From assembly GCF_022045235.1 (NCBI RefSeq), contig NW_027266286.1, positions 744,001 to 808,000 of the forward strand: 64,000 nt of DNA. Direction: 5' to 3'. The notes beneath the pieces were generated by a model. It was not told the DNA's origin and did no database searches. It was given only the letters and a program-made list of their open reading frames with translations. The position numbers and the translations under genes are program-made. Of the stretch, positions 1 to 64,000 are shown piece by piece. Source of the stretch: Haliotis cracherodii. Its lineage: Eukaryota. The first letter of the stretch is position 1; each line of letters begins with the position of its first letter.

Positions 1-571
1 TGTGTATGAATGTTCTCGCCATGTACGACTTCTTGTTACAGCCTGTGTATGAATGTTCTCGCCATGTACGACTTCTTGTTACAGCATGTGTATGAATGTT
101 CTCGCCATGTACGACTTCTTGTTACAGCCTGTGTACATGTATGAATGTTCTCGCCATGTACGACTTCTTGTTACAGCCTGTGTATGAATGTTCTCGCCAT
201 GTACGACTTCTTGTTACAGCCTGTGTATGAATGTTCTCGCCATGTACGACTTCTTGTTACAGCCTGTGTATGAATGTTCTCGCCATGTACGACTTCTTGT
301 TACAGCATGTGTATGAATGTTCTCGCCATGTACGACTTCTTGTTACAGCCTGTGTATGAATGTTCTCGCCATGTACGACTTCTTGTTACAGCCTGTGTAT
401 GAATGTTCTCGCCATGTACGACTTCTTGTTACAGCCTGTGTATGAATGTTCTCGCCATGTACGACTTCTTGTTACAGCATGTGTATGAATGTTTTCGCCA
501 TGTACGACTTCTTGTTACAGCATGTGTATGAATGTTCTCGCCATGTACGACTTCTTGTTACAGCATGTGTA
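1..571. repeat. Minisatellite, 43-bp unit, about 13 copies (runs off the window start)
   Basis: tgtgtatgaatgttctcgccatgtacgacttcttgttacagcc. Confidence 0.97.
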
Positions 572-1185
572 TGGTTGTCCCTGCGAAGCTGCTGATGGTG
601 GTACAAATTTGTTTTTTCATCACAAGTGACCCTGGCTGTATCACAAAGCTACTTTAAACAATCATTCAAACTTATTCAGATTGGTTTTACATATATATTT
701 TAGTTTGTAGTTGAATTGATATAAACTAGCATAAAATTGATAAATGTAACTATTACACAAAATTCATTTCCTGTAAACATATCGACAAGCATGATCAAAT
801 AATGTAAACACGTGATTTCCTATTTCAGTCCCGCAATAATCACTACTTCTTGATAAGTATCTATCATTCAACCTGAGTAACTCTCAATTCCTTCAACAAT
901 AATGGAGCCGATGCTTTAAAGCAACAAATCCCTGTCCACACTCCTAAGAAATCTCTGCTTAAAACAGTTCATAGTACGATTCCGACTGTATTATGTGCAT
1001 GTGTATATAAATCACTATTAAATTGCAATGATACCAGGTGTTCGCAAAAAGGTGAGCGAATCCTGCCGACCTGTGGCACTGGTCATAAACACATGCAAGA
1101 ACAAGTCAGTTGTTCAGCTAAAAACCACGGGAACATGAGGATACACGTCAACAGGCATCGGACATAATTTCCGGCGGCGGTCTAT

Positions 1186-1292
1186 TAATAATCGAGTCTG
1201 GACCAAACAATCCAGTGACTGACATCATGAGCATCGATCCACGTAGTTGGGATACGATGACGCATCAACCAAGAATGGTTGCTGAAGACCTA
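1186..1292 (-). mobile_element. SINE family A fragment
   Basis: ataatcgagtctggaccaaacaatccagtga...gcatcgatccacg...gttgctgaagacctat. Confidence 0.75.
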
Positions 1293-1399
1293 TATATATT
1301 CTAAATGGCTCTATACTTACTATTATCCCAGTCAGCATGTTTTTAAAATGGGGAATTGATTGATGAAATACTCGTTTGGGACCCCACGAAATGGCAAAG

Positions 1400-1900
1400 A
1401 GCCATGTACCATGCATTGTGAAAATCGGCTCGCGACGAAGCTTGCTGCGCGTGCAACAGCGGCAGAGAAGCTATGCCACGTGCATCACGCGAGAGGACGA
1501 CTCACAAAGTATAAATACAGGCTCCAAAGCGTTGTGGTATATATTTCAAATATATTTCTTGTTTTGTCAAAATGCAAGTGGTAGCGAGAGGTGTTTTACC
1601 TCTGCATCTTCGCCTGAGTGTAACACGTGGCAGAAGTACTTGGCAGCCATGAAATAATACGGTTTGTGAAGGTCTCCACTTTGTATGGCCTGGTGTGTTC
1701 TGAATGATATTAGTTAAATACCACCACTATCAGTGTGCTTAATGCGATACATTCAACTTGGCTGATTTGGTTAATGTGAAATTCGGAGGCAGTGTAAATG
1801 GCGGCAATTCCTAAAACCTCCGTAAAACCCCCACTCAGCCGAGTCTTGTTCACGCGCAAGGTGGACGCAAGGGAGATAATCCTTGACTGATTGAGTGAGT
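1400..1900. promoter_or_regulatory. Candidate CpG-enriched bidirectional promoter region
   Basis: Local CpG enrichment. Divergent YY1-like ATGGC motifs: CATGGCTGCC on minus at 1650 and AAATGGCGGC on plus at 1796-1805. Plus-strand donor-like ga|gtgagt near 1894. Confidence 0.4.
1600..1650 (-). CDS. Candidate first coding exon of an unidentified minus-strand gene (MAAKYFCHVLHSGEDAE)
   Basis: ATGGCTGCC start, 17 open codons ending GAG|gtaaaa (phase 0 donor), inside a CpG-enriched patch. Downstream exons not identified. Confidence 0.35.
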
Positions 1901-2029
1901 GAGTTGTGCACTGCACAAACCTCGGATTCTGCACCGTAGTCTTTATAATTGACTAATGAGCACTTTGTTGCGGTAACATTGCGGTGGTGTCGTCTATATA
2001 GAGGTTACGCTGTTGTCAAACCTTGGTAC

Positions 2030-4690
2030 GTTTGTAACCTTGATGCACTGTGTATCCTTGTTGTTGCACTGTGTAACCTTGTTGTTGCACTGTGTAATCT
2101 GTGTAACCAGGGTCCATCAATTATAATGCATTGCTTGCTGTGCTCGTTGGCTAGTTGGTAGTTACACCTCGTTCTGCTGTGTAACCTTGTTGTTGCACTG
2201 TGTAACCTTGTAGCAATGTGTATCCTTGTTGTTGCGCTGTCACCTTGTTATTGCGCTGTTACCTTGTTGTTGCACTGTGTAACCTTGTTATTGCGCTGTT
2301 ACCTTGTTGTTGCACTGTGTTACCTTGTTACATTGTATTACCTTGTTGCACTGTGTAACCTTGTAGCAATGTGTATCCTTGTTGTTGCACTGTGTGACCT
2401 TGTTGTTGCACTGTGTTACCAATTGCGTGGATCGATGCTCATGATGTCAATCACTGGAGTTTCTGGTCCAGACTCGATTATTTATAGACTGCTGTTATAT
2501 AGCTGGAATATTGCTGAGTGCAGCGTTAAACAACAAACAAACAAAACGTTATGTAACCTTATTGCGCTATGTAATCTTGTTGTTGCGCTGTGTAATCTTG
2601 TTGTTGCACTGTGTAACCTTGTTGCACTGTGTGACCTCGTTGTTTCGCTGTGTAACCTTGTTGCACTGTGTAATCTTGTTGTTGCGCTGTGTAATCTTCT
2701 TTTTGCACTGTGTAACCTTGTTGCACTGTGTGACCTCGTTGTTTCGCTGTGTAACCTTGTTGCACTGTGTAATCTTGTTGTTGCACTGTGTAATCTTGTT
2801 TCACTGTGAAACCTTGTTACGCTGTGAAACCTTGTTGTGCTGTGTAACCTTGTTGCGCTGTGTAACCTTGTTGCGCTGTGTAACCTTGTTGCGCCGTGTA
2901 ATCGTGTTGAATGTGTAACCTTGTTGCACTGTGTAATCTTGTTGCACTGTGTAATCTTGTTTCACCGTGAAACCTTGTTGCGCTGTGTAACCTTGTTGTT
3001 GCACTGTGTAACCTTGTTGTTGCACTGTGTAACCTGGTTGCACTGTGTAACCTTGTTGCACTGTGTAATCTTGTTGTTGCACTGTATAACCTAATTGTTG
3101 CAATGTGTAACCTCGTTGTTTCGCTGTGTAACCTCGTTGTTGCACTGTGTAACCTTGTTGTTGCACTGTGTAACCTTGTTGTGCTGTGTAACCTTGTTGC
3201 GCTGTGGAACCTTGTTGCACTGTGTAACATTGTTGCACTGTGTTACCTTGTTACGCTGTGTAACCTTGTTGCGCTGTGTAACCTTGTTGCGCTGTGTAAC
3301 CTTGTTGCGCTGTGTAACCTTGTTGCGCTGTGTAACCTTGTTGCACTGTGTAATCTGGTTGCGCTGTGTTACCTTGTTGCACTGTGTAACCTTGTTGCGC
3401 TGTGTAACCTTGTTGCGCTGTGTAACCTGGTTGCACTGTGTAACCTTGTTGTTGCACTATGTAACCTTGTTGCACTGTGTAATCTTCTTGTTGCACTGTG
3501 TAACCTAGTTGTTGCGCTGTGTAACCTCGTTGTTTCGCAGTGTAACCTGGTTGCGCTGTGTAACCTTGTTGTTGCACTGTGTAATCCTGTTTCGCTGTGT
3601 CACCTTGTTTAGCTGTGTAACCTTGTTGCGCTGTGTAACCTTGTTGCAATGTGTAACCTTGTTGCGCTGTGTAACCTTGTTGCGCTGTGTAACGTTGCAA
3701 TCTGTAACCTTGTTGTCGCGCTGTGTAACCTTGTTTAGCTGTGTAACCTTGTTGCGCTGTGTAACCTTGTTGCGCTGTGTAACCTTGTTGCGTTGTGTTA
3801 CCTTGTTGCGCTGTGTAACCTTGTTGCGCTGTGTAACCTGGTTGCACTGTGTAACCTGGTTGCACTGTGTAACCTTGTTGTTGCACTATGTAACCTTGTT
3901 GCACTGTGTAATCTTCTTGTTGCACTGTGTAACCTCGTTGTTTCGCTGTGTAACCTGGTTGCGCTGTGTAACCTTGTTGTTGCACTGTGTAATCTTGTTT
4001 CGCTGTGTAACCTTGTTTAGCTGTGTTACTTTGTTGCGCTGTGTTTCCTTGTTGCAATGTGTAACCTTGTTGCGCTGTGTAACCTTGTTGCGCTGTGTAA
4101 CGTTGCAATCTGTAACCTTGTTGTCGCGCTGTGTAACCTTGTTTAGCTGTGTAACCTTGTTGCACTGTGTAATCTTGTTTCGCTGTGTAACCTTGTTTAG
4201 CTGTGTTACTTTGTTGCGCTGTGTTTCCTTGTTGCAATGTGTAACCTTGTTGCGCTGTGTAACCTGGTTGCACTGTGTAACCTGGTTGCGCTGTGTAACC
4301 TTGTTGCGCTGTGTAACCTTGTTGCACTGTGTAATCTTCTTGTTGCACTGTGTAACCTCGTTGTTTCGCTGTGTAACCTGGTTGCGCTGTGTAACCTTGT
4401 TGTTGCACTGTGTAATCTTGTTTCGCTGTGTAACCTTGTTGTTGCACTGTGTAATCTTGTTTCGCTGTGTAACCTTGTTTAGCTGTGTTACTTTGTTGCG
4501 CTGTGGTTCCTTGTTGCACTGTGTAACCTCATTGTTGCTCAACTTGCTCTGTGTAACCTTGTTGCACTGTGTAACCTGATTGTTGCTCTGTGTAACCTTG
4601 TTGCTCTGTGTAACCTTGTTGCACTGTGTAACCTCATTGTTGCTCTGTGTAACCTCGTTGTGCTGTGTAACCTCATTGTTGCCCTGTGTA
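2030..4690. repeat. Minisatellite, 18/21-bp units, more than 120 copies
   Basis: tgtgtaaccttgtt(gtt)gcac / gcgc variants. Confidence 0.97.
2420..2547 (+). mobile_element. SINE family A 3' half embedded in a minisatellite
   Basis: caattgcgtggatcgatgctcatgatgtcaatcactgg...gctgagtgcagcgttaaacaacaaacaaac interrupts the 18/21-bp array. Confidence 0.8.
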
Positions 4691-5413
4691 ACAATTGTGT
4701 GCCATTGGGTCCAGGTGCCATCTGTCACTGGTTTGCCAGGACGAGACTCCATCGTTCATACACCATGATGCAGCTACAATCTTATCTTGCTGACAGACGC
4801 CAAACTACGAAATCCTTCAGTCGTCAGCCGTCAGCCGTCAGCCCACACCAAAGTCCAAGGGATTTCCAGAGAATGTCAATGCTCTTTGAATATGTAGGTA
4901 AAAGGAAGTTTTCAAATATTTCTCATTTCACACTTATACAATACATAACTGAAAGCTGCTGAACAATTTGAGATTTACAAAGTATATTAGCTCAAATGTT
5001 GGTTATGTTGCTGTTTGTCAAAAACTCCAGCCATCAAATGCCTCAAACTCAAAACACAAAATCAGCAAAAACTTGAAATGATACAAATCCATTTTCCAAC
5101 TTTTGAAAATTTAAAAGATTTATCCTTGTGTAACATTTTCAACATTTTCAATGTTCTACTAAATACCACATTGGGCTCACAGCTCCTCTCATTATATGAA
5201 GATCTAGTGTGTACTGATAACTGTCCTAAAGATGTACCCCTAGACTTGGAAAAGAAATATTTAAATCAATAAATTTCCAACAGAACTTCTGCCTCACAAG
5301 TTTTGTGTTCTGTGAGTGATTTGGTTGTTTTCGTTCCCCTAGAGGAGTCTAGTTAAAGGACTTGAAATCTTTTCTCTACCTCATAATGCTTTAGATGGTT
5401 TCAATTTAAGTTA

Positions 5414-5584
5414 AGGGGCGGTCGGGTAGCCTAGTGGTTAAAGTGTTCGCTCGTCACGCCGAAGACCCGGGTTCGATTCCTGACATGGGTACAATGTGTG
5501 AAGCCCATTTCTGGTGTCCCCCGCCGTGATATTGCTGGAATATTGCTAAAAGCGGCGTAAAACCATACTCACTCACTCACTCAC
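5414..5584 (+). mobile_element. Full-length tRNA-derived SINE (family B, tRNA-Asp-like head)
   Basis: Pol III A box tagcctagtggt, B box ggttcgattcc, GTC in an anticodon-like loop, (ACTC)n tail. 13-bp TSD tcaatttaagtta at 5401-5413 and 5585-5597. Confidence 0.9.
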
Positions 5585-5609
5585 TCAATTTAAGTTACAC
5601 GAGTCAGTA

Positions 5610-5750
5610 TTTACAAGTGGTTGTCACTATGAAGGTCTGTGTTCGATTCCCCACATGGATACAATGTGTTAAGCCCGTTTCTGGTGTTCTCCACCCTTAT
5701 AGTAATGGAATATTGCTAAACAAGGCATAAAAACCAAACTCACTCACTTC
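5610..5750 (+). mobile_element. Degenerate SINE family B copy
   Basis: gttcgattccccacatggatacaatgtgttaagcccgtttctggtg...ggaatattgctaaa...actcactcac aligns with the 5414 copy. Confidence 0.75.
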
Positions 5751-5967
5751 ACAAGTTTAACGTCCAGTCAAGATTATTGCCAACCACTCAATGCCAAGCA
5801 CCAGGTAGGGTAACAACAAGTACCATGTATTAACATCTTTTGTTACGACGAGGCTGGGGATTGAACCACCGACCTTCCGCTCTACAGGAAACAGAAGATT
5901 GATTAATCTGTTAAGTCAGTTTTAAGTCATAATTATCCTATTCATACTAATTTCAGTAATTTACGTT

Positions 5968-6192
5968 AGACCTGTCTTCAGCAACCCATGCTTGTCGTAA
6001 CGGGACTAACGGGATCTGGTTGTCAGGCTCAACTTAGGTTGATGCATGTTATTGTATCCAAATTGCTTGGATCGATGCTCATTATGTCAATCACTGGATT
6101 GTCTGGTCATAACTCGATTGTTTACAGACTGCCGTCATATACCTGGAATATTGCAGCGTTAAACAACAAACAAACAAACAAACAAACAAACA
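5968..6192 (+). mobile_element. SINE family A copy (5'-truncated)
   Basis: gtcttcagcaacccatgcttgtcgtaa...tcactggattgtctggtc...(aaac)n tail. Confidence 0.8.
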
Positions 6193-6698
6193 AGTTACAT
6201 TACTGTAGTGACGTGTCCATAATCAGTTGCTGCAGTATATTGGTCCTGTTTCAGAAGTGATGGCTGCCAGGGCTGCAGGTGGTTGCAGTGGTGAAGAAGG
6301 TCAGTAAGTAAAAGACAAGCAGAAGATGATAATTAGATTGTCAACTTTTTGCAAAAGAAGGAGGTTGTTTTCAGTACAGCTAGCTAATGATCAATACACA
6401 TTTGACAAAACCACTACACAACATCTGGGCACTGAAAATTAGTCATTCCGGCATGTGGATGCTTTCTTACAATTTTGTTATAAATTCTGTTCAGTCTTTG
6501 TCAAAATCTAACAGCTAATCTATGTCTCTCTGTGTATATTTTGATAAATTATCATGATAAAACAATAAAAGCTATATTTCTGTCTTGTTTAGGTTAAGAT
6601 GACTATCTGCTAAGCACGCTTAGATGAAGCAATGTCACTTACTGCAGATGACGGGGTCTGCACGAGTAGGTCACCGGTTGCCACTGGAGTGAGTGGAT

Positions 6699-7325
6699 CC
6701 GTGAAGATCTGGGGTAGAATAGGTCTTCAGCATCCCATGCTTGCTGTGAAGATCAGGGCCCACTTGCACAAAGCGATCTTAGCGCTACGACTCTTGTAAG
6801 CCTATGTTAAAGCATAGGAGTTACGATCATCTTAGCGCTAAGATCGCTTTGTGCAACTAGGCCCTGGGGTAGAATAGGTCTTCAGCATCCCATGCTTGCT
6901 GTGAAGATACGGGGTAGAATAGGTCTTCAGCATCCCATGCTTGCCGTGAAGATACGGGGTAGAATAGGTCTTCAGCATCCCATGCTTGCTGTGAAGATCT
7001 GGTGTAGAATAGGTCTTCAGCATCCCATGCTTGCCGGGAAGATACGGGATAGAATAGGTCTTCAGCATCCAATGCTTGCCGGGAAGATCTGGGGTAGAAT
7101 AGGTCTTCAGCATCCCATGCTTGCCGTGAAGATACGGGGTAGAATAGGTCTTCAGCATCCCATGCTTGCCGTGAAGATCTGGTGTAGAATAGGTCTTCAG
7201 CATCCCATGCTTGCCGTGAAGATCTGGTGTAAAATAGGTTTTCAGCATTCCATGATTGCTGTGAAGATACGGGATAGAATACGTCTTCAGCATCCCATGC
7301 TTGCCGTAAAAGACGACTATGCTTG
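6699..7325 (+). repeat. Tandem array of the 45-bp SINE A head, about 11 copies
   Basis: gtgaagatctggggtagaataggtcttcagcatcccatgcttgcc repeated, then exiting into gtaaaagacgactatgcttgt (SINE continuation). Confidence 0.95.
6757..6863. mobile_element. 107-bp palindromic MITE (PIF/Harbinger-like)
   Basis: 31-bp TIRs GGCCCACTTGCACAAAGCGATCTTAGCGCTA / GGCCTAGTTGCACAAAGCGATCTTAGCGCTA (2 mismatches), flanked by CAG and CTG. Inserted at the CTG of a GAAGATCTGGGG array unit. Confidence 0.8.
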
Positions 7326-7540
7326 TGAAGTTAGATTTGTTAAGTTGTTATGTTTTATTCATTTCAGAGGTATATTAACATTCAATGCAATAATATAAAA
7401 TTAATCCTATTCCTCTTTAGTGATCCTGTTATCAGTGAATTAGTTGTCACGGAGACCAGGCCATCACATTGGTTAATTGTATTAACATGAACTGGTAATT
7501 TGGTGTTCCCATTTACTGCCATATGCTGCCACACAATCAG

Positions 7541-8370
7541 CCACATTAGTCAGGTCTTAGCATGTTGCTGGGGAGTTAGTCTACATTAGTCAGGTTTGAG
7601 CATGTTGCTTTGGAGCTAGTCTACATTAGTCAGGTTTTAGCATGTTGCTGGGGAGCTAGTCTACATTAGTCAGGTCTTACCATGGTGCTGGTGAGCTAGT
7701 CCACATTAGACAGGTCTTAGCATGTTGCTGGGGAGCTAGTTCATATTATTCAGGTCTTAGCATGGTAGCAAGAACTAGTCCACATAAAACAGGTCTTAGC
7801 ATGGTGCTCGGGAGCTAGTTCATATTAGTCAGGTCTTAGCATGGTGGCAAGAACTGGTCCACATAAAACAGGTCTTAGCATGGTGCTTAAGGGAGCTAGT
7901 CCACATCAGTCAGGTTTTAGCATGTTGCTGGGGAGCTAGTTCATATTCGTCAGGGCTTAGCTTGGTGTTGAGAACTAGTCCACATTAGTCAGGTCTTAGC
8001 ATGTTGCTGGGGAGCTAGTCCATATTAGTCTGAACTGAGCATGTTGCTGGGGAGCTAGTCCATATTAGTCTGGACTGAGCGTGTTGCTGGGGAGCTAGTC
8101 CGTATTAGTCTGGACTGAGCATGTTGCTAGGGAGCTAGTTCATATTTATGAGTCTGGTCTTAGCATGGTGCTAGGGAGCTAGTCCATATTTATGAGTCTG
8201 GTCTTGGCATGGTGTTGGGGAGCTAGTTCATATTTATGAGTCTGGTCTTGGCATGGTGTTGGGGAGCAAGTCCACATTAGTCAGGTCTTAGTAATTTATA
8301 TTTAAACTTATCCACATTAGTCAGGTCTTAGCGTGGTGCTTGGGCATTAGTCCACATTAATCAGGTCTTA
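7541..8370. repeat. Minisatellite, about 40-bp unit, about 20 diverged copies
   Basis: ccacattagtcaggtcttagcatgttgctggggagctagt. Confidence 0.95.
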
Positions 8371-9739
8371 TTCTTGAGTCCGATGGTTGGTTTTCTATGG
8401 AGGATGTTGATGGTTTCATGCTAAGAGGATTAAAATATTTTTTAGTTGGTTTTGCAGAATTTTGTGTTTGCTCAAATTCTAACATGATGTCGTTTGTCGA
8501 AGAAAAAATATTGTCTTCAAATGAACATGTCTCAATTTTCTTACATTAATGCCCTTTTGACTGCTCTCACGAGACACATATTTTTGCACTTAAATGACTG
8601 CGCAACCAGATATGTCATTTTGAAGAGCCTGAACCCTATCGATCAACATTGCTTCAGACACAGGTAAACACTTCGCTATGTATTTCATTTTTTGCAATGA
8701 TTCTTTTCTTCAACACAAACTAATTTGAGTGATAATTTCATGGGGACGTATTTTTTATTTCTATTTTTTTAACCATTAGAGTCTGCAATATTACAATTTC
8801 AGAAAGTCATTTTTAGTTTATTTTTATTTTGCTTTTTTTAAGATCTGTGATTGCACATACGCACACACAAAAAATAAATAAAAAATTAGTTGCCTGATTA
8901 ATTGCCTAATTGCCACATTTCAGATTGACTGTTATTACATATGAAATATGACTCATTAAAACAAATTATCGAAACACTTTGAAGCATGATCTTGCACTTG
9001 TAACATTTTGTTTTGAACATCAGACATAATCTCAATAGCTGATCTCCATTAAGTATGAAAGGTTAGGTGCTGGTGGTTGATGAGTGGACCATGCATGGCT
9101 GGATGTGGCAGCACTGGTCGGAGTTGTTATTTCAACACGTACTGACTAGCTGCACATGGCTCTATCATCCATGTTCATCTGCTAACATTATTGGCTTTTA
9201 ACCCTTCCAGTTCATTCTCTCCTAATGAAGTTATTGTTTGTAGTCATTCATGAATATTATTATATACATTCTGAGCCTCAGACGCTTATGCTGGGGCATG
9301 TCGTTGACTCATATGCCATCCATCCGCAACGTCTTGCATGTGAGCATTAGCAGGGCAAGCCCTGAGGGTTGCACCGATCTGACTTCACCTCAGCTTGACC
9401 TGAACACAGGTGTCAAGGATCCCCATTGAAGAAGTGATATCATGTGCAGCCTAATGCAAGTTAACAGCACTCTGCAAGTTCTCCTAAATGACAGATACTG
9501 TTCTGTGGCTTGAGGCATGGGTCTGGTTTTCGCAGTTACACAAAGTGTGCTTGTGTTTTGTCTAAATTAGATTCAGCAGTATTTTTTAGGTATTCATGTA
9601 AAGGTCCAGGGGACCACTGTATGAAAATGAACAGATGACTTAAGCCTTCATGTTAAGATTCTGTTTATGTAATAGGGATAGAGTTATTTCCCTTGGCAGT
9701 CAGGAGCACCCTGTGTCGAGGATGAAGTTATTACCCTCG

Positions 9740-9831
9740 AACCCATGAAGATCCGGGTTAGAATGGGGTATTCAGCAACCCTGCTTGTCATAAGAAGCTG
9801 ATTTGGTTGATGCATGTCATCGTATCCCAAT
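9740..9831 (+). mobile_element. SINE family A 5' fragment
   Basis: acccatgaagatccgggttagaat...cagcaaccc...ttggttgatgcatgtcatcgtatcccaat. Confidence 0.7.
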
Positions 9832-12800
9832 GGGCGATCTTTTTGTTTCAAAGGGCAATAACTCTCCTTTTGAAATGATATAAGCGATGGACCAAACTGT
9901 CTCTTCCGGTCTGGTTCCCGGATCTATGCACGCTGCGCCAACTACTGACATGTAGAGACGGAGCCAAGCTAAAGAGTTATCCTGTTGCACCTTCGTTCAA
10001 AAACGGTCATTTACAACTGAATATTTTTAACTAGCACATATTTTGTAGTGATTATTAGTTTATAATATCAGCATTTGTTGAGTTTTACAACTACAAGACG
10101 AATTGTCACTATGGAAGATAGCGAGAAAAATGTCTTGGAAAAAAAGGTATATTGCCACGGTATTTTCTACGTCAGAAAACAGCCAGGCATTCTTTAAGTC
10201 TGGGCTAACATATTGCATCGATGAAATAATGCAAACTCATTTTATTTATCAGCCTTTGTATTATTTCTCACACCAATTCAAGCATTGAAATCTCAACAAA
10301 TACTACCATGGACTTTAATTTAATAACATTAGTGATAATTGCCAACATTTGCAGCACACAGACATCTTTGACAGGCCTTTACCAATAATCTATAGAGTAA
10401 GTATACAATTGTGCCTTTACAAATATTTTAAGAAGAAATAACGTTCAAAATAATAAAACAACTGATTTTAAATGTTACTTTTTATATCAAAATTAAAGTT
10501 GAATCTGAATGTTTAAATTTATTATATTTTTTAGAAATAGGCCAAATGAACATCTACCATGCATCTATTAAGCACTCAGTTACTCAGTTGCAATATACAT
10601 ACCACTCATCATACTTTGAAATAAGAGATTTACCCATATTATTCTGCCCCTTATAACATGTGACGTCCCACCATTAAGTGCTCTGAGTCATCACAGGTGT
10701 TAATTCATTGATCCATCATTTCTTACAGAATTCTGATACTCATGCTCTTAAAATGGTAGTAAATTACCGAGATTTGTTCCAACAAACAACAAATCATACT
10801 CACCACCCCACAAAATGTGTATGATGCATAAAAAGATGTAAATCATAGTTTTATCTTCTTGTTTTAGTAACATTATATTTATTTTAATGTTGACAAATTA
10901 TTTCCCATACAAACCCACACACTATCCTGATGTATCTAAGTATCCTGATTTTCATTCAACAGTATTTCAAGACACCTGTAGTATAAAGTATATTTTGTAG
11001 ATATTATTATCATATAGCAAATATTAATTTAGAAAGTTTATCATCAAATCTTCTGATGGTTAAATAAATGCAAATTGAACCCCACAATCATTCCATATAG
11101 ATAAATGGATTTATTTATGTTATTTGTTTTTGCAAAGATTATACTTACATATGTTACAGTCAGTGTCTCTAAACAGGCCCAATATGTATATTGACTGAAA
11201 ATTTTAGTCAATGTGCATATTGACTGATTCGCTCAGGCAAGGTATATTTTTTCTTAAATTTTCATTCATTTATTATTGCCTGAAAAATAGGACCGGATTT
11301 TAGACAGACTGGCTGAAATGAATTAGACTGCATAATTTAATCTCCTCAATTTAATTTAGATCTATTTTGATCTTATCAAGAGCAAAGTAATTTATGCAAG
11401 AAATTAAAAATGTTTTCATAATGAATTGAATGATTCTCCAAACTTGAAAGAATACCAGTCATTTTTTTATGTTATCTTTATTAGCGTAATATTCAGTTCA
11501 GAAACAGATGACTGCTGAAAAGTCATGCATGTGTAATCAAATACTACATGTAGTACACATGCGCAAGTATGCCGAGATATCAAGTAAAATAATAAGAGTC
11601 ATTGTGCAATGTAGATATATGTTGGTGTGAATAGAAAAAAAATAACATTGATAATTTGTTTATGTTGGAATTTGAAACATCAGTTTAGAACCAGGAAACA
11701 TAAGAAGCAAGGCCTAATGAAGTTAAGAATCAGCTTTATCTGTGTTACAGTCATATGCTTATTGTCAATGCAAACTGGATGTAGACACTGCGATGTCAAT
11801 ACAATCAACATCATAGAGATTGACAATAAGTATGAATATATTGTTTTATTTTATAAAAGTTGTAGTTGGTACAAATACTCTTGAATGTGTATTTTAGCTA
11901 ATATATAGGGTCCTCTGTGTCTGAAAATTATTTTTTTCTACTTTGTAAAATTCTAAAAAGGCCAAAATAATATATATCTTTCATTGATCATACTGGAATA
12001 TAATCATGGTAGTATTTGGCAACAAACAGCTACCATTCATATACATAAAATCCTTTTATACAACATGCACCAATTAACCCTTAATATCAAAAAAGATTTC
12101 AGTGATTTCCATTACTTTTGTTTTGAACATTGTATCATGATATCTAGTTGATGACAGTGCCTGTTACTCCTACAATTTCTTGAGAACATTTCTCATTGCT
12201 CTCTGTTATATATCTGACAAATACTTACATGTGTTGCTGTCAATATTCACAACATTGAGGCTACGGGCAACTTTACGTTGCATAAGACCTTCATGTGTCG
12301 CGTACCGCATCTCTTTACAAGGCTGTACATACTGAAATGCATGCATATGATGACGCCTGTAACGATGCTACAACATAGATATAGGAACGTATACAAAATC
12401 TTCTTTATTTTTAAAAGTGTGATATTTATACATCAAGGGCAACACTTTCAGTACCGATTGCAAAACGTCAACAAAGCACCTGGGATGAACGATCAGCTGA
12501 TTTCACCGCATCGCTTTGAAAGCCTATCTAGTGGTTAACTATACAATATAATCAGTCGTGGTCATCCCTGATGTATAATTATATCAAGGAACATTTATTT
12601 CTGGATATGGCAATAGATAAATAATTGTTAAGGCGAAAAGATATACTGTCCACACACAAGCGAGACCGTTGCCGACAGAGGTGAAGCTTATACTAGTTAA
12701 CTGTCTATAGGCGTCATAGTAACATGTAGTGCTCGTATCGCGCATACCACATGCGCCATCAGTTTAAGGTTGGACCGTCCGGGTCAGCACACCTAGCGGG

Positions 12801-12956
12801 TAAGTGAAGGGAAAATAAATTGAAAAAGATCGCCCATTGTGTGGAGCGATGCACATAATGTCAATCACTGGATTGACTGGCTCAGATTTGATTACTTCCT
12901 CACCGCCATGATATAGCTCGAATATTGCTGAGTGCTTAGTTAAACAAACAAACAAA

Positions 12957-15900
12957 CATTGGTATGATGTGTGAGCCTTATTGTATATGTGAGTCCCATT
13001 GGTATGCTGTGTGAGTCCCATTGGTATGCTGTGTGAGTCTCATTGGTATGACGTGTGAGCTTCATTGTATGATGTGTGAGCCCCATTGAATGATGTGTGA
13101 GTCTCATTAGTATGATGTGTGAGCCTCATTGTATGATGTGGAGCCTCATTGTATGATGTGTGAGCCTCATTGTATGATGTGTGAGCCCCATCGGTATGAT
13201 GTGTGAGCCCCATTGTATGATGTGTGAGCCTCATTGTATATGTGAGTCCCATTGGTATGCTGTGTGAATCTCATTAGTATGATGTGTGAGCCTCATTGTA
13301 TGATGTGTGAGCCCCATCGGTATGCTGTGTGAGTCTTATTGGTATGATGTGTGAGCCCCATTGTATGATGTGTGAATCTCATTAGTATGATGTGTGAGCC
13401 TCATTGTGTATGTGAGTCCCATTGGTATGCTGTGTGAGTCTCATTGGTATGATGTGTGAGCCTCGTATGATGTGTGAGTCTCATTGTATGATGTGTGAGC
13501 CTCATTGTGTATGTGAGTCCCAGTGGTATGCTGTGTGAGTTTCATTGGTATGATGAGTGAGCCTCATTGTATGATGTGTGAGTCTCATTGGTATGCTGTG
13601 TTAGTCTCATTGGTATGATGTGTGAGCCTCATTGTATGATGTGTGAGTTTCATTGGTATGATGTGTGAGCCTCATTGTATGATGTGTAAGTCTCATTGTA
13701 TGCTGTGTGAGTCTCATTGGTATGATGTGTGAGCCCCATTGGTATGCTGTGTGAGTCTCATTGGTATGATGTGTGAGCCTCATTGTATGATGTGAGAGCC
13801 TCATTGTATGATGTGAGAGCCTCATTGTATGATGTGAGAGCCTCATTGTGTATGTGAGTCCCATTGGTATGCTGTGTGAGTCTCATTGGTATGATGTGTG
13901 AGCCCCATTGAATGATGTGAGAGCCTCATTGTATGATGTGAGAGCCTCATTGTATGATGTGTGAGCTTGATTGTATGATATGAGTGCCTCATTGTATGAT
14001 GTGTGAGCCCCATTGTATCATGTGAGAACCACATTGTATGATGTGAGAGCCTCATTGTATGATGTGTGAGCCCCATTGTATCATGTGTTAGCCCCATTGT
14101 ATGATGTTTAAGGTTGGACCGTCCGGGTCAGCACACCTAGCGGGTAAGTGAAGGGAAAATAAATTGAAAAAGATCGCCCATTGTGTGGAGCGATGCACAT
14201 AATGTCAATCACTGGATTGACTGGCTCAGATTTGATAACTTCCTCACCGCCATGATATAGCTCGAATATTGCTGAGTGCTTAGTTAAACAAACAAACAAA
14301 CATTGGTATGATGTGTGAGCCTTATTGTATATATGAGTCCCATTGGTATGCTGTGTGAGTCCCATTGGTATGCTGTGTGAGTCTCATTGGTATGACGTGT
14401 GAGCTTCATTGTATGATGTGTGAGCCCCATTGAATGATGTGTGAGTCTCATTAGTATGATGTGTGAGCCTCATTGTATGATGTGGAGCCTCATTGTATGA
14501 TGTGTGAGCCTCATTGGTATATGTGAGCCTCATTGTGCGATGTGTGAGCCTCATTATACTGTGTTGGAGCCTCATTAGTGTGATGTGAGAGCCTCATTGT
14601 ACGATGTGTAGGCCTCATTGTATGATGTGTAGGCCTCATTGTACAATGAGAGAGCCTCATTAGTGTGATGTGAGAGCCTCGTACGATGTGTAGGCCTCAT
14701 TGTACGATGTGAGAGCCTCATTGTACGATGTGAGAGCCTCATTGTACGATGTGTAGGCCTCATTGTACGATGTGTAGGCCTCATTGTACGATGTGAGAGC
14801 CTTATTGTGCGATGTGTGAGCCTCATTATACTGTGTTGGAGCCTCATTAGTGTGATGTGAGAGCCTCATTGTACGATGTGTAGGCCTCATTGTACGATGT
14901 GAGAGCCTCATTGTACGATGTGAGAGCCTCATTGTACGATGTGAGAGCCTCATTGTACGATGTGTAGGCCTCATTGTACGATGTGTAGGCCTCATTGTAC
15001 GATGTGAGAGCCTCATTGAATGATGTGTGAGTCTCATTATACTGTGTTGGAGCCTCATTAGTGTGATGTGAGAGCCTCATTAGTGTGATGTGAGAGCCTC
15101 ATTAGTGTGATGTGAGAGCCTCATTAGTGTGATGTGAGAGCCTCATTGTACGATGTGTAGGCCTCATTGTACGATGTGTAGGCCTCATTGTACGATGTGT
15201 AGGCCTCATTGTACGATGTGTAGGCCTCATTGTATGAAGTGAGAGCCTCATTGGTGTGATGTAAAAGCCTCATTGGTATGATGAGTGAGCCTTATTGTAT
15301 GATGTGTGAGCCTCATTGGTATATGTGAGCCTCATTGTGAGCCTCATATGTGAGCGGACATATCTTCTTTTACTCACTCACTCACTCACTCACTCAAGTT
15401 CATCATGTTAGTGGCTTGCCTCAAATTTGTCTCTGAATTAACTTACACCTATGCGTTTTAGGCCCACACATTGTGGATCATTGCCAAGCCAACACATTGT
15501 GGACCATTGCCCACCCGTCACATTGTGGATTATTGCCCAGCCCATACATTGTGGATCATTGCCCAGGCATTGAATGATGTCTGAGTCTCATTAGTATGAT
15601 GTGTGAGCCCCATTGTATGATGTGAGAGCCTCATTGTATGATGTGATCATTGCCCGCACACAATGTGGATCATTGCCCGTCATACATTGTGGATCATTGC
15701 CAAGCCCACTCATTGTGGATCATTGCCCGTCACACATTGTGGATCATTGCCAAGCCCACTCATTGTGGATCATTGACCGGCCCACACATTGTGGATCATT
15801 GCCCGTCACACAATGTGGATCATTGCCCAGCCCACACATTGTGGATCATTGCCTGTCACATATTGTGGATCATTGCCTGTCACATATTGTGGATCATTGC

Positions 15901-17482
15901 CCGGGCCGTCACATTGTGGATCATTGCCCGGCCCACACATTGTGGATTATTGCCCGGCCCACACATTGTGGATCATTGCCTGGGGCGTCACATTGTGGAT
16001 TATTGCCCCACCCACACATTGTGGATTATTGCCCGGCCTCATTGTACGATGTGTGAGTTCAATTGCCATGATGTGTGAGCCCCAATGTATGTGTGAGCCT
16101 CATTGTATGATGTGTGAGTTCAATTGCCATGATGTGTGAGCCCCAATCTATGTGTGAGCCTCATTGTATGATGTGTGAACCTCATTGTATGATGTGTGAG
16201 CCTCATTGGTATGACGTGTGAGCCCCATTGTATCATGTGTGAGCTCCATTGTATGATGTGTGAGTCCCATTGTATGACGTGTGAGCCTTATTGAATCATG
16301 TCTAAGCCTCATTGTATGATGTGTGAGCCTCATTGTATGATGTGTGAGCCCCATTGTATGATGTGTGAGCCCCATTGTATGATGTGTGAGCCCCATTGTA
16401 TGATGTGTGAGCCTCATTGTATAATGTGTGAGCCCCATTGTATGATGTGTGAGCCCTATTGTATGATGTGTGAGCCCCATTGTATGAAGTGTGAGCCCCA
16501 TTGTATGATATGTGAGCCCCATTGTATGATGTGTGAGCCCCATTGTATGATGTGTGAGTTCACTTGCCATGATGTGTGAGCCCCAATCTATGTGTGAGCC
16601 TCATTGTATGATGTGTGAGTTCAATTGCCATGATGTGTGAGCCCCAAAGTATGTGTGAGTCTCATTGTATGATGTGTGAGTTCAATTGCAATGATGTGTG
16701 AGCCCCAATCTATGTGTGAGCCTAATTGTATGATGTGTGAACCTCATTGTATGATGTGTGAGCCCCATTGTATGATGTGTGAGCCTCATTTTATAATGTG
16801 TGAGCCCCATTGCATGATGTGTGCGCCCGATTGTATGATGTGTGAGCCCCATTGTATGATGTGTGAACCCCATTGTATGATGTGTGAGCCCCATTGTATG
16901 ATGATGTGAGCCTCATTGTATGATGTGAGCCCAATTGTATGATGTGTGACCCTCATTGTATTATGTGTGAGCCTCATTGTGTGATGTGGGAGCCCCATTA
17001 TATGATGTGAGAGCCTCATTGTATGATGTGGAGCCTCATTGTATGATGTGGGAGCCCCATTATATGATGTGAGAGCCTCATTGTATGATATGTGAGCCTC
17101 ATTGTGTGATGTGGAGCCTCATTGTATGATGTGTGAGCCTCATTGGTATATGTGAGCCTCATTGTGTGATGTGTGAGCCTCATTATACTGTGTTGGAGCC
17201 TCATTAGTGTGATGTGAGAGCCTCATTGTACGATGTGTAGGCCTCATTGTACGATGTGTAGGCCTCATTATACGAAGTGTAGGCCCCATTGTATGAAGTG
17301 AGAGCCTCATTGGTGTGATGTAAAAGCCTCATTGGTATGATGAGTGAGCCTTATTGTATGATGTGTGAGCCTCATTGGTATATGTGGGCCCCATTGTATG
17401 ATTTGTGAGCCTCATTGTATGATGTGTGAGCCCCATTATATGATTTGGAGCCTCATTGTATGATATGTGAGCCTCATTGGTA
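12957..17482. repeat. Complex minisatellite, 19-22-bp unit, with internal segmental duplications
   Basis: cattgtatgatgtgtgagcct and variants, interrupted at 14108-14301 and 15353-16035. Confidence 0.96.
15465..16035. repeat. Minisatellite, 23-26-bp unit (short second copy at about 17620-17725)
   Basis: cacacattgtggatcattgcccggcc and variants. Confidence 0.92.
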
Positions 17483-18037
17483 TTGCTTTTACTGGACGGG
17501 TTCACTTCTCAGGCAGGCATCACGCGGACATATCTTCTTTTACTCACTCACTCACTCAAGTTCATGTTAGTAGCTTGCCTCAAATTTGTCTCTGAATTAA
17601 CTTACACCTATGCATTTTAAGCCCCACACATTGTGGATCATTGCCAAGCCAACACATTGTGGATCATTGCACACCCGTCACATTGTGGATTATTGCCCAG
17701 CCCATACATTGTGGATCATTGCCCAGGCATTGAATAATGAGCCTCATTGGCTAGTGAGGACATTGCTGCTGTGGACAAGTTGTCAGACATCAATGGTGCT
17801 GATCCCAACATTGATCCACTTCAACAGACGTTCTTCATCACAAACTTAACCAACACACAAATGGCATGTTTAATGTTTTATTTTGATCACAGGAAATGAC
17901 ACACGCAGGTATGCCCGTCTCAACATATGTACCAAGTATCCATTGTCACATTGTCACAACCTGAGTCTTGCCGGACCCAAAATATACATGCATATGTACA
18001 GAACACTAACACACAAACACATCACATGGTACACAGT

Positions 18038-18094
18038 CACAGACAGGGTTACTGACAGGGTTACTGACAGGGTTACAGACAGGGTCACAGACAG
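18038..18094. repeat. 12-bp tandem repeat, about 5 copies
   Basis: acwgacagggtt. Confidence 0.85.
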
Positions 18095-19724
18095 GCCATA
18101 CGGACACCAGCAGGGTAAACCGAAGTTAAAAATCTGGAGGATTCCAGTTGGAAAGAACTGCCCAACAATGGGGAAATGTTTTGGGGTAGAAAGTAGGTCA
18201 CGTCCACCTTCACACCGGCCCACCTCATTTGTCACCACTCGCCCCTTTCCGTAACCTGCAAGAAGACTCATCCCCCGAGCGATGAATGTTATGTGCAAAA
18301 ATACGGCAAATCAATCAGAATGTGTGTCTGACTTCAAGTACTTTGGTCAAAGAATCCCCAGGAATAATTTTTTATTTTACGTATGTCTTGTATTTAAAAA
18401 TATACCCAAGCTACAATCCTGCTGTATAATACTGTAAATTCTGATGTGTTTTCAATAGCATGTGGAATGTTTATAATATATGGGGGAAATATACGTGAAA
18501 CCATTACGCAACGAGTTGACAATTCTTTTAGCTATGCCTGTTTGCGCAGAACCCAGTTGCAAAAATGGCCATGAGTGGGTCACGAGTCGTTATTCGGCTT
18601 GTCCTGGAATAAGGCGACTTGGTCACGAATGCTGCCCACCTTGAAAGGAGTTATTCCTATTACTTACATACACACTATGTGATCAGTCTTTGAGAATGTG
18701 GTTATTGCACCATCCTCATCAAACATTGACTATTGTTGCTACTATAATGACGAGATCTTTTCAGAACCATCTTTAAGATGAAAAAGAAAGTGACTGAATG
18801 TTCCGTTCTTTCACTTTGAAATACCCCCACCGATCTGTTTAATGTCCTAAACAATAAGAAATATTAAATGTTTCCAGTCTTATGACTGTATGGAAATAGT
18901 CTGTTGAAATAACGGACTCCCAATATTGGCATGCACTGGCACAAGCCCAGGCGTATATACTGGAGGTGTATGTATTAACACTATCATTTGGTGGATACAT
19001 CTGGTTCACCATAAAGCACCTGTGTCAGAAGTGAACATTTGTTAATATAGTCACAAAATGCAGATTGTAGATATCTGTCACTGTATATGGATTGATGCTT
19101 TCATTCATTTAATTTAATAACACACCAGAGGTTTGCAGCCAATGTTCATCTTGGGTACCTCTTGATGGCTTTCTTTAACTGCTGGTGTCTGCAGAGGACA
19201 GACGGCTCTATCATGTAAACAGTGACAAGCAACACATGGAGTGTCGGGTAGAATTACCACCTGTACAGTGGATGGTGTGTGCCCTGCTGAGGTTTGATTC
19301 CAACATTGGCTCTGCCTTTCATTGTCCCACACCCTGCGATAACTGCATGACTAGTACAGGCGGAACTCTAGCTTCAGCATACATACAACACCCTTAAACA
19401 GTGATTTTGATTCAAAAGCTGTACATAGACCCAAGAAATGTAATAACAAATGTCAAAAGTTAAAAAGTCAAATCAACAAAAATGGTGGATGAACCATAAC
19501 AACAAATCAATGCAATACCGTTCGTGATCCAATGAATATATGGCATCTGACCCATAAAACATTGCGATAAGAAAAGCGCTTGACTAAGTCACTATAGCTC
19601 CTGACAGCGTTTCCCTATGATACAGAAAGTATGATGCAAAGACATTTCAATTACAAATTTGATGGTTGTGCATTGTTTTTTTAAACTTATATCCCTAATC
19701 CTTACTTTTTACTGTTTAATTATG

Positions 19725-19961
19725 GTTTGTTGTTTATCGCCGCACTAAGCAATATTCCAGCTATATGATGGTGGTCTGTAAATAATCGAGTCTGGACCAG
19801 ACAATACAGTGATTGACAACATGAGCATTGATCCACGCAATTGGGATCGATAACATGCATCAACCAAGTCGGAGAGCCTGACCACCCGATCCTGTTAGTT
19901 GCTGTTTTTACAGCAAGCATAGGTTGTTGAAGACCTATTCTACCCCGGATCTTCACGGGCT
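19725..19961 (-). mobile_element. SINE family A copy
   Basis: Reverse complement of family A. Perfect 12-bp TSD tgtttaattatg at 19713-19724 and 19962-19973. Confidence 0.88.
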
Positions 19962-20160
19962 TGTTTAATTATGTAATTATAAACATGTGATGCCATGCTT
20001 AGCCTTTCTATCGGTCAAAAGTCTCACTACTTCTACAAACCATCTGTTAAATTGGAATTTTATTGGTCTATGACCAGTGACCCGAATCTGAAACTCTGTT
20101 AAATGTTATGAGACGGTCCCCCCAGAGTCAGAGAAGGTCCTTGTCAGGTGCCCTGGTGAA

Positions 20161-20256
20161 CGGTATGCAGGCTGGTGCACGGTATGCAGGCTGATGCACG
20201 GTATGCAGGCTGGTGCACGGTATGCAGGCTGGTGCACGGTATGCAGGCTGGTGCAT
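20161..20256. repeat. 19-bp tandem repeat, 5 copies
   Basis: cggtatgcaggctggtgca. Confidence 0.92.
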
Positions 20257-20339
20257 GGCCAGGGGCACCCTAACTCATCAGCAGACATCAAGTACTTACA
20301 ACATCACTACCAGTGAGCAGAATATATATGGATATATAA

Positions 20340-20500
20340 ATGGATCAGGTTGCACTCGCTTGATTTCATGTCATCGCATCCGAATTGCAAGGAGTGATTG
20401 CTGGATTCACTGGATTGTCTGATGCAAACACGGTTATTTGCAGACTGCCATCATATTACCGATATACTGCAGGGTGCAGCATTAAACAACAAATGAACCA
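20340..20500 (+). mobile_element. Old degenerate SINE family A fragment
   Basis: tcactggattgtctgatgcaaacacggttatttgcagactgccatcatat...gtgcagcattaaacaacaaa. Confidence 0.6.
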
Positions 20501-20671
20501 AGAGAATATCACTACTGCTGGAAACTACTGTGTGTGCACGACGACCAAGACCTCATGTCATAAACACTAAACATCATCTTTCATGAAAACAAAGGCGTGA
20601 AACTACAAGGGGTTTTATCTGTTTTTGTATAAACTTGTACAGTTCATGAATCTTAAATGACTTTCTAGAGT

Positions 20672-20833
20672 AAGTGTGTGAGTATGGTTTTACGCCGCAT
20701 ATAGCAATATTCCAGTTATATCATGGCAGGGGACACCAGAAATGGGCTCCACACTTTGTACCCATGTTGGGAATCGAACCCTGGTCTTTGGCATGACGAG
20801 CATACGCTCTAACCACTCGGCTACCTGACTGCC
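20672..20833 (-). mobile_element. SINE family B copy
   Basis: Reverse complement of the 5414 element (tgagtatggttttacgccgc...gggaatcgaaccc...taaccactcggctacc). Confidence 0.85.
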
Positions 20834-21554
20834 CAAACTTTCTAGAAATATGGTGAGGCTTTGTATGTTCAAGTTTGTGTAGGTCTCGGTGATAAATTAA
20901 TGAAAGGGTCAGGCCTCGATTAAATGTCGCTTAGTTTTTATGCATGGAAATCTCCCCATTGTTGTCCTTGTGATTAAGAAACAGGGGTGAAGAGTGAAAG
21001 ACCTATTTGGCCAGGCGTTACACAGTATTCTATTTGTGAGCGCTATGTCAATACAGTAGGAGCAGCCTGGTAGTAGTGGTACCCAATACTATATATATTA
21101 TTTGAAAATCATTCCAAATTAAGTCCTCCATGAACGTATGTGAAGTTCAAGTATTGACACTATACAGTGAAGTCTGCCTGTTTATTACTTAAAAGGCCCT
21201 GCCACAAGGGTGGATCATCACTGCTGCAATCTTCCCACACTATACATTTGATCTGGTCCTGCTATCCCGCTGCTGGTCATGCAGTAGAACATTGTTTGGT
21301 TTTGTTGCTTTATTGAGTAGTTAATAAAAACCATACTCCATTATCAAGTATGTGATATGAGGAAGCACTGGTTGTAACTGATAGGGAACAGCTGTAAACA
21401 TACACTGTGGGTGCTGACTTTGCTATCGCCAGCCGATGTGTGTGATGTCAGATATCCCTAGGGTTCATGAAATAGATATATATATAGATTTAATTATTGA
21501 CCTTTGGACTCAATTACAATTTGTAATTTATTGAAGTGATCATTATTACCTTGA

Positions 21555-21835
21555 GGCTGGGGTTGAGGTGAGGGTGGGGGTCGAGGTGCCCTCAGGGTGG
21601 GGTCGAGGTGCCCTTGGGGTGGGGTTGAGGAGAGGGTTGGGTGGGGTCGAGGAGAGGGTGGGCATGGGGTCAGAGTGAGGGTGGGGTTGAGGTGGGGGTA
21701 GAGGTGAGGGTGGGAATGGGGTCGAGGTAAAGGTAGGGTGGGGTCGATGTGAGGTTGGGGAAGAGGTAAGGGTGGGCATGGGGTCGAGATGAGGGTGGGG
21801 GTCAGGTGGACGTGGGGTCGAGGTGAGGTAAGGTA
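21555..21835 (+). repeat. G-rich degenerate repeat of about 17-18 bp
   Basis: ggggtcgaggtgagggt variants with many G3-G5 tracts. Confidence 0.85.
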
Positions 21836-21839
21836 GAAC

Positions 21840-22089
21840 CTGGAGATGGTAGTCACGGGACAAGTCGGAGGTATGCCAGAACCTATGATCCCAGGTTTGA
21901 ATCCAAGATTCACCCTTGTGGTATTTTTAGGTTTGTCAGCACCATTTCCATGCTCATAGTAAATGTCTCAGACCTCCATCTCTACAGACATTCCTCCCAC
22001 ACTATGCTGACCTGCCATTATATAACTAAAATACTGTTCCAAATGGCATACAGCCAACACTCACTCACTCACTCACTCACTCACTCACT
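21840..22089 (+). mobile_element. SINE family C (older tRNA-derived SINE)
   Basis: B-box-like ggtttgaatcc, body tttttaggtttgtcagcacc, tail ending in (ACTC)n. Related fragments at about 35470-35560 (+), 53835-53925 (+) and 57552-57600 (-). Confidence 0.6.
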
Positions 22090-22479
22090 TGATTAAGCTC
22101 AGTTTGTTGCAGAGTCTGGTTTCTTCAAATTTCTTCAGTATTGTGGTCACTGGTCATTGTCGTATTTCAGCAGATACTAGTACCTGGATAAGTGGGGTAT
22201 ATATGTATAATATTTTAATAAATAACAAACCATGTCAAATAAATATGTTTCGCTGAATATAACAAATAATACATCATCTGCTGACTTGTATTTGTGAATT
22301 GATTTTCATATTTGTTACCCTATATTCAAGGTACATCTGTTCCTCCAGACAATATTTCCTTGATTGGTTTGATGTGACACTGCTGGGGTGTACTGCTATC
22401 TGATGTAACCTTGGCGCTGTGAGCCCAGACACCAGTAGGTATGACCAATAACATGATGTTATTACATATATACTCACCA

Positions 22480-22797
22480 CCAAAACAAACGTGAAGACCA
22501 TACATGTTGGTTAATATATGAAGACTTATTAATATTCACAAGATATTCTATTGGTTCATTGCACAAATGAACATACTAGGACGCTCATGAACGCATCACA
22601 TGTGACGTCACAGATCCATGACGCAAGAGGCACCCTTTGTCTCGTGCAGGGTTAGCATGTACAGTTCAGAAATCATGCATAGCATATCGTGATTAGAATA
22701 AAGACATTCTGTGGTAATACTTGACTGATTGTTAGAAACATCTCGTTAATGTACATACTTCTCTATATGTTTCTGCGGTTCGCATTTCTTTTGGCGG
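22480..22797 (-). repeat. Dispersed repeat, copy 1 (inverted relative to 27805-28170)
   Basis: Reverse complement aligns with indels over about 320 bp: cgccaaaagaaatgcga...tatagagaagtatgtac...aatcagtcaagt...tgacgtcacatgtga...ttaaccaacatgta. Confidence 0.8.
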
Positions 22798-22939
22798 GGA
22801 GTATATACACTCCACATTGATATGCACATATGTAGATATATTCAACCTATGCCCACACAACCGTGTCCATGGCGACCAGAGAGAGGCATCAAGAGGATGG
22901 TAGGATATGGAATCCCAAATGAAGTATAATTTACAGCAG

Positions 22940-24520
22940 TTTCTCATGGTCATTGTATCTATCGTCATCTTAAGGTTGCAACATCAAACAGAAGAATACT
23001 TGTTTGTGTTGTTTCAACATCAAAGGAGCCCATCTAGACATATAACTAAAACATACTTAAACATCCGACCTTGAAACCCTCAGGCTCTATCTAGCTACAT
23101 GGAACATGCACCAGTAAACCCATTATTGAAAAATGCAACACTTTGAACACTCAGTACCTCCAAGCTGCATGCACCACACTTGCACTTTGTCACACTTTCT
23201 TGGGTTTGTGTCGTCCTCCAACTTTGGGGGTGTTATTAATTTCTGTGACACTGACAACAGAGTTTGATAAATTTATGAGACCAGGGTGCAACCTGGTGCA
23301 ACTAGGTTTTCATTGAAAGACCCAGATTGAAGTCGACCCAGAAACCAAAAGATAATTATTTCTTTCAATTCAAATTCATACCACATTGCAGGACCTGATC
23401 CATTTCCTAATGACACTAGTATAATATACATGGTGACGTACTACTTAGGCACGGGGTGAGTCCCCAATCCCCCCACCCCGATGCCACTCCACTTCGGGAT
23501 CCTCTGGAGGGCTCAGTACAGACACTGCAGCAAATCGGTGCAGATCTTACCATACATATTAAATTTACTTTGAACTTTCTTAACCAAGAAGTTATTTGAT
23601 TTCTTTTCTTTCAATTTGATAGAAAAATTGGGTTAAGACAGATTCTTTGGAGAAACATGTTTTATATGCAAAAACGTGAAATGATCATTCTTAAACCAAT
23701 ACGTTAAGAATAGAATGATGTTTTCTGTAGCATTGATAAAGATATTTCCTTGAATGTTACATTAAAGAAACATTAGATGGAAGTCTTTTAGATACAAGAT
23801 TTTCAAAATCATGTTTCTTTCATAAAAAGTATCAAATATTGAAGTCACTCAGGTGCTTAAGGGCCAAAGATTGCTACACTAACAGGACTCGTGAAGCTCG
23901 TTAGCAGTCTTGATTTCAGTCATACCGTATGCCTGGATGTTTTAATGTCCAGTTCTGGAAGATAAATGAAATTTTAATGACACATGGAAGATATTCAATC
24001 CTAATATCAATAAGATTTGTTTGAAGAATTCTCTCATTTATTTTATTTTAAAAATCAGGTGTTCTGGATTATTCCACTTGAGAACTTCAAGAAATGAGCA
24101 ACCCATTTAGTAACAATTAACAGCAACAACTCTGACAGTCTTCAAGTTCGGAATTATAAAATGATGTTTTTGTCTGCAAACATCTGTAATTGCTTTGTCA
24201 AGAAAAAATTGCTTTTGTGCAAGAAACAAAGTGATGTTTGCCTGGAGAGAGACAGTTGCTTTCGGGGATAGACACAGTCGGGGACGGAGCTGCTCCAAGC
24301 TCGTGCTACTTACGATTCCTGTTAAATCAAATTCAGTTCTGTGATAATGGATTTGAGAAATTTGCTTCTTTCTTTAATTTCCTCGTTTATTTCAACAAGT
24401 GTAGTTTCTCATGCATCATTGTTCCAAGATTTGACATCAGCAGCTGGGAGACTTTGGAACTATTGATAGTTATTCTGATTGCCTATGTTCAAATTTACAT
24501 GATTTTTGTACAAAATGTTT
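22940..24520 (-). pseudogene. Probable highly decayed LINE (CR1/L2-like) with apurinic endonuclease remnants
   Basis: Correctly ordered but frameshifted minus-strand motifs: CNIQG (~23750), IILFLTYW (~23700), CLY/SPPED (~23505), NYLLVSG/DFN (~23335), RYNDH (~22950). Many stops. Confidence 0.4.
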
Positions 24521-25019
24521 GTAGATTATAAATACTGTCTAACATCCAAACTGCCAGTCCTATGTCAATGTTTACTTACTGATTTGTGATAGTCATAGCA
24601 CTGTAAACACTTTAGGGCCGAGATAGGACTTATGAAATCCTTGAATTATTGTTATATTCTCTGTATTGTTTGGGCCATGGGACAAAATATTACTGTTATT
24701 ATAATACTGTTACATCTGTAATCTTCTTTTTTATCCATCACCAATTTTGACATTAATACTTAAAGTTTCATGTTTTGCAAATAAATAGTCAAGTTCCCAC
24801 TTTGGCTTCTGTCCCGTGAATCAAGAACTACAACGTGGGAGACAGATTCTTTGGCTTGCTTTCTCAAAAGCCGTTTTTAGTTCATTTCATTTGTTCTTTT
24901 GAAAGGACAATTTTGTAATTTTGATACATTTAATTATTTGTTGTGATAATGAATCTGTATAGCAAATACTTCACGAGAGAGGCTTTATATATAAGTTCCA
25001 GTAATACATTTCTTGTGTT

Positions 25020-25955
25020 ACTCATTGTACTCGGATCACTGCACTGAGGACATTCTACTCGGAACACTGCACTCGGAACACTGTACTCGGAACATTGCAT
25101 TCGGAACATTGTACTCGGAAAATTGCATTCGGAACATTGCATTCGGAACATTGTACTCGGAACATTGCATTCGGAACATTGTACTCGGAACACTGTACTC
25201 GGAACATTGCATTCGGAACATTGTACTCGGAACACTGTACTCGGAACATTGCATTCGGAACATTGTACTCGGAACATTGCATTCAGAACACTGTACTCAG
25301 AACATTGCGCTCGGAACACTGTACTCGGAACATTGCATTCGGAACATTGTACTCGGAAAATTGCATTCGGAACATTGCATTCGGAACATTGTACTCGGAA
25401 CATTGCATTCGGAACATTGTACTCGGAACACTGTACTCGGAACATTGCATTCGGAACATTGTACTCGGAACATTGCATTCGGAACATTGTACTCGGAACA
25501 CTGCACTCGGAACATTGTACTCGGAACATTGCATTCGGAACACTGTACTTGGAACATTGTACTCGGAACACTGTACTCGGAACACTGTACTTGGAACACT
25601 GCACTCGGAACATTGTACTCGGAACACTGCACCCGGAACACTGTACTCGGAACACTGTACTTGGAACACTGTACTCGGAACATTGTACTCGGAACATCGT
25701 ACTCGGAACATTGTACTCGGAACACTGTACTCGGAACATCGTATTCGGAACATTGTACTCGGAACACTGTACTTGGAACACTGTACTCGGAACACTGTAC
25801 TCGGAACATTGTACTCGGAACATTGTACTCGGAACATCGTACTCGGAACACTGCACTCGGAACACTGTACTCAGAACACTGTACTCGGAACATTGCACTC
25901 GGGACATTGTACTCGGAACATTGTACTCGGAACATTTTACTCGGAACATTATACT
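25020..25955. repeat. Minisatellite, 14-bp unit, about 66 copies
   Basis: cattgtactcggaa / cattgcattcggaa / cactgtactcggaa. Confidence 0.97.
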
Positions 25956-27504
25956 CTGGAGGAAGGTGTACTCATGGAAAAGCTGCCAATATAAATTTCC
26001 GATATGTCTAGTTCATTGTGGTTTCATACAGGAAGAACCTGATGGTCAATGTTGTCTTTTGTTCATCATTGTTACTTCAAGAGAAAATAATTTGGTACAC
26101 CGGCCGATCCTGTATTCACCAAGATGCTGTCATGAGATGTACAAGAGAACATTTACCCCAAGTCAGTACGTGGAAAGTCTTATTTTTGTGAATGATTCAC
26201 TGCCATGGTATTTGGAGGAGATAACAGACATTGCAATCTGCACATGATTCAAATCTCCCCTGAGCTTGCTAAACATGCTTGTGTCAATATTCCTGCTTGT
26301 AAGATAAACCACGGAGAATCAATAACTGGCCAAACAGCCACAGCTAACTTCCGATAAGACTTTCGTTGTGGTGTTAGTTTCATTTCGTAATTAATACCCC
26401 CATTTCCTCATGTTCCATTTGTCATCCTAGTTTCCTTGAGACTGATGAAGTAACTGGTAATACTATTTCATGGGACTTATCTGGGATCAAACTGAGAACC
26501 TGACCTGCTTTGTCATAGGAAACTCATTTATAAGACTGTAGACTGAAGTTAGTGGCCGAGTGACTTTGATAGTACAATAGGCTACAGGGAAACGGGAGAA
26601 CAAGGACAACTAATCCTAACCTGTCTCATTATTACAAATCTTCTTTCCTCATTGTTGACGCTCTATATTCATGTGACTGTCTGCCCAATTAATTATGGTA
26701 AGGGATGACATGGTACTGATTGTCTGGGGGCAGTGCCTGTATGTGTCGGTATTCATGTCAGCATAACCCTGTACACAATGGAAGCACAGCTACAGCCACT
26801 TCAATATCCTTTGTTAAAAATCAATGCCACCTTGAAGCCAACGCTGACAATATTTGTTATCATGTTATTCTGGAGCAATGCATAGTTTTATTACCATCAG
26901 TATCAACAGTAATATTGCCTGACTATTTTCTAAACATTAATCTGTCTCTACCTTGACAAATCTCCTGATTTGACTAACTGATGTACTCCGTTGTTTCAAG
27001 TTGTAATAGATAGTCATTAGGGAAGGCTGTTCAAATATAGACAGGAAATTTGAGGATCATGTCGATATTATGGGCTGACTTATATTTTTTCAGACACGAT
27101 TTAAGAGCTTTGGTAGGCAGTTTAAGTGAAGAAGGAAGCTTGTGATAGACAGTTACTCTTACCAAATAGTTTGTCCACTGATTTTATGACAAACATTTCT
27201 CAAGAAATATCTTTGTCCTGGAGATTTTGGCTTGTAGTCAGCATGTTATTTTCTTACATTTAGGGGTTCCAATATATTTTCCAACATTAACAGGCGTTCA
27301 ATTATTTTTATTTTTTTATGTTATTATTATTATAAATAACTATGAATAATGAACTGTATATCATGGTATATGATTATGTTTTGGATAAAAATCCAACACA
27401 CACACTTATTTTGAAGCTTAGCCACATGGGCAGAGAAGGATTGTGTGGTACTTTCATCCTTGTTCTATGAACACCAAATGCCTACTTCAGCCTTAAGCGC
27501 CAAA

Positions 27505-27798
27505 GACCCATGAAGATCCGGGATAGAATAGGTCTTCAGCAACCCATGCTTGCCGTAAAAGGCGACTTTGCTTGTCGTAAAAGGCGACTTTGCTTGTCGT
27601 AAAAGGCGAATAACGGGATCGGGTGGTCAGGCTCGCTGACTTGGTTGATGCATGTCATTGATTCCAATTGCGTGGATCGATGTTCATGATGTCAATCACT
27701 GGATTTTCTGGTCCAGACTCAATCATTTACAGGCCGCCGTCATATAGCTGGAATATTGCTGAATGTGGCGTAAAACAACAAACCAACCAACCAACCAA
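27505..27798 (+). mobile_element. SINE family A, complete copy (5' GACCCRTGAAGATCC head, (CAAM)n tail)
   Basis: Dispersed about 12 times in the window. 14-bp TSD with one mismatch, ccttaagcgccaaa (27491-27504) / ccttatgcgccaaa (27799-27812). Carries three copies of the internal gcttgtcgtaaaaggcgact unit. Confidence 0.88.
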
Positions 27799-27804
27799 CC
27801 TTAT

Positions 27805-28170
27805 GCGCCAAAAGAAATGCGAGCCATGGAAGCATATAGAGAAGTATGTACGTTATGTAGAGATGTTTCCAATGTGTACCAATTAATGACAAAACTAACA
27901 ATCAGTCAAGTGTTACCACAGAGTGTTTTTATGCTTATTATGTTAGGCTGCATGTGATTTCCACACTTTACATGCTGATCTTACACGAGACAAATGGTGC
28001 ATCTTGCATCATGGATCTATGACGTCACATGTGACGCGTTCATGAGCATAGGTTCACACAACGTACCAATATGTTCTTTTGTGCATCGAACCAATCTGCT
28101 ATCTGTTGAATATGAGTAATTCTTCATGTATTAACCAACATGTATTGTATTCATGTTTTAGTCGGTGTGT
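27805..28170 (+). repeat. Dispersed repeat, copy 2
   Basis: See 22480-22797. The pseudo-ORFs MRTAETYREVCTL and MRAMEAYREVCTL in the ORF track reflect this homology. Confidence 0.8.
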
Positions 28171-28774
28171 ATGTATCACCCTAATAACGGAACGACCTGA
28201 TTCCTTGTTACATGATCTGCTATAACCTCATCCTCCATATAACTGGTCTGAAGAATGAAGCAGTGGCAAGTCCTTTGATCATACTACCATGATTTCCTTG
28301 TCAGAAAATAATTAGAGAATGGTATGAGTAGGACTGTCTTCATAATAACTTTACATGACATGATGTCCTTAGCAGAGAATTATTTGTGACTTACGGCTGA
28401 TGTCTGTCGTCAGTGATGCCGTTTCGGTGGACGTTTTGATACCATAATCTGAACCAGATTAATTCCTCTTTTTTGAACATCTCAGTAGCTAATTTGTAAT
28501 TTCCTTGACATAACATGTTATTGATTTTGTTGACAAAAGTATTTCATGAATTTATATGAAATAATGAGATGGACATGTCATTTGACATATTGCAGGTAAT
28601 TTTCCTTCCAGATTCAATGATTCATGCAACTATGTATGAAATATTGATGCTTAGTAAGTTTTTGCTATAAATTTCAGATAGGAATCTAAACTATGCAAGA
28701 AATATTTTTCTAAATGCTTAAATAGTTCTCTTTCTGTAAATCAATATGGTTCTAGTGACATCTGTTTTGCAGAT

Positions 28775-29092
28775 GAACCAAATACATGATGATCTATTGC
28801 AGAGTTAGACAATTCACAGATCCACAGGAACCAAATACATGATGATCTATTGCAGAGTTAGACAATTCACAGATCCACAGGAACCAAATACATGATGATC
28901 TATTGCAGAGTTAGACAATTCACAGATCCACAGAAACCAAATACATGATGATCTAATGCAGAGTTAGACAATTCACAGATCCACAGGAACCAAATACATG
29001 ATGATCTATTGCAGAGTTAGACAATTCACAGATCCACAGGAACCAAATACATGATGATTTAATGCAGAGTTAGACAATACACAGATCCACAA
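28775..29092. repeat. 53-bp tandem repeat, 6 copies
   Basis: gaaccaaatacatgatgatctattgcagagttagacaattcacagatccacag. Confidence 0.95.
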
Positions 29093-29249
29093 GTACCAGT
29101 AAACTCGCATCATGGCCAGTGAATCTAAAATGGAAGTGGGTGACTGTTCAAAAATTGAAAGTTGACTGTTTCATGAAAGTTTTGAATATAGACTGGTGTT
29201 TGCATTTTTTCTCCAGCACTGGTATTAGCTACCTGGTAAAGTTAATTTA

Positions 29250-29735
29250 ACACTGAGAAGATCATCCCAGAGACTTGTGTTAGTCGTAGCACTGAGAAAA
29301 TAATTACTCCCATAGACTAACGTTAGTCATAGCATTGAGAAGATCATTACTCCCACAGACTAACGTTAGTCGTAGCACTGAGAAGATCATCCCACAGACT
29401 TACGTTAGTCTTAGCACTAAGAAGATCATTATTTCCATAGACTAATGTTAGTCGTAGCACTGAGAAGATCATCCCACAGACTTACGTTAGTCTTAGCACT
29501 AAGAGGATCATTATTTCCATAGACTAACGTTAGTCGTAGCACTGAGAAGATCATCCCACAGACTTACGTTAGTCTTAGCTCTAAGAAGATCATTATTTCC
29601 ACAGTTTTGCGTTAGTCGTAGCTCTAAGAAGATCATTATTTCCACAGACTTACGTTAGTCGTAGCTCTAAGAAGATCATTACTCCCACAGACTTGAGTTA
29701 GTCGTAGCACTAAGAAGATCATTACTTCCTCATAT
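29250..29735. repeat. MITE-derived minisatellite, alternating units of about 39 and 43 bp
   Basis: gtcgtagcactaagaagatcatt(actc)ccacagacttacgtta, similar to the interior of the 6757 MITE. Confidence 0.85.
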
Positions 29736-29761
29736 GTAAGATGATCATCATACCTGTAATA

Positions 29762-30329
29762 CTGTAAATTTTTTAAATTAATGCTAGCCTGAATTAAATG
29801 CGAAAAATGCAAGTGTAGTTTGCTTGATTAAACATTACATTTATATCTAATCACTGTTTATTGAGCAGCACTTGTAACAAGTATATAACAATGTCATTCA
29901 AACACTAGAAATTACATAATGGACATCCGGTGAATTGTCTCTGCTCTGAATAAGAGTTCTACTTACTCGTGTCAAACAATACAACAATAATTACTAGAGC
30001 AAGTCCAGACAGATGCTGCCCACGCAACACAGTGTCTTCGTTTTTTGCAACTGCATCAAAGGCCGACACGCCCCAGCGAGCATGGATAGGCTTCATCACA
30101 CCTATCTCCTGATCTAGTCTTTGTCCTTTCGCCTGCCTTAATGCCAGTCAACAGAATAAACACACAAATTATCTGAAAACACTATGTGTTGTTTTTGCAC
30201 AAGTACTCAACTCTGCACTAATAAGCTGTGCCTTTTGATTTGGGGAGTGGCATTCATATTGAGTCGCATTTTTGGCTAGGGGCCAGCTGTCGCATTAATT
30301 AGGAGTTGCATTCGTTTCAAGATCTACAG
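29762..30329. mobile_element. Tc1/mariner-type MITE (about 570 bp)
   Basis: TA|CTGTAAAT...ATCTACAG|TA ends. Subterminal inverted motifs ttaatgc/aaatgcga on the left and tcgcattt/tcgcattaa on the right. Confidence 0.55.
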
Positions 30330-30428
30330 TAATCTGAGCACCGAGTTCACTTTGTGCAACAAGCACCTGGAAAACTTAGATATGTCGACCCCTGATATGA
30401 TGCTAAAACATAAACAACATCTATTGAC

Positions 30429-30805
30429 TAAGGGTGTGAGGTATTACCGGTATATCAGTAAATTGAGGTTAATTCTTTCCACGATACGTATCACAATATC
30501 ACTTTTTCAAGCATGATGTATCGAGTGATTTCAAATTTGGATTTTTATCATGTGTTTAATGTTATGTACTTGCCAGATGCCTTTGCTGCCCAGGAGCAAG
30601 CATCCGGGGCCCCGAGAGTAAACATTGTGTTGTGCCAGCATCTTGTTTTGTTCCATTTATGATCTTCAGTTCACACTTTAATGTATCAGATTGATTCTGA
30701 ATTAAAAATTTAGAATTATCCAGTGTATCGTGATTTGTATCGCAATAAGCCCTTGTGCATTGCAAAGTATTGTGATACACTTTAAACACCCAATACCCAT
30801 CCCTA
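30429..30805. mobile_element. Non-autonomous hAT-type DNA transposon (377 bp)
   Basis: Perfect 8-bp TSD ctattgac at 30421-30428 and 30806-30813. Imperfect TIRs TAAGGGTGTG / TAGGGATGGG. Subterminal CGATAC/GTATCG motifs. Confidence 0.8.
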
Positions 30806-31269
30806 CTATTGACATTGCATCTGCCATGCAGGGAAACATATGCATAGATGCTTTCATCTGACTGTCATGCAGTGAAAACAGGGGTAGGGTTGCAGGGCCG
30901 AGAACAGTGCAGACACTCCACACTAACACCAGCAGATTACCAGGGCCCATGTGCACAAAGCAGTCTTATCTACAGCTACTGCTGACCTGTTTTAAAATTA
31001 TAGTACTTACATTGTTTTGTTCATGTCAGTCCAGTTAAAAAAAGTCATGAAAAGTATTTTTTTAGTTGTGATTTCCAACCAGATTTGATTATCTACGTGA
31101 CCTTTCCTGTCACCTTCTAAGCCAGTCAGTCTTTATTGGGTAGTGAACAGGCCACAACTAGGCCTACAGTACTTGTGATATACCTTTCTAGTCTGTCAGT
31201 CTTTAGTGGGTACGAAACAGTCCACAGCGTGTATTTACACTGTTTCTACTGTTAAATGATGAATTAATT

Positions 31270-31364
31270 CAGGCTACATTCCACAAAGCAATATTAGCAC
31301 TAAGACTGCCTAATGTCTGTGTGGAAATATTGCAATAAAGATCACTTTGTGCAAAGAGGACCTG
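31270..31364. mobile_element. Degenerate copy of the 6757 MITE family
   Basis: caggc..ttccacaaagcaatattagcactaaga...aagatcactttgtgcaaagaggacctg. A further left-end fragment lies at 30941-30970. Confidence 0.55.
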
Positions 31365-31820
31365 GTTTTGTTTCTACCAAGTTGAAATGTTTAACAATGT
31401 TTAATGGTAGCTTAATAGAATGTGAAAGTTAGGATGCATCTCTTGATATAAAGTTCAAAAGTGAAGAATGTATTGAACAAATATTTTGATAAATGTATTG
31501 CATCAATTAACATTAGTTCTAAATTTAGAATCTGTAACCTGATGAACCCCAAATTTTGCGGATGTGGATGGGTGACACAGACCTCATCCTACAGATACAT
31601 GTACCCCGGTAGTAATAATGACATCATGTCTGGTGAAAAGATGTTTTGTTTAAACTGTTGACAGGCCATTTCTAGCACTCCAAGTGAAAGGATGGATTGA
31701 AAAAATCTTGTGTCTGCCAGACTAATTTCATTGCCCATTTCATGGCCGAAGCAACCCTGACTAGTGAAAAACAAACAAGATTGAAACTTTGCTAATTGGC
31801 ATATTTTTTGTTTGTATTAA

Positions 31821-31826
31821 TTTATT
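31821..31826 (-). terminator. Candidate polyadenylation signal of the GT92 gene
   Basis: tttatt on plus = AATAAA on minus, about 330 nt after the stop codon. The region is AT-rich, so a chance match is possible. Confidence 0.3.
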
Positions 31827-32156
31827 TGTTAATTTCAAGAGAAAATTAAGCTGAAATAAATTTGTTTTTTATGCTTTTTTGTAACCTCATGCTTTTTCAA
31901 CTTATTGACCAAGAAAATCCATAAGACAAGAAAATAATAAATAATAGTGTGATATATTATTATGTATGTATCTTTCTTGAAAGTATGTCATGATATTGTA
32001 CAACTCCCATGAATCACTGATATTCAACACCCACTCAAGAAAACAACAAATGGTAAAAGTTAAAATAAGTCTGGTCACTTCTACAACATCAACTTGTGTG
32101 CTTGTAAGATTGATGTAAAATAAGATCAAATACAATAGTACAAACAAAAGAAAGTG

Positions 32157-33677
32157 TTATATGTGCTTCTTTGATTTCATCTTCAGAGGTGTTGGCGTTG
32201 TAATGTTGGCGAGAACTTTTTCAAGGTATGTCATTGATTTATCAAAGTTTGCCTGAAGTTTATCAAAATATTTGAACACAGTCTTGTCCTCGGTGGTCGT
32301 GGTACATTTCATGCCGTAATTAGACACACAGCGCCGGTAGTGATGGAGATAGGCAACATCGGGGTGGCTCTTCACGGGTGTCCAGCGTTCCTCGTTTTGT
32401 TTGCTGATATGGTGGATCCCCACCTCGAACACCCTCCGTGGCATCACCATGACCTTGGTTCGAACATGACTAAACTGCTGTGATCTGACCGTGTGGCCCA
32501 TCGTCAGCAGCCCCGACGGATGGTTGATGCCGTGACTCGGGTCAAAGAAGGCACTAGAGAATGACACCCCGCAATGTTTGTCCCCAATGAGTCCCGGAAT
32601 AAATTCATTCCATGTTTTTGCAGCAGTATGTGGAATTATAAACTCGTCCACGTCGTTGATGGCCATGTGCTTCATGGTGCTCATTGAGCGATACATGCAG
32701 TCGTTATGGGCCAGCAGCTGACCGTGGTACCAGATGGACTTGTCAACAACCTCTTTGGGTAACTTCCAGGGAATGAGCGTCACAAGTTTACGAGAGTGAT
32801 AATGTTTTAGAATTTCGGCCATTTCATTTGTGATAGAATAATTATAAAAATAGAAATGTTCTGCACCTAATAACATTGAGAGTTCTAAGAACTCGACTAG
32901 AATGTCACTCTTGATTTTACCAAACAAAGGTGGTATACAGATACCGTATTCGTATGGTTTTGTAACCATGGCAACAGGGACAATTGGCACCGAGACTAGT
33001 CTCTGGCCTGCTATAGTCTTTATCTTCACAGGGCAGAGAGTACCATTTGTGATGGGACACGAGTAGATATACCCACCAAATTGCTTGTTATGATTTTCAC
33101 ACATTTCGTATGGTTTTGTCGACATTTCAGTGCCGTCCCCAAACACACATGTCATGGTGAATTTGTACCGTCTATCTTTGGCAACTAACATGATGAAACG
33201 AATAAACTTCTGTTTTTTTCGATCATCCAGATATGCAGAATACACATACACACCCCTCTCGAGTTCCCGGAATCTGCCCACTCCAAAGTCGTCTGATTTC
33301 CTCATACAGTTTTTGCCGAGGTCAAGATCCCCGTTGTCATCAACTTTTGGAGGTGTTGTGTTGATGATCAGCTCGCCCTTGACCTTGTCCACCATTTTCT
33401 CAAGGTTAGATATTTCTTTGGCCAAATTTTTCACATTATAGTAATTCCTTACCCATCCCTTTAGACCCTCGACACTGGCATTGAAGACCACATCGGGAAT
33501 TTTCTCTCGTATTGCCGAGGTAGTTGTTTTATCTGGTTCAGTGTCGACAACAGCACTGATTGGTCGATCAACCTGAAGTCGGCTATGGAACAACAGCACC
33601 ATGCAGAGATACACGCCACACAGCAACAGCAAAAAACGTTTGAAAGTCATTGATCGGAAAAAGTGCTTTTTCATCAT
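32157..33677 (-). CDS. Glycosyltransferase family 92 (DUF23) protein, beta-1,4-galactosyltransferase GALT-1-like, type II membrane protein, 506 aa, single coding exon
   Basis: Only long non-repetitive ORF. Short basic N-tail, then a hydrophobic TM segment (FLLLLCGVYLCMVLLF) and a stem. GT92-type motifs follow: VYSAYLDDR, ICIPPLFG, LVEFLELSMLLGAEHFYFY, WYHGQLLAHNDCMYR, DxD motif DVDEFIIP, KVMVMPRRVFEVGIHH, LHHYR. Confidence 0.92.
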   Translation of the reverse strand: MMKKHFFRSMTFKRFLLLLCGVYLCMVLLFHSRLQVDRPISAVVDTEPDKTTTSAIREKIPDVVFNASVEGLKGWVRNYYNVKNLAKEISNLEKMVDKVKGELIINTTPPKVDDNGDLDLGKNCMRKSDDFGVGRFRELERGVYVYSAYLDDRKKQKFIRFIMLVAKDRRYKFTMTCVFGDGTEMSTKPYEMCENHNKQFGGYIYSCPITNGTLCPVKIKTIAGQRLVSVPIVPVAMVTKPYEYGICIPPLFGKIKSDILVEFLELSMLLGAEHFYFYNYSITNEMAEILKHYHSRKLVTLIPWKLPKEVVDKSIWYHGQLLAHNDCMYRSMSTMKHMAINDVDEFIIPHTAAKTWNEFIPGLIGDKHCGVSFSSAFFDPSHGINHPSGLLTMGHTVRSQQFSHVRTKVMVMPRRVFEVGIHHISKQNEERWTPVKSHPDVAYLHHYRRCVSNYGMKCTTTTEDKTVFKYFDKLQANFDKSMTYLEKVLANITTPTPLKMKSKKHI

Positions 33678-33819
33678 GCTTGTGTTTTAATTCAGAGGTT
33701 GAAAACTCAGACCGGTGATTATTAGTTTTGACAAGAAAGTTTCAGTTACATGTGAAAACATGCATTATCTCCCTTTGTTTGTGAATAGCAGCCACACTTG
33801 CCTGCAGGTATGCAGCTAT

Positions 33820-34040
33820 CACTCGTATTGCCCTGTGTACTGCCTCGTGTACTGCCTCCTCGTATCAGCTGTATTGCCCCGTGTACTGCCTCGTGTACTG
33901 CCTCCTCGTATCAGCTGTATTGCCTCGTGTACTGCCTCCTTGTATCAGCTCGTATCACCTCCTCGCATCACCTGTATTGCCTCGTGTACTATCTCGTATC
34001 GGCTCGTATCACCTCCACGTATCACCACATGTATTGCAGT
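33820..34040. repeat. Degenerate short tandem repeat in the inferred GT92 5' UTR
   Basis: tgcctcgtgtac / tgcctcctcgtatcagctgtat units. Confidence 0.8.
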
Positions 34041-34286
34041 TTCTGTGTCTGAGCCAGTTGGGGCTACTTCCTGTTTTAGATATTATGTCCTATGACACAG
34101 CCTCCAGTGAACAGACACGACTAGATCATTCACACACTCAGTCAAGTAGTCACAGTTGACAATAATGTTGTAATTCTTAGAAATTGTTCCCAATCTGAGA
34201 CATTTTGTCCTGTAGTCTTGTAGGGCTCGTTACACCTGGGCCGCGGTCATCCTAACTTGTCATGTTTCTGCCCTGAGTGGTCAAAT

Positions 34287-34310
34287 CTGAAACGGAGAAA
34301 GGGAGATATA
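34287..34310 (-). promoter_or_regulatory. 3' splice site opening the exon that holds the GT92 5' UTR and CDS
   Basis: Minus strand reads tatctccctttctccgtttcag|ATTTGACC: long polypyrimidine tract plus CAG. The exon would start at 34286, 609 nt upstream of the ATG. Confidence 0.65.
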
Positions 34311-34489
34311 TTGATACAATAAAATAAATATCCTAAGCTACTGGTCCACTTTGTCACACACACACATATGTAGGGCCCCTCAGCCATGTAGAAGTCTGTT
34401 TTAGAAGGTCATAACACAGTTGGGATATTTCTTTGGTGATAGTACAGCATAGGTGTGTGGGTGCTTATTCTAGTACAGACAAATGCTGA

Positions 34490-34660
34490 TTTTATAGTGC
34501 TAGCCAACTGAAAAACGATACACTACTCAGAGAGTACACTGACTCTGAGCCGACCAGCCCTTGTTTTATCAATGTACTAATAGCATCTTTTGATGTCTTT
34601 GGTATGATGTTGCCAGGGATCGAAGCACTGCCTGCTGCTCTACGGGCAGAGACCATCTAC
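34490..34660 (-). mobile_element. Degenerate SINE family D (V-SINE-like by recall)
   Basis: tttatagtgctagccaactgaaa...ctgagccgaccagc...gtctttggtatga...gggatcgaa (reverse B box). A related fragment lies at about 5780-5890 (-). Confidence 0.5.
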
Positions 34661-36407
34661 CGGGGCACGGCAGGGCAGGGCCTGGTTCCCCTCATGGGTT
34701 CCTTGTGAATAGTCTATATTTAGTGTCACTCACTCACTCACTCACTCACTCACTCACTCACTCACCCACATAGATGATTTCTTCGTGATTTGTATTTATG
34801 ACCAGCTGTAATACCTTAAAATAATCTATTCTGTATTTTGTTGGTATTTGGATGTAAAATCAATGTGAAAATACTCCCACAGTGACAGTTTTATAAGTTC
34901 CAGGTATAACAGGGCTGACAGAATGGACTCACTATAAGCTATAAAGTCAATTGGAGATATCCCGTGTAAAATATGACATTTTAAGGACAGATGGAGTGAA
35001 AATATGTCTTTATGTGACAGAATAACACACAACAGAGCTGCTCTCCCCTGTTAACAGTAAAAGATGGGACATTGTGGACATATGCCTGTTTTTTGCTCAC
35101 AAGACGTACATGGAAGATTGTAGAAAAGAGATTGGTTACATGTGTGTTTGTATTGCACAAATAAAACAAATCCTTTTGAAGCCTATCACTTCCATCTCAC
35201 GAGAAGTATGTTCTGATAATGAAAACTGTAATTAAGACAAGTATCTATGGCAGCATTCCAAAGATCAAAGATTTCATGGCTTTCATTACTTGTCTGTTTA
35301 AAGATTAACAGAAGAGAGGAAAGATACCAATAATTTGTGGAAACCTTGCAACTTGCTCTCCCTTAGCTGCTGTTGTGACTTCAATACGGGTTTCTGATTA
35401 CAGTCGGAATGCTTTGGGAAGGATATGAAAAACCTGATTCCACTATTGCTCAAAAGATACAAGTCCCTTCGGCACGCCAGAAACCTATGATTGTGGGTTC
35501 AAATCCCGGTTCACCCCGATAATGTTTCTAGGTTTGTCAGCACCATACCAGTGCTAGTGGGTTTCACCGAAGTGGTAAAACATTGCTTCTTTCCGATTCT
35601 ATTTATTTCTACTCAAACTATCAAGTTCAGGTCATGTATATTGGAAGATTTCTGAAACTATGTTTGCTGTAGGGCTGGGCTGGGGAACTCAGAACTCCGG
35701 CCGGGTAGGTACTGAGTAGGACCCGGGTACCCACAGGACTACCCAGACCCGTAGTTACTCACGTGATATATTGTTTAATGACAAAAGTTATAAAGAACTC
35801 TACGTTTAAACTACAAGTCACTAATTTTCACAGTTCTTCCTGACTACTACGCCCATTCCTTCTGACTTTTATATGTTTGAACAAAAATAAAAATTTAGGC
35901 AACTACAGTGTATACTCCAGATCGTTTTATACGTGTATCTGAATACATTTTGCCAGGGCTATGGTCAAACTTTTCCTAATCAGACAGTTTGTACCTTCCT
36001 CTTGAGACCTACAGCGGGTATCCGGGTGTTTGGGTACTTTTTGTTGTTTAACACCGCCATTTTGAACAGTTCAAAAACACACACTCTCCCTTTCCTGAAC
36101 ACTTCCTATGTAAACTTCCTGAATACAGAAATAGTACCAACCAAACAAACTGTGCTCCCAGAAGTATGAATCATATCAGGCTGCGGTTTGTGACAGTGTT
36201 TGAACAGATTGTACTCTAGACTTGTAGCGATGTGGGATCAGCAAACAGCCTCCGCTCACAGGGAAACACGCCCTGTTATGATATATGATGATACTTGTGA
36301 AGGGAGGGTTTGACTCGGAGTGACATCATCACTGTTTAGTGATCACAGGGAGACACAAGTCCATGGCTGATTCAGAGTCCAGGCCGGCAGCTCACAATGT
36401 GTCTCGA

Positions 36408-36980
36408 CAGTCTTCACTCTTTAGTGTTACCCGGGAAGATCCAGGGTAGAATAGGTCTTCAGCAACCCATGCTTGCACTGAAGATCCAGGGTAGAATAGG
36501 TCTTCAGCAACCCATGCTTGCCGTGAAGATCCAGGGTAGAATAGGTCTTCACTCTTTAGTGTTACCCGTGAAGATCCAGGGTAGAATAGGTCTTCAGCAA
36601 CCCATGCTTGCCGTGAAGATCCAGGGTAGAATAGGTCTTCAGCAACCCATGCTTGCCGTGAAGATCCAGGGTAGTATAGGTCTTCAGCAACCCATGCTTG
36701 CCGTGAAGATCCAGGGTAGAATAGGTCTTCAGCAACCCATGCTTGCCGTGAAGATCCAGGGTAGAATAGGTCTTCAGCAACCCATGCTTGCCGTAAAAGC
36801 AACTAAGCTTGTCATTAGAGGCAACTAACGGGATCAGGTGTTCAGACTTGCTGGCTATGTTGATGCATGTCATAGTATCACAATTGCCTGGATCAATGCT
36901 CATGATGACAGTCACTGGATTGTCTGGTCCAAACTTGATTATATACAGTCTGCCGTCATATAGCTGGAATATTGCTGAGT
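36408..36980 (+). repeat. Second tandem array of the 45-bp SINE A head (about 8 copies) followed by the SINE body
   Basis: gtgaagatccagggtagaataggtcttcagcaacccatgcttgcc repeated to about 36800, then the SINE body to gctggaatattgctgagt. Confidence 0.93.
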
Positions 36981-37663
36981 GAGTCTGTAGTGTACATAAA
37001 TGCCATCTGCTTCATGATGTGACAACACACAGCACACAAGGAGGACATTCCCCTCTGTCTCATTCCAGTTAATAAACCAAGTTTTACAATTAGGAACAAG
37101 AGCAGGGAACACGTATAGTGACTTTCCTCATCTGTAGGGACTCGGGGCCACAAGATGATGTGAGATTTATGTATTAATAATTCTCCTTTTAAATATGCAT
37201 TTTTACCATTTTGAACCAAAATAACTGAACATTACAATGCTCAGGGACGCATTTATCATGCTTGTCAAGGCTGCAGTGCTTGCTTCCTCTTCCTAGTTGG
37301 TTGGCATAAGGTCCACAGTCATCATGGTAACTTCGAAAATTGTAATGACATGGAAACATAGATGTTCACATGTTGTACCCATGTGGAGAATAAAACTCAC
37401 ACCTGATGAGGCTGTCACCACTCACCTATCAAACTGACCATGGGACAGACAGATGAAGTGAGATATGAACATCTTTGAGGAAATTATGAATGAATTATTA
37501 GAGATTCCTCCAGTCCCCCTCACTCACTCACTAAACACCCCGTCACACATCATCTTGTTATTTCCCAGTACCTACAGATGAAGAAAGTCGATATGAGTGT
37601 TCGCGTCTTTCTTGACTTGATGGAGCACATCATATTCATATATGCTACTTCAACAGTTATGCC

Positions 37664-37827
37664 GGGGTGGTGGGGTAGCCTAGTGGTTAAAGTGTTCGCT
37701 CGTCATGCCGAAGACCCTGGTTCTATTCCCCACGAGTACAATGTGTGATGCCCATTTCTGGTGTCTCCTGTCGTGATATTGCTGTAATATTGCTAAAAGC
37801 GGCGTAAAACCATACTCACTCACTCAT
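37664..37827 (+). mobile_element. SINE family B copy
   Basis: ggggtggtggggtagcctagtggttaaagtgttcgctcg...aaagcggcgtaaaaccatactcactcactc. Confidence 0.88.
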
Positions 37828-37967
37828 TCGCTGAGTCAGGTATGTGGAAACATGCCTTCAACAACAAAATACAAATATATTAACAAGAAAATGCCTCCCA
37901 CTCACAATTCATAAAAAATTGATTAACTTTTCTTTTTGTGGCCTGAAAGAAGCAGTGTGGCACTGCC

Positions 37968-39413
37968 CTACAGTCCCGTGTTTGGCGTGATGGATGACTT
38001 CACTACAGTCCCGTCTTTTGGCGTGATGGATGACTTCACCACAGTCCCGTGTTTCCGGTGATGGATGACTGCACTACAGTCCCGTCTTTTGGCGTGATGG
38101 ATGACTTCACTACCGTCCCGTGTTTCCCGTGATGGATGACTTCACTACAGTCCCGTGTTTCCCGTGATGGATGACTGCACTACAGTCCCGTCTTTTGGCG
38201 TGACGGGTGACTTCACTACAGTCCGGTGTTTCCTGTGATGGATGACTTCACTACAGTCCCGTGTTTCCCGTGATGGATGACTTCACTACAGTCCCGTCTT
38301 TTGGCGTGATGGATGACTTCACTACAGTCCCGTGTTTCCCGTGATGGATGACTTCACTACAGTCCCGTGTTTGGCGTGATGGATGACTTCACTACAGTCC
38401 CGTGTTTCCCGTGATGGATGACTTCACTACAGTCCCGTGTTTCCCGTGATGGATGACTTCACTACAGTCCCGTGTTTCCCGTGATGGATGACTGCACTAC
38501 AGTCCCGTCTTTTGGCGTGATGGATGACTTCACTACAGTCCCGTGTTTCCCGTGATGGATGACTGCACTACAGTCCCGTCTTTTGGCGTGATGGATGACT
38601 TCACTACAGTCCGGTGTTTCCCGTGATGGATGACTTCACTACAGTCCCGTGTTTCCCGTGATGGATGACTTCACTACAGGCCCGTGTTTCCCGTAATGGA
38701 TGACTTCACTACAGTCCCGTGTTTGGCGTGACGGGTGACTTCACTACAGTCCCGTGTTTGGCGTGACGGATGACTTCACTACAGTCCCGTGTTTGGCGTG
38801 ACGGGTGACTTCATTACAGTCCCGTGTTTGGCGTGACGGATGACTTCACTACAGTCCCGTGTTTGGCGTGACGGATGCCTTCACTACAGTCCCGTGTTTG
38901 GCGTGACGGATGACTTCACTACAGTCCGGTGTTTCCTGTGATGGATGACTTCACTACAGTCCCGTGTTTGGCGTGACGGATGACTTCACTACAGTCCCGT
39001 GTTTGGCGTGACGGATGACTTCACTACAGTCCCGTGTTTGGCGTTACGGGTGACTTCACTACAGTCCCGTGTTTGGCGTGACGGTTGATTTTACTACAGT
39101 CCCATGTTTGGCTTGATGGATGACTTCACTACAGTCCGGTGTTTCCTGTGATGGATGACTGCACTACAGTCCCGTGTTTGGCGTGACGGGTGACTTCACT
39201 ACAGTCCCGTGTTTGGCGTGACGGATGACTTCACTACAGTCCCGTGTTTGGCGTGACGGATGACTTCACTACAGTCCCGTGTTTGGCGTGACGGATGACT
39301 TCACTACAGTCCCGTGTTTCCCTTGATGGGGGACTTCACTACAGTCCCGTGTTTCCCGTGATGGGGGACTTCACTACAGTCCCGTGTTTGGCGTGATGGA
39401 TGACTTCACTACA
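37968..39413. repeat. Minisatellite, 35/36-bp unit, about 41 copies
   Basis: cactacagtcccgtgtttggcgtgatggatgactt. Confidence 0.97.
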
Positions 39414-40684
39414 GATTGCCAGATTGATCTCCTGTTTACTACAAACAAATAAACTCATGAACATGAGGGTGGGGCTGTTTCAATATGAAATTATTATTCT
39501 GGTCAATTCTGGTAAGCAATATGTTGTGACTTAGGTGTTATTTTATAACTATGCCCAGCCAGCTGTTCAGTGAAACACACACCACTGATTACAGAACAGG
39601 AATACTTGAAATAATGATGAGCATCAGATGGAGTGAGTGAGGGAGGGAGTTTGTCTCCAGACACCTGTAAACCGAATCAGTAGAGTCCAGAAGAAATGTC
39701 AGGCTCACAAATCCCATGTTTCTTTCACATATTGCAACTGGGGAAAAATGCTTTAGAGAAAATAATTTTGATATCCCGCCCTGGAGAATTACTCATTACG
39801 TCAGAGATCGGAGTCCCTTTAAGAGGATTGCAATCCCAGAAATATTTATAGATAGATAGATGAGATGAAAGTCAAGATATATCTATATATTTGGGGGCTT
39901 CTAATCCCAGCATTATTATTCATTTTGTGATGTTTTTAAGCCCTTCTGAACTTCTGTCAGTCTGTTAGATAAATGGACAGATTATTCCATCAGTTTGTGA
40001 AATGACAGGCACTTAAATAAATGCCTAAGTGAATCACATTTTACACATTGACTGTAACATTTATACACGCTTACAAATGAAAAGGCTTGTGAAGATAATG
40101 ACAGTGTCATCTGTCTCGTGTCGAAGAACTTCCCAATGAATGCATAAAGAAACTGGAGTGATTCTGTTCAATGCCACAAAATGAATGAGTAGAAAATGCA
40201 AACATTGTAACTACAACTGTTTACTGTAAATGTAAATCGAAATCTTCCTTGTTCACAGGCAACAATCAGTGTACAGAAATGCGTAGAGATATTTCCTCAA
40301 AGTCTATTCCTGTTTCATGTCACGCTCAGTTGCCTTAGCTAGGAAATGGACACATGACAGCAGATGCTAGCGGGCAGTGTTAGACAGACAGCCTAGTGCC
40401 CCTTTAACCATGTCAATCAACCCAACAGCACACTCACTTTTGTTTCACAAGTCCCCAGTCCATGATCTCTGACAATACACTAATTCTCACCTAGCAATGT
40501 TTGTTAGCTGCAGGTTCAATATCATAAACAGCGTGGGAAAGCTTTGTGTTCAATCTGATAATATTCATGCAGTATTCAAGGGTATACAGTCTTGCCTTCG
40601 TGCTGAAGCGGCTTCCATGAGGTTGAAAAAGTACAGTCACAAGAAAATTAAACATTGAACATAACAAGATATTTATAAGTGTTG

Positions 40685-42445
40685 TATCAACCCCTGATAT
40701 CTTTACACAGGGTAATTGTCCTACCAACCCATTGATATATTCACACAAGATAACTGTCCTATCAACCACATATACCTTCACACAGGGTAATTGTCCTATC
40801 AACCCATTGATATACTCACACAAGATAACTGTCCTATCAACCACATATACCTTCACACAGGGTAATTGTCCTATCAACCCTGATATCTTCACACAGGATA
40901 ATTGTCCTGTCAACCCTGATATCTTCACACAAGGTATTAACTGTCCTCACAACCCCGATATCTTCACACAAGGTATTAACTGTCCTCACAACCCTGATAT
41001 CTTCACACAAGGTATTAACTGTCCTCACAACCCCGATATCTTCACACAGGATAAGTGTCCTATCAACCCCGATATCTTCACACAGGATTATTGTCCTATC
41101 AACCTTGATATCTTCACACAGGATTATTGTCCTATCAACCTTGATATCTTCACACAAGGTATTAACTGTCCTCACAACCCTGATATCTTCACACAGGATT
41201 ATTGTCCTATCAACCTTGATATCTTCACACAAGGTATTAACTGTCCTATCAGCCCTGATATCTTCACACAAGGTATTAACTGTCCTCACAACCCTGATAT
41301 CTTCACACAAGGTATTAACTGTCCTCACAACCCCGATATCTTCACACAAGGTATTAACTGTCCTCACAACCCTGATATCTTCACACAAGGTATTAACTGT
41401 CCTCACAACCCCGATATCTTCACACAGGATAAGTGTCCTATCAACCTTGATATCTTCACACAGGATTATTGTCCTATCAACCTTGATATCTTCACACAAG
41501 GTATTAACTGTCCTCACAACCCTGATATCTTCACACAGGATTATTGTCCTATCAACCTTGATATCTTCACACAAGGTATTAACTGTCCTATCAGCCCTGA
41601 TATCTTCACACAAGGTATTAACTGTCCTCACAACCCTGATATCTTCACACAAGGTATTAACTGTCCTATCAGCCCTGATATCTTCACACAAGGTATTAAC
41701 TGTCCTCACAACCCCGATATCTTCACACAAGGTATTAACTGTCCTATCAGCCCTGATATCTTCACACAAGGTATTAACTGTCCTCACAACCCCGATATCT
41801 TCACTCAAGGTATTAACTGTCCTATCAACCCTGATATCTTCACACAGGATAATTGTCCTATCAACCCTGATATCTTCACACAGGATAATTGTCCTATCCA
41901 CCCCGATATCTTCACACAAGATAATTGTCCTATCGACCCAGATATCTTCACACAAGGTATTAACTGTCCTATCGACCCTGATATCTTCACACAAGGTATT
42001 AACTGTCCTCACAACCCTGATATCTTCACACAGGATAATTGTCCTATCAACCCTGATATCTTCACACAGGATAATTGTCCTATCCACCCCGATATCTTCA
42101 CACAAGATAATTGTCCTATCGACCCAGATATCTTCACACAAGGTATTAACTGTCCTATCGACCCTGATATCTTCACACAAGGTATTAACTGTCCTCACAA
42201 CCCTGATATCTTCACACAAGGTATTAACTGTCATATCAACCCTGATATCTTTACACAAGGTATTAACTGTCCTCACAACCCCGATATCTTCACACAGGAT
42301 AATTGTCCTATCAACCCCGATATCTTCACACAGGATAATTGTCCTATCCACCCCGATATCTTCACACTGGATAATTGTCCTATCAACCCTGATATTTTCA
42401 CACAAGGTATTAACTGTCCTATCAACCCTGATATATTCACACAAT
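40685..42445. repeat. Minisatellite, mixed 36/39-bp units, about 47 copies
   Basis: ccctgatatcttcacacaaggtattaactgtcctcacaa and ccctgatatcttcacacaggataattgtcctatcaa. Confidence 0.97.
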
Positions 42446-42921
42446 GATTTTAACAAATATTGGTTTCTTTTTAAGATGACCTACACATGTCTTAATTATA
42501 TATATTGGCCTTATTTCATCACCTAGACGATGGAATGACCCCTATGAGCAAAGTGTTTACAGCTAAAAGAAGTAGATGGATTTCACTGTAAGGTTGAAGA
42601 AGTGTTTTTAGATCTTCTTATCTGGCCTATCTTTGGCAACAGAAAGATTTGTATCATGTCTGAACACAGCTGTCCTCGACATGGCCAATCAATCATTCTG
42701 ACACCAACAAGTAATGAACAAAATAAAATATCTACTGACCTATCTCATCCCCTGCTAGTTATTTGAAACAGCTCAGTTGTGGGCTAAATATATGTATTGT
42801 GTATGCTTTAAAAAACTTTCAGGAAAGAAAAATAAATCTTGTACAATTGACCGGGGTAATAATGTGGTGTGGCAATATGTGCACAATAAATGGCCTGTTG
42901 TCATCTACTAATGTCAATGTA

Positions 42922-43167
42922 CAGTATTTCCAGCAATATTCCAGCTGTATGACGGCGGTCTGTAAGTTATCAAGACTGGATCAGACAATCCAGTGATTGA
43001 CATCATGAGCATCGATCCACGCGATTGGGGTACAATAACATGCATCAAACCAAGTCAACGAGCCTGACCACCTGATCCTGTTAGTCTCCTCTTACGACAA
43101 GCATAGTCGTCTTTCATGGCAAGCATGGGTTGCTGAAAACCTACTCTACCCCGGATCTTCACGGGTC
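42922..43167 (-). mobile_element. SINE family A copy
   Basis: cagcaatattccagctg...gagcctgaccacc...gcatgggttgctgaa...ccggatcttcacgggtc. Confidence 0.85.
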
Positions 43168-43259
43168 TGCTGATCCCAGTTCAACTGTAGATGGTCTATG
43201 GGGATGGAGAAATGCAGCCTTGGTCACAGACACTACGTCTCCGTACCAGGCCTTCTTAT

Positions 43260-43515
43260 GGGATCTCCTTACCAAGTCTCCTTATAAGATCATCTTACTT
43301 GGTCTGCTGGATCTCATCAGATCTCCTTACCAAGTCTCCTTATAAGATCATCTTACTTGGTCTGCTGGATCTCATCAGATCTCCTTACCAAGTCTCCTTA
43401 TAAGATCATCTTACTTGGTCTGCTGGATCTCATCAGATCTCCTTACCAAGTCTCCTTATAAGATCATCTTACTTGGCCTGCTGGATCTAATCAGATCTCC
43501 TTACCAAGTCTCCTT
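43260..43515. repeat. 58-bp tandem repeat, about 4 copies
   Basis: gatctccttaccaagtctccttataagatcatcttacttggtctgctggatctcatca. Confidence 0.94.
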
Positions 43516-44576
43516 TTCAGATCATGACAGGTCTTGTCAGGTCTCCCATATGGATTTCCCTACTAGATCTCCTGACGAGTCTCCTTACATGTTTTTAAGG
43601 GGGTATTAGAATGAGAACCGTCTGTGAGTGCCTCCATCCATGCATCGGTTCATGCAAGATATTGTTTCTGTGGCAGATCATGAAAACCGTACAGTACTCC
43701 TTTACCAGACTTAGCACATAGATAGGTCTGGAGGTGAACCGGTGCCTTTTGGTAGTTTGGGAGTTTTAAAAAGTGTATTTTTTTAGTTTCCATGTCAACA
43801 ACTTTGATTCAGACTAAAAATGGCAGTAGTTATGAAGTCAGTTAACATTGCAGGGATATCGGACATCGATAACTTTGTCCTCTTAATTTTATTTGAATAG
43901 GTTCACTCAAATGATTTATTGTTATGCATGTGTTTGACGGCATTATCGTATGTACAGGTGATTTCCATCTCCATAGTTTTGTACCAGTAATTCCAGCATG
44001 ATGATATTGATTGCTGTTTATAATAAATGCCTAGTATAAAGTGTAATGGGATATACAATCTAAATATAAAATGATCCTGCCTAGCAATCATATATCTTTT
44101 TTAAAATCAACATTTACAGTGAGTTTTAAACCAAGTTTCCTTGCTCCAGCCAAGAGCTCAATCGATTTGATTCTTTTACAGCATGATCCACAAGATTATC
44201 AACTTGTCCCTCAACTACCAGGGCCTCACAATATGGGGTGCAAGAAAATATTTCAGTCTAAAAATTGGTAATACAATGTAGATTTAATCCATCACAAATG
44301 ATTATAATAAACATGATGTATTATGAAGTATTAACAACAATATTCCCCTTTGAAGGTTAAAGTAGAATTAGTCAAAGCCTTCTATTACAATTCCTGTAGA
44401 TGTACTCTAACAGATAATGGATGTCTCAGCCCTAATGTGGAAATAACATTTTCCACTGTCGACAAGTGTTTTAAAAGTATCAAATAATAATAAATGATAT
44501 GATATATTACTTATATTAAAACATTTGCACAAATTTCAAAATAATACATCTTGTATAATGTTCAAATATCTACAGT

Positions 44577-46300
44577 ATCCAGCTCATCTGAGGAGAGTGT
44601 TAATTTGCAATGAATGCCTGTCCATAGCTCATCTATGGAGAGTGTTAATTTGCAATGAATGCCTGTCCATAGCTCATCTAAGGAGAGTGTTAATTTGCAA
44701 TGAATACCTGTCCATAGTTCATCTAAGGAGAGTGTTAATTTGCAATGAATGCCTGTCCATAGCTCATCTAAGGAGAGTGTTAATTTGCAATGAATGCCTG
44801 TCCATAGCTCATCTAAGGAGAGTGTTAATTTGCAATGAATGCCTGTCCATAGCTCATCTAAGGAGAGTGTTAATTTGCAATGAATGCCTGTCCATAGCTC
44901 ATCTAAGGAGAGTGTTAATTTGCAATGAATACCTGTCCATAGTTCATCTAAGGAGAGTGTTAATTTGCAATGAATACCTGTCCATAGTTCATCTAAGGAG
45001 AGTGTTAATTTGCAATGAATACCTGTCCATAGTTCATCTAAGGAGAGTGTTAATTTGCAATGAATGCCTGTCCATAGCTCATCTAAGGAGAGTGTTAATT
45101 TGCAATGAATGCCTGTCCATAGCTCATCTAAGGAGAGTGTTAATTTGCAATGAATGCCTGTCCATAGCTCATCTAAGGAGAGTGTTAATTTGCAATGAAT
45201 GCCTGTCCATAGCTCATCTAAGGAGAGTGTTAATTTGCAATGAATGCCTGTCCATAGCTCATCTAAGGAGAGTGTTAATTTGCAATGAATGCCTGTCCAT
45301 AGCTCATCTAAGGAGAGTGTTAATTTGCAATGAATGCCTGTCCATAGCTCATCTAAGGAGAGTGTTAATTTGCAATGAATGCCTGTCCATAGCTCATCTA
45401 AGGAGAGTGTTAATTTGCAATGAATACCTGTCCATAGTTCATCTAAGGAGAGTGTTAATTTGCAATGAATACCTGTCCATAGTTCATCTAAGGAGAGTGT
45501 TAATTTGCAATGAATGCCTGTCCATAGTTCATCTAAGGAGAGTGTTAATTTGCAATGAATGCCTGTCCATAGCTCATCTAAGGAGAGTGTTAATTTGCAA
45601 TGAATGCCTGTCCATAGCTCATCTAAGGAGAGTGTTAATTTGCAATGAATGCCTGTCCATAGCTCATCTAAGGAGAGTGTTAATTTGCAATGAATGCCTG
45701 TCCATAGCTCATCTAAGGAGAGTGTTAATTTGCAATGAATGCCTGTTCATAGCTCATCTAAGGAGAGTGTTAATTTGCAATGAATGCCTGTCCATAGCTC
45801 ATCTAAGGAGAGTGTTAAATTGCAATGAATGCCTGTCCATAGCTCATCTAAGGAGAGTGTTAATTTGCAATGAATGCCTGTCCATAGCTCATCTGAGGAG
45901 AGTGTTAATTTGCAATGAATGCCTGTCCATAGCTCATCTAAGGAGAGTGTTAATTTGCAATGAATGCCTGTCCATAGCTCATCTGAGGAGAGTGTTAATT
46001 TGCAATGAATGCCTGTCCATAGCTCATCTAAGGAGAGTGTTAATTTGCAATGAATGCCTGTCCATAGCTCATCTGAGGAGAGTGTTAAATTGCAATAAAT
46101 ACCTGCCCATAGCTCATCTGAGGAAAGTGTTAAATTGCAACCAATACCTGTCCATAGCTCATCTGAGGAGAGTGTTAAATCGCAATGAATACCTGTCCAT
46201 AGCTCATCTGAGGAGAGTGTTAAATTGCAATGAATACCTGTCCATAACTCATCTGAAGGAAGTGTTAAATCTCAATCAATACCTGTCCGTAGCTCACCTG
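44577..46300. repeat. Minisatellite, 45-bp unit, about 38 highly homogeneous copies
   Basis: agctcatctaaggagagtgttaatttgcaatgaatgcctgtccat. Confidence 0.98.
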
Positions 46301-47094
46301 ACCGGGTCACAGTGTGAGATGTCAACAGGGTAATCGGCCGCCTGACGAGGGAGGGAGGGTGCATGACGTGCATGGAGCCAACACAAACAGGTAAATCCCA
46401 CCAGCCTTACCTTAATCATCAGCAAACACTGTACACCAGTATCTCTGATGCACCGGCTTTAGGCAGGGCCGTGAAGGATTCTCACAACCGCCATCCGATA
46501 ATTAGCTAGCTGAATGGATTATGAGAGATGGTAAATACTGATGTTTGCTTCACATGAGATGTCTCAATGGGTTTAGAGGCACAACACTCAAATGTGACTT
46601 TTCAAAGTGTTCGTCCTCTATTCCAACTGTTGTGTTTTTGTAGGAATAACAGTTTGCCATCCCTAATGGCTAATACCAATACAATGGGAGGTGTGTGGTC
46701 CTCCTCCGACGACATCACCTGTCTCTGTAACACAGTCAAGTTTTCAAGTGCACTTGTCACACTCATTTCGGGATTTGACAATATAAGGGAAACGCTAACT
46801 TGAGAAGTGTTGAGAAGTTTGTTAAAGTATGTTTTTGCTTTGAGAAAGTTCGTTCTTTAGTGTCTCTGTGCACTTATATTCATCTGAACCTCACAGGCAG
46901 CTTAGGTTGTATACTTCCCATGAAGCTGAGAATGAAAATCGAGTGCACACTGATCCAGTGACTAGGATAATAATAAGATTTACCATGGTGTAATCTCATT
47001 TGAGCAGTTAAAAATTCGAAAGTGCTCTACAAAATATAATACCATACTTTATTATTTCATAATTCATCTTTGATGTAAGAAGAGTGGGTTGCAT

Positions 47095-48155
47095 CACATT
47101 TCAAGTTGTTGATTATCATCGTATTTCAAGTTGTTGATTATCATCGTATTTCAAGTTGTTGATTATCATCATATTTCAAGTTGTTGATTATCATCGTATT
47201 TCAAGTTGTTGATTATGCTCGTATTTCAAATAGTTGATTATCATCGTATTTCAAGTTGTTGATTATCATCATATTTCAAGTTGTTGATTATCATCATATT
47301 TCAAATTGTTGATTATCATCGTATTTCAAGTTGTTGATTATCATCATATTTCAAGTTGTTGATTATCATCGTATTTCAAATTGTTGATTATCATATTTCA
47401 AGTTGTTGATTATCATGGTATTTCAAATTGTTGATTATCATCATATTTCAAGTTGTTGATTATCATCGTATTTCAAGTTGTTGATTATCATCATATTTCA
47501 AGTTGTTGATTATCATCATATTTCAAGTTGTTGTTTATCATCGTATTTCAAGTTGTTGATTATCATCATATTTCAAGTTGTTGATTATCATCATATTTCA
47601 AGTTGTTGATTATCATCGTATTTCAAGTTGTTGATTATCATCGTATTTCAAGTTGTTGATTATCTTCGTATTTCAAGTTGTTGATTATCATCATATTTCA
47701 AGTTGTTGATTATCATTGTATTTCAAGTTGTTGATTATCATCGTATTTCAAGTTGCTGATTATCATCGTATTTCAAATTGTTGATTATCATCATATTTCA
47801 AATTGTTGATAATGATTGAATTTCAAATTGTTGATTATGATTGTATTTCAAATTGTTGATTACCTCGTATTTCAAGTTGTTGATTATCATCGTATTTCAA
47901 ATTGTTGATAATGATTGTATTTCAAATTGTTGATTATGATTGTATTTCAAATTGTTGATTACCTCGTATTTCAAGTTGTTGATTATCTTCGTATTTCAAG
48001 TTGTTGATTATCATCATATTTCAAATTGTTGATAATGATTGTATTTCAAATTGTTGATTATGATTGTATTTCAAATTGTTGTTTATCATCGTATTTCAAA
48101 TTGTTGATTGTCATCGTATTTCAAATTGTTGATTATCATCGTATTTCAAATTGTT
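47095..48155. repeat. Minisatellite, 25-bp unit, about 42 copies
   Basis: tatttcaagttgttgattatcatcg. Confidence 0.97.
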
Positions 48156-48547
48156 CATATGAGTAACATGTTTGTGAACAATATTAATAACACAATGTCA
48201 TGTCTCCATGGAAATGTTATAAGAGTAGCAAGTATGGTTTGTTGTTTCTGTTAATCAGAACAAATAAAGTAGACCAAGAAACAGTTCTCAAGTATCAATG
48301 CCTGTGTTCTTCAAACTTATGTTGTTTTTAAATTTCCCTCTTGAACCTTTAGCGGGTGTTATGTGCATAAGGTGTGTTATTTACTTCCTCCCATCGGGGA
48401 CCACACTGTCAAACCTGGTAAATACCCTTACATGGGCAAACTAGAAAAACTGTATTAGAAAGGTTTCCAACCACCCAAGGTAATTTATTTCAACTTCAGA
48501 AGAAAACAAACCTTGACTCTGGACTTCATAAGAATGTCAACTATAAG

Positions 48548-48652
48548 GGTTACACTATTTTTCAGGGCATTATCATTTGCAGAAGCCCGAGGTCTTCCAT
48601 GAAAAGACAGAGGGCTTCTGCAAATGATAATGCCCTTAAAAATAGCGTTACC
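48548..48652. repeat. Long hairpin/inverted repeat, probably part of a non-autonomous DNA element extending to about 48890
   Basis: About 41-bp arms ggttacactatttttcagggcattatcatttgcagaagccc / gggcttctgcaaatgataatgcccttaaaaatagcgttacc. The motif agggcattatca recurs at about 48880. Confidence 0.75.
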
Positions 48653-48899
48653 GTTATCTTAGCTGAAATGGATGGAATTTATCAGATAAAAAGAAACAAC
48701 AATATCGGTTTGGAAACATTTCCTACACTCAACACTATTGTCACTGACCCCCTTTTACAAATATGGAAACGTCAGAGAACAAACCAGGTGACGTCACTAT
48801 TGAACGTGACGTCACTCATCCCTATCGTATGACGTGACCTAAAAAGGGCAGTGATAATGGCCAGTCATCAAGCCATGTAAGGGCATTATCAAGTAACAG

Positions 48900-51497
48900 G
48901 CTGCTATTCTGCTGTGAACTAGTGATGGGGCTACTATTCTACTGTGACTATTAATGGGGCTACTATTCTACTGTGAACTCGTGATAGGGCTGCTATTTTA
49001 CTGTGACTATTAATGGGGCTGCCATTCTACTGTGAACTTGTGATAGGGCTACTATTCTACTGTGACTATTAATGGGGCTGCTATTCTACTGTGAAAATAT
49101 TGATGGGGTGACGATTCTACTGTGAACTATGGATGGGTGACTATTCGCCTGTGAACTATTGATAGGGCTACTAGTCTACTGTGAGCTATTGATGGGGCTT
49201 CTATTCCTTTGTGATCATAAATGAGGCTGCTTTTCTACTTTGAGCTATTGATGGGGCTACTAGTCTACTGTCAACTATTGATAGGTGAGTATTCTGTGAA
49301 CTATTGATAGGGCTACTATTCTGTGAACTGTTTATGGAGCTACTAGTCTACTGTGAGCTAGTGATAGGGCTACTATTCAACTGTGAACTAGTGATAGGGC
49401 TACTATTCTACTGTGAACTATTGATGGGGCGGCTATTCTACTGTGAACTATTGATGGGGCTGCTACTATTCTTCTGTGAACTAGTGATAAGGCTACTATT
49501 CTCCTGTGAGCTAGTGATAGGGCTACTATTCTACTGTGAACTATTGATGGGGCTGCTATTCTACTGTGAACTATTGATGGGGCCGCTACTATTCTACTGT
49601 GAACTAGTTATAGGGCTATTATTCTACTGTGAGCTAGTGATAGGCTACTATTCTACTGTGAACTATTGATGGGGCTACTATTCTACTGTGAACTATTGAT
49701 GGGGCTGCTATTCTAATGTGAACTATTGATGGGGCTGCTACTATTCTACTGTGAACTAGTGATAAGGCTACGATTCTACTTTGAGCTAGTGATAGGGCTA
49801 CTATTCTACTGTGAACTATTGATGGGGCTGCTATTCTACTGTGAACTATTGATGGGGCTGCTACTATTCTTCTGTGAACTAGTGATAAGGCTACTATTCT
49901 ACTGTGAGCTAGTGATAGGGCTACTATTCTACTGTGAACTATTGATGGGGCTGCTATTCTACTGTGAACTATTGATGGGGCCGCTACTATTCTACTGTGA
50001 ACTAGTGATAAGGCTACTATTCTATTGTGAGCTAGTGATAGGGCTACTATTCTACTGTGAACTATTGATGGGGCTGCTATTCTACTGTGAACTATTGATG
50101 GGGCCGCTACTATTCTACTGTGAACTAGTGATAAGGCTACTATTCTACTGTGAGCTAGTGATAGGGCTACTATTCTGTGAACTGTTTATGGAGCTACTAG
50201 TCTACTGTGAGCTAGTGATAGGGCTACTATTCAACTGTGAACTAGTGATAGGGCTACTATTCTACTGTGAACTATTGATGGGGCTGCTATTCTACTGTGA
50301 ACTATTGATGGGGCTGCTACTATTCTTCTGTGAACTAGTGATAAGGCTACTATTCTCCTGTGAGCTAGTGATAGGCTACTATTCTACTGTGAACTATTGA
50401 TGGGGCTGCTATTCTACTGTGAACTATTGATGGGGCCGCTACTATTCTACTGTGAACTAGTTATAGGGCTACTATTCTACTGTGAGCTAGTGATAGGCTA
50501 CTATTCTTCTGTGAACTATTGATGGGGCTACTATTCTACTGTGAACTATTGATGGGGCTGCTATTCTACTGTGAACTATTGATGGGGCTGCTACTATTCT
50601 ACTGTGAACTAGTGATAAGGCTACGATTCTGCTTTGAGCTAGTGATAGGGCTACTATTCTACTGTGAACTATTGATGGGGCTGCTATTCTACTGTGAACT
50701 ATTGATGGGGCTGCTACTATTCTTCTGTGAACTAGTGATAAGGCTACTATTCTACTGTGAGCTAGTGATAGGGCTACTATTCTACTGTGAACTATTGATG
50801 GGGCTGCTATTCTACTGTGAACTATTGATGGGGCCGCTACTATTCTACTGTGAACTAGTGATAAGGCTACTATTCTACTGTGAGCTAGTGATAGGGCTAC
50901 TATTCTACTGTGAACTATTGATGGGGCTGCTATTCTACTGTGAACTATTGATGGGGGCCGCTACTATTCTACTGTGAACTAGTTATAGGGCTACTATTCT
51001 ACTGTGAGCTAGTGATAGGCTACTATTCTACTGTGAACTATTGATGGGGCTACTATTCTACTGTGAACTATTGATGGGGCTGCTATTCTAATGTGAACTA
51101 TTGATGGGGCTGCTACTATTCTACTGTGAACTAGTGATAAGGCTACGATTCTACTTTGAGCTAGTGATAGGGCTACTATTCTACTGTGAACTATTGATGG
51201 GGCTGCTATTCTACTGTGAACTATTGATGGGGCTGCTACTATTCTTCTGTGAACTATTGATAGGGCTACTATTCTACTGTGAACTAGTGATAGGGCTACT
51301 ATTCTACTGTGAACTATTGATAGGGCTGCTATTCTACTGTGAACTAGTGATAGGGCTACTATTCTACTGTGAACTATTGATGGGGCTACTATTCTACAGT
51401 GAACTCTTGATGGGGCTACTATTCTTCTGTGAACTAATGATGGGGCTACTATTCTTCTGTGAGCTATTGATGGGGCTATTATTCTGTGAACTATTGA
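48900..51497. repeat. Minisatellite, 30/33-bp unit, about 84 copies, with higher-order duplication
   Basis: ctactattctactgtgaactattgatgggg; rare variants recur at about 854-bp spacing. Confidence 0.97.
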
Positions 51498-52064
51498 AAT
51501 TGGAAATCCCTCCCCTGTGAGAGTTCCAGTGGAGAGTCAGTCGCTTGTTGCCCTACATGTTGAGAGCGCTGACAGACTTGAGGATCAAACAGCCATAAAT
51601 CCTCTTGATTTCATCAACACGAGGACTCCAGGTCAGCGTACTGTCCAAGTGTGACATCTTACCTCAGTGGGGTGGGTCATTGCTGTAGATGTCAGCCATC
51701 TGTTGCCATATCTCAGACTCTGTTATTTACGGGGCTGTGACATGGTATAGATGGACTTTTGCTCACAACGCATAAAACAACATTTCGTCACTGCTTGATT
51801 AAAACACCTGCTTTGTGTAACTGCCTGCCATGAATAAATGTTTGGCGTGGATGGCTGCAACATTTATCACCTGCGTAGACTCACCACCGAGTCAGGTGTG
51901 CACCGAATGAAGAGTCAATGGATGCTGCACATGACCAGGCAGTAAAGTTCAGAAAATATGCACGTTGCATAAACACCTGCTTCAGTGGCATGGTTTTGTT
52001 GTGGTCTTCTGTTTAAGTACATTTGGGTTGGCTCATGTTAGAAGCTATTGATAGACACTGGTAG

Positions 52065-52490
52065 CTTCTGGTAGATATTGAAAGATATTGTAAATATTTG
52101 TAGATATTGTAAGATATTGTAAATAGTGGTAGATACTAGAAAATGTTGTAAATAGTGGTAGATACTAGAAAATGTTGTAAATAGTGGTAGATATTGGAAG
52201 ATATTGTAAATAGTGGTAGATACTAGAAAATTTTGTTAATAGTGGTAGATACTAGAAAATGTAAATAGTGGTAGATATTGGAAGATATTGTAAATAGTGG
52301 TAGATACTAGAAAATGTTGTAAATAGTGGTAGATACTAGCAAATGTTGTAAATAGTGGTAGATATTGGAAGATATTGTAAATAGTGGTAGATACTAGAAA
52401 ATGTTGTAAATAGTGGTAGATATTGGAAGAGATTGTAAATAGTGGTAGATACTAGAAAATGTTGTAAATAGTGGTAGATACTGGTAGAGA
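52065..52490. repeat. Minisatellite, 29-bp unit, two variants, about 14 copies
   Basis: gtaaatagtggtagatactagaaaatgtt / gtaaatagtggtagatattggaagatatt. Confidence 0.94.
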
Positions 52491-52534
52491 TAGTCAGGAC
52501 AAGCTCTGGTCGGTACATGATGGAGAGGTACAAC

Positions 52535-53062
52535 TGTGTTGTGCCCAATGGCCTTGTGTGTGTTGTGCCCCATGACCTTGTGTGTGTTGTGCCCAATGGC
52601 CTTGTGTGTGTTGTGCCCAATGGCCTTGTGTGTGTTGTGCCCCATGTCCTGGTGTGTGTTGTGCCAGTGTTTCTCCTGCTATCTGCATGACAACCATGTC
52701 CTGGTGTGTGTTGTGCCAGTGTTTCTCCTGCTATCTGCATGACAACCATGTCCTGGTGTGTGTTGTGCCAGTGTTTCTCCTGCTCTCTGCACGACAACCC
52801 ATGTCCTAGTGTGTGTTGTGCCAGTGTTTCTCCTGCTCTCTGCATGACAACCCATGTCCTGGTGTGTGTTGTGCCAGTGTTTCTCCTGCTTTCTGCATGA
52901 CAACCCATGTCCTGGTGTGTGTTGTGCTAGTGTTTCTCCTGCTATCTTCATGACAACCCATGTCCTGGTGTGTGTTGAGCCAGTGTTTCTCCTGCTTTCT
53001 GCATGACAACCCATGTCCTGGTGTGTGTTGTGCCAGTGTTTCTCCTGCTCTCTGCATGACAA
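52535..53062. repeat. Compound minisatellite: 24-bp unit x4, then 52/53-bp unit x8
   Basis: tgtgttgtgcccaatggccttgtg, then ccatgtcctggtgtgtgttgtgccagtgtttctcctgctatctgcatgacaa. Confidence 0.94.
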
Positions 53063-54114
53063 TCCTGCCTGCCCATGTTCAGGTCAAAACAACCTGCACT
53101 AAAATGGGAATCCAGAAATGTTCTCCAAGACAAACCTCCAGATTCTTGTTGAGTCTGAGATCAAACAGACTTTGAAGGATTGGACATTGGGGAGGCTGAC
53201 ATTTGACAAGACCTTCAATTATAAAACATAGAGGCCCAAGTGGTATTCATATTTTTATCACAATAACAAATAAATAATGAACCTCTTGTCACAAATCTCA
53301 AAAAGTGTCTTTCTTAACGGGTGTGCAGCCCTGTTCCTGAAAATACTGGGGAAGAAAATAATTTGAAATTTACAAAAAGAAAGAAATTGTTCACAGAACA
53401 ATAACAAAAATATTATTGCCTGGCTCCTTTCTTCAGAGAAACAACAAATGTCTTATAAATGTGCTGAGTGAAACAGTCAAACAAAACACATCCCACCCCA
53501 ACCCCCACCCCTCTCAGTACAGAAGACACCAGTAGGACTGTACCAGGTAGTGCTGTATGCTCAGTGGGAAATGTCATCTCTTGTCAGTAGATCAAATCTT
53601 TATAATGTTTTTACTTGTTGTTTAAGCAGGATTTGCCTGTAGCAATAACAGAGTTAACAAAACCCTCCACTAAGTCTCACACTTTTATTGCCAGATCCCC
53701 CCCTCAAGCTTCAGCCTGGATGAGAAATGCTAGCTCCATCTATACATTACATACAGCACTCTGTCCCTTGGCTTACAACCTCACACTTGATGTTATCATA
53801 TTCAACACGTGGGCTGCCAGCTCTCGGTCTGGGCAGGTCTGTCAGAAACTTATGATCCTGGGTTCAAATCTGGGTTTACCCTGTTTATGTTTCTAGGTGT
53901 GTTGCACTAGACCCATGCTCATCAGCCTTCAAACTTCCCACTTTCCCGAGACTGAACTGTGCTGCGGACAGTTAAATATCCAATGATGGTAGTCCTCAGT
54001 GACTAGTGTTTGTTTGTTTGTTTGTTTGTTTGTTTGTTTGTTTGTTTGAGGCCAGATGTTTGTTTCTGTGTTGTTTAACGCTGCACTCAGAAATAGTCCA
54101 GCTATATGACAGTG

Positions 54115-54207
54115 CATCACTTGCTTGATAAAGGTGTTAGGATCTACACCGAAACGTCGCACTAATTGTAATAAAGAAGTTGTTCATCCGTAGAACTCGT
54201 CTTACTT
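54115..54207 (+). mobile_element. Penelope-like element (PLE) terminal fragment inserted in a SINE
   Basis: Perfect 12-bp direct repeat tatatgacagtg at 54103-54114 and 54208-54219 flanks a 93-bp insert interrupting a minus-strand SINE. The insert has a hammerhead core followed by AATAAA (54170-54175). Confidence 0.7.
54122..54161 (+). ncRNA. Minimal type I hammerhead ribozyme (U3:A8 variant, extra A after A9)
   Basis: TGC-TTGATAA-A-GGTGT(taggatct)ACACC-GAAA-CG-TC-GCA. Stem I is TGC/GCA, stem II is GGTGT/ACACC, palindromic ACGT replaces stem III, and the cleavage triplet is GUC. Confidence 0.7.
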
Positions 54208-54344
54208 TATATGACAGTGGTCTGTAAATAATAAAGTCTGGACCAGACATTCCAGTGATTGACATCATGAGCATCAATTGGGATACGATGACATGCATCA
54301 AAAAAGTCAGCGAGCCTGACCACTCGAACCCATTAGTCGCCTCT

Positions 54345-54972
54345 TATGACAAGCCTAGTTTCCTATTACAACAAGCCTAGTCTCCTATTACGACAAGCCT
54401 AGTTTCCTATTACGGCAAGCCTAGTTTCCTATTATGACAAGCCTAGTTTCCTATTACAACAAGCCTAGTTTCCTATTACGGCAAGCCTAGTCTCCTATTA
54501 CTGCAAGCCTAGTTTCCTATTACGACAAGCCTAGTTTCCTATTACGGCAAACCTAGTTTCCTATTACGACAACCCTAGTTTTCTATTACAGCAAGCCTAG
54601 TCTCCTATTACGGCAAGCATAGTTTCCTATTACGACAAGCCTAGTTTCCTATTACGGCAAGCCTAGTTTCCTATTATGACAAGCCTAGTTTCCTATTACG
54701 ACAACCCTAGTTTCCTATAACGGCAAGCCTAGTCTCCTATTACGACAAGCCTAGTCTCCTATTACGACAAGCCTAGTCTCCTATTACAGCAAGCCTAGTT
54801 TCCTATTACGACAACCCTAGTTTCCTATTACGGCAAGCCTAGTCTCCTATTACGGCAAGCCTAGTTTCCTATTATGACAAGCCTAGTTTCCTATTACGAC
54901 TCCCCTAGTCTCCTATTACGACAAGCCTAGTCTCCTATTACAACAAGCCTAGTTTCCTATTACGAAAAGCAT
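54345..54972. repeat. SINE-derived minisatellite, 22-bp unit, about 28 copies
   Basis: gacaagcctagtttcctattac, continuous with the minus-strand SINE A and ending in aagcatgg. Confidence 0.95.
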
Positions 54973-55784
54973 GGCAATCATTCTGAACCAGTTCTCAATG
55001 CTTCAAAATTACAAACTGGAACCAAAAATAACTAACACAAAATGTAAACATTGTAAACATAGTAAACATAGTAAACATTTTGTTCTTGTTAAATCAGGAT
55101 GAGCTACAAACTTAACATTTTTATGAGACTACGCATGGGTTTTGCTTAAGTGGAAATGTCTAAGACCTACATAACTGCAGGTATTCATCCCACATCAAGC
55201 TCACACACTGAAATACCTAAAATACTGTTCAGAGTGACATTAGACTGACTCACTCACTGTAGCTACTGATGCCATCAGCTGTTACTTGCTCACACACCCA
55301 TGGCTATACAGTTCCAAAGTAAAGTGTATTGAGTCACAGAGCCCTCGGCCAAACAGCCAGGCCGCTATCTCACAGCATTTGGGGAAGTAATATTCACTGA
55401 ATGCATGATTGTGTGTGTGTCTCATGTAGGAATATGCCTTCCTCTGTCAAGATAAATCTATTTAAAACTCTGTTTTTCAATGCACTGACACAGTGATATT
55501 CTGAAATATGACTTGTAATAACTGTCCTCGAACTCTGAATTAGCATATAGATTTATTTAATCTTTCCTCAGGAGATATTTATGTTTGTGTGTCGGTGAAA
55601 TGGCCTGATCTGTTATTATGTAACCCTTCCTAATGTCTTCTTCCTCCTAGTTTCAAAAGCACCTAAAAAGTGTATAACCTTTTGTCGGGCACAATAATCT
55701 GTATGAGGAAGCAGTGTGTAGTGTCGGTGTGGACTTTGTTTTATGATGGTTAGGTTAGGTTCTTGAGAATATTTCCATTTTGAT

Positions 55785-55847
55785 ACCTGTGAAGATCCGG
55801 GTTAGAATTGATCTTCAGCAACCCATGCTTGTTGAAAGAGGCGACTA
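55785..55847 (+). mobile_element. SINE family A 5' fragment
   Basis: acctgtgaagatccgggttagaattgatcttcagcaacccatgcttgttgaaagaggcgacta. Confidence 0.7.
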
Positions 55848-56019
55848 GCAACAGTTTGAGTTATAACAAGGAGTTATGGGCATGCTGATAAAAATAGGTT
55901 CAATCTGGGATTCAAACCCACTGCTAGCAGATCCTGGCACAGCTAGGGGATGTAACTCCTCCTCCTCACCTGAAGGCTGTTATTGACACTGGATACTGGG
56001 GTCACCAGTTGTATTCACA

Positions 56020-56398
56020 AATCATCAGTTTATAATATCAGTTGTCTGGGAATCTACATCATCAGTTTATGATATCAGTTGTCTGGAAATCTGCATCATC
56101 AGTTTATAATATCAGTTGTCTGGGAATCTGCATCATCAGTCTATAATATCAGTTGTCTGGAAATCTGCATCATCAGTCTATAATATCAGTTGTCTGGAAA
56201 TCTGCATCATCAGTTTATAATATCAGTTGTCTGGGAATCTACATCATCAGTTTATAATATCAGTTGTCTGTAAATCTGCATCATCAGTCTATAATATCAG
56301 TTGTCTGGAAATCTGCATCATCAGTTTATAATATCAGTTGTCCTGGAATCTGCATCATCAGTTTATAATATCAGTTGTCTGGGAATCTGCATCATCAG
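56020..56398. repeat. 37-bp tandem repeat, about 10 copies
   Basis: catcatcagtttataatatcagttgtctgggaatctg. Confidence 0.95.
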
Positions 56399-56941
56399 TG
56401 TATCTTCATAACGAAAACAGAATCTAGCAGAGTGAACAATACATTCAATAAACCAACATTCTTTGTAACTTTACACTGATTTATTATAACAATATGTATG
56501 AGAATGTTTGGAATGTGATGTTCTTTATGATGGTCAAGGTCGTGGTTAAGAAATAATTCAAGGAAACTACTTCTTGTTCAAGTAACTTGTGGCTGACCAC
56601 CATGTGTGGCAAGTCTCCGAGTTGATGGTTACACCCCACCAGCCACTGGCTATAAATGTGGCTTGGAACACATGTGGTTGAAAGTGATATTGCCACAGGT
56701 TTCTGTAATGAATGAAGTGTTTTGATATCTAAAAATATTACGACAACGTAATTAATGATATCCTGACACTTTCTTCATGCTCGGATGTGGGAGGCAAACA
56801 AACTCTCATCATGGCAGGATATAGCCATGTATGTAACAATGAGCTCAGATGATGAGGTACAGAATGGGATGCAGTTGCGCACACAGATGAAAAGTTCACA
56901 GGTGACAGAAATTCTGCAAACCTAAAATTACCAGCCTTATG

Positions 56942-57184
56942 GACCCGTGAATATCGGGGGGTAGAATAGGTCTTCAGCAACCCATCCTTGTCGTAAGGCG
57001 ACTAATGGGATCGGGTGGTCAGGCTCGCTGACTTGGTTGATGCATGTCATCGTATCCCAATTGTGTAGATTGATGTTCTTAATGTCCATCACTGGATTGT
57101 CTGGTCCAGACTCGATTATTAACAAAATGCCATCATTTAGCTGGAATATTGCTCAGTGCGGCATTAAACAACAAACAAACAAAC
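56942..57184 (+). mobile_element. SINE family A copy
   Basis: gacccgtgaatatc...gggtggtcaggctcgctgacttggttga...ggaatattgctcagtgcggcattaaacaacaaacaaac. Confidence 0.85.
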
Positions 57185-58007
57185 ATCTGGTCTCATGAGA
57201 ATCATAGGGAGTATATTATTTCTATTGGTTCTGCCATGATATGTAGAAAGCAAGTTAAGTATCCTGAGGCTAATGAAAAGATGTTGCCACAGAGACAAGT
57301 ATTCATGCACTGTTGTTACAGAAATAGGCTGCTCAGTCAGTTAGAAGTAAATTCCTCCAATTACTTCACCTCATTTAGTACAGTCAACAGTATCCTTCAC
57401 AGAGCTGTTCCCATAATTGCTGCTGCAGCAATTTGCCAGCTGCACTTAAGCATTTTTCTTTGTTTGAATGTTATTGTTCAGTAACTGACTTGTGACTGCC
57501 ATCTGATTAGGAACACAGTCAACAGATGATTCCATCTTGTGAATAAAAGGCTACAAGCATGGGTGCTGACAAACCTAGAGACATTATTGGGCGGACCCCA
57601 CTGTGAGTGAGTGAGTGAGTGTGCAATGTGAGTGAGAATTACTCAGTTGCCAAGACGATTTGATGTTAATCTAAATTGATCCCACCCTGACATAAAAGAG
57701 TATCAGTCAATATATGTGAACAGACATTGGTATTTGTATGTGTGTTTGTTATACGCCTTACCTGGTGTTGGCTGAGGCCGATGTAATATGAGATTGCAAA
57801 TGTAAAGGTTCCATGTAGTCACAGAGAGCCTCCATTGCCAGGTATGTACAGCACGGTCATTACAAGGTAACATGTTGGAATGGAAGTTTCATAAAGTAAG
57901 TTATATTTTACTGATTGAAGACACTGATGCAATACATGAAAAACATAATTACCATTAACTTCCATCCCCTCATTTACACTGCCACTCCTCAATTGCCCCT
58001 GAAACAT

Positions 58008-61000
58008 GTGCCCCTTACTCTCACTCTGACCCTCCACCCCAAACAGGTGCCCCCTCAATCTGTCCCTCCACCCCAAACAGGTGCCCCCACACTCTCACTC
58101 TGTTCCTCCACCCCAAACAGGTGCCCCCTCACTCTCACTCTGTCCCTCCATCCCAAACAGGTGCCCCTGCACTCTCACTCTGTCCCTCCACCCCAAACAG
58201 GTGCCCCCGCACTCTCACTCTGTCCCTCCACCCCAAACAGGTTCCCCCTCACTCTCACTCTGTCCCTCCACCCCAAACAGGTGCCCCCGCACTCTCACTC
58301 TGTCCCTCCATCCCAAACAGGTTTCCCCTCACTCTCACTCTGTCCCTCCATCCCAAACAGATTCCCCCTCACTCTCACTCTCTACCTCCATCCCAAACAG
58401 GTGCCCCCTCACTCTCACTCTGTCCCTCCATCCCAAACAGGTTCCCCCTCACTCTCACTCTCTACCTCCATCCCAAACAGGTGCCCCCGCACTCTCACTC
58501 TGTCTCTCCACCCCAAACAGGTGCCCCCTCAATCTGTCCCTCCACCCCAAACAGGTGCCCCCTCACTCTGTCCCTCCACCCCAAACAGGTGCCCCCTCAA
58601 TCTGTCCCTCCACCCCATACAGGTGCCCCCTCAATCTGTCCCTCCATCCCAAACAGGTGCCCCCTCACTCTGTCCCTCCACCCCAAACAGGTGCCCCCTC
58701 AATCTGTCCCTCCATCCCAAACAGATGCCCCCTCACTCTGTCCCTCCATCCCAAACAGATGCCCCCTCAATCTGTCCCTCCACCCCAAACAGGTGCCCCC
58801 TCAATCTGTCCCTCCATCCCAAACAGATGCCCCCTCACTCTCACTCTCTACCTCCACCCAAAAAAGGTGCCCCCGCACTCTCACTCTGTCCCTCCATCCC
58901 AAACAGGTGCCCCCTCACTCTCACTCTGTCCCTCCATCCCAAACAGGTGCCCCCTCACTCTCACTCTGTCCCTCCACCCCAAACAGGTGCCCCCGCACTC
59001 TCATTCTGTCCCTCCACCCCAAACAGGTGCGCCCTCACTCTCACTCTGTCCCTCCATCCCAAACAGGTGCCCCCTCACTCTGTCCCTCCATCCCAAACAG
59101 GTGCCCCCCACTCTCACTCTGTCCCTCCACCCCAAACAGGTGCCCCCGCACTCTCACTCTGTCCCTCCACCCCAAACAGGTGCCCCCGCACTCTCACTCT
59201 GTCCCTCCATCCCAAACAGATTCCCCCTCACTCTCACTCTCTACCTCCATCCCAAACAGGTGCCCCCTCACTCTCACTCTGTCCCTCCATCCCAAACAGG
59301 TTCCCCCTCACTCTCACTCTCTACCTCCATCCCAAACAGGTGCCCCCGCACTCTCACTCTGTCTCTCCATCCCAAACAGGTGCCCCCTCACTCTCACTCT
59401 CTACCTCCATCCCAAACAGGTGCCCCCGCACTCTCACTCTGTCTCTCCATCCCAAACAGGTGCCCCCGCACTCTCACTCTCTACCTCCACCCAAAACAGG
59501 TGCCCCCTCACTCTCACTCTCTACCTCCATCCCAAACAGGTGCCCCCGCACTCTCACTCTGTCTCTCCATCCCAAACAGGTGCCCCCTCACTCTCACTCT
59601 CTACCTCCACCCAAAACAGGTGCCCCCTCACTCTCACTCTGTCCCTCCACCCCAAACAGGTTCCCCTCACTCTCACTCTGTCCCTCCACCCCAAACAGGG
59701 GCCCCCGCACTCTCACTCTCTACCTCCATCCCAAACAGGTTCCACCTCACTCTCACTGACCCTCCACCCCAAACAGGTTCCCCCTCACTCTTATTCTGTC
59801 CCTCCACCCCAAACACAGGTGACCCCTCACTCTGTCCCTCTATCCCAAACAAAGGTGCCCCCTCACTCTGTCCCTCCACCCCAAACACAGGTGCCCCCTC
59901 ACTCTGTCCCTCCATCCCAAACAGGTGCCCCCTCACTCTGTCCCTCCATCCCTAACAGGTGCCCCCTCATTCTGTCCCTCCATCCCAAACACAGGTGCGC
60001 CCTCACTCTGTCCCTCCATCCCATACAGGTGACCCCTCTCACTCTCTACGTTCACCCCAAACAGTTTCCCCCTCACTCTGTCCCTCCACCCCAAACAGGT
60101 GCCCCCTCACTCTCACTCTGTCCCTCCACCCCAAACAGGTGCCCCCTCACTTTCACTCTGTCCCTCCACCCCAAACAGGTGCCCCCGCATTCTCACTCTC
60201 TACCTCCATCCCAAACAGGTTCCACCTCACTCTCACTGACCCTCTACCCCAAACAGGTTCCCCCTCACTCTTATTCTGTCCCTCCACCCCAAACACAGGT
60301 GCCCCTCACTCTGTCCCTCCATCCTAAACAGGTTCTCCCTCACTCTGTCCCTCCATCCTAAACAGTTTCCCCCTCACTCTGTCCCTCCATCCTAAACAGG
60401 TTCCCCCTCATTCTGTCCCTCCATCCCCAACAGGTGCCCCCTCACTCTCACTCTGTCCCTCCATCCCAAACAGGTGCCCCCTCACTCTGTCCCTCCATTC
60501 CAAACAGGTGCCCCCTCAATCTGTCCCTCCATCCCAAACAGGTGCCCCCTAACTCTCACTCTCTACCTCCACCCCAAACAGGTGCCCCCTCACTCTCACT
60601 CTGTCCCTCCATCCCAAACAGGTGCCCCCTCACTCTCACTCTGTCCCTCCACCCCAAACAGGTGCCCCCTCACTCTGTCTCTCCATCCCAAACAGGTGCC
60701 CCCTCACTCTGTCCCTCCATCCCAAACAGGTGCCCCCTCACTCTCACTCTGTCCCTCCACCCCAAACAGGTGCCCCCTCACTCTGTCTCTCCATCCCATA
60801 CAGGTGCCCCCCTCACTCTGTCCCTCCATCCCAAACAGGTTCCCCCTCACTCTGTCCCTCCACCCCATACAGGTGCCCCCGCACTCTGTCCCTCCACCCA
60901 TACAGGTGCCCCCTCACTCTGTCCCTCCACCCCAAACAGGTGCCCACTCACTCTGTCCCTCCACCCCAAACAGGTGCCCCCTCACTCTGTCCCTCCACCC

Positions 61001-61490
61001 CAAACAGGTGCCCCCTCACTCTGTCCCTCCACCCCATACAGGTGCCCCCTCACTCTGTCCCTCCACCCCATACAGGTGCCCCCTCACTCTGTTCCTCCAC
61101 CCCATACAGGTGCCCCCTCACTCTGTCCCTCCACCCCATACAGGTGCCCCCTCACTCTGTCCCTCCATCCCATACAGGTGCCCCCTCACTCTGTCCCTCC
61201 ACCCCATACAGGTGCCCCCTCACTCTGTCCCTCCACCCCATACAGGTGCCCCCTCACTCTGTCCCTCCACCCCATACAGGTGCCCCCTCACTCTGTCCCT
61301 CCACCCCATACAGGTGCCCCCTCACTCTGTCCCTCCACCCCAAACAGGTGCCCCCTCACTCTGTCCCTCCACCCCATACAGGTGCCCCCCTCACTCTGTC
61401 CCTCCACCCCATACAGGTGCCCCCTCACTCTGTCCCTCCACCCCATACAGGTGCCCCCTCACTCTGTCCCTCCACCCCATACAGGTTCCC
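58008..61490. repeat. C-rich minisatellite, 40/34-bp units, about 95 copies
   Basis: ccccaaacaggtgccccctcactct(cactct)gtccctcca. Confidence 0.98.
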
Positions 61491-64000
61491 TCTGTCTCAG
61501 TGTAATATGATTCTCTGTTGAGGTTCTGGTGCTATAGGAAGACACGCTGGGTATGTTGACAACCGCGGAGTGGGCTGGAGTAGGGGGACAACAGGATGCC
61601 GCTACCAATGTGATATAGTTTCACTTCTATTGATTCTGCCATTTGGCCAGTATTAATATTTAACTGAGTTATGTTCATTCTAATTGTGCTTGGCAAATCA
61701 CTTCTGTCTGAATTAGTTGCATATGGAAATAGATTTTATTTTGTTTCAGTACAATACAGGAACTATTTATAATCTGTTGTTGTTTTTTTCACAGTTCCAC
61801 ACTAGATTGAATTGCACTGACACAACCAAATACAGAAATTAATATTTCATTGCTGTTACTTTCAGGTTAGGATTCATTCTCTCATTGTCAAAAGGAGTTA
61901 TTTATTAATGTGGTAATAGATCGATCAGGTGCTTAATTGCAACTGAAACTGTATACTCTATACACTTTTAAATATTTGAAAATAGTGGCAGAAAATATTT
62001 TTTAGATATGTTTTGAAATTTTTCATGAAAAAGTATGTAAACTTTTACATGCATTTTTTCAAAAGAAAAGAAACAAACAAATACTTTACAGACTTGGTTA
62101 ATGAGAATATGAATTAAAAAAAATCAAATCTCTCTGTTCCTATTAATGGAAAAATTTCAAAGAGGCATAGAGTCCTCCCTACCTTCAGGAGGTGTACTCC
62201 GTTACTCCGTGTAGACAGTGTGACTACATCCGACTCTGGCCTCCCGGTATTCCCTACAACCACCTCCTAGCTGCCGACCACATTGGCTACAGACAGGTGT
62301 TCCAACTGTCCAAGTTGGCAGAGCTGTGTCGGAGGAGGCAGACAGAACTGTCCCTCCCTCTCCCTCTCAGCGCGTGTGGCCCAGTCTCTGTATTACAGTA
62401 AATTGTAGCACGTTTACTGCCTTGATAAGGGCTATAAACCAGACATGCCTGTGTTGAAGGCTTTCTGCTTGTTTAAGTCCACTTCAAGTTTGTCTGTCAC
62501 AGCCTGTTAGAAATTGTCAGCTTCAGGCAGAGATACGACATAAATCCTGAAATGCATGTGGCATGAGGTGCATGTTGACGCACTTACCATTTTGTTTTTT
62601 GTTTTTCAAATACTTGTCTTCTCTCTCAGTTCATAATTTCACAGTCGTTCACAGTATATCTGTGAAGTTGTCACAGAAAATTTGTCCAATTTATGAAAGT
62701 TCAACAAAAAGCATTATTTTAACAGTAACAGTTATTTCCTAATCAGTGGTTGGTATAATGTAGCAATTCATCCGTCATCTATGTGAGAAATAGTAAGCTC
62801 ACTTACATTGATGAAGCTGCTGTCACTACAGGCCTCACAGGTCTTTCCTCCCCCCGTTTTAGTCTTGAAATCCCCCACCGTTAAAACACAATACTCTCTT
62901 CCTCGTCAAGCTCCGCAACCTGGACTTAACATGGACTCTCTATCATTAGCATCAGTCCATCGAGTTTAGGAGCTCACAAACAACTGGATGATCGCTCATG
63001 GTTGGGGATTATGAGAATATGATGGCAGGAGCAGGCTTGAAATTTCCTTCATTAATAATGTACACTGGTATAATTCTCAAGCAGCCGTGTACAGGAAGAA
63101 GCCTGTCAATATTAGGACAGCACAATTACCTACATCAGCGTCACATGCTGCTGAAGACATCGCTCCACTTAGAGGGAGGGACTCCTTCTTCATTAACTTT
63201 ATATGGTGTGGTCCCCATGTCACCAGCGCCGGAGCAGACAATTGAGGCTGCACCAATCAGAGCAGGGACTGGCTCCACGCATTGTCGTCCAACTTCCCAT
63301 GTGGATGTCTCTTGATTTGTTCATTTCACTTGAGACTGTAGGGGGCTAGTTATGCTAATGCTTGTTTTCACATAGCTCATTTGCATAACGACCACGGAAA
63401 TTCCAGATCTGTTTCTGCTGAGCAGTGTGTTATACCGCTGTGACTTTTGACTGTTTCACAGTGATTTCATTTTCATTTTGTGACTAAAAATACATCCAAT
63501 AGTTTACATAGTAAATGCTATAAACAAGGGACATCCAAACATTGTATTTCTTCCTACAAATACATTGTTTCAAGTGAGAGATGGGAGTGCCTACTATGCA
63601 GTCACAGCAAACCCAGAAGCCATGGCCTCGGTGTTCCCAACATCAGGTTCCCGACCTGGGTGTTCCCGGGGCTGAATTAACCATCAGCGTGTATGTTCAC
63701 TTCACAAGTAAACAAATTGCTTCAGTTTTCAAAAGGAGAAGTTATGTTCATTGAGATATGCATATTCATATTTCATGAGAGGCAGCTGGTTTGTACAGCC
63801 GATGAAACAATGTCCCCAGCAGACCGAGGTGAGTTTCCCACCCCAGATATATATGTGGGGACTTGCGTTCTAATCCCTGCTGTATATGAGGACTATAGCT
63901 GCTACAGCAAGGTAGCATTACTAACAAGGAAGCTAACTGTCTCACGTACATATATATGGCCTCTGCTCCTCTCTCAGATCAACTGAGTAAATCTGACACT

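Follow-up and report, generated by a model that had tools for sequence, protein, structure and literature searches.

A hammerhead-bearing Penelope/Poseidon-type terminal-repeat stub in Haliotis cracherodii and the position of LINE insertions relative to TATA boxes

We analyzed a 64-kb stretch of Haliotis cracherodii DNA (hereafter the window) and found that, judged by its sequence, a 93-bp insert in it derives from a young Penelope/Poseidon-type (EN+ PLE) retroelement, whose terminal-repeat end it represents. In the H. cracherodii genome, an RNase H-bearing LINE is often inserted at a set position relative to TATA boxes, and this positioning is statistically firm. The stub alone matters little; the LINE result would matter more.

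The insert, its host repeat, and its parent element

The earlier note had described a perfect 12-bp target site duplication (TSD) around the insert. The two copies of TATATGACAGTG were indeed identical at 12/12 positions with 93 bp between them, and the 12-mer occurred only twice in the whole 64-kb window, both times flanking the insert. Since the target site was present just once in 7/7 printed paralogues of the host repeat (L036–L042), the 12-bp repeat is a true TSD. The order of motifs was also as described: TGC (54122–54124), TTGATAA (54125–54131), A (54132), GGTGT (54133–54137), ACACC (54146–54150), GAAACGTC (54151–54158), and GCA (54159–54161), with 8 nt separating GCA from the AATAAA (Table 1). 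The 35-nt tail found in other copies, which carries the ATG of the element's ORF (+101), was absent from this stub.

Table 1. Features of the insert and its surroundings (window coordinates; element positions count from hammerhead U3 = 0)
Feature	Position	Strand	Basis
Left TSD copy, 12 bp	54103..54114		direct comparison; single in host paralogues
PLE pLTR stub, 93 bp, −10 to +82	54115..54207	+	match to genomic loci; RT/GIY-YIG ORF in longer copies
Initiator-like CATCACT, putative parent transcription start	54115..54121	+	5′-end pile-up, TATA spacing
Minimal type I hammerhead, predicted cut after 54158	54122..54161	+	motif search, covariation, fold; PMC4209133
AATAAA, likely polyadenylation signal of parent 3′ pLTR	54170..54175	+	sequence; function putative
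3′ end at the "short" preferred site, putative RT initiation site	54201..54207	+	arm-end counts; PMC11167929
Right TSD copy	54208..54219		direct comparison
3′ part and (CAAA)n tail of SINE-like host repeat	54009..54110	−	paralogue comparison
Body of SINE-like host repeat, running into a 22-bp minisatellite from its head	54208..54376	−	paralogue comparison

The host repeat was short, dispersed, and non-coding, with a simple-repeat tail that reads (CAAA)n on the minus strand, and a first look at the genome gave 4174 candidates, part of them from the insert itself. The earlier identification of the host as a SINE stood as far as a dispersed repeat with a simple tail is concerned; no tRNA-derived head was found in four fuller copies, and from these sequence features the repeat is likely a SINE. 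A short motif in its head recurs in supplement 4 of PMC4758252, an alignment of mollusc SINEs. The host repeat was 82–90% identical to its paralogues and the insert 99–100% identical to its own relatives, indicating that the insert is the younger of the two.

Four other PLE stubs (L032, L033, L034, and L035) likewise had their 3′ end in the SINE-like repeat, no more than about 25 bp away from where the window's stub is inserted; these loci were picked by a query spanning stub and host repeat, so that their clustering is selection-dependent and demonstrates no hotspot. In four runs from other animals, the contigs broke at a microsatellite or repeat, one of them (X2) reaching 2 bases into the insert from unique flank. 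The head of the SINE-like repeat had expanded into minisatellites at 54334–54985 (22-bp unit), 6696–7215, and 36429–36702 of the window. A single-exon 509-aa frame with a GT family 92 domain (E 1e-40) lay at 32160–33686 on the minus strand, opposite to that of the insert and some 20 kb distant from it, and a C/D-box snoRNA-like stretch was seen at the locus of one host-repeat paralogue (L038:2171–2242, minus strand; ceN53 model, 38.7 bits, under the gathering score).

A genome search with the 93-mer gave 1732 first-look candidates, 40 of which were scored; among the 30 loci compared, one (L001) was identical at 93/93 positions and 28 others at 92/93. The existence of other genomic copies was borne out by 422 exact copies of the 36-nt hammerhead (control, 0) and by 639 exact copies of a 26-nt word from the 3′ part of the stub. 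Longer copies ran into an ORF with an RT domain (PF00078, 33.6 bits; cutoff, 29.6) and a DKG motif, followed C-terminally by a visible GIY-YIG motif whose Pfam score (20.5 bits) was under the cutoff of 22.6. This agrees with the 5′ extension that the earlier note had proposed to look for and with its option of a PLE piece, the stub being the pLTR of coding copies. PMC8557442 describes the DKG motif and a zinc-finger linker between RT and EN in Neptune and Nematis but not in Penelope/Poseidon; the PLE ORF translations contained no such linker. One locus (L112) showed a hammerhead end with tail, the ORF, and then a second hammerhead, and none of 10 RT-selected loci fetched wide had a fully intact ORF. 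Other PLE features were present in the family, namely pLTRs, an adjacent inverted copy, an optional 30–40-bp tail, and a TSD.

The hammerhead and the ends of PLE copies

Thousands of minimal hammerheads of PLE origin are known. From its sequence, the insert carries one of these, of type I with a U3:A8 pair and a palindromic ACGT, derived from a Penelope-like element. The 3:8 pair of the catalytic core lies at 54125/54130; an unpaired A54132 is bulged between 9 and 10.1, G54133–C54150 forms the 10.1–11.1 pair, and ACGT at 54154–54157 replaces helix III. Stem I has 3 bp and stem II 5 bp. The earlier note had suspected that so short a stem I might make this copy inactive; 3 bp is the family norm and not a copy-specific decay, and stem I is 2–3 bp in related families. 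The window's 46-nt ribozyme region was the commonest variant in the examined loci (67 of 166 motif matches, overlapping loci counted; the descriptor demanded AATAAA, so that its presence there is no test).

Core and stems covaried as had been anticipated: 5 of 10 pairs were changed on both sides (0/500 shuffles), including U3:A8 to C3:G8 in one related family, in a gap-free set of six hand-picked sequences from four families in which four of the five double changes came from a single sequence (L150). The predicted fold contained stems I and II but was no more stable than shuffles (z −1.14 for 46 nt and +0.38 for 93 nt), and when two copies were cofolded they paired through stem II and did not form the active dimer. 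The search with Rfam hammerhead models, also suggested earlier, gave no match at E ≤ 10 in the insert and none at E ≤ 1 in four related loci; these models expect helix III. The view of U3:A8 as a natural compensatory variant agrees with PMC4209133, which describes minimal hammerheads in metazoan PLE pLTRs, with the U3-A8 variant in the Cercyon elements of Schistosoma, and reports that they act as dimers with low in vitro activity.

To map where PLE copies begin and end, we used 84 arms selected by the 3′ 26-mer alone from the first 100 of the 639 places listed; 16 places were omitted, 12 of which were already in other samples (including three LINE-joined, four short, and four long copies). The 3′ ends fell at +81 to +87 in 39 arms, at +112 to +121 in 41, and elsewhere in 4. 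The 5′ ends fell at −10 to −3 in 29 arms, with the peak split between −10/−9 and −4/−3, at −18 to −11 in none, at 0 to +54 in 42, and further upstream in 13; 42 arms reached −3, and 29 of these stopped within 8 nt. In a hammerhead-picked, position-ordered sample that overlaps the 84 arms, 20 of 30 copies began at −3 to −14. X-drop alignment produced false ends where subfamilies differ (−40 and some −148 ends). Shared ends, raised in the earlier note, thus exist for 80/84 arms on the 3′ side and for the 5′ peak, and do not extend to the half that start at 0 to +54. Among 22 head-to-head pairs, 21 combined a short end with a long one, and a TSD of at least 7 bp (mode, 13–14) was present in 18. 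Single-arm stubs with a clean TSD were a minority; two were seen, the second (L211) spanning −10 to +81 with a 14-bp TSD.

The parent of the window's family carries TATATATA at −39, and the TATATA there lies 30 nt before A−9 and is absent from the insert. TATATA was found at −38 in three of four copies of a family 67–69% alike in the ORF and in one copy of a third family. Over these two other families, four of seven printed copies had the TATA at −38, the rest comprising one at −34, one TATAAA variant, and one truncated copy.

These ends and motifs suggest a PLE transcription start at about −9, and we consider it probable that the stub is a solo pLTR piece made by internal RT initiation and run-off at that start; having left the TATA box behind, the stub is likely dead. 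PLE RNA would start near −9, downstream of the TATA box at −39, and its 5′ end would carry, in order, the hammerhead, AATAAA, a first RT start (+83), the ATG (+101), and a second RT start (+118). RT copying to the RNA 5′ end would give 93 nt from +83 and about 128 nt from +118. PMC11167929 describes such a Poseidon RT: its two internal start sites flank the tail, it extends both strands, and its template is uncut RNA. The GIY-YIG domain would cut both target strands about 12–14 bp apart, and each cut end could prime a cDNA to give a head-to-head pair of a short and a long arm, or a single arm; priming at each end would account for the common pairs with one arm of each kind. The window insert would be a single-arm run-off product without its own promoter, in which the hammerhead rides uncut as a passenger and would cleave only with the help of a partner copy or of the protein encoded by the element. 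With RT starts in the mRNA 5′ end, run-off copies would dominate and full copies would arise only by reading through the poly(A) signal, so that the fixed ends of the stub offer a testable explanation for the small size of most PLE copies.

The main competitor, which we regard as unlikely, is an ordinary 5′-truncated copy of a long read-through PLE RNA, in which RT pausing, RNA processing, or microhomology would produce the pile-up. Heavy 5′ truncation is typical of PLEs (PMC8557442), and the 42/84 arms that begin at scattered points within or after the hammerhead show that ordinary truncation occurs too, which counts against run-off. Random 5′ truncation nevertheless fits badly because 29/84 5′ ends pile up at −10 to −3, and the stopping of 29 of the 42 arms that reach −3 within 8 nt also speaks against this competitor. 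As to processing, a candidate site is the splice-acceptor-like TTTAG at −22 to −18, and a Drosophila virilis intron ends at helix I (PMC4209133), but no arm began at −18 to −11, where a spliced junction would fall. Also against truncation, the TATA spacing is retained across families with differing letters in between, and the LINE treats the PLE site like other TATA promoters.

An independent, tiny non-autonomous element (SINE- or retrozyme-like) with its own RNA, moved by the PLE protein, was the other option of the earlier note and would accord with the near-constant ends and the large number of copies; non-autonomous PLE derivatives do exist (PMC8557442; bioRxiv 2026.07.22.740005). We consider it very improbable, because the stub is 99–100% identical to the pLTR of coding copies and the TATA at −39 falls outside it. 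The tandem retrozyme-like units once envisaged were not seen either: the 84 arms contained one partial head-to-tail duplication (L177) and no tandem arrays. Insertion of RNA products cut by the hammerhead in vivo is hardly to be entertained. The covarying core and stems would favor it, as would the five arms (four loci) of 84 that start exactly at +34, the predicted 3′ cleavage product; however, among the first 100 of 677 listed matches, ends at +31 and +35 were about as frequent as at +34 (by eye, mixed families), the window insert spans the cleavage site uncut, and cleavage is not needed in the system of PMC11167929. Run-off at the transcription start is thus the reading that we prefer.

LINE insertions and TATA boxes

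In 10 of the 30 loci of the 93-mer search, PLE sequence was joined at −19 to −15 to a LINE that encodes RNase H and ends in (GTAA)n or (GTCA)n, and joins were also present in 4/30 position-ordered copies and 5/10 loci picked by PLE RT, involving PLE families 67–70% alike. A strict hammerhead directly followed the LINE tail in 6 of 59 non-query loci. At 6/8 wide loci, PLE sequence flanked the LINE left and right and was duplicated over about 4–97 bp, and insertion of PLE into LINE tails was rejected on this ground. Specificity of the LINE for PLE sequence was likewise rejected, since most LINE 3′ ends lie elsewhere, and the retained tail letters argue against a splice-junction origin of the join, which we also set aside. 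At L046, L049, and L166–L168, one PLE site was occupied by a stack of two or three LINEs from different subfamilies, each copy with the TSD. Joins with no PLE upstream (L137, L140, L024, and L019) had no clear TSD and may be composites moved by the PLE RT.

An intact full-length LINE (L107:5678–9001 and L173:1–3290; G000:C1, about 19,005,200–19,011,300) sits in a PLE pLTR, where it separates the TATA box from the initiator. It has an open ORF1 of 549 aa from stop to stop, an ORF2 with APE, RT, and RNase H, a (GTAA)4 tail, and an 11-bp TSD. ORF1 gave no Pfam match and shows CCHC knuckles by eye, and this domain layout suggests an I-group-like LINE. The genome holds 3398 exact LINE 3′ ends.

We then considered 99 LINE 3′ ends picked by LINE sequence, of which 47 (among loci L054–L082, L143–L172, and L245–L304) were kept as having a 5′ junction and a TSD of at least 7 bp (range, 7–13 bp); one kept site (L077) was also stacked. 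The other 52 comprised 36 with no TSD, five past the locus edge, four with duplicate flanks, four with no match, and three stacked. TATAWA began 17–23 bp before the TSD at 26/47 sites, compared with 0–4 sites in other 9-bp windows, 0.8% of random window positions, 0/11 SINE heads, and 2/84 PLE flanks. A looser TATA motif was present at 37/47 sites against a background of 4.1%. The 17–23-bp window was chosen after the first 18 sites (10 positive), and 16 of the 29 sites examined afterward were TATAWA-positive. Seven of the 26 positive sites are PLE promoters and 19 lie outside recognized PLE families, two sharing one repeat, leaving about 20 distinct target sequences. Over the 47 sites there was no nick consensus, base counts being flat at −12 to −1 with signal only at −21 to −13, and the conserved nick target of R1/Tx1-type sequence-specific elements was absent. 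The LINE TSD ends about 30 bp past the TATA box, where transcription should start, and the TATA boxes at these sites are presumably active promoters.

Another LINE family that encodes RNase H, ending in (CAA)n and with 215 exact 3′ ends (L305–L335), had a spacing of −21, in a small sample, at L305 and at three of five other TSD sites, one of the five being without upstream DNA; copies of both families stack at shared sites. Separately, a LINE at L148:1558–2349 lies downstream of a TATA box and upstream of the ATG of an ORF with a FLYWCH domain (PF04500), which is likely the gene of a DNA transposon, and L058 looks similar by eye.

We lean, by a modest margin, toward an animal I-group LINE lineage that targets Pol II TATA promoters by position, captures the host promoter, and parasitizes PLE. 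Its first nick would fall about 20 bp past the TATA box and its second at about +30, and its own 5′ end would land on the host transcription start, thereby capturing the promoter. The PLE pLTR promoters would be a frequent landing site, as the three samples of joins above (10/30, 4/30, and 5/10 loci) suggest, and it is in this sense that the LINE would parasitize PLE. By analogy with TRE5 and Ty3 (PMC5911963), we prefer tethering by TBP or the pre-initiation complex over direct reading of TATA DNA by the LINE machinery, the rival account; selection, as a further cause of the spacing, could not easily give a 7-bp window. If this reading is correct, LINE insertions would show where active TATA promoters lie and give an independent marker of the PLE start at the edge of the 93-bp stub. 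The LINE would also repeatedly create promoter mutations in this animal and offer a way to study the tethering of an APE-type element to a host factor, and a non-LTR retrotransposon aimed at the Pol II core promoter would represent a new targeting mode, the Pol II counterpart of TBP-based targeting by TRE5 and Ty3. Such targeting is possibly unreported: a search by title and abstract, with Repbase reports and most subscription journals outside it, found no description of promoter- or PLE-targeting LINEs, and TATA is unmentioned in the main text of PMC4245944 on Nimb-2_DR.

Comparison with known systems

The hammerhead shares with the metazoan PLE hammerheads of PMC4209133 the U3:A8 core, one unpaired base before helix II, G10.1–C11.1, palindromic positions 15–16, a short helix I, and mostly single or opposite-strand copies. 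Helices II and I have 5 and 3 bp here, compared with 7–8 and 4–5 bp in Schistosoma and 6 and 2 bp in D. virilis, and the present family is young and uniform. The non-LTR retrozymes described in bioRxiv 10.64898/2026.07.22.740005 share the type I hammerhead and PLE ancestry but form head-to-tail arrays, whereas the window insert is a single stub. The Penelope of Adineta vaga (PMC3846280) shares TATATATA and a TCACT initiator in the pLTR, the inverted 5′ pLTR, the optional tail, and solo pLTRs. Its TSDs are 8–10 bp, compared with 12–15 bp here, and its solo copies are described as lacking TSDs and ascribed to recombination, whereas the window's solo stub has one. Poseidon PAc of Anolis (PMC11167929) shares the two 3′ ends about 35 nt apart, the tail overlapping the ORF start, and priming on both strands; its ATG lies inside the hammerhead, in contrast to 100 nt past it here, and the 5′-end pile-up seen here is absent from the available description of that element.

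For the LINE, the nearest likeness is to the dictyostelid TRE5/NLTR-A elements and Ty3, which PMC5911963 describes as targeted by TFIIIB (TBP, Brf1, and Bdp1). They share with the present LINE a fixed promoter distance with no cut-site consensus, and TRE5 is also an APE-type LINE. They target Pol III genes, whereas the present LINE is found in an animal and lies, in the same orientation, downstream of a Pol II-type TATA box and upstream of the start. According to PMC4640811, most target-specific non-LTR families are of the RLE, Tx1, or R1 kind, whereas the LINE described here appears I-group-like.
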